Source of the DNA: Bordetella parapertussis
GTDB lineage: Bacteria; Pseudomonadota; Gammaproteobacteria; Burkholderiales; SG8-39
DNA: 64,000 nt
Assembly: GCA_945861875.1 (NCBI GenBank)
Contig: CAMAWC010000007.1
Location: 7,540 to 71,539 of the forward strand
Direction of reading: 5' to 3'
Shown in pieces: positions 1 to 64,000 of this stretch. The notes below the pieces were generated by a model. The model was not told the DNA's origin. It was given only the letters and a program-made list of their open reading frames with translations, and did no database searches. Made by a program: the position numbers and the translations under genes. Numbering within the stretch: position 1 is the first letter of the stretch; each line of letters opens with the position of its first letter.

Positions 1-1
1 C

Positions 2-367
2 GAGGCGATGCACATCCTCGAGGGCATGGGCCTTGCGGACAAGGCCGACACCTCCTCCAGCCAGCTGTCCCAGGTGGAGTTGCGCAAAATGGAACTCGCG
101 CGCGCCATGGCGGCACGGCCGCAGCTGCTCATCTCCGACGAAGCCATGGCCGGCCTGTCGGGCAATGAAGTGACCGAGGTGCTGGACATCCTGTTCAAGC
201 TCAACGCCACCGGCATCACCATCATCATGATCGAGCACATCATGCAGGCGGTGATGCGTTTTTCGCAACGCGTGATCTGCCTCGACGCAGGAGAAATCAT
301 CTGCGAGGGCACGCCCGAATCCATCGTCCAGGACCCCAACGTGCAAAAGGCCTATCTTGGCGTCTGA
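2..367 (+). CDS. ABC transporter ATP-binding protein, LivG-like (HAAT family); 3' fragment, 5' end lies outside the window
   Basis: The frame of track ORF 8..367 stays open to the window edge. Walker B LLISDEAMAGL, H-loop IEHIM, and a C-terminal DPNVQKAYLG typical of LivG-type ATPases. Overlaps the next ABC ATPase gene. Confidence 0.85.
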   Translation, partial: EAMHILEGMGLADKADTSSSQLSQVELRKMELARAMAARPQLLISDEAMAGLSGNEVTEVLDILFKLNATGITIIMIEHIMQAVMRFSQRVICLDAGEIICEGTPESIVQDPNVQKAYLGV

Positions 368-1109
368 CGGAAAATCACTGAGCCTTAACCTGAAGGTCAC
401 GGACATCGACGCCGGCTACGGCGCGGTGCGCGCACTGCACGGCGTGACGATGTCCATCGCCCAGGGCGAGACCGTGGCCCTGCTGGGTACCAACGGCAAC
501 GGCAAGAGCACGCTTATGAAGTGTCTGATGGGCATGGTGCGCCCGACCCGCGGCAGCCTGGAACTCGAACTGGACGGCCAACGTCACGACCTCGCGCGCC
601 TCTCGACCGAGGAAATCGTCAACCTCGGGGTAACCATCGTCCCCGAAGGCCGGCGCCTGTTCCCCAAGCTGACCGTGGAGGAAAACCTGCTGCTTGGCGC
701 CTTCCGGCCGCAGGCGCGCCCGGACATTCCGAAGAACCTTGCCTTCAGCTACGAGGCCTTCCCGGCGCTCAAGGAACGTCGCGGCCAGCTCGCCGGTTCG
801 ATGTCCGGCGGCCAGCAGCAAATGCTGGCGATCGCCCGCGCACTGATGTCCTCGCCGCGCCTGCTGCTGGTGGACGAGCCCTCGGTCGGGCTCTCGCCGC
901 TGCTCGTCTCGACCACCATCACCAAGATCAAGGAATTAAAGGAAGAGTACGGCCTTACCGTGCTCATCGCCGAGCAGAACTTCCACCAGGCCATCCGCAT
1001 TGTCGACCGCGGTTACCTCATCGTGCACGGCGAAATCGTCTTCGAGGGCAATGTCGCCAGCCTCGAATCCAACGACATGGTGAAGAACTACTACCTCGGC
1101 ACCGCCTGA
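357..1109 (+). CDS. ABC transporter ATP-binding protein, LivF-like (HAAT family)
   Basis: 250 aa. Walker A GTNGNGKST, signature MSGGQQQMLAIARAL, Walker B LLLVDEPSVGLSP, C-terminal NYYLG. Confidence 0.9.
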   Translation: MASDGKSLSLNLKVTDIDAGYGAVRALHGVTMSIAQGETVALLGTNGNGKSTLMKCLMGMVRPTRGSLELELDGQRHDLARLSTEEIVNLGVTIVPEGRRLFPKLTVEENLLLGAFRPQARPDIPKNLAFSYEAFPALKERRGQLAGSMSGGQQQMLAIARALMSSPRLLLVDEPSVGLSPLLVSTTITKIKELKEEYGLTVLIAEQNFHQAIRIVDRGYLIVHGEIVFEGNVASLESNDMVKNYYLGTA

Positions 1110-1113
1110 GTAC

Positions 1114-1230
1114 GTCCGTCATCCGCGCGCCAGTCCGTCATCCCCGCACCAGTCCGTCATCCCCGCAAAAGCGGGGATCCAGTGACTTTCGTCTAACGTC
1201 TCTGGGTTCCCGCTTCCGCGGGAACGACGA
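1114..1230. repeat. Cluster of hairpin repeats (GTCCGTCATCC(C)CGC x3, then the CCCCGCAAAAGCGGGG hairpin and the GGTTCCCGCTTCCGCGGGAACGAC hairpin)
   Basis: Direct triple repeat of CAGTCCGTCATCCCCGC followed by two stem-loops. Same module family as the sites near 9116, 15507 and others. Confidence 0.8.
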
Positions 1231-1342
1231 GACAGGGTGCCACCGTCAGCCTCGATGCGGGATAGCAATAAACCCGGAAACGCCCGCCAGTAGCCACTTT
1301 TCAGCCTGTTGCACTGTATTTTCGAACACCGCTCCGTCCGCT

Positions 1343-2326
1343 TTAGTCAGCCCGGATGCCGTTATCCCTGACCACCTTGCCCCAGCGCTCGATCTCGCCC
1401 ACCGTCCAGGCCTGCAAGGCTTCGGGCGTACTGATCGCCAGGTCTATGCCCAGTTGTTCAGTAAGCTGCTTTTTCAGTTCCGGCTGGTTGATGGCCTTGG
1501 CCATTTCGGCATTGAGCTTATCTATGATGGGCCGCGGTGTCCCGGCCGGTGCAAACACACCCCACCAGGCGAGGGCTGAAAAACCGGGAAAGCCCTGCTC
1601 GGCCAGCGTCGGGACGTCGGGCATTGAACTGGAACGCTTGTCACCGGTGACCGCAATGGCGCGCAGCTTGCCGCCCTTAACATGCGGTGCGAGCACCGCC
1701 ACCGACCCGATGGCGGTTTCGATCTGGCCACCCAGCGCATCCGCCGACATCGGTCCGCCGCCCTTGTAGGGAATGTGCACGATCTTAAAGCCGCCCGACT
1801 GCTGCACCAGCGTCATGGTGAGATGGCCGAGACTGCCATTACCTATCGAACCGTAGCTGATGGAATCTGGCTTCGCCTTGGCCGCGGCGATCACGTCGGC
1901 AAAACTCTTGTAAGACTTGGCAATGGAAGTGCCGATGGCCATCGGCGCGGTGCCTATGAGCATCACCGGTGCGAGGTCTTTTACCGTGTCGAAAGGCATG
2001 TTCGGGATCAGCGTCGGATTCACCGCATGGGTGTCGAACACGAACACGAAGGTGTAGCCGTCCGGCGCCGACTTGGCGACGAAAGCCGTGCCTATGGACC
2101 CGGATGCACCGGTCTTGTTCTCGACTATGAATTGCTGGCCCAGCGCCTCGGACAGGCGCACCGCCAGCAGGCGCGCAATCGGATCGACCGAACCGCCCGG
2201 CGGGAAAGGAACGATGAACTTGACCGGTTTGGCCGGCCAGCTTTGCGCGACGGCCGGCGCCGCCGCAAAAAAACCGAGCAGGACACAACAATGGACAAGC
2301 TGCCGCAACAACGACGATCGAATCAT
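1343..2326 (-). CDS. Tripartite tricarboxylate transporter substrate-binding protein (Bug/TctC family)
   Basis: 327 aa. Signal peptide ending AVAQS, PFPPGGSVDPIARLLA and HIPYKGGGP motifs typical of Bug proteins. Confidence 0.9.
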   Translation of the reverse strand: MIRSSLLRQLVHCCVLLGFFAAAPAVAQSWPAKPVKFIVPFPPGGSVDPIARLLAVRLSEALGQQFIVENKTGASGSIGTAFVAKSAPDGYTFVFVFDTHAVNPTLIPNMPFDTVKDLAPVMLIGTAPMAIGTSIAKSYKSFADVIAAAKAKPDSISYGSIGNGSLGHLTMTLVQQSGGFKIVHIPYKGGGPMSADALGGQIETAIGSVAVLAPHVKGGKLRAIAVTGDKRSSSMPDVPTLAEQGFPGFSALAWWGVFAPAGTPRPIIDKLNAEMAKAINQPELKKQLTEQLGIDLAISTPEALQAWTVGEIERWGKVVRDNGIRAD

Positions 2327-2372
2327 GGATTACCTCCTCCGAGTATCAGACACCAACGCATCATGCCGCCAA

Positions 2373-2972
2373 TCAGTCTTGTGCCGCAGACACCCCTAGC
2401 AGCGCAATACGAAAGCGGTTCTTTAAATATGTACCTTCGCGCGGCGGCAGCACCAGCGGCAGTTTTTCTGCCACCACCCTGACCTGGGCAAACAACGGCC
2501 CCGCCGCCTTGCCCTTGGCATAAATACGGCGACGCAGCTGTTCCACGCCGGGTTTTCCGGTCACCCTGAGCACCTGTGCGAAACCCGCCGCCTTCGCCAT
2601 GCCGGCAAGGTCGACGCCGTAGGCGGTGTGCGTGGCCTGCATGCCGGTCTCGCCGTAGCGCTGGTTATCGAGCACGACAATGGCCAGGTTACGCGGCCGC
2701 TGCGCGGCGATGGCGGCAAGCGATCCCAGGCCCATCAGCATCTCGCCGTCGCCGGTCACCACCAGCACGCGACGCCGCGGTTGTGCAAGGGCAAGGCCAA
2801 GACCGAGCATCGCCGCCCCGCCCATCGCCCCCCACAAGGGAAAGGACAGCGCTGAATCCCCTGCGGCGGTGATGTCCCAGGCGGCAGAGCCGAGCCCGGC
2901 CACGACCAGCAGGTCACCGCGGTCCTCGAGCAAGGCGTTCACCACCTCGCGCCGGTGCAGGACGGCCTTCAT
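2373..2972 (-). CDS. Thiamine-diphosphate enzyme, beta (PP-domain) subunit; sulfopyruvate/phosphonopyruvate decarboxylase-like
   Basis: 199 aa. ThDP motif GDGEMLMGLGSLAAIA...VVLDN (GDG-X-N). Overlaps the alpha subunit gene by 4 nt. Confidence 0.8.
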   Translation of the reverse strand: MKAVLHRREVVNALLEDRGDLLVVAGLGSAAWDITAAGDSALSFPLWGAMGGAAMLGLGLALAQPRRRVLVVTGDGEMLMGLGSLAAIAAQRPRNLAIVVLDNQRYGETGMQATHTAYGVDLAGMAKAAGFAQVLRVTGKPGVEQLRRRIYAKGKAAGPLFAQVRVVAEKLPLVLPPREGTYLKNRFRIALLGVSAAQD

Positions 2973-3541
2973 GCGGGCACCGAATTAGTGAGTTCACGAA
3001 AATCCTTGGCGCCAAGCAGCTTCTGCCCGATCAGCACGGCGACGGCACGCTGGCCGTTAAAGGCCAGGCCCAGCGCCCCTCGCACCGTTACCGCAACCTC
3101 GGCGGGCGTATCGGCGCGCATGACAATCACCCCCATTGCTTCGAGCACCTCCTGCGAAGCCTGGCCCATGGGAATCTGCCAGGGATTGAACTCTCCGTGA
3201 TCACCGCGCATGGTGACAAGCATGAGCAGGGGAAAGCTGCAGGAAGCGTTAAGCGACAGCATGTTGATGCAATTGCCGACGCCGCTGCTTTGCATCAGCA
3301 GTATGCCTTTTTCGCCGCCCAGCCAGGCACCGGCGAGCAGCGCGACGCCCTGCTCCTCGCTGGTCAGGCGCACCACACGCATCGCCGTATCGGCCTCGCA
3401 CAGGCGTATCAGTTGCGCATGGCCGGCGTCCGGGACAATCGCCACCTGGCGTATGGCATGCTCGCGCAACAGGCGATGCACCTCTTCGGGCCATCCGGCC
3501 GGCGCGTCCTTGACCGCCTTGTTCAATTTTGTCCCCTTCAT
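2969..3541 (-). CDS. Thiamine-diphosphate enzyme, alpha (PYR-domain) subunit; sulfopyruvate decarboxylase ComD-like
   Basis: The track ORF runs 2969..3631. I chose the internal start MKGTKLNK (3541) because it gives an ATGA overlap with the stop of the upstream cyclase gene (3538). The EEQGVALLAGAWLGG region is typical of PYR domains. Confidence 0.75.
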   Translation of the reverse strand: MKGTKLNKAVKDAPAGWPEEVHRLLREHAIRQVAIVPDAGHAQLIRLCEADTAMRVVRLTSEEQGVALLAGAWLGGEKGILLMQSSGVGNCINMLSLNASCSFPLLMLVTMRGDHGEFNPWQIPMGQASQEVLEAMGVIVMRADTPAEVAVTVRGALGLAFNGQRAVAVLIGQKLLGAKDFRELTNSVPA

Positions 3542-4350
3542 GGCGTTAATGCCGCAAACAGGCGCTCGTCGACGATGGCCACCGCGCGCGTCCAGCCGGC
3601 CGAAGCGCCGCGGATCTTGTGCGGAAAGCATGAGACGATGAAACCATCTGCCGGCAGGGCTTCGAGGTTGTGCAGTTTTTCGAGGTGGCAGTAACCGATG
3701 TCGCGGCCGGCCTTATGGCCCTCCCATATCAGGCTGGCGTCGCCGGTCTGGCGGTATTTTTCAGCGGTGTGGACAAAGGGCGCGTCCCAGCTCCAAGCAT
3801 CGGTGCCGGCGAGACGCACACCGCGTTCGAGCAAGTACATGGTGGCGGCATACCCCATGCCGCAACCGGCGCTGACGTAATCGTCGTGGCCGTAGCGCGA
3901 ACCGGCGCGGGTGTTGACGACAACAATCTCCAGCGGCTTGAGCGTGTGCGCTATGCGCTGCAACTCCTTTTCCACGTCTTCAGCGGTAACGACATAGCCG
4001 TCGGGCAGGTGGCGGAAATCGAGTTTGACGCCGGGCTGGAAACACCAGTCGAGGTCGACTTCGTCTATGGTGATGGCGCGCTCGGCCTTGCCCGAGCTGC
4101 GGTTCATGGTCGGATGGAAATGATAGGGCGCATCAAGGTGGGTGCCGTTGTGGGTGATCAGTTCGACTTTTTCTATCGCCCAGGCCGCGCCGTCGGGCAG
4201 GTCTTCCTTCTTCAGACCCGGGAAAAACGGCGCCATTTGCCCGAAGGTCGTTTCATGGTCCATGTAGGTGATTTTCGGGCCGAACGCCGGCGGGTCAGAC
4301 ACCACGTCGTTTTCAAGGTAAATCGACAGGTCGATGATTTTTCGCGTCAA
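3538..4350 (-). CDS. Cyclase-family metal hydrolase (kynurenine formamidase / isatin hydrolase family)
   Basis: 270 aa. Family motif HNGTHLDAPYHF (HxGTHxDxPxH). Confidence 0.85.
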   Translation of the reverse strand: MTRKIIDLSIYLENDVVSDPPAFGPKITYMDHETTFGQMAPFFPGLKKEDLPDGAAWAIEKVELITHNGTHLDAPYHFHPTMNRSSGKAERAITIDEVDLDWCFQPGVKLDFRHLPDGYVVTAEDVEKELQRIAHTLKPLEIVVVNTRAGSRYGHDDYVSAGCGMGYAATMYLLERGVRLAGTDAWSWDAPFVHTAEKYRQTGDASLIWEGHKAGRDIGYCHLEKLHNLEALPADGFIVSCFPHKIRGASAGWTRAVAIVDERLFAALTP

Positions 4351-4376
4351 AGCAAACTCTCCCGCGGAATTACTGG

Positions 4377-5585
4377 TTAAAGCGTCGGACTGCCGGCTTC
4401 GCCGCCCAGCGCGGCAAGGCCCCAGGCCGAGACCTGCGCGTCAAAGCTGAAACTAAAATGCCCGGCGAGCGCGTGCGCATCGCGGAAGATCCGCTGTATC
4501 GGGTAACTGTCGTAAATGCCGTTGGCCCCGGCCATGCCGTGCAGCAAGTCCACCGCCTCGGTGCACAACTGCACGCCATAGGCGAGGTTACGCTTGAAGC
4601 GCAGCTTGGTCAGCGCATCCGGGATGACGCCCTGCACGGCGATCTCCTTCCCCTCGATGCAGTCGCTGCGCATCAGCAGGCGCGCCGCATCGATTTTTGC
4701 GCTCGCCGCACCGATGCGCAATTGCACCGCCTGGAAGTCGCGCATTTTTGACGCCGTGTAGCTGGTGCTGCGCGCCTTCACAGCGTCTATGGTGAGTTCC
4801 AGCGCGGCCTGGGCGTTGCCTGCCGCCGCCCCGCCGATGCCGTGCGCGCCGATCGAGGACATCGGTACGCGATACATTGGATTGGGATTGGCCTTCGCTC
4901 CCGGGAAACCGTCGCCACCGCGCGCATCCAGGGTGCACAACGCACGATACGCCGGCACGAACACCTCGTTGGCGACCACGGTCTTGCTGCCGGTGCTGCG
5001 CATGCCCAGCACGTGCCAGTCGTCCACCACCTCGTAGTCGGACTTGTGCAGCAGGCACATGCGATAGTCGGTGACCTTGTCGCCGTCACGGATCATTGCG
5101 GCAAGCATGTTCCACTCGCTCACATCCACGCCGCTGGAGAAGTTCCAGCGCCCGCTGATGACAAACCCGCCGTCGACCTTGCGCCCGCGGCCCTGCGGAT
5201 AGGCGATGCCCGAGGCGATCAGGGCGTCGGGGTTGGCGCCCCACACCTCGTCTTGCGCGCGTTCGTCGTACAGCGCCAGCATGAAGTGATGAATGCCAAG
5301 ATTGGCGACATTCCAGGCCGTCGAGGCGCAGCCACGGCCGATTTCGGCCGGAACATCGACGAAGGAAACGTAGTCGAGTTCCATCCCGCCGTAACGCCTG
5401 GGTTGCAGGAAACGAAACAGCCCGAGACGGTGCAAATCCGCTTCGGTCTCCTTGAGCATGCCGCGCGCCGTTTCGGCCGCACCCGCGCGCTCGCGCAGTG
5501 CCGGCACCAGATCGCGTGCACGGCCAATGGCCTCGGCATAGCCGACATCGGCGAAACCGGCCGGCCTGTTGGCGGGAGCGTTCAT
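4377..5585 (-). CDS. Acyl-CoA dehydrogenase-fold flavin-dependent monooxygenase (group D; C2-HpaH / IacA / DszC-like)
   Basis: The track ORF runs 4377..5627. I chose start MNAPANRP (5585) to avoid overlapping the upstream VOC gene. ACAD-like N, middle and C domains, and no thioester-type context. Confidence 0.7.
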   Translation of the reverse strand: MNAPANRPAGFADVGYAEAIGRARDLVPALRERAGAAETARGMLKETEADLHRLGLFRFLQPRRYGGMELDYVSFVDVPAEIGRGCASTAWNVANLGIHHFMLALYDERAQDEVWGANPDALIASGIAYPQGRGRKVDGGFVISGRWNFSSGVDVSEWNMLAAMIRDGDKVTDYRMCLLHKSDYEVVDDWHVLGMRSTGSKTVVANEVFVPAYRALCTLDARGGDGFPGAKANPNPMYRVPMSSIGAHGIGGAAAGNAQAALELTIDAVKARSTSYTASKMRDFQAVQLRIGAASAKIDAARLLMRSDCIEGKEIAVQGVIPDALTKLRFKRNLAYGVQLCTEAVDLLHGMAGANGIYDSYPIQRIFRDAHALAGHFSFSFDAQVSAWGLAALGGEAGSPTL

Positions 5586-5592
5586 CGCTGCT

Positions 5593-6054
5593 TTAGGCGA
5601 CACGCGGCATTTCGGCGTAGTTTTCACCGCCCCAATCGGGCGCAGCGGTGATACCCCAGAAATTCAGCTCAATGGTGATACCGTCCGGGTCCTTGATGAA
5701 CAACTGGTAGAGCTGGAACTCGGGCAGGTTGCGCGGCCGCACGCTGACGCCCATTTGCTTGAAGCGCTGTAAAAACGCTTCCGGGTCAGTAGCAAGAAAC
5801 GCGATATGGTCGACCACCCCGGCGTTGTCATTGGCGGAAGCCTTGGTGGTACCAAGGTAATACAACTCCTCGTTCTCTATACCGGCTTGGCCCATGTGCA
5901 CCTGGATCTTGCCGCCAACGCCCAGCCAGTAGCCCTTGAACGGGAAATCCGGCCGCGGCATGACCTCAAAGCCGAGCACCTTGACGTAAAAATCCCGGGT
6001 GCGCTCAAGGTTCTGGGCGCGCACGAAGTAATGGTTCAATTCGGTGACTGGCAT
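5593..6054 (-). CDS. VOC family protein (glyoxalase/bleomycin resistance/extradiol dioxygenase fold)
   Basis: The track ORF runs 5593..6105. The likely start is MPVTELNHYF (6054). A single VOC module of about 150 aa (HYFVRAQNLERTRDFY...DHIAF...ELNF). Confidence 0.8.
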   Translation of the reverse strand: MPVTELNHYFVRAQNLERTRDFYVKVLGFEVMPRPDFPFKGYWLGVGGKIQVHMGQAGIENEELYYLGTTKASANDNAGVVDHIAFLATDPEAFLQRFKQMGVSVRPRNLPEFQLYQLFIKDPDGITIELNFWGITAAPDWGGENYAEMPRVA

Positions 6055-6141
6055 AGTCGGTCCTTTGGGGTGATGGGGGTGATGGGGGTGTCTGGAAAAT
6101 AACATTAATCGAAGTTGCGGCCAATCCTTGCGGCGTCGAAC

Positions 6142-7125
6142 TCAGTCGCCCTTGATTTTGGCCTCGCGCACCAGCTTGGCAAGCGCATCGTACTCGGCGC
6201 GCAGCAGCCGTGCCATTTCCTCCGGCGTGCTGGTCTTAACGACGATGCCCTGCTTGCTGAAGGTGTCGCGCAACTCCGGTTCGGCCAGCACGTTGCGCAG
6301 TTCAGCGCTGTACTTGGCAACAATGTCGGCCGGGATGCCGGCCGGCCCCCAGAACGCAAACCAGGGTTCTCCGTTAAACCCGGTCACCCCCTGCTCGTGC
6401 AGCGAGGCGAGGTCGGGAAAGAGCGGCGAGCGTTCGCGCATGGTGCCGCCAAGGACGCGCACACGGCCGTCCTTGGACATGCCCATGGCCACGTGTATCG
6501 GCATGATCATGGTCGGGACCTGGCCGCCAAGCAGGTCGTTGAACGCCGGCCCCGAACCCTTGTAGGGGATATGCGTCATTTGCAGGCCGGCGGCGAGCTT
6601 GAGCTGCTCCATGAACAGGTGGTGATAGGTGCCGTTGCCCGGTGAGGCGTAATTCATGCCCGGGTTGGCCTTGGCATAGGCGATGAACTCACGCACGTTG
6701 TTGACCGGCACGGCGCCGTGAACGACCAGGGCAAAGTTGTTGTTGGCGATAAGGCCGATGGGCTGGAAGGCCTGGATGACGTCAAAGGGAAGATTGGAAA
6801 AAAACAGCGGCAGGGTCAGCACGCTGGAGACCATCACCTGCATGGTCTGCCCGTCAGGCGGCGACTTGGCCAGCGCCTCCATACCTATTGCACCGGCGGC
6901 ACCGGCACGGTTTTCAACGATAAAGGGCTGGTTCCAGCGCGCCTGGAAACGCGGCGCCAGCAGGCGCGCGATCACATCCGGCGTGGTTGCCGGCGTCTGT
7001 GCCAGCAGCAGCCGCACCGGACGTGACGAAAGGCCCTGTGCAAAAGAGTCCAAGGGGGCCACTGCGGCCGCGGCCGCGGCGGCAAGCACCAGGCGGCGCC
7101 GGTCTTTGTCCGGGATGTGTTGCAT
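6142..7125 (-). CDS. Tripartite tricarboxylate transporter substrate-binding protein (Bug/TctC family), second copy
   Basis: The track ORF runs 6142..7161. The likely start is MQHIPDKDRRRL (7125), a twin-arginine-like leader. HIPYKGSGP motif. Confidence 0.88.
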   Translation of the reverse strand: MQHIPDKDRRRLVLAAAAAAAVAPLDSFAQGLSSRPVRLLLAQTPATTPDVIARLLAPRFQARWNQPFIVENRAGAAGAIGMEALAKSPPDGQTMQVMVSSVLTLPLFFSNLPFDVIQAFQPIGLIANNNFALVVHGAVPVNNVREFIAYAKANPGMNYASPGNGTYHHLFMEQLKLAAGLQMTHIPYKGSGPAFNDLLGGQVPTMIMPIHVAMGMSKDGRVRVLGGTMRERSPLFPDLASLHEQGVTGFNGEPWFAFWGPAGIPADIVAKYSAELRNVLAEPELRDTFSKQGIVVKTSTPEEMARLLRAEYDALAKLVREAKIKGD

Positions 7126-7292
7126 GCAATTTTCTCCTGCGGCTTTATATCGAAAAACCATCCGGCCATGCTTCGAGAAACCGGGATTCCATTATGCAGC
7201 AGAATCAGCGCCGGGACAGGGCCGCGCCGTCACGCCGGGACGATTTGACAATGCACGCCGTCTGCCTGTCTACTCCACCTACCAACGCAACA

Positions 7293-8939
7293 ATGAGACC
7301 GGCAATGCCCTCCGACAAAGACATTTCATCCACGCAAGTCCTTATCGCCGGGGCCGGGCCGGTCGGCCTGACCCTCGCCATAGACCTGGGCAAGCGCGGC
7401 ATCCGCTGCACCATCATCGAGCAAAAAGCCGCGCCGCAATTCCTGCCAAAAATGGAACGCTGCAATGCGCGCAGCATGGAAATGTTCCGGCGCATCGGCA
7501 TCGCCGACGATATCCGCCGTGCCGGGCTGCGTTCGGACGCGCCCATGGACGTCCATGTCATCCTCGCCCTGAACGAGCCGGCGCTCCTGCGCCTGCCCTA
7601 CCCTTCGGTCGACGAGGCGCGCGCGCACATCCGCGCCACCAACGACGGCAGTGTGCCGCTCGAACCCTACCAGCTCACCTCGCAGTATTCCCTCGAACCC
7701 CTGCTCAAATCCATCGCCGAGAAGCTGCCCGGTGTGACGGTGCGCTTTGGCTGCGAGTTCGTCTCCTTCGTGCAGGACGCCGCGGGTGTGACGGCGCTGA
7801 TCCGCCCCGCCGGCGGTGCCGCCGAGACACTGCAGGCCGACTACCTCATCGGCTGCGACGGCGGCAACAGCAGCGTGCGCGCGCAACTGGGCATCGCCTT
7901 GCGCGGCGAGGGCCCGCTGACACAGTTTCGCCAGGCGCTGTTCCGCTGCGACGAATTATTCGACATGATGCCCCTGGGCAACGGCCCGGGCCGTGGTCGC
8001 CACTGGCATGTCGCCGACGACAAGGGCACATTCCTCATCATGCAGGACTCGACGCGCCACTGGACGCTGCATTCGGCGGTTGACTCTGACGAGGAAATGA
8101 AACGCATGTTCGAGACCGTCGTTGGCGTGCCGGTGAAATACGAAATGCTATCGTGCAATCCCTGGCGGCAAAACCTGCTGCTCGCCGACAGTTACGGCAA
8201 GGGACGTGTTTTCCTTGCCGGCGATGCCGCGCACCTGGTGATCCCGACCGGGGGCCTGGGCATGAACACCGGCGTGGGCGATGCCTTTGACCTGTCCTGG
8301 AAGTTGGCGGCAACATTGCAGGGCTGGGGCGGGCCGAACCTGCTGCGCTCGTATGAAATAGAACGCCGCCAGGTCGGCGAACGCAACATCGGCGCCTCGC
8401 GCTATGCCAATCTCGGACGGCGCAAGTGGCGCTCGATGTGGCGGCCTAATATCCGCGAACAATCGCCGGCGGGCCAACAGTCCCGCGATATCCTGAAAAT
8501 GGTCGCCAACGTTGAACAACGCAAAACCAACGAAATGGTCGGCGCCGAACTCGGTTACCGCTATGTCGACTCGCCCGTCATCATGGACATTCCCGGCGGG
8601 CCGGAACACCTGTTTCGTGAATACCAGCCCAGCACCTGGCCGGGCGCGCGCCTGCCGCATGTCTGGCTGGATGACGGCACCGCCATGCAGGACCGCATCC
8701 CGGTCGAAGGCTATACCCTGCTCAGGCTGGGCGGCACGCAAACGCCAACCGAGCCGCTCGAAATGGCCTTGGAGTCCCATGGGCCGCCGGTCACCGTGCT
8801 CGACATTCCCGACCGCGTTGTGCGCGAAGTCTACGGCCACGACCTGGTGCTGCTACGCCCGGACATGCACGTTGTCTGGCGCGGCAACACGCTGCCCGAA
8901 GACAGCAAAGGCATAGCCACAACCGCGACGGGGCATTGA
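7293..8939 (+). CDS. FAD-dependent aromatic-ring hydroxylase (PheA/TfdB/MhpA family, with C-terminal thioredoxin-like domain)
   Basis: The track ORF runs 6987..8939. The N-terminal 100 aa overlap the divergent Bug gene and look non-coding, so I took start MRPAMPSDKD (7293; 7305 is also possible). GAGPVGLTLAIDLGKRG Rossmann motif and GRVFLAGDAAHLVIPTGGLGMNTGVGDAFDLSWKL. Confidence 0.88.
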   Translation: MRPAMPSDKDISSTQVLIAGAGPVGLTLAIDLGKRGIRCTIIEQKAAPQFLPKMERCNARSMEMFRRIGIADDIRRAGLRSDAPMDVHVILALNEPALLRLPYPSVDEARAHIRATNDGSVPLEPYQLTSQYSLEPLLKSIAEKLPGVTVRFGCEFVSFVQDAAGVTALIRPAGGAAETLQADYLIGCDGGNSSVRAQLGIALRGEGPLTQFRQALFRCDELFDMMPLGNGPGRGRHWHVADDKGTFLIMQDSTRHWTLHSAVDSDEEMKRMFETVVGVPVKYEMLSCNPWRQNLLLADSYGKGRVFLAGDAAHLVIPTGGLGMNTGVGDAFDLSWKLAATLQGWGGPNLLRSYEIERRQVGERNIGASRYANLGRRKWRSMWRPNIREQSPAGQQSRDILKMVANVEQRKTNEMVGAELGYRYVDSPVIMDIPGGPEHLFREYQPSTWPGARLPHVWLDDGTAMQDRIPVEGYTLLRLGGTQTPTEPLEMALESHGPPVTVLDIPDRVVREVYGHDLVLLRPDMHVVWRGNTLPEDSKGIATTATGH

Positions 8940-8950
8940 CCGCAAGACTG

Positions 8951-9092
8951 CTTAGGGAAGCTCTGATTAAGTCCGTCATTCCCGCGAAAGCGGGAATCCA
9001 CCTTGACCTAAAGCGTGGATTCATTGAGTCAAAATGGATTCCCGCTTTCGCGGGAATGACGATTTATGGACTTAATCAGAGCTTCCCTTAGC
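8951..9092. mobile_element. MITE-like element (repeat family A) with roughly 46-bp imperfect terminal inverted repeats
   Basis: The left end CTTAGGGAAGCTCTGATTAAGTCCGTCATTCCCGCGAAAGCGGGAATCCA is the reverse complement of the right end TGGATTCCCGCTTTCGCGGGAATGAC(GATTTAT)GGACTTAATCAGAGCTTCCCTTAG, apart from one 7-bp indel. Each arm contains the hairpin ATTCCCGC-GAAA-GCGGGAAT. Near-identical copies lie near 10831, 34928 and 61030. Confidence 0.75.
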
Positions 9093-9115
9093 TAAATCAT
9101 GGCCAACAGCCCGTA

Positions 9116-9483
9116 CCGTCATCCCCGCGAAAGCGGGGATCCATGGGCTTAGATTTACACCTGAGGAACCGCTGAACAAGTCCCTGTTGCGTGTTTCATT
9201 TTTCATGACAATCACCCCATCCGCATCCGTCGTCCCCGTGAAAACGGGGACCCAGTGACGTTCGTCGCAAGTCACTGGATTCCCGCTCTGGTCCCCGGAG
9301 TGGGATTCGCGGGAATGACGGACTTATTCAGAGCTTCCCTAAGCGACGAAACCCATGGTTTCCGGGTTCCGCTACGCGGCCCCGGAATGACAGCGGTTTG
9401 CTTGAGCGGTAAGGGTCTGTCCCGGATTAGCCCCCGAATTTAATGCAAAAGTCACTGGATTCCCGCTTGCGCGGGAATGACGG
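9116..9483. repeat. Patchwork of hairpin repeat modules filling the rest of the spacer between the monooxygenase gene and ispF
   Basis: CGTCATCCCCGCGAAAGCGGGGATCCATGGG (near 9116), CGTCGTCCCCGTGAAAACGGGGAC..GTCACTGGATTCCCGC..GCGGGAATGACGGACTTATTCAGAGCTTCCCTAAG (near 9228-9345), CCCATGGTTTCCGGGTTCCGCTACGCGGCCCCGGAATGAC (near 9352-9392), and GTCACTGGATTCCCGCTTGCGCGGGAATGAC (near 9449-9482). Confidence 0.8.
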
Positions 9484-9485
9484 AG

Positions 9486-9986
9486 CTAGCTTACGCCCCG
9501 CGGCGCCTCGTAGCGCGCGTTATCGAGCAGCGCCACGGCCTCGGCGGCAATGCCCTCGCCGCGCCCGGTAAATCCCAGCATCTCGGTGGTCTTGGCCTTG
9601 ACGTTGACTTCCGATGCAAGAATGCCGATGTCGGCGGCGATGCGCTTGACCATCTCGGGGATGTGCGGCGCCATTTTCGGTGCCTGGGCGATGATGGTGC
9701 AATCGACGTTGACCACGGCAAAGCCGGCGGCGCGCACCTTGTCAGCCGTCTCGCGCAACAACAGGCGGCTGTCCGCGCCCTTGTACTTCGGGTCGCTGTC
9801 GGGAAAATGCCGGCCGATGTCGCCAAGGCCGGCGGCGCCGAGCAAGGCGTCGGTAATCGCGTGCAACAGCACGTCGGCGTCCGAGTGCCCGTCCAGTCCT
9901 TTGTCAAACGGGATGAGAACCCCGCCTATGATCAGCTTGCGGCCCGTCACCAGCGCATGCACGTCGAATCCCTGGCCCACCCTCAT
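9486..9986 (-). CDS. ispF: 2-C-methyl-D-erythritol 2,4-cyclodiphosphate synthase
   Basis: 166 aa. GQGFDVHAL...[19 protein letters not shown] is a canonical IspF sequence. Overlaps ispD by 4 nt. Confidence 0.95.
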
Positions 9987-10681
9987 GGTCGTCCTTTCAA
10001 CAGGTACTCCGCCAAGGCGATATCGGCGGGATAAGTCACTTTCAGGTTGTCGCGCGCGCCCTCAACCAACAGCGGCTTGAGCCCCATGTGTTCCACCGCC
10101 GCCGCCTCGTCGGTGACCTGCCCGGATTTGCCCAGTGCATCGAGCAGCACGCCGTGGCGGAACATCTGCGGCGTTTGCGCCTGCCATAAGCCCTCGCGCG
10201 GCTCGGTTGCGGCGACGCGGCCGGCCGCATCGGCGCGCTTCAACGTGTCGGCGACCGGAACGGCGAGCAAACCGCCGACGTCGTCCGTCGAGCAGACGCC
10301 AATCAGGCGCGACAACTCGGCAAGCCCCAGGCAGGGCCGCGCAGCGTCGTGCACCAGCACCCAGTCATCGGCCTGCAGCAGGCTGGAAGCGGCCACCAGG
10401 CCGTTGAGCACACTGTCGCGCCGTGTCACGCCGCCGCAATAAAGCGGTGCGATCCTGCCGGCATCCTTGCCCCAGTCGATAGTGCGAAAGTGCGGATCGC
10501 CGGGCGTGAGCACGACAAACACCGTCTCGATCTCGGCCGCGGCAAGCAGCGCCCGCACGGCGTGTTGCAACATGGGACGGCCGGCCAGTTTGAGGTACTG
10601 CTTGGGTAGCGTTTCGCCCACACGTGCTTCGCCCATGCGCGCACCGGCGCCGGCGGCGGGAATCAGGCCGAAAAAAGCCAT
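9983..10681 (-). CDS. ispD: 2-C-methyl-D-erythritol 4-phosphate cytidylyltransferase
   Basis: 232 aa. [11 protein letters not shown] and VLVHDAARP motifs. ispD-ispF operon order. Confidence 0.95.
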
Positions 10682-10830
10682 GGAGCGGGACGTGATTGCG
10701 AGGGGATGAGGGGGTACAACACGGTATAATTATATAGGTCCCGCGTAACGACGGACACCGGCCATACCCCCGGTAAAAGTCGAACGCGGGTTTTGCTATT
10801 TCTGCGATTTAAGGACCACCGAAATAACCC

Positions 10831-10946
10831 CGTCATTCCCGCGAAAGCGGGAATCCACCTTGACCTTAAAGGTGGATTCATTGAGTCAAAATGGGTTCCC
10901 GCTTTCGCGGGAACGACGAATTAGACGCTTATTCAGAACCTCCCTT
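10831..10946. repeat. Family A MITE-like repeat copy in the ispD/mfd divergent spacer
   Basis: CGTCATTCCCGCGAAAGCGGGAATCCACCTTGACCTTAAAGGTGGATTCATTGAGTCAAAATGGGTTCCCGCTTTCGCGGGAACGACG plus the ...TTATTCAGAACCTCCCT tail. The longest mfd ORF starts inside this repeat. Confidence 0.8.
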
Positions 10947-10973
10947 GATTTACCCTTTAAAAAGCCGAGCGGT

Positions 10974-13900
10974 TTGAACGCCCCCACTCCTCCACCGTCC
11001 GGACAAAAACTGCAGTTTGGCGGCCTCACCGGCTCGGCCGATGCACTGGCGCTCGCCCGCTGTGCGCGCCAATGTGAACGTCAATCAGGTCCGCTGGTGG
11101 TGGTCTGCGCCCATGCCACCGATACGCAGCGCCTGTGCGATGAAACCAAATGGTTTGATCCGGGCCTGCGCACGCTGCTGCTGCCGGACTGGGAAACCCT
11201 GCCCTACGACCACTTTTCGCCGCACAGCGACCTGGTGTCCGAGCGCCTCGCCACCCTGCACCAGATTTCCCGCAGCGAGTTTGATGTCGTGTTCGTGCCC
11301 GCATCAACGGCCTTGTACCGCCTTGGACCGCCGTCCTACCTCGCCGCCTACACGTTTTTCCTCAAGGAAGGCGTGGCGCTGGAACTGGCCGCCTTGCGCA
11401 AGCAACTGGCCCTCGCCGCCTACAGCCATGTCAGCCAGGTCGTCGCACCGGGTGAATTCTGCGTGCGCGGCGGCCTGGTGGACTTGTTCCCCATGGGCAG
11501 CGCGCTGCCCTACCGCATCGACCTGATGGACGACAAGGTCGAGTCCATCCGCACTTTTGACGTCGACACCCAGCGCACCCTCTACCCGGTCAAGGAAGTG
11601 CGCCTGCTGCCGGCACGCGAGTTTCCGCTGGATGAGGCCGGGCGCAACCGCTTCCGCAGCCGCTGGCGCGAGGTGTTCGAGGGCGACCCGACGCGCAGCG
11701 CCACCTACAAGGACGTCAGCACCGGTATCGCGCCTGCCGGCATTGAGTATTACCTGCCGCTGTTCTTTGAAACCACGGCGACGCTGTTCGACTACCTGCC
11801 CGAGGGTGCGACGCTGGCGCTGCACCACGATGTGCACGCCGCGGCGCTCGAGTTCTGGCGCGACGCGCAGTCGCGCCACCGCCTGCTGGGTGGCGACCGC
11901 AGCCGGCCCATACTGCCGCCGGCCGACTTGTTTCTCAGCGCCGAGGAATTCTTTATCGCCGCCGCGGCGATGCCGCGCATCGAGATTGCCGCAGCCAGTG
12001 CGGCGAGCGATCGCGCGCAGCCGCTGGTCGCCAGCGCCTTGCCCGATGTCGCCGTCGAGCGGCGCGCCGACGACCCGCTGCAAAAACTCAAGCACCAACT
12101 GGCGGCGGGAGGCCTGCGCACCCTGCTGCTGGCCGAATCGGCCGGCCGGCGCGAGACCATGCTGCAATACCTTGGCGAATACGGCCTCAAGCCCGCGCCT
12201 GTGGCCAATTTCCCGGCGTTTCTCGCCTCCACCGAAGCCTTCGCCCTGTCAGTCGGCCCGCTGCTCAACGGTTTCACGGTCGATGCCGAAGGCTGGCGCA
12301 TCATCACCGAGTCCGAACTCTACGCCGGCACCGCGCGCTCGCGCAGCCTGCGCGACAAGGCGCGGCAGAGTTCGGTCGAGAACATGCTGCGCGACCTGTC
12401 GGAGCTCAAGATCGGCGATCCGGTGGTGCACACCCAGCACGGCATAGGCCGCTACCAGGGCCTGTTCAACCTTGATTTTGGCGAAGGCGAGACCGAGTTC
12501 CTGCTGCTTGAATACGCCGGCAAGGACAAGCTCTATGTGCCGGTGGCGCAACTGCATGTCATCGGCCGCTACTCCGGCGGCCTGCCCGAGGCCGCGCCCC
12601 TGCACAAGCTGGGCGGCGAGCAATGGGAAAAAGCCAAGAAAAAAGCCGCGGCGCAGGTGCGCGATACCGCCGCCGAGCTGCTGCACTTGTACGCCATACG
12701 CGCCGCGCGCCAGGGCCATGCCTTTGACGTCAAGACGCATGACATCGAGGCCTTTGGCGAGGGTTTCGGCTTTGAGGAAACCCCGGACCAGCTTGCCGCC
12801 ATCAATGCCGTCATCGCCGACATGCGCGCCGGCAAACCCATGGACAGGCTCATTTGCGGCGACGTCGGCTTTGGCAAGACCGAAGTCGCGCTGCGCGCCG
12901 CCTTTGTCGCCATCGCCGACGGCAAGCAGGTGGCGATACTCGCGCCCACCACGCTGCTCGCCGAGCAGCATTTCCAGACTTTTTCCGACCGCTTCGCCGA
13001 CTGGCCGGTGAAACTCGCCGAGTTATCGCGTTTTCGCACCGGCAAGGAGACCACGGCGGCGATCAAGGGCATCATCGAAGGCACAGTCGACATCGTCATA
13101 GGCACGCACAAGCTGCTGCAGGCCGACGTCAAATTCAAGCGCCTCGGGCTGGTGATCGTCGACGAGGAGCACCGTTTTGGCGTGCGCCAGAAGGAGCGTC
13201 TCAAGGCCTTGCGCGCCGAGGTTGACGTGCTGACCCTCACCGCCACGCCCATCCCGCGCACCCTGGCGATGTCGCTCGAAGGCCTGCGCGAGCTGTCGGT
13301 GATCGCCACGGCGCCGGCCAAGCGCCTTGCCATCAAGACTTTTGTCAGCCGCTACGGCGAGGGCCTTATCCGTGAGGCGGTGCTGCGCGAATTAAAGCGC
13401 GGCGGCCAGGTGTACTTCCTGCACAACGAAGTCGATAGCATCGAGGTGATGCGCGACAAGCTCGAGCGCCTGCTGCCGGAGGCACGCGTTGCAGTCGCCC
13501 ACGGGCAATTGCGCGAACGCGACCTGGAGCGCGTCATGCGCGAATTCCTGCAGCAGCGCCACAACGTGCTGCTCTGTTCGACCATCATCGAGACCGGCAT
13601 AGACATCCCCACAGCCAACACCATCCTGATCAACCGTGCCGACCGCTTCGGCCTGGCGCAGCTGCACCAGTTGCGTGGGCGCGTCGGCCGCTCGCACCAC
13701 CAGGCTTACGCCTACCTGCTGGTGCCGGACGAGGAGGCCCTCACCCCGCTGGCGAAAAAACGCCTCGAGGCGATCCAGATGATGGAAGAACTCGGTTCGG
13801 GTTTTTACCTCGCCATGCACGACATGGAAATCCGCGGCGCCGGCGAGGTGCTGGGCGAATCGCAATCGGGCGAAATGCAGGAAATCGGCTTCAACCTGTA

Positions 13901-14417
13901 CAACGACATGCTCAACATGGCGATACGCGCACTGAAAAAGGGCAAGGAGCCCGACCTGACGCAGCCGTTTGAAGTCACCACCGAAATCAACCTGCACACC
14001 CCGGCCCTGCTGCCCAACGACTATTGCTCCGACGTGCACGAACGCCTGACGCTGTACAAGCGCCTGGCCAATTGCGGCAGTGAAGACGAACTGGAGACCC
14101 TGCACGAGGAACTGGTCGATCGCTTCGGCATCCCGCCCGAGCAGACCCAGGTCCTGCTCGACAGCCACCGGCTGCGCATCCTCGGCAAGCCGCTGGGCGT
14201 GGCGCGCATCGACGCCACCGGCGAGACGGTGCAATTGCAATTCACCGAAAAGCCACCGCTGGACCCGGGTCGCATGATGGCCTTGATGCAAAAAAACAAC
14301 TGGAAACTGATGGGCCCCAACCGCCTGCGCGCCAGCGCCAAGGGTGAAACCCCCTCGGCGCGGGCTGATGCGGCAAGACGCATTCTCGAGACACTGCAGC
14401 AGGCGGTGGCGGTTTAG
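10974..14417 (+). CDS. mfd: Transcription-repair coupling factor
   Basis: The track ORF runs 10860..14417 (1185 aa) and begins with a TTG inside the repeat. An in-frame TTG at 10974 gives MNAPTPPPSGQKLQFGGLTGSADALALA, which has spacing similar to the E. coli Mfd N-terminus. UvrB-homology, CarD/RID, DEAD/DEAH helicase (GDVGFGKTEVA, DEEHRFG) and TRCF domains are present. The stop is certain; the start is uncertain. Confidence 0.9.
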   Translation: MNAPTPPPSGQKLQFGGLTGSADALALARCARQCERQSGPLVVVCAHATDTQRLCDETKWFDPGLRTLLLPDWETLPYDHFSPHSDLVSERLATLHQISRSEFDVVFVPASTALYRLGPPSYLAAYTFFLKEGVALELAALRKQLALAAYSHVSQVVAPGEFCVRGGLVDLFPMGSALPYRIDLMDDKVESIRTFDVDTQRTLYPVKEVRLLPAREFPLDEAGRNRFRSRWREVFEGDPTRSATYKDVSTGIAPAGIEYYLPLFFETTATLFDYLPEGATLALHHDVHAAALEFWRDAQSRHRLLGGDRSRPILPPADLFLSAEEFFIAAAAMPRIEIAAASAASDRAQPLVASALPDVAVERRADDPLQKLKHQLAAGGLRTLLLAESAGRRETMLQYLGEYGLKPAPVANFPAFLASTEAFALSVGPLLNGFTVDAEGWRIITESELYAGTARSRSLRDKARQSSVENMLRDLSELKIGDPVVHTQHGIGRYQGLFNLDFGEGETEFLLLEYAGKDKLYVPVAQLHVIGRYSGGLPEAAPLHKLGGEQWEKAKKKAAAQVRDTAAELLHLYAIRAARQGHAFDVKTHDIEAFGEGFGFEETPDQLAAINAVIADMRAGKPMDRLICGDVGFGKTEVALRAAFVAIADGKQVAILAPTTLLAEQHFQTFSDRFADWPVKLAELSRFRTGKETTAAIKGIIEGTVDIVIGTHKLLQADVKFKRLGLVIVDEEHRFGVRQKERLKALRAEVDVLTLTATPIPRTLAMSLEGLRELSVIATAPAKRLAIKTFVSRYGEGLIREAVLRELKRGGQVYFLHNEVDSIEVMRDKLERLLPEARVAVAHGQLRERDLERVMREFLQQRHNVLLCSTIIETGIDIPTANTILINRADRFGLAQLHQLRGRVGRSHHQAYAYLLVPDEEALTPLAKKRLEAIQMMEELGSGFYLAMHDMEIRGAGEVLGESQSGEMQEIGFNLYNDMLNMAIRALKKGKEPDLTQPFEVTTEINLHTPALLPNDYCSDVHERLTLYKRLANCGSEDELETLHEELVDRFGIPPEQTQVLLDSHRLRILGKPLGVARIDATGETVQLQFTEKPPLDPGRMMALMQKNNWKLMGPNRLRASAKGETPSARADAARRILETLQQAVAV

Positions 14418-14432
14418 GAGCCATGAAGAGCT

Positions 14433-14560
14433 AAACAGTACGTCCCCTCTCCCCCTGCGGGAGAGGGACAGGGAGAGGGGGAATGCCGGCAGGCTCGCTA
14501 GAGCTTGACTTCTCCCTCTCCCCAGCCCTCCCCCGTCAAGGGGGAGGGAGTGTTTAGTCA
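14433..14560. repeat. Repeat family E (CCCCTCTCCCC/GGGAGAGGG and CCCTCCCCC/GGGGGAGGG hairpin pair)
   Basis: CAGTACGTCCCCTCTCCCCCTGCGGGAGAGGGACAGGGAGAGGGGGAATGC ... CCCTCCCCCGTCAAGGGGGAGGGAGTGTTTAGTC. The same termini recur near 38074-38290 with a longer middle section. Confidence 0.8.
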
Positions 14561-14610
14561 GACAATTGGAATTTTCACGATTTACCAAAATTTAACTGGG
14601 ACAGCATCAC

Positions 14611-15444
14611 ATGAGCACCAATCTGGTAATCCAAGGCGCCGCCGGGTCCACTGACCTGGAAAAACTCGCCGGCCTCAGCGGTGCGGCCGGCATGGACACA
14701 CTGTCGCCGACGGCCTGGCGCATGAAGTTTTCCAAGCGCCGCGACGGTGTCGCCGAGTATTGCCAGGCCGCCGGCCTGGACTACGCCTTTGTGCCGGCGG
14801 GGAAAAAACTCGCCGATTTTGGCCTGGTCGCCATGGACATGGATTCGACCCTCATCACCATCGAGTGCATAGACGAAATCGCCGACCAGATGGGCATCAA
14901 GGACCAGGTCGCGGAGATCACCGCCAGCGCCATGCGCGGCGAAATCGAGTTCCAGGAAAGCCTGCTCAAGCGCGTCGGCCTGCTCGCCGGCCTGCCGACG
15001 GCGGAACTGCAACGCGTCTATGAGACCCGCCTCAAACTCTCCCCGGGTGCCGAACTGATGATGGCGCGACTCAAAGCACTCGGCATTCGCACCCTGCTGG
15101 TCTCGGGCGGCTTCAGCTTTTTCACCGAGCGCCTGCAGCAACGCCTTGGACTCGATTTCATCCTGTCCAATACGCTGGAGATCGAAAAAGGCAAACTCAC
15201 CGGGCGCGTGCACGGCGCCATCATCGATGCCAAGGCCAAGGCGGCAGAACTGGTGCGTTGCGCGCGCGAGCTTGGCCTGCCGCGAGATCGCATGATCGCA
15301 CTGGGCGACGGTGCCAACGACCTGCCCATGCTGGCCGCGGCCGGCGTATCCATCGCTTATCACGCCAAGCCGGTGGTGCGCGAGAAGGCCACTTATTGCC
15401 TCGATCACGTTGGGCTCGACGGACTGCTCAATCTCTATCCCTGA
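14611..15444 (+). CDS. serB: Phosphoserine phosphatase
   Basis: 277 aa. HAD motif I DMDSTLI, SGGF, GDGANDLPML. N-terminal ACT-like segment. Confidence 0.9.
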   Translation: MSTNLVIQGAAGSTDLEKLAGLSGAAGMDTLSPTAWRMKFSKRRDGVAEYCQAAGLDYAFVPAGKKLADFGLVAMDMDSTLITIECIDEIADQMGIKDQVAEITASAMRGEIEFQESLLKRVGLLAGLPTAELQRVYETRLKLSPGAELMMARLKALGIRTLLVSGGFSFFTERLQQRLGLDFILSNTLEIEKGKLTGRVHGAIIDAKAKAAELVRCARELGLPRDRMIALGDGANDLPMLAAAGVSIAYHAKPVVREKATYCLDHVGLDGLLNLYP

Positions 15445-15506
15445 GCAGGGGCCGCGCAGGAAGCCAATGCCGATGCAAATGCCACCTGCTGGCCTAAGTT
15501 CTGTAT

Positions 15507-15603
15507 CGTCATCCCCGCGAAAGCGGGGATCCATGGGGTTGGGTTTGTACCTTAGCGACTAACCCCATGGGTTCCGGGTTCCGCTACGCGGCCCCGGAAC
15601 GAC
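15507..15603. repeat. Composite hairpin repeat (CCCCGC hairpin + CCATGGGGTT..AACCCCATGG palindrome + CCGGGTTCCGC..GCGGCCCCGG hairpin)
   Basis: CGTCATCCCCGCGAAAGCGGGGATCCATGGGGTTGGGTTTGTACCTTAGCGACTAACCCCATGGGTTCCGGGTTCCGCTACGCGGCCCCGGAACGAC. Same architecture as the array units at 44.1-45.0 kb. Confidence 0.8.
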
Positions 15604-15676
15604 AGAGGTTTCTCGGGTAGGTGACGTTTGCAACTGGAAAGGCTTTCCCGCCGACCGCCTTAATCGGCAGGGGCGG

Positions 15677-16874
<1,198 letters not shown>

Positions 16875-16912
16875 AAGCACGAATTTGTTCGGTGTTTTCT
16901 TAGTGGCAATCG

Positions 16913-16943
16913 AAAAAAAAGCCGCGTCGAGCGGCCTTTTTTC
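16913..16943 (-). terminator. Rho-independent terminator after the nucleoside ABC operon
   Basis: A8-GCCGC-GTCGA-GCGGC-CTTTTTT. On the minus strand the stem is followed by T8. It lies 13 nt beyond the stop of the BMP gene. Confidence 0.75.
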
Positions 16944-16955
16944 CGCGCCTGCGAC

Positions 16956-18122
16956 TTACTTCTTGTCCCCGCCCGGCACCTTGCCTTCGACGCCCTTGAC
17001 GTAGAAATTCACGCCGCCGAGAAACTTGTCGTCGGCAACCGCGTCCTTGGCCAGCACTTCCTTGCCGCTGTTGTCGACGATGGGGCCTTTCCAGATGGAG
17101 AAGGTGCCGGCTTTCAGCCCGGCCTTGATTTCATCGACCCTGGCCTTGATGTCGGCCGGCACGTCATCGGCGATGGATACCATGTCTATGGCGCCTTCCT
17201 TCACGCCCCACCAGCTGCTGCCGGTGGCCCACTTGCCCTCGAGCGCGTCGCGCGTCGCCTTGATGTAGTACGGGCCCCAGTTGATCACCGCCGAACCAAG
17301 GTGGGCCTTGGGGCCGTAGGCGCTCATGTCCGAATCCCAGCCAAAGGCGCGCTTGCCCTTGTCCTGCGCGGTCTTCAGAACCGCGGCCGAGTCGGTGTTT
17401 TGCATCAGCACGTCGGCGCCGCCGTTGATCAGCGCGGTGGCGGCCTCGGTTTCCTTGGGCGGGTTGAACCACTCATTGACCCACACCACCTTGGTCTTGA
17501 CCTTGGGATTGACCGACTGCGCGCCCAGCGTAAAGCTGTTGATGTTGCGGATCACCTCGGGAATCGGTATCGAGCCGACCACGCCAAGCGTGTTGGTCTT
17601 GGTCATCTTGCCGGCGATCACCCCGGCCATGTAGGCGCCTTCATAGGTGCGGCTGTCGTAGGTGCGCAGGTTCTCCGCCGTCTTGTAGCCGGTGGCGTGC
17701 TCGAACTTGACGCCCTTGTTGTCCGCCGCGACTTTGAGCATGGGTTCCATGTAGCCGAAGGTGGTGCCGAAAATCAGCTTGTTGCCCTGCCCCGCCATGT
17801 CGCGTATCACCCGCTCGGCATCGGCCGATTCGGGCACTTTTTCGACAAAGCTGGTGACCACCTTGTCGCCGAATTCCTTTTCCACCGCCTTGCGGCCGTT
17901 GTCGTGGGCAAACGTCCAGCCGCCGTCGCCGACCGGGCCGACATAGGCAAAGGCGATTTTCAGCGGTTCGGGCTTGGCCGGCGCGGGCGCCGCGGCCTTG
18001 GGCGCTTCGGCGGCTTTTTTGGGGGCTTCTTCCTTGCCGCAACCGGCGAGCGCGGTGGCGATGATGGTCAGGGCGGCGATTTTGAACAGGGAACGCTTGC
18101 TCGGAATGATGGGGGTGGTCAT
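16956..18122 (-). CDS. BMP-family (basic membrane lipoprotein) ABC substrate-binding lipoprotein, purine nucleoside type
   Basis: 388 aa. Lipobox LAGCG, and BMP/PnrA-like sequence throughout. Confidence 0.9.
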   Translation of the reverse strand: MTTPIIPSKRSLFKIAALTIIATALAGCGKEEAPKKAAEAPKAAAPAPAKPEPLKIAFAYVGPVGDGGWTFAHDNGRKAVEKEFGDKVVTSFVEKVPESADAERVIRDMAGQGNKLIFGTTFGYMEPMLKVAADNKGVKFEHATGYKTAENLRTYDSRTYEGAYMAGVIAGKMTKTNTLGVVGSIPIPEVIRNINSFTLGAQSVNPKVKTKVVWVNEWFNPPKETEAATALINGGADVLMQNTDSAAVLKTAQDKGKRAFGWDSDMSAYGPKAHLGSAVINWGPYYIKATRDALEGKWATGSSWWGVKEGAIDMVSIADDVPADIKARVDEIKAGLKAGTFSIWKGPIVDNSGKEVLAKDAVADDKFLGGVNFYVKGVEGKVPGGDKK

Positions 18123-18191
18123 GTTGCTTCCTTGTTAAGGCGGTTTTGGGGACGCCGGTTTTGGGGACACCGACCGGCTGACGATGGCGGA

Positions 18192-19112
18192 TTATGAACC
18201 AGGATAAAACGGCTTGCCAATGGACGCCGGCATGTTGATGCGTATCCATTGCGGATTGCGTGAAATCAGCGCCAGCACGACGATGGTGGCGACATAGGGC
18301 AGCATGCTGAGGAACTGGCTGTGAATCTCCACGCCCGCCCCCTGCAAGTGGAATTGCAGCATGGTTACCCCGCCGAACAAATACGCCCCCAGCAGCACCC
18401 GCGCCGGCCGCCAGGTGGCAAAGGTGGTGAGCGCCAGCGCAATCCAGCCCTTGCCGGCGACCATGCCCTCTACCCACAGAGGCGTATAGACCAGCGACAG
18501 GTAAGCCCCTGCAAGGCCGCACAAGGCGCCGCCGGCCACCACCGCGGCAAGACGGATACGCCGCACCGGGTAACCGAGGGCCTGCGCCGAGGCCGGGTTC
18601 TCGCCCACCGCGCGCAACACCAGGCCGGCGCGGCTGCGATGCAAAAACCAGATCAAGCCGGCGGCAAACACCACGGTCAGGTAGACCAGCGGATGCTGCT
18701 GGAACAGCGCCGGGCCGATGAGCGGAAGGTCACTTAACAAGGGAATGAGGAAGCGCGGCCGCTCGGGAATTTTTTCCTGCACGTACTTGATGCCGGCAAA
18801 GGCGGAAAAGCCGACACCGAACAGGCTTAGCGCAAGACCCGTGGCGTACTGGTTGGTGTTAAGCCAGATCACCAGCAGGCCGAACAGCGCCGCGAGCAGC
18901 GCACCCGCGCCTATGCCGGCGGCAAAACCGATCCAGTCGCTGCCGGTGTGGACGACCGCGGCAAAGCCGGCGATGGCGGCGCACAGCATCATGCCCTCGG
19001 CACCGAGGTTGACGATGCCGGCTTTTTCGTTGATCAGCAGGCCAAGCGCGGCGATGGCCAGCACGGTGCCGGCGTTGAGCGTGGCGGCGATGAGCAGCGC
19101 GTAGGCGTCCAT
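18192..19112 (-). CDS. ABC transporter permease (BMP/nucleoside system)
   Basis: 306 aa polytopic membrane protein. Overlaps the upstream permease stop by 1 nt. Confidence 0.88.
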   Translation of the reverse strand: MDAYALLIAATLNAGTVLAIAALGLLINEKAGIVNLGAEGMMLCAAIAGFAAVVHTGSDWIGFAAGIGAGALLAALFGLLVIWLNTNQYATGLALSLFGVGFSAFAGIKYVQEKIPERPRFLIPLLSDLPLIGPALFQQHPLVYLTVVFAAGLIWFLHRSRAGLVLRAVGENPASAQALGYPVRRIRLAAVVAGGALCGLAGAYLSLVYTPLWVEGMVAGKGWIALALTTFATWRPARVLLGAYLFGGVTMLQFHLQGAGVEIHSQFLSMLPYVATIVVLALISRNPQWIRINMPASIGKPFYPGS

Positions 19113-20203
19113 CAGGCCGTCCTCAGCTTGATGCGGTACATCACCAGCGTGTCGCAGGCGAGCAGCGTAAACAGCAGCAGTCCCTGGAACACGCCGGTCA
19201 GCGACTTGGGCAGGCCCAGGCGCGACTGCGCCAGTTCACCGCCGATGTAAAACATGCTCATCAGGATGGCGGCGAACACCATACCCACCGGATGCAGGCG
19301 CCCGACAAAGGCGACGATGATGGCGGCAAAGCCGTAACCCGCCGGAACATAAGGCGTGAGCTGCCCTATCGGCCCCGCCACCTCCAGCGCACCGGCAAGG
19401 CCGGCGGCACCGCCAGACACCAGCAGTGCCAGCCACAGCGCGCTGCGCGAGGAAAACCCGGCATAGCGCGCCGCCGCCGGCGCGAGCCCGCCCACCTGCA
19501 AGGCAAAGCCGGCACGGGTGCGGAACAGGAACACCCACAAGGCCGCCACACCGGCCAGTGCAATCGCCAGGCCTATGCTCACGCGCGAACCGGCAAACAG
19601 GCGCGGAATCTGCGTCACCGCCTCGAAGGTCTTGGTTTGCGGAAAGTTGTAGCCGGCCGGGTCTTTCCACGGCCCATAGACGAGGTAGCCGAGCAGCAGG
19701 TCGGCCACGTACACCAGCATCAGGCTGACAAGGATTTCATTGGCGTTGAATCGATCGCGCAGCAAGGCGGTAATGCCGCCCCACAGCATGCCACCCAGGG
19801 TGCCGGCAAGCAGCACGGCAATGACGATCCAGCCGCTGCCGCCCTTCTCCGCCAGCAGTGCCACACCGCCGGCGGCGATGGCGCCGGCGATAAACTGTCC
19901 CTCGGCGCCGATGTTCCAGACATTGGAGCGAAAGCACACCGCCAGGCCCAGCGCGATCAGCAACAGCGGCGTCGCCTTGACCATCAACTCGCCAATGGCG
20001 TAACCGGACTTGATGGGTTCCCAGAAAAACACCTGCAGGCCGCGCAGCGGATCCTTGCCCAGGGCGCTGAACAAGGCCACGCCTATCAGCACGGTGATCA
20101 GCAGGGCGAGCAGTGGTGATGCATAGCTCCAGAAACGCGAAGGTTCGGGACGCGCTTCCAGTCTGAGTCTCGGATTAAATATAAAAATATCTATCAATGT
20201 CAT
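19112..20203 (-). CDS. ABC transporter permease (BMP/nucleoside system)
   Basis: The first 25 codons of track ORF 19112..20278 (MSFRGRRPRNLL...) are repeat-encoded. The ATG at 20203 is the next start, but it still touches the repeat end, so the start is uncertain. Confidence 0.82.
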   Translation of the reverse strand: MTLIDIFIFNPRLRLEARPEPSRFWSYASPLLALLITVLIGVALFSALGKDPLRGLQVFFWEPIKSGYAIGELMVKATPLLLIALGLAVCFRSNVWNIGAEGQFIAGAIAAGGVALLAEKGGSGWIVIAVLLAGTLGGMLWGGITALLRDRFNANEILVSLMLVYVADLLLGYLVYGPWKDPAGYNFPQTKTFEAVTQIPRLFAGSRVSIGLAIALAGVAALWVFLFRTRAGFALQVGGLAPAAARYAGFSSRSALWLALLVSGGAAGLAGALEVAGPIGQLTPYVPAGYGFAAIIVAFVGRLHPVGMVFAAILMSMFYIGGELAQSRLGLPKSLTGVFQGLLLFTLLACDTLVMYRIKLRTA

Positions 20204-20276
20204 TCCGAGCGTAGCGAGGAATCTGCTATTGACGCAAACTGCAAGCAGATTCCTCGGCCTGCGGCCTCGGAATGAC
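20199..20276. repeat. Repeat family B long hairpin, inside the ABC operon (between the ATPase and permease genes)
   Basis: GTCATTCCGAGCGTAGCGAGGAATCTGC-(loop)-GCAGATTCCTCGGCCTGCGGCCTCGGAATGAC. Outer stem GTCATTCCGAG/CTCGGAATGAC, inner stem GAGGAATCTGC/GCAGATTCCTC. Other copies near 25431 and 35083. Confidence 0.85.
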
Positions 20277-20296
20277 ATGCCTCGTTGAAAAGTGTT

Positions 20297-21862
<1,566 letters not shown>

Positions 21863-21914
21863 CCCGGGCGGCGGTATCAGTGCAAACCAAATTTCGCGAC
21901 GTATGCCGGACCTA

Positions 21915-21948
21915 AAACAAAAAAACCGGGATATCCCCGGTTTTTATT
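21915..21948 (-). terminator. Bidirectional rho-independent terminator
   Basis: A-run, ACCGGG-ATATC-CCCGGT, then TTTTTATT. It sits directly downstream (minus strand) of the small coiled-coil ORF and ends the isc-side transcript before the ABC operon. Confidence 0.75.
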
Positions 21949-21961
21949 GTGTGGCGGCGCA

Positions 21962-22216
21962 TTAGACGCTGGATAGCTCCAAGCGCTTCTCGACACGATC
22001 TATTCGCCCATCCAACCGGTCAAGCCGCGTCTGTATCGCCGCGGTATCCTCATGCAAGCCCGCATTGCTGCGCTCGATTGAGTTGATGCGCTGCTTCATG
22101 GCGGCAAACTCTTCCTTTGTCTCTTCCCGGAATTCTTTGACGTCGTTGCGAATTGCGCGCAGGTGTTCGAGGATCAGGTTTTCAACATTCTCTGTCATGG
22201 TCTGCCTCCGATTCAC
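21962..22216 (-). CDS. Small coiled-coil protein, function unknown
   Basis: 84 aa. Clear heptad pattern (NLILEHLRAIRNDVKEFREETKEEFAAMKQRINSIE...LDRLDGRIDRVEKRLE) and a terminator directly after the stop. I recognise no family. Confidence 0.45.
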   Translation of the reverse strand: MNRRQTMTENVENLILEHLRAIRNDVKEFREETKEEFAAMKQRINSIERSNAGLHEDTAAIQTRLDRLDGRIDRVEKRLELSSV

Positions 22217-22265
22217 GGATTATAGGACAAATTTAGCTGCGCAATAGCCGTAGGGGCAGACTAAA

Positions 22266-22338
22266 GTCACTGGATTCCCGCTTGGCCGTTCCTCGAAACT
22301 TCGCCTCGCTTTGCGAGTCTCGTTTTCGCGGGAATGAC
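22266..22338. repeat. Family A right-arm hairpin with expanded loop
   Basis: GTCACTGGATTCCCGC-TTGGCCGTTCCTCGAAACTTCGCCTCGCTTTGCGAGTCTCGTTT-TCGCGGGAATGAC. The same loop insert is seen near 61120-61170. Confidence 0.8.
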
Positions 22339-22385
22339 AGAATTCACAAGATGGCTGGAAACCCTTGCCAGACGGGCGTTTTCAG

Positions 22386-22580
22386 CTATTCGACTTCGGA
22401 AATCCATGCCATCTGTATGGCCTCAAGGATTTTTTCCCCGGACTTGTCCGGCGCGTCGTCGAACTCCTCGAGTTCCATCACCCACTTGTGCAAGTCGGTG
22501 AAGCGCAGTTTGAGCGGGTCGATGTCGGGATGTTTTTCCGCCAGTTGAATGGCGATTTCCAGGGTGTCTGTCCACTTCAT
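22386..22580 (-). CDS. iscX: Fe-S cluster assembly protein IscX
   Basis: The track ORF runs 22386..22601. Start MKWTDTLEIAIQLAEKHPDIDP (22580) matches the IscX/YfhJ N-terminus and abuts the fdx stop. Confidence 0.85.
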   Translation of the reverse strand: MKWTDTLEIAIQLAEKHPDIDPLKLRFTDLHKWVMELEEFDDAPDKSGEKILEAIQMAWISEVE

Positions 22581-22581
22581 G

Positions 22582-22920
22582 CTAATGCTCCTCCTTGGCA
22601 TGATTGATGGTGTAGCGCGGGATTTCCAGGGTCAGGTCCTTGTCAGTGACCAGGGCCTGGCAGGACAGGCGTGACTGCGGTTCCAGGCCCCAGGCCTTGT
22701 CGAGCAGGTCGTCCTCCTCTTCCTCCGAGGGCGCCAGCGCGTCAAACCCCTCGCGCACGATGACGTGGCAGGTGGTGCAGGCGCAGGATTTTTCGCAGGC
22801 GTGCTCGATTTCGATGTCGTGGGCCAGCAGGTTGTCGCAAATCGACATACCAGCCTTCGCCTCAAAGACGGCCCCCTCGGGGCAAAGGTCTTTATTCGGC
22901 AGGACGATGATTTGCGGCAT
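22582..22920 (-). CDS. fdx: ISC-system [2Fe-2S] ferredoxin
   Basis: 112 aa. MPQIIVLP..., and the cysteine pattern CEKSCACTTCHV...C. Confidence 0.95.
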   Translation of the reverse strand: MPQIIVLPNKDLCPEGAVFEAKAGMSICDNLLAHDIEIEHACEKSCACTTCHVIVREGFDALAPSEEEEDDLLDKAWGLEPQSRLSCQALVTDKDLTLEIPRYTINHAKEEH

Positions 22921-22922
22921 GG

Positions 22923-24793
<1,871 letters not shown>

Positions 24794-24794
<1 letters not shown>

Positions 24795-25327
24795 CAGTCG
24801 TCCAGTTCGGTTATGGCGTAGTGGATTTCCTCGCCCAGTTTGTCGAGGAACATCAGCTTGCGAAACGTGCCCGCCGCCGCGGGGTAGTCGTGCTGCGCAT
24901 CGAGCTGGCCTTCGGCCACAGCGTACAAGGCCTGCATCTGGGTATGCAGCTTCGTTTCCAGTCCGGCCAGCGCCGCCGCATCATGCCCCTCATTGGCCTC
25001 TTCCAGCGACTCGCGCCATTCCATCTGCTCGACTAAAAAATCGTGCGGCATGCTGGTGTTGGTCTCGATCGCCGGGTCTATGCCGTGCAGCGACAACAGG
25101 TAGCCGGCGCGCTTGAGCGGCTTTTTCAGCGTCTGGTAGGCCTCGTTCACGTGCATCGCCCACTGCATCGACAAGCGCCGCTCGTTTTCCGGCGCATGGG
25201 TGAAGCGGTCCGGATGGACTTCGGCGGCGAGTTTCCGATAGGCGCGATCGAGTTCCTCAAGGGGCAGCCGAAAGCCCTCGGGCAGGCCGAACAGGGTGAA
25301 GTGATTCTGCTTGATGTCGAGGTTCAT
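24794..25327 (-). CDS. hscB: Fe-S protein assembly co-chaperone HscB
   Basis: 177 aa. J-domain with HPD (EVHPDRF). Confidence 0.95.
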
Positions 25328-25430
25328 GTAATAAGCAAAAAGGGGCCGGAGGCCCCCTTCTTCCCGCGATCACTCCCGCCCGTGCGGGGGTGAGGGCAGA
25401 CTCAAGGGTATTTTGAAAAATCCGAATTCT

Positions 25431-25509
25431 GTCATTCCGAGTGAAGCGAGGAATCTGCTTTTCATCGGGGGCAAGAAGCAGATTCCTCGGCCTGCGGCCT
25501 CGGAATGAC
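25431..25509. repeat. Repeat family B long hairpin inserted inside the isc operon (iscA-hscB spacer)
   Basis: GTCATTCCGAGTGAAGCGAGGAATCTGC-TTTTCATCGGGGGCAAGAA-GCAGATTCCTCGGCCTGCGGCCTCGGAATGAC. Confidence 0.85.
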
Positions 25510-25531
25510 AATTCTTAGAGCTTCCCTTAAA

Positions 25532-25855
25532 TCATACGTTAAAAGACTCACCGCAACCGCAGGCGTCCTTGACGTTGGGATTGTTGAACTTGAAGCCCTC
25601 GTTGAGCCCCTCGCGCGCAAAATCGAGCTCGGTGCCGTCGATGTAAGGCAGGCTTTTCGGATCGACCACGACCTTGACGCCGAAGCTCTCGAACGCCAGG
25701 TCTTCCGGATTGATGGCGTCGGCGTATTCGAGCTTGTAGGCAAGGCCCGAGCAGCCGGTGGTGCGCACACCCAGGCGCAGCGCAATGCCCTTGCCCCGTT
25801 TGGCAAGGAAATTCGAGACGTGGGTGGCGGCTTTTTCAGTCAGCGTGATGGCCAT
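25532..25855 (-). CDS. iscA: Iron-sulfur cluster carrier IscA
   Basis: 107 aa. TTGCSG ... C-terminal CGCGESF. Confidence 0.95.
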
Positions 25856-25873
25856 TGGTGCTTTCCGTGCGTG

Positions 25874-26281
25874 TCAGGCGGCTTTTTGCGCAGCCGCTTT
25901 GATGCCGTGCTTGGCGCGGTAGTCCTCGACCGCCGCCTTGATGGCGTCCTCGGCGAGGATGGAGCAGTGGATTTTTACCGGCGGCAGCGCCAGTTCCTCG
26001 GCGATCTGCGTGTTCTTGATGGTCGCGGCCTCGTCGATCGACTTGCCCTTGACCCACTCGGTCACCAGCGACGAGGAGGCGATGGCCGAACCGCAGCCGT
26101 AAGTCTTGAAACGCGCGTCCTCGATGATGCCCTGGTCGTTGACCTTGATCTGCAGCTTCATCACGTCGCCGCAGGCCGGCGCGCCGACCATGCCGGTGCC
26201 GACGTGCTCGTCGTTCTTGTCGAACGAACCGACGTTGCGCGGGTTTTCATAATGATCGAGTACTTTGTCGCTGTAAGCCAT
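25874..26281 (-). CDS. iscU: Fe-S cluster scaffold IscU
   Basis: 135 aa. GAPACGDVM, KTYGCGSAIASSS, LPPVKIHCS. Confidence 0.97.
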   Translation of the reverse strand: MAYSDKVLDHYENPRNVGSFDKNDEHVGTGMVGAPACGDVMKLQIKVNDQGIIEDARFKTYGCGSAIASSSLVTEWVKGKSIDEAATIKNTQIAEELALPPVKIHCSILAEDAIKAAVEDYRAKHGIKAAAQKAA

Positions 26282-26306
26282 GTTGTTTCTCCAGGTTCGC
26301 TTGTTG

Positions 26307-26426
26307 TTAGTGTGCCGCCCACTGCACCGAATTGAGGTCGACGCCGTCCTTGTCGTTGAGGAACAAGGGGGCGATGCCCCCTTGTATATCCCCCGAGTCA
26401 GATTTGGGAATTTCTCGCAATTCCAT
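26307..26426 (-). other. 39-codon ORF, a diverged duplicate of the iscS 3' end, containing a 10-bp-stem hairpin
   Basis: Manual translation gives [39 protein letters not shown]. The ATG shares one nucleotide with the iscS TGA (CACTGATGG). The last 12 residues ([12 protein letters not shown]) are identical to the IscS C-terminus, and 13 of the last 14 match (KDGV versus KEGV). The hairpin ACAAGGGGGC-GAT-GCCCCCTTGT lies near 26358-26380. Whether it is translated is unknown. Confidence 0.35.
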
Positions 26427-27634
26427 CAGTGTGCCGCCCACTGGACTGAATTCAGGTCGACGCCTTCCTTGAACATCTCCCACAGCGGCGACAATTCGCG
26501 CAGTTTGCCGATCTTGTTGCGCAGCAGTTCTATGGTGTAGTCGATCTCTTCCTCGGTGGTGAAACGCCCGATGGTAAAGCGGATGGAGCTGTGCGCCAGC
26601 TCGTCCGAGCGCCCCAGGGCGCGCAGCACGTAAGAGGGTTCCAGGCTGGCCGAGGTGCAGGCCGAGCCGGAGGAAACCGCCACGTCCTTGATCGCCATGA
26701 TCAGCGACTCGCCCTCGACAAAATTAAAGCTGATGTTGAGGTTGTGCGGGATGCGCTGTTCCATGTCGCCGTTGATATAGACCTCTTCCATGTCGGCGAA
26801 GCCGTCCTTGAGCCGGTCACGCAGGCGGCGGATGCGCTCGTTCTCTGCGCCCATCTCGGCCTTGGCGATGCGGAAGGCCTCGCCCATGCCGACGATCTGG
26901 TGCGTCGGCAGCGTGCCCGAGCGCAGGCCGCGCTCGTGTCCACCGCCGTGGATTTGCGCCTCGATGCGCACGCGCGGCTTGCGCCGCACATACAGCGCGC
27001 CTATGCCCTTGGGGCCGTAGACCTTGTGCGCGGTCACGGTCATCAGGTCGACCTTGAGTTTTTGCGTGTCGATGACGATCTTGCCGGCCGCCTGCACGGC
27101 GTCGCAATGGAAAATGATGCCTTTTTCGCGGCAGATCTCGCCGATCTCTTCGACCGGCTGGATGACGCCGATTTCGTTGTTGACCATCATCACCGAAACG
27201 ACAATGGTGTCCGGGCGGATCGCCGCCTTGAATTTTGCGAGGTCCAGCAGGCCGTTGGGCTCCGGTTGCAGGTAGGTCGCCTCATAGCCCTCGCGCTCGA
27301 GTTCACGCACCGTGTCGAGCGTCGCCTTGTGCTCGGTCTTGACGGTGATGATGTGCTTGCCCTTGCCCTTGTAAAAATGCGCCGCGCCCTTGATGGCGAG
27401 GTTGTTGCCTTCGGTGGCGCCCGAGGTCCAGATGATTTCCTTGGGATCGGCGTTGAGCAGTGCCGCGACATCCTCGCGCGCCTCCTCCACCGCATGCTCG
27501 GCGGTCCAGCCGTAGGAATGCGAGCGGCTGGCCGGGTTGCCGAAGTTCTCGGTAAGGAAGGGAATCATTTTCGCCGCGACACGCGGATCGACCGGCGTGG
27601 TCGCCGAATAATCGAGGTAAATGGGAAACTTCAA
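26426..27634 (-). CDS. iscS: Cysteine desulfurase IscS
   Basis: 402 aa. PLP lysine in [12 protein letters not shown], active-site loop SSGSACTS, C-terminal VQWAAH. Confidence 0.97.
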
Positions 27635-27694
27635 CTCAGAACTCCTGTTTCATCTGATCGGGTGTGATGGCGTCCGGGAACCGCATTGGCAAAA

Positions 27695-28177
27695 TCAGGC
27701 CGGCACGACGGCCGGGCGGGCGCGCCTGTCCTGCAGCACGGTGATTTTCGGGTCGGCGGCGCGGCCCAGCGCTTTTTGCTCGGCCACCAGGTCGGACAGC
27801 TTCACCGAACTGAGGTATTCGTACATCTTGGTGTTGAGACGCGACCACAGTTCGTGGGTCATGCAGCGCGTCTCGCCTTCCTGGCAGTTTTCCTTACCGC
27901 CGCACTGTGTCGCGTCCAGCGGTTCGTCGACGGCGCGGATGATGTCGGCGACCGATAGCTCCTCGGGCGTGCGGGCGAGGCAATAGCCGCCGCCGGGACC
28001 GCGCACACTCTCGACCAGGGTGTGCCGGCGCAGTTTGCCGAACAGCTGCTCAAGATAAGACAGTGAAATGCTCTGGCGCTTGCTGATACCGGACAAGGTG
28101 ATCGGCGCCCCGCGGTCATTGAGGGCGAGATCGAGCATCGCGGTTACGGCAAAACGTCCTTTGGTGGTGAGGCGCAT
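27695..28177 (-). CDS. iscR: Fe-S cluster assembly transcriptional regulator IscR (Rrf2 family)
   Basis: 160 aa. MRLTTKGRFAVTAMLDLAL, and cluster ligand cysteines (C..GKENC......C). Confidence 0.95.
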   Translation of the reverse strand: MRLTTKGRFAVTAMLDLALNDRGAPITLSGISKRQSISLSYLEQLFGKLRRHTLVESVRGPGGGYCLARTPEELSVADIIRAVDEPLDATQCGGKENCQEGETRCMTHELWSRLNTKMYEYLSSVKLSDLVAEQKALGRAADPKITVLQDRRARPAVVPA

Positions 28178-28191
28178 CTGGTGACCTTTTT

Positions 28192-28246
28192 AATCCCGAC
28201 TAGATTTGTCGACTATACCTAATCCCGACTGTTGCAGTCAACTACT
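28192..28246 (-). promoter_or_regulatory. Two tandem type-1 IscR boxes in the iscR promoter region
   Basis: Read on the minus strand, the boxes are TATAGTCGACAAATCTAGTCGGGATT and AGTAGTTGACTGCAACAGTCGGGATT. Both fit my recollection of the E. coli type-1 consensus ATASYYGACTRWWWYAGTCRRSTAT. They fill the 77-bp spacer between the cysE stop and the iscR start. Confidence 0.65.
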
Positions 28247-28254
28247 ACTTGGGA

Positions 28255-29019
28255 TTATTTGTCGACCACCTTGCGCAGGGGCGCCGGGTCAAAACGCTCG
28301 ACCACGGCGCGATCCTCGGCCTGAAGGTTTAGACCGCGCAAGGCCTCCAGTTCAATGCGGATGACTTCGAGTTTCCGGTCTATATCAAGCGAGTGATCAA
28401 GCAGGCCCTCGAGGGCCTTGGACATCGGGTCGTCCTCGGTGCGCGCGGTTACGGCATAGGCCGAGAATCCGAGTTTGGCGGCCTTTTCCTCGCGCGACTT
28501 GTCCGCCTCGTCAAGGATGATGCGCGCCGGGATGCCCACCGCAGTTGCCGCCGCCGGCACATCCCTCACCACCACCGCATTGGAGCCGATTTTCGCGCCG
28601 TCACCCACCAGGATGGGGCCCAGCACCTTGGCACCGGCGCCTATCACCACACCCTTGCCCAGCGTGGGATGGCGTTTGCCCTTGTTCCAGGACGTCCCCC
28701 CCAGGGTAACACCATGATAAAGAGTGCAATCTTCACCAATTACGGCGGTTTCACCGATCACCACGCCCATGCCGTGGTCGATGAACACCCGTCGCCCTAT
28801 GGTCGCGCCCGGGTGGATTTCGATGCCGGTCAGCCAGCGTCCCATATGCGAGCAAAAGCGCGCCGGCAGGCGCAGGCCGGCGCCCCACAGCCAATGCGAA
28901 AAACGATGCAGCTGCAAGGCATGAAAGCCCGGGTAGCAGGTCAAGACCTCCAGCACCGAGCGGGCAGCCGGATCGCGCTCAAAGACCGAGGCGATATCTT
29001 CGCGGATTCTTGAAAACAT
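28255..29019 (-). CDS. cysE: Serine O-acetyltransferase
   Basis: 254 aa. N-terminal SATase helical domain and hexapeptide repeats ([33 protein letters not shown]). Confidence 0.93.
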
Positions 29020-29118
29020 ATATATTTCAGTTAATTATATTAATTAGTTAATGTACTTTATAGTATCAAAATGAGGCATTTTCCGCTCTACCGCTCTACC
29101 GCTCCACCTATGCCAGCC

Positions 29119-29213
29119 GTCATTGCGAGCGCAGCGAAGCAATCTCATCGTACTAGTGACTGCCGTCGCAATGCCACCAGATTGCCGCGTCGGCTTCGCC
29201 TCCTCGCAATGAC
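29119..29213. repeat. Repeat family C long hairpin
   Basis: GTCATTGCGAGCGCAGCGAAGCAATCT-(loop)-AGATTGCCGCGTCGGCTTCGCCTCCTCGCAATGAC. Same architecture as family B with a different stem sequence. Confidence 0.85.
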
Positions 29214-29257
29214 AAAAAACGCTGCGCCGACAATGATGGTACAAATTTCCGAGTGAT

Positions 29258-30007
29258 TTAGTCAACTTTATCCGCCCGCTTGCCAACCCGCCGTTCAGCC
29301 ATGCGCTTATCCCATTCGGTCAGGATGCCGCGCAGGATGTTGACCTCTTCCTTTTCCAGCCGCGCCCGGCCAAACAGCCGGCGCATGCGCTCCATCAGCT
29401 TTTTCGGGAAAGCCGGGTCAAGAAAACCGCTGTCTATGAGGTTGCGTTGCAAATGCTCGTAAAAACGCTCGATATCGCCAAGCTGCGCCGGCTCCTGCAG
29501 CGGCGGCACGCCGACCACACCGCCAAGCAGGCCCATGCGCAGCTCGTAGGCCATCAACTGCACCGCCGCCGCGAGATTGAGCGATGAATAGCCCTTTACC
29601 GCCGGAATCATCGCCGCGAGCTGGCATTTGAGCACCTCGTCGTTCGACAGCCCCGACATTTCGGTGCCAAACACCAGCGCCACCTCGCTGGCGCCCGCTT
29701 CTGCCAGTACATGCGCCGCCGCAACCCGAATATTCACCGGCTCGTAGGCCAGCTCGCGTACGCGCGCCGTCATCGCCACGGCAAAACGCGTGTCATTCAA
29801 CGCCTCGTCAAGACTGGCACAGACGCGCGCAGCGGCCAGCACATCGTCGGCGCCGCTGGCCATCGCGGTGGCCTGGGCATCGGGAAAATAACGCGGCTCG
29901 ACCAGCACCAGGCGGGCCAGGCCCATGGTCTTCATGGCGCGCGCCGTCGCGCCGATATTGCCCGGGTGCGTGGTGCGCACCAGCACGACGCTCACCTTTT
30001 GCAACAA
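29258..30007 (-). CDS. trmJ: tRNA (cytidine/uridine-2'-O)-methyltransferase TrmJ (SpoU/TrmH family)
   Basis: Track ORF 29258..30052 begins with a TTG. An in-frame TTG at 30007 gives [30 protein letters not shown], which aligns with E. coli Trm[31 protein letters not shown]. The stop is certain; the start is inferred. Confidence 0.85.
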
Positions 30008-30143
30008 GTCGGCCGGATCAGCCAAGGGCGATGCCAAATACGCGCCGCACAATGCGGCGGCAAAACCGATATTGGAGGCCGGTTGGCACCCCCACCCTGC
30101 TAGAATCGAAGCTTCTCACCACGCGCACTCCCCGCTCTCAATC

Positions 30144-30932
30144 ATGCTACCCATGCTCACCATCGCCGTGAAAGCGGCCCGCCGCGCCGGCAACATCATC
30201 AACCGGGCTTCTCGCGACGTCGAAGGCCTCACCGTGGTGAAAAAACGCCATAACGATTTTGTCACCGAGGTGGACAAGGCGGCCGAGGAAGCGGTCATCA
30301 AGACCCTGCTCGAGGCGTATCCCAAGCACGCGATTCTAGCAGAGGAGTCGGGCGCATCCGGCGACTCCGAATACGTCTGGATCATCGATCCGCTGGACGG
30401 CACCACCAATTTCATCCACGGTTTCCCGCAGTATTCGATTTCCATCGCCCTTGCGCACAAAGGCGTGCTCACCCACGGCGTGGTCTACGACCCGACGCGC
30501 AATGAATTGTTCACCGCCAGCCGCGGCCACGGTGCGTATCTGAACGACCGGCGCATCCGCGTGTCCAAGCGCACGCAATTGAAGGACGGCCTGATCGGCA
30601 CCGGCTTCCCGTTTCGCGACCTCGCCCACCTCGACGAATACATGGAAATGCACAAAAGCGTGATCCAGAAATCGGCCGGCGTGCGCCGCGCCGGTTCGGC
30701 TGCGCTTGACCTCGCCTACGTCGCCGGCGGCCGCCTCGACGGCTTCTGGGAAATGGGCCTCGCTCCCTGGGACATGGCCGCAGGCGCCCTGCTCATCCTG
30801 GAGGCAGGCGGGTTGATCGCCGATTTCGAAGGCAACGAAGGCTATCTTGAGAGCGGGCGCGTGGTCTGCGGCAATCCGCGGATTTTCACGCAGTTGATGC
30901 AGGCCGTTGCGCCGAAAACGAGGAAAGGCTGA
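30144..30932 (+). CDS. suhB: Inositol monophosphatase family protein SuhB
   Basis: Track ORF 29925..30932 overlaps trmJ. The ATG at 30144 gives [17 protein letters not shown], matching E. coli SuhB MHPMLNIAVRAARKAGN. The motifs are [16 protein letters not shown] and WDMAAG. Confidence 0.92.
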
Positions 30933-31022
30933 GCCCTGTTCGCCGTACTGCGCAAACTGATCGGACTGCCGGCGCGCCACATTGCCCCGGCCAGTAAAGA
31001 AGCGCTCGCCACCGCCATCGCA

Positions 31023-33014
31023 TTGCACGAAATAGGACTGCTGGACCGGGCTGAGGAAGACTATCGCGCGCTGCTGTTTTCCGACCCGCGCTGCAGCGAG
31101 GCGATACACCTGCTCGGGCTGATCAGCCACCAGCGCGGCGAGCACGCCAAGGCCTTGCCGCAAATCGAGCGCGCCATCGCCATCGACCGGACGGTCGCGC
31201 TCTATCACTTCAACCGCGGCAATGTGCTGCTGGCGCTGGGGCGCACCGCCGAGGCCTGCAGCGCATTTGCCGAGGCCTTCCGGCTCAAGCCCGACTACCC
31301 GGCGGCGCGCTACAACCAGGCCAAGACGCTGGCGCAACTGCACCGCTACGCCGAAGCGGTGGACGCTTTTCGCGCCCTTCCGGCCGGCCTGCCCGGCCGC
31401 AACCACGACTATGCCAACGCCCTGCTCGGTGAAGCCGGCCTGCGCACCGGCAATGAAACGGTCTTGCTGGCCGAGGCCATCCGGCTGCTCGAAAAAAACT
31501 GGCAATCGTCGCCCGACCCGTTCGAAGCACGTGTCGCCCTTGCCTGGGCGCTGCAAGAACTGCGGCGCTGGAGCGAGGCAGCAGGCCATTACGCGGAAGC
31601 ACTGGCCCTCGACCAGGGCGCGCACTCATTGCGGCCCGAATCGGCCAAGGCGCACAACAACCTCGCCAACTGCTACAACCAGCTTGGCCGAACGGAAGAG
31701 GCCATCGCGCATTACCGCACCCTCTACCAGATCGCCCCCGACTACCCGGACGCACTGACCAGCGTGCTTGCCAATCTCAACTACGATGCAAAGGCGACGC
31801 CGCAACAGGTGTTTGACGAGCACCTCGCCTGGGCGCAGAAGGTGGCGACGCCGCTTTATCCGCAGGCAGTCGATTTTGCCAACACCCGGGACCCGGAGCG
31901 GCCGCTGCGCGTGGGCTTTATTTCTCCCGACCTGCGCCGCCATCCGGTGAGTTACATTTTTGCGCCCATCCTCGCCGCCTTTGACCGTCAGCAGATTGAG
32001 GCGGTCTGTTACTACAACTTTCCCGGCAAGGACCAGGTCACCGCGCGGCTGATGCCGCTGGCGGCGCAATGGCACGACGTCGCCGCCTTGTCCGACGAGG
32101 CGCTCTACGATTTGATACGCGCCGACGGCATAGACATCCTCGTAGACCTCGCCGGCCACACCATTCACAACCGCCTGCTGGTGTTTGCGCGGCGCGCCGC
32201 GCCGCTGCAGGTGAGCTGGCTGGGCTATTTCAATACCACCGGCCTTGCCACCATGGATTACTTCATTTCCGACTACGAGTCCTCGCCGCAGGGGCAGGAA
32301 AGCTATTACAGCGAAATACTGCTGCGCTTTCCCGACTCGCGCTTTTGCTACCAGCCCTCGGAGTTCATGCCGCCGGTCAATGAACTGCCGGCCGCCGGCA
32401 AGGGCTACATCACCTTCGGTTGCTTTAACAACCTGTCCAAGCTGAACGAGCGCGTGCTGCGTCTGTGGGGCCGGGTGCTGGCCGCGGTGCCCGATTCACG
32501 ACTGCTGTTGCAGGCATCGGCCCTTGACGATGCGCCCAACCGCGCGCGTTTTATGCAAATCGCCGAACGCGCCGGCCTGCCGCGCAACCGGCTGGAGCTG
32601 CGCGGCTTCATGCCGGTGGAAACGGCGCCGCAGGCCTATCACGACATCGACATCGCGCTCGACCCGTTTCCGTTTTGCGGCGGCATGACCAGCCTCGAAT
32701 CGCTGTGGATGGGTGTGCCGGTGGTGACCCTGGAACAGGAAATGATCGCCGGACGCCAGACCCTGTCCCTGCTCGCCAGCCTGGACCTGCCCGAACTGGT
32801 CGCCACGGACGAAGACAGCTACGTCGCCATCGCCGCCACCCTGGCGCGGGATACGGCACGCCTCGCCGCACTGCGCCACACCCTGCGGCCGCGTTTCGCC
32901 GCCTCGCCGCTGCAGGACTACGCAAAATTCGCCCGCACCATGGAAGAGGCTTTCCGCGCCATGTGGCAGGACTGGGTGGAGACGAGCGGCAGACAAGCCG
33001 AACCTGGACAGTGA
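31023..33014 (+). CDS. TPR-repeat protein with C-terminal GT41 (SPINDLY/O-GlcNAc transferase-like) glycosyltransferase domain
   Basis: 663 aa, TTG start in the track. The N-terminal half has TPR units (AIHLLGLISHQRGEHAKAL, ALYHFNRGNVLLALGR...). The C-terminal half is COG3914-like (LRVGFISPDLRRHPV, GHTIHNRL, ITFGCFNNLSKL, DIALDPFPFCGGMTSLESLWMGVPVVT). Confidence 0.8.
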   Translation: MHEIGLLDRAEEDYRALLFSDPRCSEAIHLLGLISHQRGEHAKALPQIERAIAIDRTVALYHFNRGNVLLALGRTAEACSAFAEAFRLKPDYPAARYNQAKTLAQLHRYAEAVDAFRALPAGLPGRNHDYANALLGEAGLRTGNETVLLAEAIRLLEKNWQSSPDPFEARVALAWALQELRRWSEAAGHYAEALALDQGAHSLRPESAKAHNNLANCYNQLGRTEEAIAHYRTLYQIAPDYPDALTSVLANLNYDAKATPQQVFDEHLAWAQKVATPLYPQAVDFANTRDPERPLRVGFISPDLRRHPVSYIFAPILAAFDRQQIEAVCYYNFPGKDQVTARLMPLAAQWHDVAALSDEALYDLIRADGIDILVDLAGHTIHNRLLVFARRAAPLQVSWLGYFNTTGLATMDYFISDYESSPQGQESYYSEILLRFPDSRFCYQPSEFMPPVNELPAAGKGYITFGCFNNLSKLNERVLRLWGRVLAAVPDSRLLLQASALDDAPNRARFMQIAERAGLPRNRLELRGFMPVETAPQAYHDIDIALDPFPFCGGMTSLESLWMGVPVVTLEQEMIAGRQTLSLLASLDLPELVATDEDSYVAIAATLARDTARLAALRHTLRPRFAASPLQDYAKFARTMEEAFRAMWQDWVETSGRQAEPGQ

Positions 33015-33057
33015 AGGCGCGGCCACGAGTCCCACCAAAACGAAGTAACGAAGTACC

Positions 33058-33286
33058 GTCATTGCGAGCGCAGCGAGAATACCTGTCATTGCGAGCGTAG
33101 CGAAGCAATCTCGTCGACGAAGTAATGTCATTGCGAGCGCAGCGAAGCAATCTTGTCTTCCTTGTGACTTCAGTCCCATTGCCACAAGATTGCCGCGTCG
33201 GCTTCGCCTCCTCGCAATGACCGTGGAATTGGAAGACAAGATTGCCGCGTCGGCTTCGCCTCCTCGCAATGACCGTGGAATTGGAA
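33058..33286. repeat. Family C repeat array: three left arms followed by two right arms
   Basis: GTCATTGCGAGCG(C/T)AGCGA... starts near 33058, 33085 and 33127. AGATTGCCGCGTCGGCTTCGCCTCCTCGCAATGACCGTGGAATTGGAAG occurs twice in tandem (about 33187-33238 and about 33239-33286). Confidence 0.85.
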
Positions 33287-33307
33287 GGATTGATTTACAC
33301 TTCGACC

Positions 33308-34885
33308 ATGCCTCTAAAACTCCACTCTCCCGCAACGCACTTCGCCACCCTCCTCCTCGCCTGCGCACTTGCCGTCACGGCGCACGCCGCCGACCTGCGC
33401 ATCGGCATGGGCGCCGATGTCACCTCCATCGACCCGCACCAGACCAATATCGCGCCCAACAACGCGGTGGCCTGGCATGTTTTTGACGCGCTGACACATG
33501 TGGACGCCGACACCCGCCTCGTCCCCGGCCTCGCCACCTCGTGGCGCGCCGTGGACGGCACCACCTGGGAATTCAAGCTGCGCCGCGGCGTGAAGTTCCA
33601 CGACGGTTCGGATTTCACCGCCGAGGACGTGGCCTTTTCCCTCGACCGCGCCGTGGAACTGGGCAACAAGGGCGGCCAGTTCGCCAATTTCGTCCGGCCC
33701 ATTGTTGCGAAGCAGATCGTCGATCCCTATACCATCCGCTTCAAGACGGCCACGCCTTACGCCATGCTGCCCTACGACCTGAATTCGATTTACATCGTGT
33801 CGAAAAAAGCCGCGGCCGGCGCCGCCACCGAGGACTTCAACTCGGGCAAAGCCGCCAGCGGCACCGGCCCGTTCAAGCTGGCGGCATTCCGCCGCGGCGA
33901 CCGCGTCGAACTGCTGCGCAACGACGCCTATTGGGGTGACAAGCCGGCCTGGGACAAGGTCACGCTGCGCATCCTGCCGGCCGACCCGGCGCGCACCGCA
34001 GCGCTGCTCTCGGGCGACGTCGATGCCATCGAGATGATCCCCACCGCGGACGCCGCGCGCATCAAGTCCAACGCCGCATTTCGGCTGGAGCAAAAGGTCT
34101 CCTGGCGGACGATTTTTTTCCACCTTGACCAGTATCGCGACAACCCGCCCGGGGTCACCGACAAGGCCGGCAAGCCGCTGGCGAAAAATCCCTTCAAGGA
34201 CCAGCGCGTGCGCGAGGCCATTGCCATGGCCATCAACCGCCAGGCCGTCGTTGAGCGCGCCATGGAGGGCTTTGCCCTGCCCGCGGGCAACCTCGTCGCC
34301 CCGCCGGTGTTCGGCCACAACGCCAGCATCAAGCCGGCCGCCTTCGACCCCGAGGCGGCGAAAAAACTGCTCGCCGCAGCCGGCTACCCGGACGGTTTTT
34401 CCATCGTCCTTGCCGCACCCAACAACCGCTACGTCAACGACGACCAGGTGGCGCAGGTGATCGCGCAAATGCTCGCGCGCGCGGGCATCGCCGTATCGCG
34501 CGTCGAGACCCATCCGGCCGCCACCTATTTCACCAAGGCGCGCAACGGCGACTTCGGTTTTGCCATGCTCGGCTGGGGCTCCTTCGGCGCCGACCTCGCA
34601 CTGCGCACCCTCGTAGCCAGCGTCAACGCCGACAAGGGCTACGGCACCTGGAACTGGGGGCGTTACAGCAACGCCAAGGTGGACCTGCTGGTGGAACAGG
34701 CGCTCGCTTCGGTCGATCCGGCCAAGCGCGAAGCCGCGGCGCGCGAAGCCATGGGCATCGCCATGAAAGACTACGCCGTGGTGCCGGTGCACCACCAGAT
34801 CGCCACCTGGGCGATGAAAAAAGGCCTCGCCTACGTCCCGCGCACCGACGAGTACACCTTCGCCCAGCACTTCCGGCCGCAGTGA
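33308..34885 (+). CDS. ABC transporter substrate-binding protein, family 5 (peptide/nickel type)
   Basis: Track ORF 33242..34885 starts inside a repeat. The ATG at 33308 gives MPLKLHSPATHFATLLLACALAVTAHAADLRIG (signal peptide). SBP_bac_5-like sequence throughout. Confidence 0.9.
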   Translation: MPLKLHSPATHFATLLLACALAVTAHAADLRIGMGADVTSIDPHQTNIAPNNAVAWHVFDALTHVDADTRLVPGLATSWRAVDGTTWEFKLRRGVKFHDGSDFTAEDVAFSLDRAVELGNKGGQFANFVRPIVAKQIVDPYTIRFKTATPYAMLPYDLNSIYIVSKKAAAGAATEDFNSGKAASGTGPFKLAAFRRGDRVELLRNDAYWGDKPAWDKVTLRILPADPARTAALLSGDVDAIEMIPTADAARIKSNAAFRLEQKVSWRTIFFHLDQYRDNPPGVTDKAGKPLAKNPFKDQRVREAIAMAINRQAVVERAMEGFALPAGNLVAPPVFGHNASIKPAAFDPEAAKKLLAAAGYPDGFSIVLAAPNNRYVNDDQVAQVIAQMLARAGIAVSRVETHPAATYFTKARNGDFGFAMLGWGSFGADLALRTLVASVNADKGYGTWNWGRYSNAKVDLLVEQALASVDPAKREAAAREAMGIAMKDYAVVPVHHQIATWAMKKGLAYVPRTDEYTFAQHFRPQ

Positions 34886-34892
34886 GCGTTGG

Positions 34893-35152
34893 CTAAGGAA
34901 CGCTTCATCGCCACGCCCGCCGACCTTGTCATTCCCGAGCAAGCGGGAATCCACCTTGACCTAAAGCGTGGATTCATTGAGTCAAAATGGATTCCCGCTT
35001 GCGCGGGAATGACGATTTATGGACTTAATCAGAGCTTCCCTAAAGAACGCTTCATCGCGACGCCCGCCGACCTTGTCATTCCGAACGCAGTGAGGAATCT
35101 GCTTTTGATACAAACCAGCAGCAGATTCCTCGGCCTGCGGCCTCGGAATGAC
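34893..35152. repeat. Nested repeats: a family A MITE bracketed by a 42-43-bp direct repeat, followed by a family B hairpin
   Basis: CTAAGGAACGCTTCATCGCCACGCCCGCCGACCTTGTCATTCC (about 34893) and CTAAAGAACGCTTCATCGCGACGCCCGCCGACCTTGTCATTCC (about 35040) flank the family A element. The second copy leads into GTCATTCCGAACGCAGTGAGGAATCTGC...GCAGATTCCTCGGCCTGCGGCCTCGGAATGAC. Confidence 0.8.
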
Positions 35153-35185
35153 ATTTCAATTATGAGTACTGCCTGTTAGGTAAGC

Positions 35186-36163
35186 ATGCTCGTCACCATC
35201 ATCCGCCGGCTGCTGCAAAGCGTATTGGTGCTGTTCGCCATGTCGCTGCTGGTGTTTGCCGGCGTCTACGCCATCGGCAATCCGGTGGACATCCTCATCA
35301 ACCCGCAGGCCGACCAGGCCGAAATCATCCGTGTCACCGCGGCCATGGGCCTGGACAAGCCGCTGTGGGAGCAATACCTCGTTTTCCTCAAGCAGGCGGC
35401 CCTCGGCGATCTTGGCAAATCCTTTGTCTACAACATCCCGGCGATACAACTCATTCTCGAACGCATGCCGGCGACCATGGAGCTGGCCGTATCGGCCATG
35501 CTGATCGCAGTATTGCTGGGCATTCCGCTGGGACTGTGGGCCGGGCTGCGCCCGGATTCGTGGCCGGGCAAACTCATCATGACCGGCTCCATCCTCGGCT
35601 TTTCCCTGCCCACCTTCTGGGTCGGCCTGATGCTGATCATGGTCTTCGCCGTGCAACTCGGCTGGCTGCCCTCCAATGGCCGCGGCGAGACGCGCGAACT
35701 GTTCGGCGTGGCGGTGAGTTTTCTCACCCTCGACGGCCTCGCCCACCTCCTCATGCCGGCGGTCAACCTGGCCTTGTTCAAGCTCTCGCTGATCATCCGC
35801 CTCACCCGCTCGGGCACGCGCGAGGCGCTGCAACAGGACTACGTCAAGTTCGCCCGCGCCAAGGGCTTGTCGATGCGCCGCGTCGTCGGCGTGCATGTGC
35901 TGAAAAACATCATGATTCCCATCGTCACGGTCATCGGCCTTGAGTTCGGTTCGGTCATCGCCTTTGCCATCGTCACCGAGTCGGTGTTCGCCTGGCCGGG
36001 CATGGGCAAGCTGATCATCGATTCGATCAACGTGCTCGACCGGCCGGTGATCGTCGCCTACTTGTGCGTCATCGTCATACTGTTCATTTTCATCAACCTC
36101 GTCATCGACCTGGTGTATTCGCTGCTCGACCCGCGCGTGCGCCTTGCCGATGCCCGCGGCTGA
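35186..36163 (+). CDS. ABC transporter permease (DppB/OppB-like)
   Basis: 325 aa. MLVTIIRRLLQSVLVLF, and the EAA-loop region FARAKGLSMRRVVGVHVLKN. Confidence 0.9.
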   Translation: MLVTIIRRLLQSVLVLFAMSLLVFAGVYAIGNPVDILINPQADQAEIIRVTAAMGLDKPLWEQYLVFLKQAALGDLGKSFVYNIPAIQLILERMPATMELAVSAMLIAVLLGIPLGLWAGLRPDSWPGKLIMTGSILGFSLPTFWVGLMLIMVFAVQLGWLPSNGRGETRELFGVAVSFLTLDGLAHLLMPAVNLALFKLSLIIRLTRSGTREALQQDYVKFARAKGLSMRRVVGVHVLKNIMIPIVTVIGLEFGSVIAFAIVTESVFAWPGMGKLIIDSINVLDRPVIVAYLCVIVILFIFINLVIDLVYSLLDPRVRLADARG

Positions 36164-37052
36164 ACCCATGACGCCGGACCAGACACCCCTGCAGCGCATT
36201 TGCGCCGACTTTGCCGCCAGCCGGCTGGCGCTGGCCGGGCTGGCGCTGCTGATCGTCATCCTGCTGGTGGCGCTATTCGCACCGGTCATTTCGCCGCAAA
36301 ATCCCTACGACTTGTCGCAACTTGACGTGCTCGACAGCCGGCTGCCGCCGGGCGCGAAGTCCGGCGACGGCAAAATGACATTCTGGCTTGGCACCGACGA
36401 CCAGGGCCGCGACATGCTCTCTGGCATTTTCTACGGCCTGCGCATTTCCATACTGGTCGGTGTGTCCGCCACGCTGGCGGCGCTGAGCATAGGCCTTGCC
36501 GTGGGCCTCATCGCCGCCTATTTTGGCGGCAGGGTCGACGCCGTCATCATGCGCATCGTCGACATCCAGCTGTCCTTCCCGGCCATCCTCATCGCCTTGA
36601 TCCTGCTCGCCGTGCTCGGCCAGGGCATAGGCAAAATCATCCTCGCCCTCATCACCGTGCAATGGGCCTACTACGCCCGCACCGTGCGCGGCACCGCCCT
36701 CGTGGAGCGGCGCAAGGAGTACATCGAGGCGGCCAGCTGCCTCGCGCTGTCGCCGGCGCGCATCGTGTTCCGCCACCTGCTGCCCAACTGCCTGCCGCCG
36801 CTGATCGTGGTGGCGACGGTGCAGGTGGCCGCGGCCATCGCGCTCGAAGCCACCCTGTCCTTCCTCGGCCTGGGCCTGCCCATCACCGAACCGTCGCTGG
36901 GCCTGCTCATTGCCAACGGCTTTTCCTACCTGTTGTCTGGCAAGTACTGGATCAGCTTTTTCCCCGGCCTTGCGCTGCTGCTGACCATAGTCAGCATCAA
37001 CCTCGTGGCCGACCAGTTGCGCGACGTGCTCAACCCGCGGCTGCAAAAATGA
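36144..37052 (+). CDS. ABC transporter permease (DppC/OppC-like)
   Basis: 302 aa. The start may instead be 36168 (MTPDQ). EAA-type loop EYIEAASCLALSPARIVFRHLLPN. Confidence 0.9.
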   Translation: MPMPAAEPMTPDQTPLQRICADFAASRLALAGLALLIVILLVALFAPVISPQNPYDLSQLDVLDSRLPPGAKSGDGKMTFWLGTDDQGRDMLSGIFYGLRISILVGVSATLAALSIGLAVGLIAAYFGGRVDAVIMRIVDIQLSFPAILIALILLAVLGQGIGKIILALITVQWAYYARTVRGTALVERRKEYIEAASCLALSPARIVFRHLLPNCLPPLIVVATVQVAAAIALEATLSFLGLGLPITEPSLGLLIANGFSYLLSGKYWISFFPGLALLLTIVSINLVADQLRDVLNPRLQK

Positions 37053-38038
37053 CTGCGGCCGTCCTGCGCGTCGAGAACCTGCGCACGCACTTTTTCACCC
37101 GGCAAGGCGTGCTCAAGGCCGTCGATGACGTCAGCTTCAGCCTGCAACGCGGCAAGATCATGGGCCTGGTGGGCGAATCGGGCTCGGGCAAGTCCATGAC
37201 CGGTTATTCCATCATGGGCCTCATCGACCCGCCGGGTCGCGTCGTCGCCGGGCGCATCCTGCTCAAGGGCATCGACTTGCGCACCCTGCCCCCGGCTGAA
37301 ATGCAGGCGGTGCGCGGCAATCGTGTGGCGATGATTTTCCAGGATCCGATGATGACGCTCAACCCGGTGCTGCGCATCGACACGCAAATGGTCGAGGCGA
37401 TACAGGCGCACCGCCGCGTGTCCGCTGCCGCCGCGCTGGCCGAGGCACGCGATGCGCTCTCGCGCGTGGGCATCCCCTCGCCCGATGAACGCCTCAAGTC
37501 CTACCCGCACCAGTTCTCCGGCGGCATGCGCCAGCGCGTGGCCATCGCCATCGCCCTGCTGAACAAGCCCGACCTGATCATCGCCGACGAGCCGACCACC
37601 GCGCTCGATGTGACCATACAAGGCCAGATCCTCTACGAAATGCAAAAGCTTTGCCGCGAATCGGGCACCGCGCTCATCTGGATCACCCACGACTTGTCGG
37701 TCATCGCCGGCCTCGCCGATGAGGTGAGCGTGATGTACGCCGGCAGGCTGGTCGAGCAAGGCGGCGTCGACGCCGTGCTGTCGCGCCCGGCCCATCCCTA
37801 CACCCGCGGCCTCATCCAGTCGGTGCCCAGCAGCAATGTGCGCGGCCGCCCGCTGCAGCAGATTCCCGGCATGACGCCCTCGCTGCTTGAACTGGCACCC
37901 GGTTGCCCGTTTCGCGCCCGCTGCGACCGTGCCAGCGCGGCTTGCACCGTCGACCCGCCGCTGGAGCAGCGCGCCGACGGCCGCACGCTGCGCTGTTTTC
38001 ATCCCTACGATGAAGAGCTTAATCGGGTTGTCGACTGA
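37049..38038 (+). CDS. ABC transporter ATP-binding protein (DppD/OppD-like)
   Basis: This is the frame of track ORF 36662..38038. The ATG at 37049 overlaps the permease stop (ATGA) and gives [15 protein letters not shown]. Walker A GESGSGKS, signature [12 protein letters not shown], oligopeptide C-terminal domain. Confidence 0.9.
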
Positions 38039-38073
38039 GAGTTGGAAAATTCCATGATTGATACGACTCCAAG

Positions 38074-38290
38074 CAGTACGTCCCCTCTCCCCTTGCGGGA
38101 GAGGGACAGGGAGAGGGGGAATGCAAGCAGATGCGATCGAGCATGCATTCACCCTCCCTTGCAGGGCGCGCGTCCCGTTACACCGGGACGCCGCTCGACG
38201 GGCGCGGAGCATGCTCCGCGAAACCCCCGTCTCGCCCCCAACCCTCCCCCGTCAAGGGGGAGGGAGTGGTTTGGTCGGCAGTCTGGACAA
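38074..38290. repeat. Repeat family E copy inside the ABC operon (between the two ATPase genes)
   Basis: It has the same 50-bp left and 35-bp right termini as the copy near 14433. The middle is about 125 bp and carries extra hairpins (GTCCCG-TTACAC-CGGGAC, CGGAGCATGCTCCG). Confidence 0.8.
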
Positions 38291-38328
38291 ATCACAATTT
38301 ATGAACACTTCAGTAGCAGGAACTCGAC

Positions 38329-39330
38329 ATGACTACCGCGCCTCTGCTTGAACTACGCGGTGTGTCGCGACGCTTTGTCAAACGCCTGGACGCGGCGGAA
38401 AAACTCGCCAATCTGCTCGGTGCCGGCGTGCGCGAAGAAGTCGTGCACGCGGTGGACAAGGTCGATCTTGCCGTGCGTGCCGGTGAAGTGGTGGGCCTGG
38501 TGGGTGAGTCCGGCTGCGGCAAGTCCACGCTCGGGCGCATTGCCGTGGGCCTGCACACGCCGGATGAGGGCGAGCGCCTGTGGCGCGGCAAGGCCGTGGC
38601 TGCCATGCCGGCGGATGAACAGCGCGCGGTGCAACTGGCCATACAAATGATTTTCCAGGACCCCTACGCCTCGCTCAATCCGCGCCTGCGCGTCGAGGAC
38701 ATCGTCGGTGAGGCGCCGGTAGTGCACGGCCTCGTCGCCGCCGCGGACAAAAAGGACTACGTCGCCGGACTGCTCGCCAAGGTCGGCATGGACCCGGGCC
38801 TGATGCGGCGTTTCCCGCACCAGTTCTCCGGCGGCCAGCGCAGCCGCATCGGCATCGCCCGTGCCCTCGCCGTCAAACCGGAGTTCCTCGTCTGCGATGA
38901 AGCCGTCGCCGCGCTCGACGTGTCGATACAGGCGCAGGTGCTCAACCTGTTCATGGAATTGCGCCACGACCTCGGGCTGACCTACCTTTTCATCAGCCAC
39001 GACCTTGGTGTGGTGCGCCACCTGTCCGACCGGGTGGTCATCATGTACCTCGGCCGCGTGGTCGAGACCGCGCCGACCGAGGCCTTGTACCGCGAGGCCA
39101 ACCATCCCTACACCCGGGCCCTGCTGGCCGAAGTGCCGCGCCTGGACCTGCGCCACAAGGACTACGCCCTGATCAAGGGCGAAATCCCCTCGCCCCTCGA
39201 TCCGCCCCCGGGCTGCCACTTCCACCCCAGGTGTCCGCACGCCATGCCGCGCTGCATGGCCGAACAGCCGGCGCTGCGGGAAATCGCCCCCTTGCGTTTT
39301 TCCGCCTGCCACCTCAACGAAGGGCAATAA
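38329..39330 (+). CDS. ABC transporter ATP-binding protein (DppF/OppF-like)
   Basis: 333 aa. Walker A GESGCGKST, signature FSGGQRSRIGIA, Walker B LVCDEAVAALD. Confidence 0.9.
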   Translation: MTTAPLLELRGVSRRFVKRLDAAEKLANLLGAGVREEVVHAVDKVDLAVRAGEVVGLVGESGCGKSTLGRIAVGLHTPDEGERLWRGKAVAAMPADEQRAVQLAIQMIFQDPYASLNPRLRVEDIVGEAPVVHGLVAAADKKDYVAGLLAKVGMDPGLMRRFPHQFSGGQRSRIGIARALAVKPEFLVCDEAVAALDVSIQAQVLNLFMELRHDLGLTYLFISHDLGVVRHLSDRVVIMYLGRVVETAPTEALYREANHPYTRALLAEVPRLDLRHKDYALIKGEIPSPLDPPPGCHFHPRCPHAMPRCMAEQPALREIAPLRFSACHLNEGQ

Positions 39331-39560
39331 ACCGGCAATCGGCCGCAAAGCCAATACCAGAGCGGCTCTCCAGCCATCGCCCCTCCGGGCACACACCGAC
39401 CGGCGCTGCGCAACGGTCGCACCGTCAGATAGCTGCCGGTGACACCCTTGCCTGAGCGCAGGCGGCGAGATCTGTGCTTTTGAGACAAGCGAAATTCAAA
39501 CGCGCATAATGCAATCCTCGCTTCGATTCTGCTGTCTGACAGCTTGGCAGGGTTTAAAAA

Positions 39561-42500
39561 ATGGCAAAACAATTCGACCGCAAGATCACCAAGATCACCA
39601 AGGCCGCCAAGGCCGCCAAGGCCACCAAGGCCCCCAAGGCCACCAAGACCGGCGCGGCCGGCAAGTCGGCCAAAGTCCGCAAACCGGGCAAGACCACGCC
39701 GGGCGCAACTGCGCCGGCCGTGCTTCCCGTCACGGTCAGGGCCGGCAGCACGATCAAGCAGGCGCCGACGCACAGCGCCGGCGGCGGCTTTCCCATTGTC
39801 GGCATCGGTGCCTCGGCCGGCGGGCTGGAGGCGTTTGAGGCGTTTTTGTCCGGCATGCCGCAGAAAGCCGATCCGGGCATGGCCTTTGTCCTGGTGCAGC
39901 ATCTTGCGCCCGACCACAAGAGCATCCTCACCGAGCTCATACGCCACTACACCCGCATGCAGGTGTTCGAGGTCGAGGACGGCATGGTGGTGCGGCCCAA
40001 TTGCACCTACATCATTCCGCCGGGGCGCGACATGGCCGTCCTGAACGGCACGCTGCAGCTGTTCGAACCGGTGCAGCCGCGCGGCCAGCGCCTGCCGATC
40101 GATTTTCTCTTTCGCTCGCTGGCGCAAGACCAGCGCGAGCGGGCCATCGGCATTGTGCTCTCGGGCACCGGCAGTGACGGCACGCAGGGCGTGCGCCTGA
40201 TCAAGGCCGCGGGTGGCATGGTGATGGTGCAGAACACCGCCTCGGCCGCGTTTGACGGCATGCCGCGCAACGCCATCGCCACCGGCGTGGTCGATTACGA
40301 ACTGCCGCCGGCCGAGATGGCGGCGCAACTGATTGCCCACGTCAGCCACGCCTTTGGCAAGCTGCCCAGGATCGAGATCCTCACGCCTCCCAAAGTCGAG
40401 AGCGCGCTGAAGAAAATATTCATCCTGGTGCGCACCGAGACCGGTCATGATTTTTCGCTCTACAAACCGGCCACCATTCACCGGCGCATTGACCGGCGCA
40501 TGGCGCAACACCAGATCGCCACGATTGAGGGCTACGTCCGGTACCTGCAACAAACCCCGGACGAAGTGCAGGCGCTGTTTCACGACATGCTGATCGGGGT
40601 GACCAGTTTTTTTCGCGACCCCGCGGCCTTTCAGGTGCTCGCCAGTCGCGTCATTCCGCGACTTTTTGAAAACCAGCACGCCGGCGTGCCGATACGCGTC
40701 TGGGTCCCCGGCTGTTCCACCGGCGAAGAGGCCTACTCCCTGGCCATGTTGCTGGTCGAGCGCATGGAGACGCTCAAAACGCACTACACCGTGCAGATGT
40801 TCGCCACCGACATCGACGCCGCGGCCGTTGCCACGGCACGCACCGGTGTCTATCCGGCCAGCATCGCCGCCGATATCTCGCCCGAGCGCCTGGCGCGCTT
40901 TTTTACCCCCGCAGAGCAGGGCAGCGGCTACCGCATCCAAAAAGCCATACGCGACATGATGGTGTTCTCCAATCAGGACCTCGCCAGGGATCCGCCCTTC
41001 TCCCGGGTCGACCTGATCAGCTGCCGCAATTTGCTCATCTACATGGGCGCGGCACTGCAAAAAAGGATCATCCCGCTGTTTCACTACGCACTCAAGACCG
41101 ATGGCTTCCTGTTCCTTGGCACCTCCGAGGGGGTCGGTGAGTTTGAGCAGTTGTTTGGCGTGCTCGATAACAAAGCGAAACTCTTCCAGTGCAAGCCGGA
41201 CCCGCAAAGCAGGCGGCGTTTCCCGCACGCGCAATTGCCGGAGCCGCCCAGCGCGCCCGATGCGCCGACCGGGCCGCGGCACCTGGAAGGCGCCCGGCGT
41301 GCCAAAGAGTCCGGCGAGTCGCTGCGCGAAATGACCGAACGGGCGCTGCTGTCGCAGGTGGTCGCCGCCGGCGCGCTGGTCAACGGCCAGGGCGACATCC
41401 TTTACCTGTACGGGCGCACCGGCATGTTTCTTGAACCGGCCGAAGGCGAGGCGGGCCTCAACAACATCCTGAAAATGGCGCGCGAGGGCCTGCGCAGCGC
41501 ACTTGCGACCAGCCTGCACAAGGCGGTGAAAAACAAGGAAAGCGCGCTTTGCCCCGGCCTGCGCGTCAAGACAACGGTCACCACACCCTTGTCAACCTGG
41601 CCGTGCGCCCGGTCACAAGCGGCCCGGGCGCCTCGCTCGGCTCACCGCTGTATCTGGTTGTACTGGAAGAAGCACCGATCGCCGCCGCGCCCTTGCCCGC
41701 AGCGGCGGCGCTGCAAGACCCCGCCCGCGCTGCGCGCGGCAGCAGTTCCCCGGCCGTCAGCGCACGCATCAGCACGCTCACAGCCGAATTGCGGGCCAGG
41801 GATGACGAGCTGAAAAGCACCCGGGAAGAGCTCGAGAGTTCGAACGAGGAGCTCAAATCTTCCAACGAGGAAATGCAGTCGGTGAACGAGGAGATGCAAT
41901 CAACCAACGAGGAACTCGAGACCTCCAAGGAAGAACTGCAGTCGGTGAACGAGGAGCTCTCCACCGTCAACGCCGAGCTGCAGGCCAAGGTGAGCGACCT
42001 GTCGCGCGCCAACAACGACATGAACAACCTCCTCGCCGGCACCGGCATCGGCACGGTGTTTGTCGACCATCAACTGAACATCCTGCGCTTCACCCCGGCG
42101 GTGGCCGGCATCATCAACCTGATCCCGTCCGACGTCGGCCGGCCGATAACGCACATTGTCGCCAACCTGCCCGGCTACGCCAGCCTGGCTGCCGATGTGC
42201 AGGCGGTGCTCGACACGCTGGTGGCAAGGGAAATACCGGTGCAGACCATGGATCAAAGAAATTTCACCATGCGCGTCCAGCCTTATCGCACGCTCGATAA
42301 CATGATAGAGGGCGCGGTAATTTCATTCCTCGATATCACCGATTTGACAACAGCGCGCAATGAGCTGCGCGAGGCATTGGCGATAACGCAGGCTCACCTG
42401 CTCGAGGCCAATGCACTGGCGCGCCTTGCGGTGGTGCTGCGCGATGCCTCTGACGCCATCACCATGCAGGATCTGCAAGGCAAGACACTCGCCTGGAACC

Positions 42501-42763
42501 CCGGTGCGGCACGGCTCTACGGCTGGAGCGAAGCCGAGGCGCTGGGAATGAACGTGCGCGAGCGCATCCCCGAGCCGCTGCAGACGGCGGCGCTGGCCAG
42601 GCTCGAACGCCTGGGCCGCGCCGAAGTCATCGAGAGCTATAGTACCCAGCGCCTGGATAAAAGCGGCGCGCTGCTGGAGGTCTCGATCACCGCCACCGCG
42701 CTGTTGGATGACCGGGGGCAGCTCTATGCGATCGCCACCACCGAACGGGCAAAAAAGCCATGA
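39561..42763 (+). pseudogene. CheB-CheR fusion protein with PAS domains and a coiled coil (K13924-like, lacking the kinase part), interrupted by a frame change near 41570
   Basis: Track ORFs 39561..41813 and 41549..42763 are consecutive parts of one protein. The parts are a Lys/Ala-rich tail, the CheB methylesterase core (IVGIGASAGGLEAF, LVQHLAPDH), CheR SAM-MTase (VWVPGCSTGEEAYSLAML), PAS, ...GLRVKT | NGHHTLVNLAVRPV..., the acidic coiled coil ELESSNEELKSSNEEMQSVNEEMQSTNEELETSKEELQSVNEEL, and two more PAS-like domains. One missing base in AAGAC-AACGG would rejoin the frames. Confidence 0.75.
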
Positions 42764-44124
42764 CTTCGCGCGACACACCTGCAAACCCGACGGGGGGCGC
42801 GCCACAAAACAAAGCGGCATCCGCCGCCGATGATTTGCGCACGCGCGGTGAAGCGGCAATGCGGAAAAAAAGCGGCGGCGTGCCGCCAGAGCTTGCCACG
42901 CTCACGCCCGAGGCCGCCGGCGCCCTGCTGCACGATCTGCAGGTGCACCAGATCGAGCTGGAGTTGCAAAACGACGAGTTGCGCAATGCGCAGTTGCAGA
43001 TCGAGGCGGCCCGGGAGCGCTATGCCGATTTGTATGAGTTCGCCCCGGTGGGCTATTGCACGCTCAGTGAAGAGGGCAGGATTCTCGATTCCAACCTGTG
43101 CGCCGCGGGCATGTTGGGCCTGCCGCGCGCCCAGTTGCTGGGCAAACCGTTCAGTCGTTTCGTCCTTCCCGACGACGCGGCAACCTTCCAGCTGGCGCGT
43201 AAAACAATGCAGCAGGAAGGCAAGCATCCACCGACCGAGTTGCGCATGCAAAATGCTGCCGGCGAGTGGTTCTGGGTGCTGTTGGCGGCCTCGGCCGCGC
43301 CGGCGACCAATGGACACGACACACCGGTGACGCGCCTGACCATCAGCGATATCAGCGCGCAAAAGAACGCCGCGGCGCAACTGCTCAAGACGCAAAGGGG
43401 GCAGATCATCGGCAGCCTCGCCGCCGGGTTTATGCACAATTTCAACAATATTCTGGCCACCATTCTGGGCAACACCCACCTCGCCATCGAGGATTCGCAG
43501 TCCAACCAGAACGCGCTGATAAGCCTGCATGAGATTGAAAAGTCGGCGACGCGCGCGCGCACCCTGGTGGAGGCGATCGGGTGGTTCGCCCACCAGCAGC
43601 CGGAGCGCAAACAACGCCTCGCCATCGGGCCGCTGGTCGAACGCGCGCTGCAGGTGATGCGCGCCACCCTGCCTGCGCGCGTTGTCCTCCTGGCGCACCC
43701 GGCCGCGGTGCTGCCCGAGGTACTGGCTGACCCGCTGCAAATCCAGCAGGCGATCATCAATGTCGTCACCAACGCCATGCAGGCGGCGCGTGGCGGGACG
43801 GTGCGCATTGAACTTCGCCAGGATACGGTGATGCTCGATGAAGCCCTTGGCGCGACCGACCCGCAGCTTGCCGCGATGTACCGGAGGCATCCGGGGATGA
43901 GCGTGCGCATCAGCATTGTCGATGACGGGCCGGGCATGGATATGGCCACGCTCTCGCGCGTGTTCGAGCCGTTCTTTACCACCAGGCCGCCGAGCCAGGG
44001 CGCCGGCCTGGGCCTGCCGGTGGCGCAAGGCATCATGGAAACGCACGAGGGTGCGATCACGGTCCAGAGCAAGCCTGGCCGCGGCACGACCGTCACGCTC
44101 TACCTGCCACCGGCTGCGGCCTAA
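42760..44124 (+). CDS. PAS-domain sensor histidine kinase
   Basis: 454 aa. ATGA overlap with the CheB-CheR gene. The coiled coil LQVHQIELELQNDELRNAQLQIE is followed by PAS, an H-box (FMHNFNNILATILG), and HATPase_c (DDGPGMD, GAGLGL). Confidence 0.88.
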   Translation: MTSRDTPANPTGGAPQNKAASAADDLRTRGEAAMRKKSGGVPPELATLTPEAAGALLHDLQVHQIELELQNDELRNAQLQIEAARERYADLYEFAPVGYCTLSEEGRILDSNLCAAGMLGLPRAQLLGKPFSRFVLPDDAATFQLARKTMQQEGKHPPTELRMQNAAGEWFWVLLAASAAPATNGHDTPVTRLTISDISAQKNAAAQLLKTQRGQIIGSLAAGFMHNFNNILATILGNTHLAIEDSQSNQNALISLHEIEKSATRARTLVEAIGWFAHQQPERKQRLAIGPLVERALQVMRATLPARVVLLAHPAAVLPEVLADPLQIQQAIINVVTNAMQAARGGTVRIELRQDTVMLDEALGATDPQLAAMYRRHPGMSVRISIVDDGPGMDMATLSRVFEPFFTTRPPSQGAGLGLPVAQGIMETHEGAITVQSKPGRGTTVTLYLPPAAA

Positions 44125-44130
44125 CCGACC

Positions 44131-44478
44131 CCGGAACCCATGGGGTTTGTCGTGCGGCTGGGAAAACCCAAGCCCATGGATTCCCGCTTACGCGGGAATG
44201 ACGGCGTTTTCAGTCCGGAATCGAGATGTATCCACCGTACCCGTCATTCCGGGGCGGCGTAGCCGAACCCGGAATCCATGGGGTTCGTCGATCGGCTGGG
44301 AAACCCAACCCCATGGATTCCTGCTTACGCGGGAATGACGGCGTTTTCATTCCGGAATCGAGATGTATCCACCGTACCCGTCATTCCGGCGCCGGCAAGA
44401 TATTCGTCATTCCGGGGCGGGCAATTTATCCGTCATTCCGGGGCGGCGCAGCCGAACCCGGAATCCATGGGGTTCGTC
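44131..44478. repeat. Tandem composite palindromic repeats (units 1-2 and the left half of unit 3)
   Basis: Units start near 44131, 44268 and 44458. Each unit is CCGGAAYCCATGGGGTT..AACCCCATGG, then GGATTCCYGCTTACGCGGGAATGAC, then GGCGTTTTCA.TCCGGAATCGAGATGTATCCACCGTACCCGTCATTCCGG... Confidence 0.85.
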
Positions 44479-44497
44479 GTGCAACGACACGTGTCGC

Positions 44498-44785
44498 CTA
44501 CATTTCGGATGACAGATCCCGCCATTCCGGATTGCATCGGCCGATCAGCGCGAGCTTCCACGCCCGCCGCCATTTCTTAAGTGTCTTTTCCCGGGCAATG
44601 GCGTCGTACATCGTTTCATGCGATTCGACGTGGACGAGTATTTTCACGCCGTGCTGCCTGGTGAAACCTGCTTCAAGGCTGTGCTTGTGCGCCCAAACGC
44701 GATTGGCCAGGTTCGACGTCACCCCAATGTACAAGGTGCCGTTGCGCTTGCTGGCAAGAATGTAGACACAGGGTTGCTTTGGCAT
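44498..44785 (-). CDS. GIY-YIG nuclease family protein (small stand-alone, COG2827/YhbQ-like)
   Basis: In track ORF 44498..44806, the first 7 codons (MGFVNRL) are repeat sequence. The ATG at 44785 gives MPKQPCVYILASKRNGTLYIGVTSNLANRVWAHK...AREKTLKKW, which contains the GIY, YIG, Arg and Glu motifs. Confidence 0.85.
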   Translation of the reverse strand: MPKQPCVYILASKRNGTLYIGVTSNLANRVWAHKHSLEAGFTRQHGVKILVHVESHETMYDAIAREKTLKKWRRAWKLALIGRCNPEWRDLSSEM

Positions 44786-44800
44786 AAGCCTGTTAACGAA

Positions 44801-44960
44801 CCCCATGGATTCCCGCTTACGCGGGAATGACGGCGTTTTCTTCCGGTATCGGTAAATAATTCATCATTCCGGGGCGCCGCAGGCGAACCCGGAATCCATG
44901 GGGTTCGTCGTGCAGCTGGGAAACCCAACCCCAGGGATTCCCGCTTACGCGGGAATTCGA
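44801..44960. repeat. Tandem composite palindromic repeats (right half of unit 3 and unit 4)
   Basis: ACCCCATGGATTCCCGCTTACGCGGGAATGACGGCGTTTTC..., then unit 4 from about 44888: CCGGAATCCATGGGGTTCGTCGTGCAGCTGGGAAACCCAACCCCAGGGATTCCCGCTTACGCGGGAAT. Confidence 0.85.
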
Positions 44961-44973
44961 GCCAGCGCCCGTT

Positions 44974-46464
44974 TCAGCACACGTCGGCCAGCGGGCCGGG
45001 TTTGCCGATGCCAAAGCCCTGCACGTAATCGACGCCCAGTTCCCCGAGTGCGCTCAGCGTGGCGTCGCTCTCGACCGACTCGGCGATGGTCAGCACGCCC
45101 ATCTTGCGCGCCGTCAGCGTAATGGCGCGTACCCGCGCGACGTCGGCGCGGTTGCCGGGCAGCCCCTGGATGATACTGCCGTCGATCTTGATGAAGTCAA
45201 ACTGCATGCCCTGCAAGGGCGCGAACGACACCCTGGTGCTGCCAAAGGCATCCAGCGTGAAGCGGCAGCCCAGCGGGCGCAGCGTGCCGATGAAGGCCTG
45301 CACCGCCGCGCGCTGCCCGATCAAATCCGGCTCGGTGATTTCAAAATTGATATTCCCGCCCGGAAATTTCTGCCGCAGCAGCTCGGCCTTGACGTACAGC
45401 GAGAAATTCGGGTCGGCCAGCGTCGCCGAGGACATGTTCACGCAAAACAACGGCAGCGGCCAGTCCGCAGCAATGCGCCGCCGTGCCAGCGCCCAGGTCA
45501 TGACGTTGCGCACCACCCAGCGGTCGATCTCGCCCATCATGCCGTAATGCTCGGCCACCGGAATAAAACCGCCCGGCGGCACCATGTTGTCCTCTTCCTG
45601 CTGCAGGCGCAGCAGGATTTCAAAGCAGCGCGGGTATGGCGCCGCAGCGCCCAGCGCGCGGATGGTCTGGCCGAACAGCACGAAATGATCCTCGCGCAGG
45701 GCCGTGACCAGCTGCTCGCGCGGGTCGGCCGAACCGAGCATCTGCCCGGTCAGCGACTCAAGGTACAGCAGTTCGTCGCCCCGGCCCGACCTTAGCACCT
45801 GGTCGCCGATGTGCGCCGGGGCCGCGGTCGCGGCCACCTCGATCGGCGCCGCGGTATTTTGTGCGATCAGCAGGTAAAACCCGGACGGGTGTTCGGTCGC
45901 GCCCGGAAACGGCAGCATGGCCACACTCAGCGGCATTTCCACGCCCTGTGCATTTCGCCAGGCCGCGTCAAAGCGCGCCTCCATGCCGCCCAGCACCGCG
46001 TCGCTGCGCGACTTCACATCCTCGTAGGCCGATGGTGCCAGCACGTCGTGCAGCAGCAGGTTATGGATCTTGCTCTTGTCACGCCCGATCCAGCCGGCAA
46101 AGGCGCGGTTGTGATAGCGGCAGTACTCGATCCGGTCGACAAACAGCAGCATCACCGGCAGCGCGTCGTGGATGAAATCGGCGCGTGCCTCGGTCATCTT
46201 GAGCGTTTCGGCCAGACGCTGGCGCCGCGTCACCTCCTCGGACAGCGCCTCCTTGGTGCGCAACCATTGTTTGGTGCGCCGCGCGATCAGCCACTGCGCG
46301 CGCGACGCCTGGCTGGCCACCGCCAGCACCGCGGCAAACAGCACGCCGCACAGGAACGCGATCCACTGCAAATCGAACAGCGTGAAATAAATCGTGGCGA
46401 GCAGCATCGCGCCAAGAATGACGGTCAGGCCGGCGGCCAGCACGTTGCGCAGTTTATTGGTCAT
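44974..46464 (-). CDS. Membrane-anchored PAS/EAL-domain protein (putative c-di-GMP phosphodiesterase)
   Basis: Track ORF 44974..46476 has a GTG start. The ATG at 46464 (MTNKLRN) is the likely start. Two TM helices, a coiled coil, a PAS-like region, then EAL (FEILLRL, NMSSATL, EITE, DAFGS, IKIDGS). Confidence 0.85.
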   Translation of the reverse strand: MTNKLRNVLAAGLTVILGAMLLATIYFTLFDLQWIAFLCGVLFAAVLAVASQASRAQWLIARRTKQWLRTKEALSEEVTRRQRLAETLKMTEARADFIHDALPVMLLFVDRIEYCRYHNRAFAGWIGRDKSKIHNLLLHDVLAPSAYEDVKSRSDAVLGGMEARFDAAWRNAQGVEMPLSVAMLPFPGATEHPSGFYLLIAQNTAAPIEVAATAAPAHIGDQVLRSGRGDELLYLESLTGQMLGSADPREQLVTALREDHFVLFGQTIRALGAAAPYPRCFEILLRLQQEEDNMVPPGGFIPVAEHYGMMGEIDRWVVRNVMTWALARRRIAADWPLPLFCVNMSSATLADPNFSLYVKAELLRQKFPGGNINFEITEPDLIGQRAAVQAFIGTLRPLGCRFTLDAFGSTRVSFAPLQGMQFDFIKIDGSIIQGLPGNRADVARVRAITLTARKMGVLTIAESVESDATLSALGELGVDYVQGFGIGKPGPLADVC

Positions 46465-46679
46465 TTTTGCCCGCACACCGACCCGCGCCGCACCAGCGGC
46501 AGGCCGGGCTCATCGAAAGACCGGGTGCCCGGCTTGATGTAGCCCACCAACTGCAATATTTCCATCGCAAATCCCCGTTTTAGATCGAGACACCGGCTGC
46601 GAAGCGCACCTGCGCGGCAAGCCTGCGCCGCCAATGCGGGCCGACGCGGGCGAAGATTAACCCGCTTCGCCCGATCCCC

Positions 46680-47084
46680 TCATGATTTTTGCCTGTGCGC
46701 CCTGAGATAGGCCATGTATTTGCTGTCCTCATGCTCGACATGGCCGGCAAGCCAAGCATACAGGTAAGACAGCACCTCCTCGCCGGAGGCCTTGTGGTGG
46801 ATCACACGGCCGATCCGGACCGACAGTTCGCCCAGCAGTTTTGAATGCACCGCCTCATGCAGCGCCAGGCCGGGATAGCCGATTTCGAACATGAAGCACT
46901 CCTCGCTGGCGAAATGAAACTCGGCATATTTCCTGATCTCATGCATGACCCTGGCAACCGCCTCCGCAGAGCCCTTTTTTTCGATCAAGCCGGCCAGCCT
47001 GGAAATGATGTTAACCAGCATGCGATGCTGGGCATCGATGAAATCGTCGCCCACTTCAAAACGCTTATCCCAGGTAAGTTCCAT
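46680..47084 (-). CDS. Bacteriohemerythrin
   Basis: 134 aa. W..RFEVGDDFIDAQHRML, HFASEE, HEAVHSKL, WLAGHVEHEDSKY give the full set of di-iron ligand motifs. Confidence 0.9.
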   Translation of the reverse strand: MELTWDKRFEVGDDFIDAQHRMLVNIISRLAGLIEKKGSAEAVARVMHEIRKYAEFHFASEECFMFEIGYPGLALHEAVHSKLLGELSVRIGRVIHHKASGEEVLSYLYAWLAGHVEHEDSKYMAYLRAHRQKS

Positions 47085-47368
47085 ACGCCCTCACTCGACA
47101 AAGTGTTCGCAACGGGACCACAAGCGCAGCATCCTGCCGAAGAGCCCCGGCGGCTTGTTTGCGCACACCGCCGCCCAGGCCATTAATACGCCATCCTCGA
47201 ACCACATATTTGACCTGAATCAAGACTGCCGGCGCCGTAAAGGCGTCAGATGGGCGGACAGGCCAGCGGAACCGGAGACTATGGCACATGTTGCCCGGCC
47301 GGGCGCGGTTCCGGGCGGCGAAGCCGATGGTCCAAACTGACCGCCTGAAATCACTTTTGGGGGATCGC

Positions 47369-48457
47369 ATGAGCGCCACCGCAACCATCCTGCTCGTCGA
47401 TGATGCGCCGGAGAATATCGTCATCCTCGCCGAGTTGCTGCGCCCGCTCTATCGCGTGCTCGCCGCCTCCTCCGGCGAGGCCGGGCTGCGTGTCGCCGCC
47501 GGCCAGCCCAAGCCCGACCTGATCCTGCTCGACGTGATGATGCCCGGCATGGATGGCTACGCGGTGCTCTCGAAACTGCAGGCCAGCCCGGCCACGCGCG
47601 ATATTCCGGTTATTTTCCTCACCGCACTGGCCGCCGCCACCGACGAAGAGCACGGCCTGCAACTGGGCGCGGCCGATTACATCACCAAGCCGATCCAGCC
47701 GACGGTGGTGCTGGCGCGCGTGCGCACCCAGCTCGAGGCCAAGCTGGCGCGCGACTGGATGGCCGACCAGAACGCCGCCCTTGAGCAGGAGGTGACGCGG
47801 CGCATGACCGAAAACGACCTTACCCAGCAGGTCAGCATACGTGCGCTGGCCCACCTTGCGGAATTGCGCGATCCGGAAACCGGCAGCCATATCCTGCGCA
47901 CCGCGGCCTTTGTGCAGCGCCTGGCCGAGGGCATGCGCCAGCACGCGTCGCTCGCCGTCACCCTGAACCAGCACTACATTGATCTGCTGGCCCGTTCGGC
48001 GCCGCTGCACGACATCGGCAAGGTCGGCATTCCCGATCACATCCTGTGCAAGGCCGGAGCGCTCACGCCCGAGGAACGGATCATCATGCAAACGCACGCC
48101 AAACTGGGCAGTGACGCCATCGCGCAGGCCGAGCGCGACATCGAGACGCCGCCGCCGTTTCTGGCCATTGCCAAGCAAATCGCCCACTGGCACCACGAAA
48201 AATGGGACGGCAGCGGCTATCCGGACGGCCTGGCCGGCGAGGCCATCCCGTTTGCCGCGCGCCTGATGGCCATTGCCGACGTGTTCGATGCGCTGATCTC
48301 ACCGCGCGTCTACAAGCCGCCGATGACCTTCGCCGAGGCGCGCACCATGATCATTGCCGGACGCGCCAAACATTTTGACCCGGACATGGTCGATGCCTTT
48401 GTCGCCGGCTTTGACGACTTTGTCGCCATCGCCCAGCGCCACCGCGAGGCGGGCTGA
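47369..48457 (+). CDS. Response regulator with HD-GYP output domain (RpfG family c-di-GMP phosphodiesterase)
   Basis: Track ORF 47288..48457. The ATG at 47369 is preceded by GGGGGA and gives MSATATILLVDDAPEN. The REC domain has LLDVMMPGMDG. HD-GYP has HDIGKVGIPD, HHEKWDGSGYPDGL. Confidence 0.9.
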   Translation: MSATATILLVDDAPENIVILAELLRPLYRVLAASSGEAGLRVAAGQPKPDLILLDVMMPGMDGYAVLSKLQASPATRDIPVIFLTALAAATDEEHGLQLGAADYITKPIQPTVVLARVRTQLEAKLARDWMADQNAALEQEVTRRMTENDLTQQVSIRALAHLAELRDPETGSHILRTAAFVQRLAEGMRQHASLAVTLNQHYIDLLARSAPLHDIGKVGIPDHILCKAGALTPEERIIMQTHAKLGSDAIAQAERDIETPPPFLAIAKQIAHWHHEKWDGSGYPDGLAGEAIPFAARLMAIADVFDALISPRVYKPPMTFAEARTMIIAGRAKHFDPDMVDAFVAGFDDFVAIAQRHREAG

Positions 48458-48485
48458 GCGCCGCGATGAGCCCGCTCCGGTCGAG

Positions 48486-48728
48486 CTACCGCTGCGCGGC
48501 CCGGTCGAGTTTTGCCAGCAAGCGCAGGCCGCGTTTTGCGTCGCCGCGCGCCGCGCGAATGCGAAAGCGCGCCTCGGCGTCGAACTCGGCCAATGCGGCT
48601 ATGGAGAACTCCTCGATCAGCTTGTTCATGCTGACGCTGCGCGTCGTGGCGAGGTGCTTGAGCCGCTCGTGCGTATCGTCGGGCATGCGGATGGTGAGGG
48701 TAGCCATGTTTTCACTCACGTTTGCCAT
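48486..48728 (-). CDS. Ribbon-helix-helix (CopG/Arc-like) protein, antitoxin-like, with no partner gene
   Basis: Track ORF 48486..48749. Likely starts are 48728 (MANVSE) or 48707 ([34 protein letters not shown], a typical RHH beta-strand plus two helices). Confidence 0.55.
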
Positions 48729-48793
48729 CTGAAAAAAATGATAGCGCATACGCCATCCGTTTTCAGCCGCTTGAGTGCACGGTGCCGCGCCTC

Positions 48794-51700
48794 ATGAAGC
48801 CATCCCTTCTTTCACCAGCCCTTGCCCTGCTCGCCACCCTGTTGGCGGTGTCGGCTTTGCTGGGATGGGTCCTCGATATCGCCGCCCTCAAGCAGGGCCT
48901 CGGCTCGAGTGTTGCCATGAATCCGGCCACGGCCGTGTGCCTGGCACTGCTCGGCCTTGAAGCCGTCCGCATGCATGCCATGAACACGCATGCCGCCCTG
49001 GCCAAAGCCGGACAACTGGCCATTCTTGTGGTGATCAGCGCCGTTCTTGCCAAGCTCTGCGAACTCCTCTTTGGCACATCCTTCGCCATCGATCAGCTGC
49101 TCTTTGGCGCCGCGCTCAAGGCAAATTTGGCCTACCCGAGCCGGATGGCACCCAATACGGCGGCCTGCCTGTTGCTGCTCGGGGTGGCCATGCAATTGAT
49201 GCGCAGCGGCACGGAAAGTCGCGTACGTAACGCGCAACTGCTCGCTATCCTTGCCCTGCTGGCAGGATTGCTTGCTCTGGCGGGCAACCTGTTCGGCGTG
49301 CGGGAACTGTCCGGTCCGGCGCAGTACATCCCCATGGCATTCAACACGGCCATCGCCGTCTGTTGCATTGCCGCGAGCATCCTGTCCTCCAGCCGGGAAA
49401 AAGGCGTGTTGAAATTTATCCGCTGGCAATCCCTGCAGACCCGGGTGGTCCTGGCTTCAATGATCGTCTCGGTGACCAGCGTATGGACACTGACGCTCTA
49501 TTCCAGCGCGGTGCTGCGCGAAGATTTGCAGCGCCAATTGGGCACGCAGCAGTTCTCGACGGTTTCGCTGCTGGCCGAGGAAATCGACCAGGAAACGGGC
49601 GACCGTCTGCTCGCGCTTGAAACCATTGCCGCAGAAATCACCCCCGCCATGCTTGCCAATGCGACAGTCCTGCAGAAGCTCCTGCAAGGCCGCCCTATTT
49701 TTACCAAACTTTTCAACGCTGGCGTTTTCGCCACCCGCCTCGATGGCATCTCGATCGCCGCCATGCCGCTGGAGGCGCCGCGGCTGGGCGTCGATTACGC
49801 GACAAGAGATTTCATGGTCGCGGCGCTAAAAGAAGGCAAGCGCGCAGTCGGCCAGCCGGTCCTCGGCAAGGTGCTCAAGGTACCGACCTTCGGCATGGCC
49901 GTGCCCATTCGCGATGCCGGGGGCAATACGATAGGCGCGCTGGTCGGCGCAACCAATCTCGCACAGCCCAATTTTCTGAGCAGGATTTCCGCAACACGCC
50001 ATGGCGACACCGGCGACTATGTGCTTGTCGCGTCAAAGGACCGCTTGATCGTCACCAGCTCCGACAAAACCCGCATCATGACAACGCTGCCCGCCCCGGG
50101 CATCATTCCGCAGCTCGACCGTTACCTTGAGGGTGGCGAGGGGTCGGCTGTTTACGTCAATCCGCTGGGCGTGGAAATACTCGCCTCGGCCAAGCACATT
50201 GCTGTGGCGGGCTGGGTACTGACGGCCACCCTGCCCACCGAAGAAGCCTTTGCCCCGGCCCACGACCTGCTTCGCAATACCCTGTGGAGCGCATTTCTGT
50301 TAACCCTGCTGGCGGGCACCCTGACCTGGGTCTTGATACGCCGCCATCTCGCACCGCTGCTGGCCACCGTGCACACCCTGGCCGATCTGGCCGGGTCGGA
50401 CCAGCCGATGCGGCATTTGCCTGTCACAAGGCAGGACGAAGTGGGCGAGCTCATCGGCGGCTTCAACCGCCTGCTTACAAGCCTGGCAGAACGCAGCCAA
50501 GCCTTGCAATTGGTGCGCACCGGCATCGAGGCGGCAACCGATGCCGTGTATTGGATACAGGCGGATGGCCGCATCGCGGATGTCAACGAAGCGGCGTGCC
50601 TGAGCCTGGGCCAACACCGCGGGACGCTGCTCAATGCACCGGTCTGGCAAGTGGCTACGCACTGGACCGCGGAAAACTGGCCGCGTCACTTTGACGAACT
50701 GCGACATCGCGGCAGCTTGAAACTCGCGTCCACCCAAACGCAGGCGAATGGCCGCTTGATCCCGGTGGAAATCGTCGCAAGTTACGTGCAGACCGGCGGC
50801 GGGGAATTCAGCTGCGCCATTGTCCGCGACATCACCGAGCGCAATCTGGCCGAGACGGCCCTCAAGGACGCCGCGATGCGCTTCCGCTCCTATTTCGAGC
50901 GCTCCATGATCGGCATGGCCGAGACCTCGCCGGAAAAAGGCTGGATCAATGTCAACGACCGGCTATGCGACATGCTTGGCTATTCCAAGCAGGAACTGCT
51001 GCGCATGAATTGGCAGGAACTTACCCACCCGGACGACCTGGCGGCGGACCTGGCTCGATTCAAGCGCACGCTCGCCGGTGAGATTGACGAATACACGCTG
51101 GAAACGCGCTTCATCCACCACGATGGTCATGTCGTTCACACCCACATGTCCGTGCGCGCTGTGCGCCGCACAGATGCCGCGGTCGAGTCTTATGTAGTCT
51201 TGCTCGAAGATGTTTCGGCTGAAGAGCAGGCCAGGACAGCGCTGCACGAGCACCACGCAATCCTTACCGGCATTCTGGCGACCACGCTCGACGGCTACTG
51301 GCGTATTGATGGCCGGGGCACTCTCCTCGATGTCAATCCGGCCTACTGCCTGCAGTCGGGCTACACGCACCAGGAACTGCTTGGCATGCAGGTCAGTGAC
51401 CTGTATGCGCAGGAGGACGCCCTCGCGCATGAAAGGCACATCCGGCACGTCCTCGAACACGGCAGCGACCAGTTTGAAGCGCGGCATCGGCGCAAGGACG
51501 GATCAATCTGGGATGTCGAGGTGAGCGCCACTCACCTCAAGTTTGCAGAACCGCAGATTGTTGTGTTCCTGCGCGACATCAGCGCGCGCAAGCTGGCTGA
51601 CCTCCAGGCGATTGAGGCGGCAAGCCTGACGGTCCGCGAACAGGCCGCCGTCCTCGAACAACAGAACCAGTCGCGACTGGCCGCGCTCAACCTGCTCGAG

Positions 51701-54430
51701 GACGCCGTCGCCGCGCGCGCCGAGACCGAGGCGACGGCTGAGGCCCTGCGCGAAAGCGAGGCACGCAGCAGTGCGATCACCCAATCCGCCTTCGATGCCA
51801 TCGTCACCGCCGACGGTGCGGGCAATATCGCCGGCTGGAACAACGGTGCGCAGCGCATGTTCGGCTACACCGAGGCGCAGGCCCTGGGGCAGCCCGTGAC
51901 GCGGCTGATGCCGCAGCGCTACCGCGAAGCACACCTGGCGGGCATGCATCGGGTGGGTGCCGGCGAGGGAATGCGCCTATCGGGCAAGAGTATTGAACTG
52001 CACGGGCTGCGCCAGGACGGCAGCGAGTTCCCGCTCGAATTCACCCTGGCAAAATGGGAGAGCAACGGGCGCTGGTTCGTCACCGCCATCATGATGGACA
52101 TCACCGAGCGCAAGGCCGCCGAACATCAGTTGCGCAAGCTGTCGCAGGCGGTGGAGCAAAACCCCGCGAGCATTCTTATCACCGATGTCAACGCGCACAT
52201 CGAATATGTCAACCAGGCCTTCGTCGATTCGAGCGGTTACAGCCGCGAGGAAGTGCAGGGCCGCAATCCGCGGGAGCTGCAATCGGGCAAGACCCCGCCC
52301 GAGACCTACGTGGCGATGTGGGATGCGCTTGCCAACGGCCTGCCGTGGCGGGGCGCGTTGCACAACCGCAAGAAAGACGGCGCCGAATACGACGAATTCG
52401 TCATCATCACGCCCTTGCGCGGGGTGGACGGGACGGTGACGCATTACGTGGCGGTGAAGGAAGACATCACCGAGAAAAAACGCGTCGGCGCGGAACTCGA
52501 CCGGTATCGCTTCCACCTGCAAGAGCTGGTGACCACACGCACCGCCGAGTTGAGCGTCGCGCGCCAGCAGGCCGAAGCCGCCAACCTTGCCAAGAGCGCC
52601 TTCCTTGCCAACATGAGCCACGAAATCCGCACACCCATGAATGCCATTATCGGCCTTAGCCATCTGATGCGCCGCGCCGGCGTACCCCCGGAGCAGGCGC
52701 TGCGCCTGGACAAGATCGACAATGCCGGCCGGCACCTGCTGTCCGTCATCAACGACATCCTCGACCTGTCCAAGATCGAAGCCGAGCGCATGCAATTGAG
52801 CACTACCGATTTTCCGCTGCCCGCGGTGCTTGAGCACGTCGCCAACCTCATCAGCGAAGCGGCGCGCAACAAGGGGCTTGTCATCGCGCTCGACCCGGGC
52901 AACGTTCCGGTGTGGCTGCACGGCGACCCGACACGGCTGCGCCAGGCCCTGCTCAATTATGCCAGCAACGCCGTCAAGTTCACCGCAAAAGGCCGCATCA
53001 GCCTGCGCGCCAAACTGCTCGACGACAGCGCAAGCGGCTTGCTGGTGCGCTTTGAAGTCCAGGACACCGGCATTGGCATTGCCGCCGAAACCCTGGGCCG
53101 GCTGTTCCAGCCGTTTGAGCAGGGGGACGCGAGCACGGCACGCCGGTACGGCGGCAGCGGGCTCGGTCTGGCCATCAGCCGCCGCCTCGCGCAGCTGATG
53201 GACGGCGACACCGGCGTCGAAAGCACCCCCGGGGTGGGCAGCACCTTCTGGTTCACCGCCCGCCTCGAGCGCGGCCACGGCATCATGCCAACCGTCGCGA
53301 AGCAAGCCGACGCAGCCGATGCCGAGGCGATCTTGCGGCTGCGGATGGCCGGCGTGCGCGTGTTGCTGGTCGAGGACAACCCCATCAACCGTGAGGTCGC
53401 CATCGATTTGCTGCATGACGCGAACCTGCTGGTCGATACGGCCGCCGATGGCGGCGAAGCGGTGCGCATGGCCAAAGGCGGCGCCTACGACCTGGTGCTG
53501 ATGGACATCCAGATGCCGGTGATGGACGGCCTGCAAGCCACGCGCCTCATCCGCGCCCTGCCCGGCTGGGAAAACACGCCCATCCTGGCGCTCACGGCCG
53601 ACGCCTTCGATGAAGACCGGCGCGCCTGCACGGCCGCGGGCATGAACGATTTCATCACCAAACCGGTGGAACCGGCCCTGCTCTATGCGACCCTGCTCAA
53701 ATGGCTGCCGGCCGATGCCGCAGGCCGGCATGCAGCGCACGACGGCACATCGGCAGCTGTGGCAACCCCCGCGCCAATCGCGGCCGAGACGCGCAGCAGA
53801 GACGCAATGGCCCTGGCGCAACTGGCCGGAGTGCGCGGCGTCAAGGTCGAACACGGCCTGGCTGCGCTGCACGGCAACGCCGGCAAGTACCTCGACCTGC
53901 TGGGCCGGTTCATCGGCGCTCACGCCGATGACATGAGCGCCCTGGCCGCGAGCCTTGCCCAGGGCAGGCAGGACACGGCGCGCCGCCTCACCCACAACCT
54001 CAAGGGCACGGCGGCCACGCTGGGCCTCGAACATCTGGCGCAATTGGCGGCGAGCCTCGACGATGTATTCAGGCAGGCCACGGACAAGGCGCCTGACCAG
54101 GCCAGCCTTGCCCCCGCCATGAATGCCATTACTGCGGCGTTTGTCCAACTCGCCGCCGCCCTGCCCGCGCCACCACCCCTCGCCGATGCCGCCCAGAGCA
54201 CCGACAAGGCCGCCAGCGCTGCCCTGCTCAATCGCCTCGCAGCGCTGCTGGCGCAAAGCGACACCGGCGCCGTCGCCTTGCTCGATGAACATGCCGGCGC
54301 CCTGAAAGCGGCCATGGGCGCGGCTTTCGAGCCTTTTTCCAGCCAGCTGAAACAGTATGATTTTGCCGCCGCGCATGCCACGCTGGCCGCTGTGCGCGCC
54401 GCAGACGCAGGTGAGACGTCCGGACTTTGA
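48794..54430 (+). CDS. Giant hybrid sensor histidine kinase: polytopic N-module, dCache-like, HAMP, about 5 PAS, HisKA, HATPase_c, REC, Hpt
   Basis: Track ORF 48722..54430 (1902 aa) has a TTG start. The ATG at 48794 ([13 protein letters not shown]) is preferred. H-box [16 protein letters not shown]-boxes [29 protein letters not shown], Hpt [11 protein letters not shown]. Confidence 0.93.
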
Positions 54431-54493
54431 TTCAGGTCAAAAGACTGCAACGCCAATCTGTCAGCATTCCACGGCAAGGTATCCGACCAAAGG

Positions 54494-56296
54494 ATGAGCC
54501 CGTCACCTCACGCCATGCAGACCCCCGCCACCCCCCGGCTGCAGCCAGACGAGCCGGTAAAGCCTGCGCCCACCTGGCGCCCGGCAGCCGCCGTGACGCT
54601 GCCGCCGCTGCTCGTCATCGTCGTAAGCCTTGTGGGGCTGAACGTCAATTACCTGGTATTTCATGCACTGGCGGAATTGTTTTCCATCACCATCGCCTTT
54701 GCCGCGCTGGTCATTGCCACCACTTCGCATCGCTTCCAGAAAGACGATTTCCTCACTTACGTTGCCATCGCCATCGGCTGGGTTGCCATGATCGACCTGG
54801 CACACACAATGGCATTCAAGGGCATGAACCTGTTTCCCGGCGACAGCGCCAACCCGGCGACGCAACTGTGGATTGCCGCGCGCAGCCTGCAGGCGTTCGG
54901 CATGCTCAGCGCGCTGCTGTTCCTCACCCGGCGCGCATTCCCGGGCTACGTTCACGCCGGTTTCGGGCTGGCGGCGGCGCTGTTGCTGGCATCGATTGCC
55001 TTCGGCCTTTTTCCGGACGCCTACATCGATGGCAGCGGACTCACCGCGTTCAAGATCTATGCGGAGTACCTGATCATCCTGGTGCTGGCCGCCACCATCT
55101 GGGCTCTTTGGCGCAAGCGCGCGCTGCTGCCGCGGCAGGTGCATCTTGGCCTGAGCGCCGCAATAACGGCGATGATCCTGTCGGAGTTCGCCTTCACCCG
55201 TTATGTCAGCGTGTTCGCACCCGCCAACCTTGTCGGCCATGTGCTGAAAATCATCGCCTACTGGTTTATTTTTATCGTGCTGATCGAATGGGCTCTTCGC
55301 GCCCCCTATTCCCGCTTGAAGCAGGAAATGGACCGCTACCAACGCGCGGTCGACGGCGCCAATGAGGGCGTCTGGGAGTGGCTGCCGGGCAGCGGCAGCG
55401 CCTACCTCTCCCCACGCTGGAAACAGTTGCTCGGCTTCGAGGACCATGAATTGCCGGATGTGGCGAAGGAGAGCTTTTTTGACCGCATGCATCCGCAGGA
55501 CAAGGCGCGTGTTGAACTTGAACTGCGCGCACACCTTGATGGGCACAAACCCTTTGAAACGGCGTTGCGCCTGCGTCACAAAAACGATGAATACCACTGG
55601 TATGCCTCGCGCGGCCAGGCCCAGTGGGACGCCGCGGGAAAACCGCTGCGCATGTCCGGTTTCATTTCCAACATTGACGCACTCAAGGCCGTAGAGGAAG
55701 AACTCCAGCATTCCAACCTGGCGCTGCGCGAGCGCGCCAAGGAGATGGCCTGCCTGCGCGCTGTGTCGAGCGCGCTCCTCCATACGCAGGTCGATTCGGG
55801 CACGATGATCCAGTCGGCCGTTGCCTTGGTCCCGGCCGGCTGGCTTTATCCGGAAATTACCTGCGCCCGCATCGTCCTTGACGGGCGGACCTTTGTCAGC
55901 CGGGCCTTTCGCGAAACGCCATGGACCATGTCGGCCGCGGTTCCGGTCAATGGCGCGGTACGGGGCAGCGTCGAGGTGTTCTACCTCGAGGCGCGGCCCA
56001 TCCTTCACGAGGGGCCGTTCATGAAGGAAGAGCGCAATCTGATCGACACCCTTGCGCGCGAACTGGGGCTCGCTGTTGCACGCCTGGAAATCACCCTGAG
56101 AGCGCAGCAGCAAACCGCCGATCTGGCGCGGAAAAATGCGGATTTACACAAGTTCAACAAGCATGCCGTGGACCGCGAATTGCGCATGATAGAACTGAAA
56201 CAGGAAGTCAATGCCTTGTGCCTGGCGCAAGGCGAGGCTGCGCGCTATAACGTCGCGCCAGTCGCCCCTGCCGATGCGTCGGACGCCCGCTCCTGA
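54494..56296 (+). CDS. MASE3-like membrane sensor / PAS / GAF-like protein with no recognisable output domain
   Basis: 600 aa. About 7 TM helices, with VFHALAELFSITIAFAAL resembling MASE3 (assigned from memory). PAS (GVWEWLPGSGSAYLSPRWKQLLGF...YHWYASRGQAQWD). A GAF-like region, then a terminal coiled coil ending HAVDRELRMIELKQEVNALC. Confidence 0.7.
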   Translation: MSPSPHAMQTPATPRLQPDEPVKPAPTWRPAAAVTLPPLLVIVVSLVGLNVNYLVFHALAELFSITIAFAALVIATTSHRFQKDDFLTYVAIAIGWVAMIDLAHTMAFKGMNLFPGDSANPATQLWIAARSLQAFGMLSALLFLTRRAFPGYVHAGFGLAAALLLASIAFGLFPDAYIDGSGLTAFKIYAEYLIILVLAATIWALWRKRALLPRQVHLGLSAAITAMILSEFAFTRYVSVFAPANLVGHVLKIIAYWFIFIVLIEWALRAPYSRLKQEMDRYQRAVDGANEGVWEWLPGSGSAYLSPRWKQLLGFEDHELPDVAKESFFDRMHPQDKARVELELRAHLDGHKPFETALRLRHKNDEYHWYASRGQAQWDAAGKPLRMSGFISNIDALKAVEEELQHSNLALRERAKEMACLRAVSSALLHTQVDSGTMIQSAVALVPAGWLYPEITCARIVLDGRTFVSRAFRETPWTMSAAVPVNGAVRGSVEVFYLEARPILHEGPFMKEERNLIDTLARELGLAVARLEITLRAQQQTADLARKNADLHKFNKHAVDRELRMIELKQEVNALCLAQGEAARYNVAPVAPADASDARS

Positions 56297-56688
56297 CGGC
56301 AGCCTTCGAACAAGCGGAAAAAATCGCGGTCGGCGGTGAATAGATGGCGCGCGACGATGTCGTTGGCAAGGAACTCGATCAGCCCTCCCGTTGTTGCCGT
56401 GCCGGCCGCGGCGTCAGCCCGCAGCTTTTCCGCCCGTGCCAGCAATCCGGCATGGGCGCGCTTGTGCGCGGCCAGGTCCACGGTGTGGCGTTGCTCGAGC
56501 AAGGCCTCTTCGTCGGCAAAGTGCCGCACGACGTGTGCGAGCAAGCGCTCGAGTGCCGCGACAAATGCGCCCGGTGCGCTCTGCTTGTCGAATGAGGCGT
56601 CAATAAGGGTGTTGGCCAGAGCAAACAGCTCGCGGTGCGCGCCGTCAATGGTCGGCTCGCCGCATTCATAGCCAGGGGCAGTGCAAAC
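56245..56688 (-). pseudogene. Bacteriohemerythrin-like gene lacking an in-frame start (N-terminus apparently in another frame)
   Basis: Manual translation upstream of track ORF 56245..56544 continues open to the stop at 56689-56691. It reads ...GYECGEPTIDGAHRELFALANTLID...HFADEEALLEQ...HKRAHAGLL...FLANDIVARHLFTADRDFF, which contains all the hemerythrin motifs. No ATG, GTG or TTG precedes the first His ligand. An ATG-initiated ORF in a neighbouring frame (start 56858) runs into this point. Confidence 0.55.
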
Positions 56689-57057
56689 TCAAGGACCAAC
56701 TCCCGCACCGCGGGATCGGCATCGGGATTTATCGCGGGCCCGGCGGCCGGATTTGTCGTATTCAAGGTATTTGCCTGTTCTTCTGTCTCTTGCGTCGCAA
56801 TCCCCGGCGCCCTTGCGTGCACCTCACGTGCCGGCGCCTGCACGGCGGAGCTTGACACAAACCACTTGCGTGAACTTGATTTGAATCAATCCGCCGCCGC
56901 CAAAAATGCGGTCACATATAGCCAAGGGCGGTTACGGTGTCGGCGGTACGCGCACCGGCGGTGTTGCAACGTATTTACTTTACGCTGATGAGGCGAGGGC
57001 TGTGGCTTGTGGATGCACGCCAGGGCGCACAGGCAGGCACGCCTCAGGGAGAATCCA

Positions 57058-58149
57058 ATGGCTGTATTGAACGGCATCGACTTTTCACCCTACGTCGGCG
57101 ACGAGCGCAGCCCGCTTATCAGCGCGCCAGAACACTGCCTGGCCAGCTTTTTCGACCGCCCGGAGCTCGATTGCATGCTCATCGAAGTCCTTCCCGAGCA
57201 AGATTGCCTCAGGGTGCGCCCGCGCGGTTCGAACGCAAGCGAGCGGCTTTCGTTTGACGATGTGCGCTCGGTCTGTTTTCTTGATCCGGTCGTGCTGAAA
57301 GACTCGATGGAGCACCTGCGCCAGGGCGGCATCGACGTGCACGCCGTGCTGGCACGCAGTCCCTTCAGCATCACATTTCGCAACGGCCAGATTTTTTCCG
57401 GTGAACTCTGCGGCTACGGTGCGACCACCGTCGGATTGGGCCTTTACGCCGCCGCGGACAACGGTGAAATATTGCGCTACTACTTCCCCCACCCCGGGGT
57501 GGACAGCTTTGTGATTGGCGATCCGCTGGGAAAGATGCTGATCGAACACAGCGACATTAACGAAGCCGGATTGAACAAGGCGCTGGCGGCGCAGCGGGCG
57601 CTGCGCGAGCAAAAACTGGGCGACCTTCTTGCCGAACAACGCCTCATCAGCCCTGAGACACTGAACGCGGCGCTGCGCCAGCAGGCGATGCACCATCCGA
57701 CGCGCCGCATCGGCGAGGTGATGGTTGAAATGGGCGTGCTCACCCAGACGCAGCTCGCCGCCGCCCTTGAGGAACAAAAGCTGCGGCGCGACAAGCTGCT
57801 GGGCGACATCCTCATCGACATGGGCCTGCTCGACAAGGACTCGCTGCGCCAGGTGCTGGCGCACAAGCTGGGGATACCGCATGTCGCCTTGAAGGCCTTC
57901 CAGATCGATCCGGGCGTGCTTCACTCGGTGCCCTCCGACATGGAATGGCAGTACAAGGTCGTACCGCTGTACTACTTTGAAAATGCGTTGATCGTGGCGA
58001 TGGCCAATCCGATGGACCGGCGCGCCGTCAAGGCGATGTCGTATGCCATAGACAAAAAAATCATTCCCGTGCTGGCATCCCTCGATGATATCGAAAGCGC
58101 GCTGGAGAACGACCAGGCCGGCACCGGGACGCGCCCCGTCAACAGATGA
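57058..58149 (+). CDS. Protein with an unknown N-domain and a T2SSE_N/MshEN domain carrying three tandem c-di-GMP-binding-type motifs
   Basis: Track ORF 57007..58149. The ATG at 57058 is preceded by GGGAGA. Motifs are KLGDLLAEQRLISPETLNAALRQQ, RIGEVMVEMGVLTQTQLAAALEEQ and LLGDILIDMGLLDKDSLRQVLAHK, followed by KLGIPHVALKAFQIDPGVLHSVP...YKVVPLYYFENALIVAMANPMD (GspE/PilB N-terminal domain). Confidence 0.7.
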   Translation: MAVLNGIDFSPYVGDERSPLISAPEHCLASFFDRPELDCMLIEVLPEQDCLRVRPRGSNASERLSFDDVRSVCFLDPVVLKDSMEHLRQGGIDVHAVLARSPFSITFRNGQIFSGELCGYGATTVGLGLYAAADNGEILRYYFPHPGVDSFVIGDPLGKMLIEHSDINEAGLNKALAAQRALREQKLGDLLAEQRLISPETLNAALRQQAMHHPTRRIGEVMVEMGVLTQTQLAAALEEQKLRRDKLLGDILIDMGLLDKDSLRQVLAHKLGIPHVALKAFQIDPGVLHSVPSDMEWQYKVVPLYYFENALIVAMANPMDRRAVKAMSYAIDKKIIPVLASLDDIESALENDQAGTGTRPVNR

Positions 58150-59372
58150 AACACTCCAACTGGCTGCAAAGCGTCGCCAGGGCCAGCGGCACAGGGCCGC
58201 TGACGGCCGGTGCCAACCGGGAACTGGCGCAGCTCGACGAGCTGTTGTTTGGGGCCTGGAATCACGGCAAGAACATCCTGCTGGCGTGGACCCAGGCGGC
58301 AGCCGAATTGCGTTTTGTCGCCGTGCGACATTACAAGATCCTCGAGCCCTTTGGCGACAACGCCGACGCGGACAACGCGCACGCCGACCGCGACCTTATC
58401 AATAGCGTTCTCGCCGGCCCCAAATGTCTCGATGCGGCGGCCTTTGACGCCTTGTGCACGGACTTGCGCGGCGCGGCACACGTCATCCGCGCCGACGGGG
58501 CCGCATTCGGCCGGCTGTCGTCCGAACTGATCAGCGTGCTGGTCTCACGCTACGGCATATCGCTGGTACGCGAACGGGCGGTGATACTGCTCGATATCGT
58601 CGGCTTCTCGCTGCATCCGCCGCTCGAGCAGGTGGCCATGATCAACAGCCTGAGCTATTCGGCCAACTCGGCCTACCTGCAGCTGATGTCAAAGAAAATC
58701 CGCGGCAGCTTCCCGCCCCCCTTGTTTGCCCGCACCACCACCGGCGACGGCTTTTACATCTGGAACCGCGACAAAACGCTGGAGGGCAACATCGCGCTGT
58801 ACCAGCTGATGATGCTGCTCTTGACCGACAATGCGGTGGCGCAGCGCAAGGCCAAGCGCTTCCCGGTGCCGACCCTGCGCGCCGCCTTCCATGTCGGGGA
58901 GCATTACGAGTTCTTCCAGATGGAAGCGATGAGCCCGACCGCCTTCAGCTACATCGTCGGGCAGGTGACCATTGATCTGGCGCGCATCATCGACAAGGCG
59001 CTGCCCGGACAGGTGCTGCTCGGGGACTTCAACATCGCGATGCGCGATGCCGGGAGCGGCGCCCTCATCAACCAAAGCACGCCCGGCTTTATCGCCAAAA
59101 CCGCGACAACCCTGCAACGCCTGCACGGCATGTCGGTGGCGTACAACCGTGTCGCGGAAATCCGCTGCTACATTACCGGCGAGCGCGCAGCGGACGGCGA
59201 ATTCACGGTCGAGCGCTACAGCATCCTGGACAAGCACGGCCGCACGCATGCGGCCTATAACGCCAAGATCAACATCCACCTGCAGCGCGGCAAACCGGTC
59301 TTTCTCGGACTGCAGCACAGGGACTTGCGTCATCCGGCCGCAGGCGGCCACGGTTGGCCCGCGGACCGATGA
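58146..59372 (+). CDS. Divergent class III nucleotidyl cyclase homology domain protein with an unknown N-terminal region of about 140 aa
   Basis: 408 aa. ATGA overlap with the MshEN gene. CHD landmarks are AVILLDIVGFS (metal Asp 1), TTGDGFYIW (metal Asp 2), LRAAFHVGEHYEF, and IVGQVTIDLARIIDKALPGQVLLGD (the Asn position is Asp; Arg is kept). Confidence 0.6.
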   Translation: MKHSNWLQSVARASGTGPLTAGANRELAQLDELLFGAWNHGKNILLAWTQAAAELRFVAVRHYKILEPFGDNADADNAHADRDLINSVLAGPKCLDAAAFDALCTDLRGAAHVIRADGAAFGRLSSELISVLVSRYGISLVRERAVILLDIVGFSLHPPLEQVAMINSLSYSANSAYLQLMSKKIRGSFPPPLFARTTTGDGFYIWNRDKTLEGNIALYQLMMLLLTDNAVAQRKAKRFPVPTLRAAFHVGEHYEFFQMEAMSPTAFSYIVGQVTIDLARIIDKALPGQVLLGDFNIAMRDAGSGALINQSTPGFIAKTATTLQRLHGMSVAYNRVAEIRCYITGERAADGEFTVERYSILDKHGRTHAAYNAKINIHLQRGKPVFLGLQHRDLRHPAAGGHGWPADR

Positions 59373-59418
59373 ACGGAGCGACGCATTCCCGCTTGTGCGT
59401 GCGCGTGCGGTAATTTCC

Positions 59419-59513
59419 GCCATTGCGAGGAGGCAAAGCCGACGCGGTAATGTCGTGGTGTTGTGGTGTCGGTCACAAGGGTGACGAGGTTGCTTCGCTG
59501 CGCCCGCGATGAC
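59419..59513. repeat. Degenerate family C hairpin (inverted orientation)
   Basis: GCCATTGCGAGGAGGCAAAGCCGACGCGGTAAT...GGTTGCTTCGCTGCGCCCGCGATGAC. Confidence 0.7.
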
Positions 59514-59647
59514 ACGCACAATCGGCTGCAAAGCCACGACTGGCGGGCGTTTCCAGCCTGTCACCCGGGCTGCGCAGGACTTTTCTGGCGGCACCCTCGC
59601 CGCGCTGCTACCATGCGTCTTTGTTTTGAGGCACGGCATCGTCACGC

Positions 59648-60877
59648 ATGAGCAGGACCCCTCCACGCGCCGATAGCGCCTTTGCCGTCTTTCACATCCG
59701 CGACTATCGCCTGCTCATCGCCGGCTCTTTTCTCACCACCATCTTGCAGCAGACGCAGGCCGTGGCGCTTGGCTGGGATATTTATGAGCGCACCGGTTCG
59801 GCCATGGCCCTCGCCTTCATGGGGCTGGTGCAGTTCGTGCCGGTGATCTTGCTGTTTTTGCCGGCGGGGCAGATGGCCGATCGTTTTGACCGGCGCTGGG
59901 TCATGGTGTTGTCGCAACTGCTCTGGTGCGCCGGCTCGGTCGAGCTTGCGCTGTCCGCGTGGAATGGCGCGAGCGTCAACTGGATGTACCTCGGACTCGC
60001 GGCAAGCGGAACGGCGATGGTGATCAACCGGCCGGCGCGTGACGCGCTGCTGCCGCAGGTGGTGCCGCTGTCGCTGCTGGCGCGCGCCGTGTCCTGGAGC
60101 TCGAGCGGCTTCCAGCTCGCCTCGATCTGCGGCCCGGCCCTCGCCGGCATCACCATTGCGCTGGGCGGCGCGGTGCCGGTGTACGCGATCAACAGCGTTC
60201 TCGCCCTGATCACCCTGGGCCTGACGCTGGCCATTTCCGCCCGCCCCGCCACCACCAGGCACGACGCATTATCGTGGGGGCAACTGTTCGCCGGCCTTAC
60301 CCACGTCTGGCGCACCAAGGTGGTTCTGGGCCTGATGGTGGTTGACCTGCTGGCCATTTTGCTCGGCGGCGTGGCCGCCATGATGCCCATTTACGCCAAG
60401 GACGTGCTGCAAGTGGGGCCGGCGGGCCTCGGCTGGTTGTCGGCCGCACCCGCCCTGGGTGCGGTAACGATGGTACTGGTGCAAAGCTACCGCCGGCCCT
60501 ACCAGCAAAGCGGCCGCGTTTTTTTCACCGCCATGGCGGTATTCGGCCTTTCAATGCTCACCTTCGGCTTGTCCGGCTGGTTCTGGTTGTCCTTTGTCGC
60601 GCTGGTGGTGGGCGGGGCCTGCGACCTGGTGGGCGCGGTGATCCGCCAGACGGTGATACAGCTGCAGACGCCCGATGCGCTGCGCGGCCGTGTCTCGGCG
60701 GTTAACCGCGTGTTCATCAGCTCGTCCAATGAACTGGGGGCGTTTCGCGCCGGCCTTCTCGCCTCGCTCACCGGGCCGCTGGTCACCGTGGTGGCCGGCG
60801 GAACACTCACCGTGTTGATCGCCATCGCAGGAACGCGCTTGTTTCCCGGACTGCGGCGACTCGGGCGGGTGGAATAG
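59648..60877 (+). CDS. MFS transporter
   Basis: 409 aa, about 12 TM helices, MFS loop motif GQMADRFDRR. Confidence 0.85.
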   Translation: MSRTPPRADSAFAVFHIRDYRLLIAGSFLTTILQQTQAVALGWDIYERTGSAMALAFMGLVQFVPVILLFLPAGQMADRFDRRWVMVLSQLLWCAGSVELALSAWNGASVNWMYLGLAASGTAMVINRPARDALLPQVVPLSLLARAVSWSSSGFQLASICGPALAGITIALGGAVPVYAINSVLALITLGLTLAISARPATTRHDALSWGQLFAGLTHVWRTKVVLGLMVVDLLAILLGGVAAMMPIYAKDVLQVGPAGLGWLSAAPALGAVTMVLVQSYRRPYQQSGRVFFTAMAVFGLSMLTFGLSGWFWLSFVALVVGGACDLVGAVIRQTVIQLQTPDALRGRVSAVNRVFISSSNELGAFRAGLLASLTGPLVTVVAGGTLTVLIAIAGTRLFPGLRRLGRVE

Positions 60878-60889
60878 ATCCGGGTGACA

Positions 60890-61215
60890 CTGATCAAGTC
60901 CGTCATTCCCGCGAAGCTTGTCCTCGAATGCCTTAATCGGGGAGCGGGAATCCACCTTGGGAAGCTCTGATTAAGTCCGTCATTCCCGCGAAAGCGGGAA
61001 TCCACCTTGGGAAACTCTGATTAAGTCCGTCATTCCCGCGAAGCTTGTCCTCGAATGCCTTAATCGGGGAGCGGGAATCCACCTTGACCTAAAGCGTGTA
61101 TTCATTGAGTCAAAATGGATTCCCGCTTGGCCGTTCCTCGAAACTTCGTCTCGCTGCGCGAGACTCGCTTTCGCGGGAATGACGATTTATGGACTTAATC
61201 AGAGCTTCCCTAAGC
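60890..61215. repeat. Family A repeat array: three tandem left arms (two with expanded loops) plus one right arm with an expanded loop
   Basis: (C)TGAT(C/T)AAGTCCGTCATTCCCGCG... occurs three times, starting near 60890, 60966 and 61017. It is closed by TGGATTCCCGC-TTGGCCGTTCCTCGAAACTTCGTCTCGCTGCGCGAGACTCGCTT-TCGCGGGAATGACGATTTATGGACTTAATCAGAGCTTCCCTAAG. Confidence 0.85.
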
Positions 61216-61672
61216 AAGCGCCATTCGCGCCAGACCGGCATGGCGCGCCAGGCCTGTCCTGGCGCTGTCCTTTTTTGCACCCGCCGGCGAAGGATCCGCA
61301 TTGGCGTTACACGAGCTTACGGAACCGCCACCTTGCCAGTGCAAACGCCGGACGATTCGCCGACAAAGCGCAGCGGCATCCCTTCTAGTATTGCTGCGTG
61401 CAGTCAGGCGCGATTCATTTCGGTCCGGGGCAGCGCTGGCGCGCCTGCCGCCCGGCGCGCCTGCCGCCCGGCGCGCGCATCACTCCGGTGCGCGCATCAC
61501 CTCGAGCGCTGTCCTTGGCCCGATGACCCTCGGCGTGCGCGTGGCCGTGGCGCAACCGGCCGATCGCCGCTGACAAACCGTTACAAAAGCCAGACGAGAA
61601 GCCGCACGAAAGGCCGCCGTTTCTTCGTTATGGTGTCCTCTGACACGAAGTTAACCATGCATTGACCAGGAT

Positions 61673-63139
61673 TTGCAGCCCATGATCTCACCAAATAGCG
61701 CGCAACTTTCGCCCTCCGCCTTGGCCGCACGCGACGGCGGCGGCCTTGCGTACCAGGCAGAGGTGCGGCCGCCGCGGCCTGTCGCGGGCTTCAATCTGAG
61801 CCACCGCTTTGCCGTGCTCAGCCTGCTGGTCATCGCCTTTGTCAGCCTGGCATCGTCGGCCGTCCTGTCGAAATTCCTTGCCAAGACGATGTTGCACCGT
61901 GATGCCGAGGTGTCGATGCAGTTCGTGCAGAACTTCACGCAGCAACAAAACGCAGAGGGCTATTTCAGGCACCAGTCCGGTCGTAGCGCCTCGGACCGCA
62001 GCATTGAAAATTATTTTTCGCACATCAGTGCCATGCCCGATGTGCTGCGGGCGCAGGTCTACGATGTCACCGGCGCCGTGCTCTGGTCGAGCAACGCCGC
62101 TTCAATCGACCAGACGTTTGCCAGCAACCCCGAATTGGACAGGGCCTTGGTCGGGGAACTCGCGGTCGAGGCCGCCATCCTCGAGTCGCGCGAATATATC
62201 AAGCCCGAACACGTCTTTTCCGCGGTTCCGGAAAAGCAGTTTGTCGAATATTACCTTCCGGTATGGGACAACACGCAGACCAGGGTGGTCGGCGTGGTTG
62301 AATTGTACAAATCACCCGATGCGCTGTTCCAGGCAATCCGCAGCGGACTGCAGCTGATATGGCTTTGCTCGTTTTGCGGCGCCATCCTGATGTACGCCGT
62401 CTTGTTCTGGCTGGTGAGGCGGGGGCAGGGAATCATCCGCCAGCAGCAGCTGCGCATCGCCAGCAGCGAGGGCTTTGCCGCGGTTGGCGAGGTTGCCGCC
62501 TCGGTGGCGCACAATATCCGCAATCCGCTTGCGGCAATCCGCTCCTCGGCCGAATTAATGGCCATCGGCGGGCAGGACCGCTCCGGCGAATTCGCCCATG
62601 ACATCATGGCCGAGGTGGACCGGCTCGAATCCTGGATCCGCAACCTGCTCAGTTACGCCCACGCCGGTACGCGTGAGCCGGGGCGCATCAGCGCCAACGA
62701 CTTGCTGCGCGGCCTGATCGATGGCATGGGCGATGACTTTGCCCGGCGCGGCGTCACTGTGGCCTTGCGCCTCGAGCCGACGGTGCCGCCGGTTGTCGTC
62801 GATGCGCTGATGCTCGATCAGATTGTGCGCACCCTGGTCGCCAATGCACTCGATGCCATGCCCGCTGGCGGGGCGCTTACCATCAGCAGCAGCCGCGCCG
62901 GTGCCGGCGGCATCCAAATCAGCGTGGCCGACACCGGCGTGGGCATCCCCGCCGAACAGCTCAAGCGCGCGTTCCTCGCCCCGCGCACCACTAAAAAACA
63001 CGGCCTGGGCATCGGCCTGCCGCTTGTCGGCCGCACCCTCGAAAGAATGGGCGGCGGCATCCACGTACGCAGCACCCACGGGCGAGGCACCAGCGTCGCC
63101 ATCACACTTCCATTCACCATCCCAGGAAAGCAATCATGA
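61673..63139 (+). CDS. Sensor histidine kinase (NtrB/AtoS-like partner of the downstream sigma54 activator)
   Basis: 488 aa. Two TM helices bracket a sensor domain of about 170 aa. H-box [18 protein letters not shown]. HATPase_c (DTGVGIP, GLGIGL). Confidence 0.88.
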
Positions 63140-64000
63140 TATCGACCGTACTGTTGATCGAAGACGAACCCACGCTGGCAAGAAATATTTGTTTCTTCCT
63201 CGAGCGCGAAGGCTTTGCCGTCGAGATGGCCTCAAGCGGCGAGGCGGGGCTGGAAATGCTTGCGCGGTTCCGGCCCGATGTGGTGTTGCTCGATTACAGC
63301 CTGCCCGGAATCGACGGTCTCAAAGTGCTCGGCCGTATCATGGCAGCCGCGCCGAACACCCGCGTCATCATGATGACGGGCAGCGGCAGCGAGCAAATCG
63401 CGGTCAATGCATTCAAGGGCGGCGCCGCCGATTACCTGAAAAAGCCGATGGAACTGGCCGCCTTGCGGCTGGTGATCGATCGCGTGCTGCAGCGCCGGCG
63501 TACCGCGGACCTGCCCGAGGGGCTGCGCCTGACGGACAAGTTCCAGATCATGGATACCTTGCAGCGCCGGCGCAAAGGCGATCCGCTTGATGCACAGACC
63601 ACCTCATGGCAGGGAAAACTGGTCGCCGAACCGATGCATGGCGCATCCCCGCCTGCGCCGGCGCGCACGCCGTCCGCAGCGGGGGCGCCGCGCAAAAATG
63701 GCGTATCGGCGCTGGTGGGCGACTCCGCGCCGATGTTCACGCTGAAGGCGCTGATCGGCAAGATCAACGAAGCGGACCTGCAAATGTCCGGCGTTGAATC
63801 ACCCGCGGTGCTGGTCACCGGGGAGACGGGCACCGGCAAGGAACTGGTGGCGCGCGCGCTGCATTACGATGGCCGGCGCAAGGCCGGACCGTTCATTGAA
63901 CTGAACTGCGCCGGCATTCCGGCCTCCTTGCTCGAGGCCGAGTTGTTCGGCTACGAGCGCGGCGCATTTACCGACGCCAAAACAGCCAAACTCGGACTGA
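63136..64000 (+). CDS. Sigma54-dependent response regulator (NtrC family); 5' part, continues beyond the window
   Basis: Not in the ORF track because there is no stop in the window. Manual translation from the ATG at 63136 (ATGA overlap with the kinase stop) gives [27 protein letters not shown]...[11 protein letters not shown] (REC), then an unusually long Pro/Ala-rich linker, then GDSAPM...[19 protein letters not shown]...[13 protein letters not shown] (AAA+ sigma54 interaction domain). Confidence 0.9.

Follow-up and report, generated by a model that had tools for sequence, protein, structure and literature searches.

The cassette studied here very probably consists of an ssn gene between two inward-facing cognate hairpin repeats (SRM/NTS), set within a NIME-like array in the genome of an uncultured, probably Burkholderiales-like bacterium. 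It lies in a 64,000-nt stretch of DNA, hereafter the window. The ssn gene of the window is a further example, from an uncultured betaproteobacterium, of the system described in 2025 by Chenal et al. (Nat Commun 16:2388; PMC11893778), who named the protein family Ssn and the repeat NTS/SRM. The preliminary description of this DNA had taken the pairing of a small GIY-YIG protein with a repeat family to be undescribed, but that pairing had already been published, as had the SRM-ssn-SRM layout and the correlation of repeat number with the presence of the gene (PMC11893778). Two checks proposed in the preliminary description, namely repeat number against gene presence and, for homologues, cleavage of folded repeats, are likewise already answered in PMC11893778. 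The value of the present locus lies in its clean natural layout, with an array that varies between strains around an invariant gene; it adds little otherwise.

The ssn gene and its flanking hairpins

The features of the array are listed below by their coordinates in the window.

44138-44203, unstranded: unit 1, gene-less; inner palindrome and 12-nt filler, with an NTS at 44174-44203 (-)
44242-44340, unstranded: unit 2, gene-less; long-loop SRM at 44242-44281 (+), filler GCTGGGAAACCC at 44295-44306, NTS at 44311-44340 (-)
44379-44430, + strand: two tandem 26-nt repeats from the 5′ half of the SRM (CGTCATTCCGGSGCSGGCAA...)
44431-44470, + strand: inward-facing SRM variant on the strand opposite to ssn, downstream of the gene, having a loop of 16 nt (CGTCATTCCGGGGCGGCGCAGCCGAACCCGGAATCCATGG)
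44465-44483, + strand: left inner arm CCATGGGGTTCGTCGTGCA, common to filled and gene-less units
44485-44496, unstranded: palindrome CGACACGTGTCG, beginning 1 nt after the ssn stop codon
44498-44785, - strand: ssn gene, encoding a 95-aa single-domain GIY-YIG nuclease of the SsnA family
44796-44808, + strand: right inner arm ACGAACCCCATGG, containing the upstream in-frame ATG
44803-44832, - strand: NTS-type SRM hairpin directly upstream of ssn, on the strand of the gene (CGTCATTCCCGCGTAAGCGGGAATCCATGG)
44862-44960, unstranded: unit 4, gene-less; long-loop SRM at 44862-44901 (+), filler at 44915-44926, NTS at 44931-44960 (-)

The reading frame runs from an ATG at 44783-44785 to a TAG stop codon at 44498-44500. 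A second in-frame ATG at 44804-44806, within CCATGG, gives the 102-aa product annotated in databases (start 44806), but the 95-aa start is favoured because members of the Ssn family begin MxxPCVYIL. As the preliminary description had it, the 95-aa ORF almost fills the cassette, leaving 18 nt past the stop (44480-44497) and 15 nt before the ATG (44786-44800). A consensus scan of 44100-45000 found neither a sigma-70-like promoter nor an intrinsic terminator.

The protein matches the Pfam GIY-YIG family (PF01541, E = 2.9e-16, residues 12-84 of the 102-aa form) and is 60% identical over 88 residues (E = 5e-37) to the 94-aa SsnA orthologue of N. gonorrhoeae. The latter was taken from NZ_CP119140, which PLSDB lists as a plasmid although it is a gonococcal chromosome, and stands in for the N. 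meningitidis protein. Chenal et al. 2025 counted as Ssn homologues proteins with E < 1e-10 (PMC11893778), a value below which the match of the window protein to the gonococcal orthologue falls. The gonococcal protein has Y6, Y17 and E64 exactly as reported for SsnA, and Y8, Y19 and E66 of the window protein align with these at equal spacing. Moreover, Y8, Y19, R29, H33, E66 and N85 are invariant in alignments of 19 and 32 sequences.

An AlphaFold2 model (pLDDT 88.8) shows one compact GIY-YIG domain and no additional domain, and its best structural matches in the PDB (UPF0213, the UvrC N-terminal domain and Slx1) are all GIY-YIG folds. A search of PDB sequences returned UPF0213 as the sole match (E = 0.006), hence there is no solved Ssn structure. 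NCBIfam models for UvrC, Cho and intron endonucleases matched below threshold only (17.7 bits against a cut-off of 56.05 for TIGR01453, the group I intron endonuclease model), PADLOC gave a single weak match (E = 0.002) and PHROGs gave none. A defence-system or phage origin is therefore unsupported.

The hairpin repeats on either side of the gene match the Neisseria NTS/dRS3 element, i.e. the Ssn-related motif (SRM) CGTCATTCCCGCGMAVGCGGGAATCYRG. The upstream copy fits the published SRM pattern and differs from the NTS consensus at 2 positions; the published 28-mer within it occupies 44805-44832, and 19 nt separate its end from the 95-aa ATG. The downstream copy lies 29 nt from ssn. Its loop exceeds the published pattern, whilst conservation extends to the stem, to CGTCAT on the 5′ side and to the C that follows the palindrome on the 3′ side. 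These hairpins fold as ssDNA better than shuffled sequence does, with energies of -9.5 kcal/mol (z = -2.7) for the upstream NTS and -13 kcal/mol (z = -2.6) for the downstream long-loop SRM. The inner arms are also complementary across the gene: 44796-44808 and 44465-44477 form a 13-nt inverted repeat, and the inverted repeat at unit 3 has 23-nt arms that are 91% complementary and separated by 318 nt. The gene had been placed in the apical loop of one palindrome, but it actually sits between two separate inward-facing hairpins, which is the standard Ssn layout. The perfect palindrome reported after the stop codon is present (CGACACGTGTCG, 44485-44496), yet an A/G polymorphism turns it into the non-palindromic CGACGCGTGTCG in 8 of 19 strain contigs. 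Since the palindrome is lost in these contigs, it is probably not a conserved recognition site.

Repeat units in the array, the window and the strains

The spacer that holds the array is located between two convergent genes, encoding a PAS kinase and an EAL protein. A 93-nt unit occurs in it as four in-register copies (starting at 44106, 44244, 44433 and 44864), and the four composite units of the preliminary description, the third of them with the GIY-YIG ORF, were thus recovered at their positions. Each has the inner palindrome arms CCATGGGGTT and AACCCCATGG, at 44138/44170, 44276/44307, 44465/44799 and 44896/44927. Between these arms, units 1, 2 and 4 contain the 12-nt filler GCTGGGAAA(A)CCC, and unit 3 contains ssn. 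The left SRM half of unit 1 is degenerate and overlaps the 3′ end of the kinase gene (44106-44143), and the NTS of unit 4 (44931-44960, -) is without the CGTCAT end. Folded as ssDNA, the entire unit 2 reaches -34.6 kcal/mol (z = -5.6).

Filled and gene-less SRM-pair slots are adjacent here, and SRMs of two types, with 6-nt and 16-nt loops, flank one and the same ssn gene.

The gene-less units appear to be ordinary mosaic repeat units in which the slot between two SRMs is occupied by a short filler. That they are deletion derivatives of the gene was considered and rejected, the fillers showing no convincing similarity to the ends of the cassette. Filled and gene-less units have just two short stretches in common, one of 19 nt and, on the opposite side, one of 10 nt. 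The earlier view of them as simple non-autonomous derivatives is likewise not supported, given that the cassette replaces a 12-nt filler, that only these 19 + 10 nt are shared and that an unrelated element of ~655 nt occupies such a slot elsewhere (see below).

Repeats of this class are strongly enriched in the window. The published SRM pattern has 12 matches in the 64 kb, where 30 first-order Markov simulations of the window averaged 0.47; the NTS at up to 3 mismatches has 16 matches (one of them perfect) against 0 expected; and CCATGGGGTT occurs 8 times, where about 0.1 would be expected for a 10-mer. ATTCCY-N8-GGGAAT is found at 12 sites. A relaxed scan gave 30 hairpins of the SRM class in 9 spacers, fewer than the at least 15 spacers counted previously. 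Two clusters outside the ssn array stand out.

8974-9482, unstranded: largest other SRM cluster, within which 9455-9482 (-) matches the N. meningitidis NTS consensus perfectly
60902-61183, unstranded: SRM cluster with loop-expanded copies; loop length is 33 nt in those at 60902 and 61029, and 48 nt in the one at 61119 (-)

The loop-expanded copies noted beforehand are real, and are found in the second of these clusters and at about 16761 and 22274. However, they need not mark insertion points, as had been suggested. What the loop consists of has no bearing on cleavage by SsnA, which also accepts extensions there (PMC11893778), and the inserts in these loops fit that tolerance. Neither Rfam families (at gathering thresholds) nor tRNA genes were found in the whole window, so the repeat is neither a known RNA family nor a tRNA-linked element.

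Strain contigs were compared at the locus. Eleven contigs retain the upstream flanking genes, and 10 of these have ssn at one syntenic EAL/PAS-kinase locus; the remaining eight, shorter contigs show repeat-array sequence only, giving 19 in total. The MAG of this organism, GCA_947504565.1, is broken up at the arrays. Only three ssn alleles exist, none more than 2 nt from that of the window, and the flanking arrays differ in unit number. The copy number of the 26-nt repeat (44379-44430) also varies among contigs. Polymorphism of repeat units between strains, which the preliminary description had proposed to look for, is thus present, around a near-invariant gene. The three gene-less slots within a few hundred bp of ssn in the same array are unfilled in all strains.

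One exception to this synteny is L007/L103, in which the cassette is joined to a different locus and gene, with an ssn allele identical to that of L006 and L008. The joint falls exactly within NTS + CCATGGGGTT, inside a 33-nt stretch common to both loci. At this second locus, which carries a PACE transporter gene, nine contigs hold an unrelated cargo of ~655 nt between the same NTS pair, and L103 alone has ssn, together with the downstream array, in its place. The L103 contig ends inside the array and lacks the far end, so cassette exchange and chromosomal rearrangement are indistinguishable there. L019, from sample ERZ27300181, is a closed 535-bp assembly cycle, and L058 has two tandem copies. 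Target-site duplications were found beside the SRM pair neither in the window nor in 18 other loci. No orthologous locus devoid of ssn was found, as exact look-ups returned solely ssn-bearing contigs, and homologues of the flanking PAS kinase drop from 99% straight to 49% identity. We infer that the gene is resident at a fixed locus in this lineage, and is not a demonstrably jumping element.

Homologues and comparable systems

The hairpin repeat beside ssn is also found beside homologues. Of 80 such homologues from GTDB genomes, which come from at least eight bacterial lineages, 51 have an SRM no more than 150 nt from the gene. In 42 of the 80 it is upstream, in the same place and orientation as in the window (with a gap of 4-19 nt in 25 of these), and 18 of the 80 are bracketed by an inward-facing SRM pair. 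Flanked homologues come from the Dehalococcoidia, delta-, alpha-, beta- and gammaproteobacteria, Planctomycetota, Acidobacteriota and Binatia. Their shared hairpin is CGTCATTCC(C/G)GCG..CGC(G/C)GGAATCC, a few nt from the start and stop codons. On these sequence comparisons, the small stand-alone GIY-YIG protein is genuinely and specifically associated with the palindromic repeat. A deltaproteobacterial MAG (MFD01476.bin.2.94) contains five near-identical SRM-ssn-SRM units of 461-515 bp with sharp borders. These have terminal inverted repeats of 17-18 bp (ends CATAAGCGCTAACTTAA), which are not SRMs, and four of the five copies are flanked by 11-12-bp direct repeats resembling target-site duplications.

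The closest known counterpart is Neisseria SsnA (NMB0047 / NMV_0044; cd10448 GIY-YIG_unchar_3), which is of similar size (94 aa against 95 aa) and also a single GIY-YIG domain. In both systems inward-facing repeats lie on both sides of the gene and repeats are confined to intergenic clusters, and the window contains one perfect and 15 near-perfect matches to the Neisseria NTS consensus. Unlike in Neisseria, the host is an uncultured betaproteobacterium of 63% G+C, the loop of the downstream repeat is 16 nt long and its stem differs by a GG/CC change (ATTCCGGG...CCCGGAAT), an additional 10-13-nt palindrome (CCATGGGGTT(CGT)) is found just inside each SRM, and the gene sits in a tandem array beside gene-less units of the same design.

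The array also resembles the Neisseria NIMEs. It has the dRS3 core ATTCCC-N8-GGGAAT, and inverted dRS3-type repeats bracket short variable segments. As with NIMEs, the arrays of the window are intergenic and strain-variable, with four bracketed units at 44125-44965 and more at 8974-9482 and 60902-61183. The inner segments are presumably unrelated in sequence to the Neisseria RS elements, and, unlike in NIMEs, one slot contains a protein-coding gene. Neither a filamentous prophage nor a dRS3-targeting recombinase was seen adjoining the ssn array.

RAYT proteins are thought to mobilise REP/BIME repeats. The likeness to that system consists of a small nuclease gene between inverted hairpin repeats, of repeats that are also intergenic and clustered as mosaics, and of a hairpin that would be recognised on ssDNA (for Ssn, as known from homologues). 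However, the sole protein of the cassette is a hydrolytic GIY-YIG enzyme and not an HUH/Y1 protein with a covalent intermediate. Moreover, Ssn, unlike RAYT, cuts one hairpin orientation only, so that inward-facing copies would be cut on opposite strands. As an analogy, the comparison with REP/RAYT is reasonable. With the GIY-YIG homing endonucleases (I-TevI and the free-standing Seg enzymes) the gene shares the GIY-YIG core and a selfish-gene-like site inside repeated DNA, but ssn is in neither an intron nor a phage, and the substrate of its family is single-stranded rather than double-stranded.

Predicted cleavage and possible mobility of the unit

SsnA binds the folded hairpin on ssDNA only and cuts about 3 nt upstream of it, and hairpin-specific cleavage of ssDNA has been demonstrated for four homologues (PMC11893778). 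By analogy with these four, the Ssn of the window would bind its folded hairpin on ssDNA only and in a single orientation. It would hydrolyse the strand about 3 nt 5′ of CGTCAT, the stem and flanking bases being needed and the loop not. Because homologues cut at this distance from CGTCAT, cuts are predicted near 44427/44428 (+) and 44835/44836 (-), just outside the SRM-ssn-SRM unit. The enzyme may thus cleave SRM-bearing ssDNA, be it incoming transforming or conjugative DNA or strands exposed in replication or recombination, and the outcome could be a modulation of recombination near SRM arrays. A role in transformation has been demonstrated only for N. meningitidis and is, according to the authors, unknown elsewhere (PMC11893778).

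Alternatively, the nuclease gene might be functionally unconnected with the repeats, which would simply have accumulated around it because the spacer is permissive. The spacer does lie between convergent genes and tolerates large changes in copy number between strains, but the same hairpin is found beside homologues in at least eight lineages with distance and orientation conserved, and biochemistry in four species shows the protein recognising the repeat (PMC11893778). These two observations effectively refute coincidental nesting. A homing-type selfish gene, with ssDNA cut at SRM pairs and the ssn slot copied by gene conversion during repair through SRM + CCATGGGGTT homology, has more in its favour and is nevertheless very improbable. 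Filled and gene-less units have the common flanks SRM + CCATGGGGTTCGTCGTGCA and AACCCCATGG + NTS, the L007/L103 joint lies in NTS + CCATGGGGTT with ssn and the array replacing the ~655-nt cargo of nine contigs, and tandem or cyclic copies exist. However, at about 30-60 nt the arms of homology are very short, only one variant joint was observed and it lacks its far end because the contig stops in the array, the three nearby gene-less slots of the same array are unfilled in all strains, and the protein is without the DNA-binding domain of known GIY-YIG homing enzymes (TIGR01453, 17.7 against a cut-off of 56).

The layout is also insertion-sequence-like, a point raised by Chenal et al., who discuss both this and the REP/RAYT analogy as hypothesis (PMC11893778). 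The SRM-ssn-SRM unit could be an active IS-like autonomous element, with a nuclease that moves the gene-less SRM pairs too, as MITE-like non-autonomous copies. Such a reading gains from the five TIR-bounded deltaproteobacterial copies, 4/5 of them with 11-12-bp direct repeats, from the L006/L008 allele beside a different gene in L007/L103, from the closed 535-bp cycle (L019) and the two tandem copies (L058), and from the 60-70% identity among homologues across phyla, which suggests horizontal spread. GIY-YIG enzymes are hydrolytic nucleases, and strand-transfer or covalent-intermediate chemistry is not known among them, which counts against such an element. In IS200/IS605 elements both ends are processed on the same strand; here, inward-facing SRMs put the two predicted cuts on opposite strands. 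Mobilisation by the nuclease, as the preliminary description envisaged, is so far unsupported: 10 of the 11 contigs with upstream flanking genes have ssn at the same syntenic locus, and direct-repeat duplications are absent at the SRM pair in the window and in 18 other loci. Furthermore, the deltaproteobacterial terminal repeats are not SRMs, and a transposase acting in trans could carry ssn as cargo; the gene-less units did not arise from the filled one by deletion; and the L007 joint lies in a 33-nt shared stretch, as expected for homologous recombination between repeats. An autonomous element is therefore judged unlikely, though less so than homing.

Beside the resident gene between cognate SRMs, a broader proposal can be entertained, and we regard it as doubtful but worth stating: that the SRM-ssn-SRM unit is, or recently was, self-propagating, Ssn cleavage starting cassette movement or gene conversion into SRM slots and spreading the gene-less pairs. 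Three observations keep mobility testable, namely the recombinant joint, the 535-bp cycle and the five-copy TIR element, and they suggest that the unit is not always static. If true, mobility would account for the spread of dRS3/NTS-type repeats within and between phyla. Repeats of this type have been a puzzle in Neisseria genomics for over twenty years. It would also constitute a new route to repeat proliferation based on a hydrolytic nuclease, making Ssn/SRM the GIY-YIG counterpart of RAYT/REP. Ssn enzymes are, moreover, in development as single-strand-specific restriction tools and the window member has a long-loop SRM as a partner; it is therefore a candidate for a new specificity.

The repeat array and its gene

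The feature is a small GIY-YIG gene, ssn, together with its cognate hairpin repeats, the Ssn-related motifs (SRMs), in an array like the Neisseria intergenic mosaic elements. Within the kinase/EAL spacer a composite repeat is present in four in-register copies, as the preliminary description had stated. Their positions and those of the gene are as follows.

Features of the kinase/EAL spacer, in window coordinates
42760-44124, plus strand: PAS histidine kinase gene, left border of the spacer
44431-44468, plus strand: downstream hairpin, CGTCATTCCGGG-(16-nt loop region)-CCCGGAATCCAT, 29 nt past the stop
44805-44832, minus strand (that of the gene): upstream hairpin, CGTCATTCCCGCGTAAGCGGGAATCCAT, 19 nt upstream of the 95-aa ATG
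44498-44500 and 44783-44785, minus strand: stop TAG and ATG of the 95-aa form of ssn
44138/44170, 44276/44307, 44465/44799 and 44896/44927: inner palindrome arms CCATGGGGTT / AACCCCATGG of units 1-4
44974-46476, minus strand: EAL protein gene, right border of the spacer

The palindrome encloses a 12-nt filler, GCTGGGAAA(A)CCC, in units 1, 2 and 4, and in unit 3 a minus-strand ORF instead, which matches Pfam GIY-YIG (E = 2.9e-16). The described spacing was also accurate: the stop is followed by 18 nt, in which CGACACGTGTCG occupies 44485-44496, and 15 nt precede the ATG. Eight occurrences of the 10-mer CCATGGGGTT in 64 kb, and 12 sites of ATTCCY-N8-GGGAAT in the window, show that the arrangement is not due to chance. 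A closer inspection revealed that the "composite palindrome" is two distinct hairpin repeats facing each other, the CCATGGGGTT arms being 3′ continuations of both. The gene, proposed to occupy an apical loop, lies between the two hairpins and inside neither. Nor are the gene-less units deletion derivatives of the filled one: the cassette (about 44484-44798) stands in for the 12-nt filler, and the sequence common to filled and gene-less units is limited to 19 nt at one flank and 10 nt at the opposite one.

By its sequence, the short-loop hairpin is the Neisseria form of the SRM, the NTS (CGTCATTCCCGCGMAVGCGGGAATCYRG), which contains the 20-bp dRS3 repeat ATTCCC-N8-GGGAAT (PMC11893778). The published degenerate SRM pattern matched the window 12 times, where 30 first-order Markov simulations gave 0.47 matches on average, and the NTS consensus with up to 3 mismatches matched 16 times against 0 expected, perfectly at 9455-9482 (minus strand). 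A relaxed scan allowing long loops found 30 hairpins in nine intergenic spacers of the window, with loop regions of 6, 16, 24, 33 and 48 nt. As single-stranded DNA, the hairpins fold more stably than shuffled sequences; for an entire gene-less unit the value is -34.6 kcal/mol (z = -5.6).

Inserts in the loops of other copies, taken in the preliminary description to mark an insertion point, are present at 16761, 22274, 60902, 61029 and 61119. That interpretation needs revision, as loop-expanded copies fit an element whose protein partner ignores the loop. Such SRMs lie at 16761-16810, 60902-60951 and 61029-61078 on the plus strand and at 22274-22338, 61119-61183 and 9279-9319 on the minus strand. 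The inserts recur as 33-nt, 48-nt and 24-nt types, and the CGTCATTCCCGCG / CGCGGGAATCC stems and flanks are retained, in agreement with the published tolerance of loop extensions (PMC11893778).

A second in-frame ATG lies further upstream, at 44804-44806 within CCATGG, and yields the 102-aa form of public databases. Family alignments support 44785, the 95-aa start, as the probable one over the database start. Public calls give 102 aa, or 125 aa in some strains, with the start inside the repeat, and several homologues are annotated with C-terminal read-through into an SRM (e.g. P0011, ending ...GGFPLARE). The left half of unit 1 (44106-44143) is degenerate and extends into the PAS kinase gene, covering its final codons and stop (LPPAAA*), so that the array adjoins, and partly forms, the gene's 3′ end. 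Tandem 26-nt repeats of the 5′ half of the SRM (CGTCATTCCGGSGCSGGCAA...) occupy 44379-44430; about two to five copies, varying among strain contigs (L005-L019), are found on either side of ssn. A second composite family, at 8950-9090, 34927-35045, 60960-61215 and also 16740-16880, has outer inverted repeats TAGGGAAGCTCTGATTAAGTC / GACTTAATCAGAGCTTCCCTA around an NTS pair with an inner segment CCACCTTGACCTAAAGCGTGGATTCATTGAGTCAAAATGG; it looks MITE-like and distinct from the CCATGGGGTT family.

Pairing of Ssn with SRMs

That the small nuclease and the repeat belong together, as first suggested from the window, is correct, though already published: the system was described by Chenal et al. 2025 (PMC11893778), and a search of one literature library on GIY-YIG with dRS3, SsnA and cd10448 found nothing besides that paper. 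For binding, the N. meningitidis protein SsnA (94 aa, cd10448) requires the NTS to be single-stranded and in one particular orientation, and it cuts a few nucleotides 5′ of the repeat, about 3 nt upstream judging from the 37-nt and 28-nt substrates. Cleavage is abolished by Y6A, Y17A and E64A and needs the stem and flanking bases; loop identity is irrelevant and the loop position can accommodate extensions. An SRM lies near 71% of Ssn homologues (42% are flanked on both sides), and 81% of genomes with >200 SRMs encode Ssn. When ssnA is deleted, transformation with NTS-bearing DNA is about five times higher. NTS-ssnA-NTS has been likened, as a hypothesis only, to an insertion sequence and to REP/BIME-RAYT (all PMC11893778).

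The family is very large, with 7,986 of 8,000 scored candidates at E <= 1e-5, and the proteins have a length of about 95 aa. In PLSDB, tblastn matched a Neisseria gonorrhoeae chromosome that had been submitted as a "plasmid". The 94-aa gonococcal ORF (MQPAVYILASQRNGTLYIGV...) shares 60% identity (E = 5e-37) with the window protein and carries Tyr6, Tyr17 and Glu64, the very residues that were substituted in the SsnA study (PMC11893778). Y8, Y19, R29, H33, E66 and N85 are invariant in alignments of 19 and 32 sequences. The AlphaFold2 model (pLDDT 88.8) is one GIY-YIG domain, closest among solved structures to UPF0213 proteins, the UvrC N-terminal domain and Slx1; sequence and structure searches found no Ssn structure in the PDB. 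The gonococcal chromosome (L110, NZ_CP119140.1, 2.17 Mb, filed in PLSDB as a plasmid) was the source of the SsnA orthologue and its flanking NTS copies; its ssnA locus is unannotated.

Eighty loci with ssn homologues (55-70% identity) were taken from GTDB genomes of Dehalococcoidia and other Chloroflexota, delta-, alpha-, beta- and gammaproteobacteria, Planctomycetota, Acidobacteriota, Binatia and others. An unbiased inverted-repeat search, comparing 120 nt upstream with 120 nt downstream of each gene, returned one recurrent hairpin, CGTCATTCC(C/G)GCG-loop-CGC(G/C)GGAATCCAG. With the published pattern, an SRM was found within 150 nt of the gene in 51/80 loci. It lay upstream on the gene's strand in 42/80 (25 of these 4-19 nt from the first codon) and downstream on the opposite strand in 24/80, and 18/80 had an inward-facing pair. 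By these counts the window layout, a 19-nt upstream gap and inward-facing partners, is the family norm. The present analysis shows both this layout and the membership of the window ssn in the family. For its biochemistry and biological role, which we infer, the published mechanism would most likely apply, namely orientation-specific cleavage of single-stranded DNA beside folded hairpins. The pairing of gene and repeat, the biochemistry and even the comparison with mobile elements had all been published before.

Possible mobility of ssn and the slot between SRMs

We consider it unlikely that Ssn/SRM is a GIY-YIG counterpart of RAYT/REP. In this lineage the EAL-kinase context is kept in 10 of the 11 strain contigs with upstream flanking genes (eight shorter contigs hold repeat-array sequence only), and the ssn ORF has three alleles only, within 2 nt of that of the window. 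Polymorphism among strains was seen in the numbers of gene-less units and of 26-nt half-SRM repeats; such variation around a stable gene points to slippage or recombination within the array. No direct-repeat duplication adjoins the SRM pair in the window or 18 other loci. GIY-YIG enzymes hydrolyse DNA and are not known to carry out strand transfer. This chemistry is an obstacle to mobility, and the inward-facing, orientation-specific sites predict two cuts on opposite strands. For a comparison of synteny in relatives, the homologues of the flanking kinase leave a gap between 99% and 49% identity.

Several side findings favour mobility and offer concrete test material for the RAYT/REP reading. 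One contig (L007 / L103; ENA ERZ27280146, k141_1584839; L103:3947-4746) joins ssn, in an allele identical to that of L006 and L008, to a PACE efflux transporter gene rather than the EAL gene. Its homology to nine other PACE-locus contigs ends within a 33-nt NTS + CCATGGGGTT common to both loci, a stretch far below the assembler's k of 141, making a trivial assembly chimera unlikely; the contig, which is without its far end, is either a repeat-mediated recombinant or a cassette exchange. The two ends of a 676-nt contig (L019; ENA ERZ27300181, k141_1310463) are identical over exactly 141 nt, the assembler's k, so that the contig closes into a 535-bp cycle. This cycle holds NTS, ssn, SRM and four half-SRM repeats of 26 nt, and represents either a circular molecule or a cassette duplicated in tandem. 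Two ssn copies stand in tandem in a Dehalococcoidia genome (L058). Moreover, the deltaproteobacterial MAG MFD01476.bin.2.94 has five near-identical SRM-ssn-SRM units of 461-515 bp, which are sharply bordered and end in terminal inverted repeats of 17-18 bp, CATAAGCGCTAACTTAA. In 4/5, differing 11-12-bp G/C-rich direct repeats (e.g. CCCCTCACCCC, GGGGGGAGGGG) adjoin both ends, placed as target-site duplications would be. The terminal repeats are not SRMs, so a transposase in trans may carry ssn as cargo. A further difference among the units is a 27-nt hairpin insert in the upstream SRM loop.

Elements at other loci
L074, L075, L078, L080 and L094 (MAG loci), about 2900-3420 in each: the five SRM-ssn-SRM units
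L101:3976-4630, also L100, L102 and L104-L109 (PACE-locus contigs): element of about 655 nt, arms 88% complementary

Downstream of the PACE transporter gene, the bracket NTS-CCATGGGGTT ... AACCCCATGG-NTS recurs as in the window. The element inside it is unrelated, non-coding and about 655 nt long, has inverted arms of 117 nt, and gave a single, sub-threshold Rfam match (anti-hemB, 25.6 bits vs 49.5). Since like brackets have unrelated contents, the interval between paired SRMs acts as a mosaic slot, of the kind seen in the Neisseria intergenic mosaic elements. In L100 the element is followed by an IS481-type transposase gene.

What the first reader, a model, noticed from the sequence alone, without database searches (positions are those of the whole stretch)
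57058..59372. Translationally coupled pair: a triple MshEN-motif (c-di-GMP receptor type) protein and a divergent class III cyclase-homology protein
Gene 1 has an unassigned N-domain of about 170 aa. It is followed by three consecutive copies of a 24-residue pattern resembling the MshEN c-di-GMP binding motif RLGxx(L/V/I)(L/V/I)xxG(L/V/I)(L/V/I)xxxxLxxxLxxQ. The middle copy, RIGEVMVEMGVLTQTQLAAALEEQ, is a near-perfect fit. The rest of a GspE/PilB N-terminal domain follows, but there is no secretion ATPase. Gene 2 overlaps it by ATGA. It carries the landmark residues of a class III nucleotidyl cyclase catalytic domain: DIVGFS, TGDGF, and a VTIDLAR segment where canonical enzymes have VNxAxR. 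The position that usually selects the purine (Lys/Glu upstream of GD) appears to be Thr in my by-eye alignment. The 140-aa N-terminal region also has no obvious family. A cyclic-dinucleotide receptor module wired to a non-canonical cyclase-like enzyme suggests a second-messenger relay or a cyclase with an unusual product. The pair sits in a neighbourhood of EAL, HD-GYP and hemerythrin genes. I do not recognise this pairing as a described system.
Basis: partly seen in the sequence, partly recalled or inferred. Interest (0 to 1): 0.7.

Follow-up and report, generated by a model that had tools for sequence, protein, structure and literature searches.

The report
c-di-GMP receptor plus divergent cyclase-fold protein
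Two overlapping genes encode a stand-alone receptor for the bacterial signal c-di-GMP and a member of a large, unnamed protein family with the fold and metal-binding core of a nucleotide cyclase, so the second protein is a good candidate for an uncharacterised signalling enzyme, although the two genes occur together only in this lineage.

Summary
Gene 1 (57058-58149) has four MshEN-type 24-residue motifs, not three. They form two complete 53-residue c-di-GMP-binding modules. Two small beta-barrels precede them, an MshEN C-subdomain follows, and there is no ATPase. Gene 2 (58146-59372) overlaps gene 1 by ATGA. It matches no Pfam, NCBIfam, PADLOC or PDB sequence profile. Its AlphaFold model nevertheless matches only class III cyclase catalytic domains among the top 50 PDB hits.

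Gene 2's family is large: about 500 clusters at 50% identity, found in 406 species genomes. Across 200 members both metal aspartates, an Arg and a DKH turn are invariant. The canonical base-selecting Lys/Asp and the Asn are replaced.

The exact pair is not conserved: 0 of 160 family loci elsewhere carry gene 1. Gene 1's rare family, however, sits directly upstream of a canonical adenylate cyclase-hemerythrin fusion in four other relatives. Gene 2's family is fused to REC and to REC-EAL, and 15 of 160 loci have a GGDEF, EAL or HD-GYP gene next door.

Best reading: a c-di-GMP-gated cyclase-like enzyme with an unknown product. MshEN-cyclase fusions were already noted in 2016, so this is a new variant of a known kind.

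The parts
57047..57052 (+). Shine-Dalgarno-like GGGAGA, 5 nt upstream of the gene 1 ATG
   Evidence: Read directly from the sequence.
57058..58149 (+). Gene 1: 363-aa stand-alone MshEN-type c-di-GMP receptor candidate, with no ATPase domain
   Evidence: ORF. Pfam MshEN and NCBIfam c-di-GMP_motif. The exact sequence is present in public MAG data as a called 363-aa gene.
57130..57516 (+). Gene 1 residues 25-153: two small all-beta barrels with no family assignment
   Evidence: AF2 model, pLDDT mostly 75-93 here. No Pfam or NCBIfam hit when scanned alone. Only weak Foldseek similarity to tandem Tudor/Sm-like barrels, E 0.008-0.08.
57523..57684 (+). Gene 1 residues 156-209: c-di-GMP-binding module A (motif copies 1 and 2)
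   Evidence: NF053729, 46.7 bits on its own against a cut-off of 38. Motif positions G3, L6, L17, A20 and Q24 are invariant in 12 family members. Copy 1 has Pro for Arg1 and copy 2 has Arg for Gly10.
57706..57867 (+). Gene 1 residues 217-270: c-di-GMP-binding module B (motif copies 3 and 4)
   Evidence: NF053729, 56.6 bits on its own. Copy 3 fits the published relaxed motif.
57868..58122 (+). Gene 1 residues 271-355: C-terminal subdomain of the MshEN/GSPII domain
   Evidence: Pfam PF05157, residues 271-355, E 1.2e-14. Foldseek to MshE-N with c-di-GMP (5htl, E 1.2e-8) and to PilF GSPII domains.
58146..58149 (+). ATGA overlap: gene 2 start codon overlaps gene 1 stop codon
   Evidence: Read directly from the sequence.
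58146..59372 (+). Gene 2: 408-aa member of a large unannotated family with a class III cyclase-like fold
   Evidence: ORF. More than 1,233 homologous 90%-identity clusters and 494 clusters at 50% identity. No profile hit. AF2 plus Foldseek.
58146..58550 (+). Gene 2 residues 1-135: conserved N-terminal alpha/beta domain of unknown family. It travels with the cyclase-like domain in all relatives, including the fusion proteins.
   Evidence: Alignment. Secondary structure of the model. Profile matches in fusion proteins start at profile positions 20-38.
58551..59330 (+). Gene 2 residues 136-395: cyclase-homology-like catalytic domain with an insert at about 296-333. Key residues are D150, D201, R280, D362-K363-H364, T197 and Y269.
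   Evidence: The strand and helix order beta1-alpha1-beta2-beta3-alpha2-beta4-alpha matches the class III cyclase domain. Foldseek. Invariance in 200 members and in distant and fused members. hhalign places D150 and G200-D201 on the canonical metal Asp and GD motif, E 0.015.

Best explanation
The two genes form one translationally coupled unit in a signalling-rich region of a betaproteobacterial genome.

Gene 1 is a soluble c-di-GMP receptor. It has two small beta-barrels, two complete 53-residue MshEN_N nucleotide-binding modules (so possibly two c-di-GMP sites), and the MshEN C-subdomain. It carries no enzymatic output of its own.

Gene 2 belongs to a widespread, strongly conserved, unnamed family: an N-terminal alpha/beta domain followed by a divergent class III cyclase-homology domain. 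That domain keeps the two-metal catalytic core (Asp150, Asp201), the transition-state Arg280 and a Lys-containing beta-hairpin (Asp362-Lys363-His364). It has replaced the canonical base-recognition pair (Lys to Thr/Ser197, Asp/Thr/Cys to Tyr269) and the ribose-orienting Asn (Thr275/Ile276).

The most likely mechanism is that gene 2 is an active, dimeric nucleotidyl cyclase or a closely related NTP-using enzyme with non-canonical substrate or product specificity. In this lineage gene 1 binds it and gates its activity according to the c-di-GMP level, relaying c-di-GMP into a second nucleotide signal.

Shown here: the domain identities, the fold, the residue conservation, the gene overlap, and the contexts of relatives. 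Inferred: c-di-GMP binding by gene 1, catalysis by gene 2, physical contact between the two, and the direction of regulation.
For: Gene 1:
- MshEN and c-di-GMP-motif profiles match, and each module is above the curated cut-off.
- The fold matches c-di-GMP-bound MshE-N and PilF GSPII.
- The motif core positions are invariant in the family.

Gene 2:
- All top 50 Foldseek PDB hits are class III cyclase domains (E 2e-6 to 1.6e-4, target-normalised TM up to 0.64) for a model with pTM 0.83.
- D150, T199-G-D201-G, T275, R280, Q289, D362-K363-H364 and N372 are invariant in 200 members down to 43% identity, and in distant or fused members.

Coupling:
- The ATGA overlap, with no separate Shine-Dalgarno for gene 2.
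- The gene 1 relatives P0149, P0153 and P0154 are followed at 27-30 bp by a canonical Guanylate_cyc-Hemerythrin protein. P0152 is overlapped by 4 bp by one. Its closest solved relative is P. aeruginosa CyaB, E 3.6e-26. The receptor family is therefore found with two different kinds of cyclase-domain protein.

Links between gene 2's family and c-di-GMP or two-component signalling:
- Fusions REC-family, family-REC and REC-EAL-family, the latter with intact EAL and DDFGTG motifs.
- 15 of 160 loci have a GGDEF, EAL or HD-GYP gene within 500 bp.
- GGDEF and HD_5 genes lie upstream of the 61%-identical relative P0003.

MshEN-cyclase domain fusions are on record (PMC5013675).
Against: - The pair exists only in this species-level lineage: 0 of 160 loci with a gene 2 relative carry a gene 1 relative. 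No neighbour is conserved across the family. Gene 2's family clearly works without gene 1.
- Three gene 1 relatives have no cyclase neighbour. Their neighbours are GGDEF/EAL genes, acetate kinase and PFK. The four relatives with a cyclase-hemerythrin neighbour may form a single clade.
- No sequence profile links gene 2 to PF00211. hhalign reaches only E 0.015, and only over beta1 to beta3.
- Three of the six canonical class III catalytic residues are not canonical, and the residue mapping beyond the two Asp rests on secondary-structure-guided alignment by eye.
- In module A of gene 1, copy 1 lacks Arg1 and copy 2 lacks Gly10.
- No complex prediction could be run.
Confidence: 0.45

Rival explanations
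1. The adjacency is a recent accident specific to this lineage. Gene 2 is a self-sufficient signalling enzyme regulated by its own N-terminal domain, as in the hundreds of genomes where it stands alone. Gene 1 is a c-di-GMP receptor with a different target. The two are merely co-transcribed.
For: 0 of 160 loci elsewhere carry gene 1. Gene 2's family has no conserved neighbour. Gene 1 relatives also sit next to unrelated genes: acetate kinase, PFK and CoA-transferase.
Against: The 4-bp overlap without a separate ribosome-binding site implies stoichiometric co-expression. Gene 1's rare family is found immediately upstream of a cyclase-domain gene in 5 of the 8 lineages examined, with two unrelated kinds of cyclase-domain protein. 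Gene 2's family has its own links to c-di-GMP enzymes.
Confidence: 0.25
2. Gene 2 is not a cyclase. Its cyclase fold serves as a nucleotide-binding or regulatory pseudo-enzyme. It could be a heterodimer partner for a canonical cyclase domain, or a sensor of c-di-GMP, pGpG or GTP.
For: The canonical Lys, Asp and Asn are all replaced. In 20 of 80 genomes (the Roseateles/Paucibacter/Pelomonas clade) the family member is directly followed, and in several cases overlapped by 4 bp, by a canonical Guanylate_cyc-AAA_16-TPR protein. From general knowledge, class III cyclases act as dimers, and in mammalian adenylyl cyclase and soluble guanylyl cyclase one half-site is degenerate.
Against: Both metal aspartates, the Arg and the Lys hairpin are invariant across the whole family, including fusion proteins. 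That pattern is typical of active enzymes, whereas degenerate half-sites usually lose the aspartates. Most genomes carry the gene with no canonical cyclase nearby.
Confidence: 0.17
3. Gene 2 is a very divergent GGDEF-type diguanylate cyclase, with TGDGF standing in for GGDEF. The pair would then be a c-di-GMP synthase with a product-sensing partner.
For: GGDEF and class III cyclase domains share the palm fold. The hairpin ARTTTGDGF resembles ARxGGDEF. The family is fused to EAL, the usual partner of GGDEF.
Against: No GGDEF structure is among the top 50 Foldseek hits. hhalign against a GGDEF alignment gives only a spurious 25-column match (E 0.32), while canonical cyclase domains against GGDEF give 3.5e-5 in the same test. 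The beta1 motif is D-x-x-G-F-S, the cyclase type, not D-x-D-x-F-K-x-x-N-D. No Pfam GGDEF hit in any of 35 members.
Confidence: 0.06
4. Gene 1 is a decayed remnant of a PilB/MshE-type secretion ATPase gene that lost its ATPase half and has no function of its own.
For: Proteins that combine PatA_N-like, MshEN and T2SSE ATPase domains exist (P0164, P0165 and the gene upstream in L006).
Against: ATPase-less proteins of 355-387 aa with the same architecture are conserved at 37-43% identity in at least eight lineages, with intact motifs and a conserved C-terminus. In the window the reading frame is intact, has a good ribosome-binding site, and ends exactly on the next gene's start codon.
Confidence: 0.03

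Closest known systems
MshEN (GSPII) c-di-GMP-binding domain of V. cholerae MshE, T. thermophilus PilF and E. coli NfrB
   Same: Tandem 24-residue motifs form a 53-residue four-helix module, followed by the alpha/beta C-subdomain. Both the profile match and the fold match are significant.
   Different: There is no ATPase or glycosyltransferase output. There are two complete modules in a row, but only one C-subdomain. A two-barrel N-terminal domain of unknown family precedes them. Several motif copies deviate at Arg1 or Gly10.
MshEN fused to adenylate/guanylate cyclase domains, an architecture listed by Wang et al. 2016 (PMC5013675)
   Same: A c-di-GMP-binding MshEN module is associated with a class III cyclase-type domain, which implies c-di-GMP to cNMP cross-talk.
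   Different: Here the association is split over two overlapping genes, and the cyclase partner is a family that Pfam Guanylate_cyc does not recognise. In the papers I could search, neither form has been characterised experimentally.
Canonical bacterial class III adenylate cyclases (P. aeruginosa CyaB 3r5g, Spirulina CyaC 1wc0, M. tuberculosis Rv1625c 4p2f)
   Same: Same fold. The D-x-x-G-F-[ST] motif is at the end of beta1, G-D in the beta2-beta3 hairpin, an Arg in the following helix, and a Lys-bearing C-terminal hairpin.
   Different: No profile-level sequence similarity. Thr/Ser replaces the substrate Lys, Tyr replaces the Asp/Thr, and Thr-Ile replaces the Asn. There is an insert of about 40 residues and an obligatory N-terminal domain of 135 residues. 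The gene 1 relatives' cyclase-hemerythrin partners, by contrast, are canonical Lys...Thr adenylate cyclases.
Class III cyclases with non-canonical specificity residues: M. tuberculosis Rv0386 (Gln/Asn) and Pycsar pyrimidine cyclases (cited from my own knowledge, not tested here)
   Same: They set a precedent that cyclase domains keeping the metal site but changing the base-contacting residues can remain active with altered nucleotide specificity.
   Different: Those proteins are still recognised by cyclase or defence profiles. Gene 2 is hit by neither Pfam nor PADLOC, and no effector gene accompanies it.
GGDEF diguanylate cyclases
   Same: They belong to the same palm-fold superfamily, have an acidic hairpin motif, and are frequently fused to REC and EAL.
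   Different: No GGDEF profile or HMM-HMM similarity, and a cyclase-type beta1 motif.

Membership tests
MshEN / GSPII c-di-GMP receptor domain (PF05157; NCBIfam NF053729) | A 53-residue module made of two 24-residue motifs | tested here: met
   Residues 156-209 score 46.7 bits and 217-270 score 56.6 bits against NF053729 (cut-off 38), each scanned alone. There are four core-pattern matches against 0.023 expected per shuffle.
MshEN / GSPII c-di-GMP receptor domain (PF05157; NCBIfam NF053729) | Key motif residues: [RK]-h-G at positions 1-3, Leu6, Gly10, Leu17, Leu21 and Gln24 (Wang 2016) | tested here: inconclusive
   Copy 3 has all of them. Copy 1 has Pro1, Ser10 and Asp11. Copy 2 has Arg10. 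Copy 4 has Leu1 and Lys24. G3, L6, L17 and Q24 are invariant in the family for copies 1-3. Only copy 3 fits the published relaxed pattern.
MshEN / GSPII c-di-GMP receptor domain (PF05157; NCBIfam NF053729) | The alpha/beta C-subdomain follows the helical module | tested here: met
   Pfam MshEN at residues 271-355, E 1.2e-14. Foldseek 5htl, E 1.2e-8.
MshEN / GSPII c-di-GMP receptor domain (PF05157; NCBIfam NF053729) | Binds c-di-GMP | not testable with these tools
   Needs DRaCALA, ITC or a co-crystal structure.
Class III nucleotidyl cyclase catalytic domain (PF00211) | Match to the family's sequence profile | tested here: not met
   No Pfam or NCBIfam hit for gene 2, or for any of 35 relatives at E up to 10. 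No hit by PDB sequence search with a single sequence or a profile. hhalign gives E 0.17 and 0.015.
Class III nucleotidyl cyclase catalytic domain (PF00211) | The cyclase-domain palm fold | tested here: met
   AF2 model with pLDDT 83 and pTM 0.83. All top 50 Foldseek PDB hits are class III cyclase domains, probability 1.0, E down to 2e-6, target-normalised TM 0.5-0.64.
Class III nucleotidyl cyclase catalytic domain (PF00211) | Two metal-binding aspartates, at the end of beta1 and in the beta2-beta3 hairpin | tested here: met
   D150 (LLDIVGFS) and D201 (TGDGF) lie at those positions in the model. hhalign aligns them with the canonical Asp residues. Both are invariant in 200 of 200 members.
Class III nucleotidyl cyclase catalytic domain (PF00211) | Substrate-specifying pair (Lys plus Asp/Thr for ATP; Glu plus Cys for GTP) | tested here: not met
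   Position D201-4 is Thr161/Ser37/Phe2 of 200. The position three residues before the conserved Gly272 is Tyr in all 200 aligned members, and Phe or Leu in some distant ones. The second assignment rests on alignment by eye.
Class III nucleotidyl cyclase catalytic domain (PF00211) | Transition-state Asn and Arg (the VNxAxR helix) | tested here: inconclusive
Arg280 is invariant. No coordinates were available for a superposition.
Class III nucleotidyl cyclase catalytic domain (PF00211) | Dimeric enzyme that converts an NTP to a cyclic NMP | not testable with these tools
   Needs enzymology with LC-MS and a measurement of oligomeric state.
GGDEF diguanylate cyclase (PF00990) | GG[DE]EF hairpin and a profile match | tested here: not met
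   The motif is TGDGF. No Pfam hit. hhalign against GGDEF gives E 0.32 with an irrelevant alignment.
PATAN / PatA_N domain (PF14332, formerly DUF4388) | Profile match over the N-terminal domain of gene 1 | tested here: inconclusive
   The whole protein gives 32.6 bits (cut-off 25), but 109 residues (102-210) map onto only profile positions 33-75. The precomputed hits are marked faint. Residues 1-154 scanned alone give no hit.
Anti-phage cyclase systems (Pycsar, CBASS and others in PADLOC) | Match to a defence-system cyclase or effector model | tested here: not met
   No PADLOC hit for either protein.

The most novel reading that the evidence does not exclude
Gene 2's family is a previously unrecognised branch of the cyclase/GGDEF palm superfamily. 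It is about 500 clusters strong, covered by no Pfam or NCBIfam model, and found in Burkholderiales, Rhodocyclales, Steroidobacteraceae and Rhodospirillales. On this reading it makes a nucleotide messenger other than cAMP, cGMP or c-di-GMP, or it processes a product of c-di-GMP turnover such as pGpG. It is embedded in the c-di-GMP network through REC-EAL fusions, GGDEF/EAL neighbours and, in this genome, a dedicated two-site MshEN receptor that relays c-di-GMP levels into the new signal.
Probability: 0.15. Interest if true: 0.85.

Novelty: new variant of a known kind. Interest (0 to 1): 0.58.

Why it matters
Gene 2's family is invisible to the current domain libraries. It is nonetheless widespread in environmental Proteobacteria, unusually well conserved (about 59% mean column identity across classes), and keeps a two-metal catalytic core in a cyclase fold with new base-contacting residues. 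That profile fits an enzyme whose product has not been looked for.

Its fusions to REC and active-looking EAL domains, together with the operon found here, give concrete, testable hypotheses about how c-di-GMP signalling feeds into a second nucleotide signal. In the reviews and papers I could search, direct control of a class III cyclase by a c-di-GMP receptor protein has been predicted from domain architectures but not demonstrated.

The gene 1 family offers two natural test systems. One has a canonical adenylate cyclase-hemerythrin partner and the other has the divergent partner.

Tried and rejected
- Sequence-profile routes to a cyclase assignment all failed or were marginal: Pfam and NCBIfam on gene 2 and on 35 relatives, phmmer and hmmsearch against PDB sequences, BLASTP against a canonical cyclase, and hhalign with two alignments. 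The assignment rests on the predicted fold.
- Defence-system membership was rejected.
- An apparent fusion of a gene 2 relative with Guanylate_cyc-AAA_16-TPR in L070 was an artefact of an out-of-frame long ORF in high-GC DNA.
- A weak 'cyclase' hit in L051 turned out to be a GGDEF-EAL protein.
- A search for a decayed cyclase-hemerythrin gene next to gene 1 found none. tblastn with the L097 protein hit only the separate hemerythrin at 46701-47114.
- A metagenome scan with the N-terminal half of gene 1 failed twice: no usable conserved stretch in the first alignment, and no confirmed hit with the second.
- A profile search with the same N-terminal alignment found only 7 proteins and no fusion architectures.
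- Promoter and terminator scans around the pair were at or below chance level.
- I could not predict the complex, could not superpose the model on a cyclase structure because no coordinates are returned, and could not fold-search the N-terminal domain of gene 2 on its own because the structure jobs were exhausted.


Full report
**1. What is in the sequence**

ORF listing and direct reading confirm two same-strand genes. Gene 1 is 57058..58149 (363 aa) and has a GGGAGA ribosome-binding site 5 nt upstream of its ATG. Gene 2 is 58146..59372 (408 aa). Its ATG overlaps the TGA of gene 1 (ATGA), and no Shine-Dalgarno lies at a usable distance. Both exact proteins occur in public assemblies of one betaproteobacterial MAG lineage, and the gene order is the same on every contig found.

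The surrounding window is rich in signalling genes:
- a CheB-CheR fusion
- PAS proteins and histidine kinases
- PAS-EAL at 44974-46476(-)
- hemerythrin at 46701-47090(-)
- REC-HD-GYP at 47288-48457
- a 1,902-aa hybrid kinase
- MASE3-PAS at 54494-56296
- a hemerythrin-like ORF at 56245-56670(-)
- downstream of the pair, an MFS_3 transporter and a histidine kinase

**2. Gene 1**

Pfam finds the MshEN domain at residues 271-355 (E 1.2e-14). NCBIfam finds the MshE-related c-di-GMP-binding motif domain (E 4e-24, two stretches). Partial matches to NfrB and PilB cover only their MshEN regions, and there is no T2SSE ATPase.

There are four, at 156-179, 186-209, 217-240 and 247-270, spaced 30-31 residues apart. 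A core pattern is expected 0.023 times per shuffled sequence. Scanned separately, residues 150-213 and 213-275 each exceed the curated NCBIfam cut-off (46.7 and 56.6 bits against 38). The protein therefore carries two complete 53-residue modules of the kind that binds one c-di-GMP in V. cholerae MshE (PMC5013675).

Module B is the better match, and its first motif is the only copy that fits the published relaxed pattern. Module A deviates: copy 1 has Pro for Arg1 and copy 2 has Arg for Gly10. Even so, the G3, L6, L17, A20 and Q24 positions of copies 1-3 are invariant in the 12-member family alignment.

The AF2 model (pLDDT 77.5) shows two small all-beta barrels (residues 25-78 and 94-153), eight helices and the alpha/beta C-subdomain. 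Foldseek matches the C-terminal half to c-di-GMP-bound MshE-N (5htl, E 1.2e-8), PilF GSPII domains and PilB-N. The barrels match only weakly to tandem Tudor/Sm-like folds. The Pfam PatA_N/DUF4388 hit is odd in geometry and disappears when the N-terminal 154 residues are scanned alone, so I leave that domain unassigned.

**3. Gene 2**

No Pfam, NCBIfam or PADLOC model matches it, and no PDB sequence matches it by phmmer or by a family profile. None of 35 relatives hits Guanylate_cyc even at E up to 10.

The family is nevertheless large and tight. More than 1,233 90%-identity clusters score below E 0.001. There are 494 clusters at 50% identity in a 1.84-billion-protein library. Matches occur in 406 of the GTDB species-representative genomes, mostly Burkholderiales (Roseateles, Paucibacter, Pelomonas and many MAGs), Rhodocyclales, Steroidobacteraceae and Rhodospirillales. 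Mean column identity is 59% in a 35-member alignment.

With that alignment AF2 gives pLDDT 83 and pTM 0.83. All 50 listed Foldseek PDB matches are class III adenylyl or guanylyl cyclase catalytic domains, with probability 1.0, E 2e-6 to 1.6e-4, and target-normalised TM 0.5-0.64.

The secondary-structure order from residue 137 onward is that of a cyclase domain:
- beta1, ending in LLD150IVGFS
- alpha1
- the beta2-beta3 hairpin, ARTTTGD201GFYIW
- alpha2
- beta4, LRAAFHVGEHYEF
- a helix carrying GQVTIDLAR280
- after an insert of about 40 residues, a beta-hairpin with D362-K363-H364-G at its turn, where canonical enzymes have KGKG

An HMM-HMM comparison of a 201-member family alignment with 12 canonical cyclase domains is only marginal (E 0.015), but it places D150 and G200-D201 on the canonical metal Asp and GD. 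The same family alignment against GGDEF gives nothing relevant (E 0.32), whereas canonical cyclase against GGDEF scores 3.5e-5 in the same set-up. At the sequence level, then, the family is further from both than they are from each other.

In 200 members down to 43% identity, D150, T199, D201, G202, Y204, W206, Y269, G272, T275, R280, Q289, D362, K363, H364, N372 and K374 are invariant. The canonical Lys position is Thr, Ser or Phe. In the most distant and fused members the same core survives, while R196 and Y269 vary.

I conclude that the metal site, the Arg and the Lys hairpin are retained. The canonical base-selecting pair and the Asn are not. The mapping of the last two rests on alignment by eye.

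**4. Is the pair conserved?**

No. tblastn with gene 1 against 80 genome loci and 80 JGI metagenome loci carrying a gene 2 relative found no adjacent gene 1 relative. Of the metagenome loci, 52 had more than 1.2 kb of sequence upstream. Clustering of flanking ORFs shows only lineage-level synteny. The nearest non-self relative examined (P0003, 61% identity) has GGDEF and HD_5 genes upstream instead.

Gene 1's own family is rare: about a dozen 90%-identity clusters in 5.8 billion. The contexts of its relatives are:
- P0149, P0153, P0154: followed at 27-30 bp by a 464-473-aa Guanylate_cyc-Hemerythrin protein.
- P0152: overlapped by 4 bp by the N-terminus of the same kind of protein.
- P0150: lies after two GGDEF genes, a REC-EAL gene and a small ORF.
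- P0155: lies after acetate kinase.
- P0156: lies between RmuC and PFK.

The cyclase-hemerythrin partner is a canonical Lys...Thr adenylate cyclase, closest to P. aeruginosa CyaB (E 3.6e-26). The conserved theme is therefore on the receptor's side: this MshEN protein family repeatedly sits immediately upstream of a cyclase-domain gene. In the window's lineage, a member of the divergent family takes that place.

**5. Independent links between gene 2's family and c-di-GMP or two-component signalling**

Length outliers among the family's representatives are fusions:
- REC at the N-terminus: P0282.
- REC at the C-terminus: P0295, P0298, P0306, P0321.
- REC-EAL-family: P0322 and P0330, with intact EAL and DDFGTG motifs.
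- An EAL fragment followed by the family: P0320.

I have no genome-wide background for these MAGs, so this is suggestive only.

In the Roseateles/Paucibacter/Pelomonas clade (20 of 80 genomes), a canonical Guanylate_cyc-AAA_16-TPR protein follows directly, in several genomes with a 4-bp overlap.

**6. Mechanism**

The best-supported reading (confidence 0.45) has three parts.
- Gene 2 is an active dimeric nucleotidyl cyclase or closely related enzyme. Its base pocket differs from those of known adenylate and guanylate cyclases.
- Gene 1 is a dedicated c-di-GMP receptor with one or two binding sites.
- The two are made in fixed proportion by translational coupling, and the receptor gates the enzyme.

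Domain identities, fold, conservation and contexts are shown here. Ligand binding, catalysis, protein-protein contact and the sign of regulation are inferred.

The main rival (0.25) is that the adjacency is a lineage-specific accident. A pseudo-enzyme or heterodimer-partner role (0.17) is suggested by the Roseateles arrangement and the lost canonical residues, but the invariant aspartates argue against it. A divergent GGDEF (0.06) and a decayed ATPase gene (0.03) are unlikely.

**7. Comparison with what is known, and novelty**

Gene 1 meets the tested defining features of an MshEN receptor, and its novelty is architectural: doubled module, barrel N-domain, no output.

Gene 2 has the fold and the metal site of a class III cyclase. 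It fails the family's sequence-profile test and lacks the canonical specificity residues. I therefore describe it as cyclase-homology-like rather than as a member of PF00211.

The concept of MshEN coupled to a cyclase is already in the literature as a domain architecture (PMC5013675). I found no experimental study of it, and a 2024 review of c-di-GMP/cAMP cross-regulation does not mention MshEN at all.

Overall this is a new variant of a known kind. Its real value lies in the unannotated cyclase-fold family.

Noticed in passing
window 56245-56670 (-): A hemerythrin-like ORF (Pfam PF01814, E 4.7e-10, nearly full-length, with all His/Glu/Asp ligand motifs) lies divergent from gene 1. There is no ATG, GTG or TTG between the upstream in-frame TGA and the conserved Y-x-x-G-x-x-x-I-D-x-x-H start of the domain. 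An ATG lies one frame off. It could be a frameshifted pseudogene, a non-canonical start or a sequencing error. The gene callers did not call it in the sister contigs. It is intriguing because gene 1 relatives are paired with cyclase-hemerythrin fusions.
   Followed up: partly
L055-L092 (e.g. L057 5001-6203 and 6200-9307; L058, L060, L063): In the Roseateles/Paucibacter/Pelomonas clade (20 of 80 genomes), the gene 2 relative is directly followed by a canonical Guanylate_cyc-AAA_16-TPR protein of about 1,000 aa. From memory this is the Rv0386-like architecture. In several genomes the two overlap by 4 bp. This may indicate a heterodimer of cyclase domains.
   Followed up: partly
P0322, P0330 (about 800 aa), P0320, and L119 3-347/347-1552: These are REC-EAL-(gene 2 family) fusion proteins with active-looking EAL motifs. 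In L119 an EAL ORF abuts the family gene with no gap and may be another such fusion.
   Followed up: partly
L008/L009 and L102-L104: Gene 1 relatives without a cyclase neighbour sit tightly (12-23 bp, or a 4-bp overlap) next to acetate kinase, 6-phosphofructokinase and RmuC. It is unexplained whether these ATP-using enzymes are alternative targets of the receptor.
   Followed up: no
window 58695-58720 (gene 2 residues about 184-192): The window protein, P0002 (87% identity) and P0004 (64%) share a 5-residue insertion (RGSFPPPL, RGSYPLPS and RVRFNRPT) in the alpha1-beta2 loop that all other family members lack. It may be a feature linked to the gene 1 partnership. The context of P0004 could not be retrieved because the look-ups were exhausted.
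   Followed up: no
window 60880-61670 compared with L010 12753-15405: Downstream of the MFS_3 gene the window differs from a sister contig of the same species. L010 carries a LapD-like GGDEF-EAL gene and a LapG-like Peptidase_C93 gene. The window has about 800 bp with overlapping minus-strand ORFs that begin MDSR(F/S)...RGNDG, which look like translated repeat elements, followed by a histidine kinase at 61673-63139.
   Followed up: no
L047 67-900 (-): A 278-aa protein with weak similarity to the N-terminal half of gene 1 (26% identity over residues 24-228; Pfam DUF6982, E 5e-4) lies 4 kb upstream of a gene 2 relative, on the opposite strand. It is the only such case among 160 loci.
   Followed up: partly
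window 39561-41813 (+): A single 750-aa ORF combines CheB methylesterase and CheR methyltransferase domains. It is followed by PAS and PAS-histidine-kinase genes.
   Followed up: no
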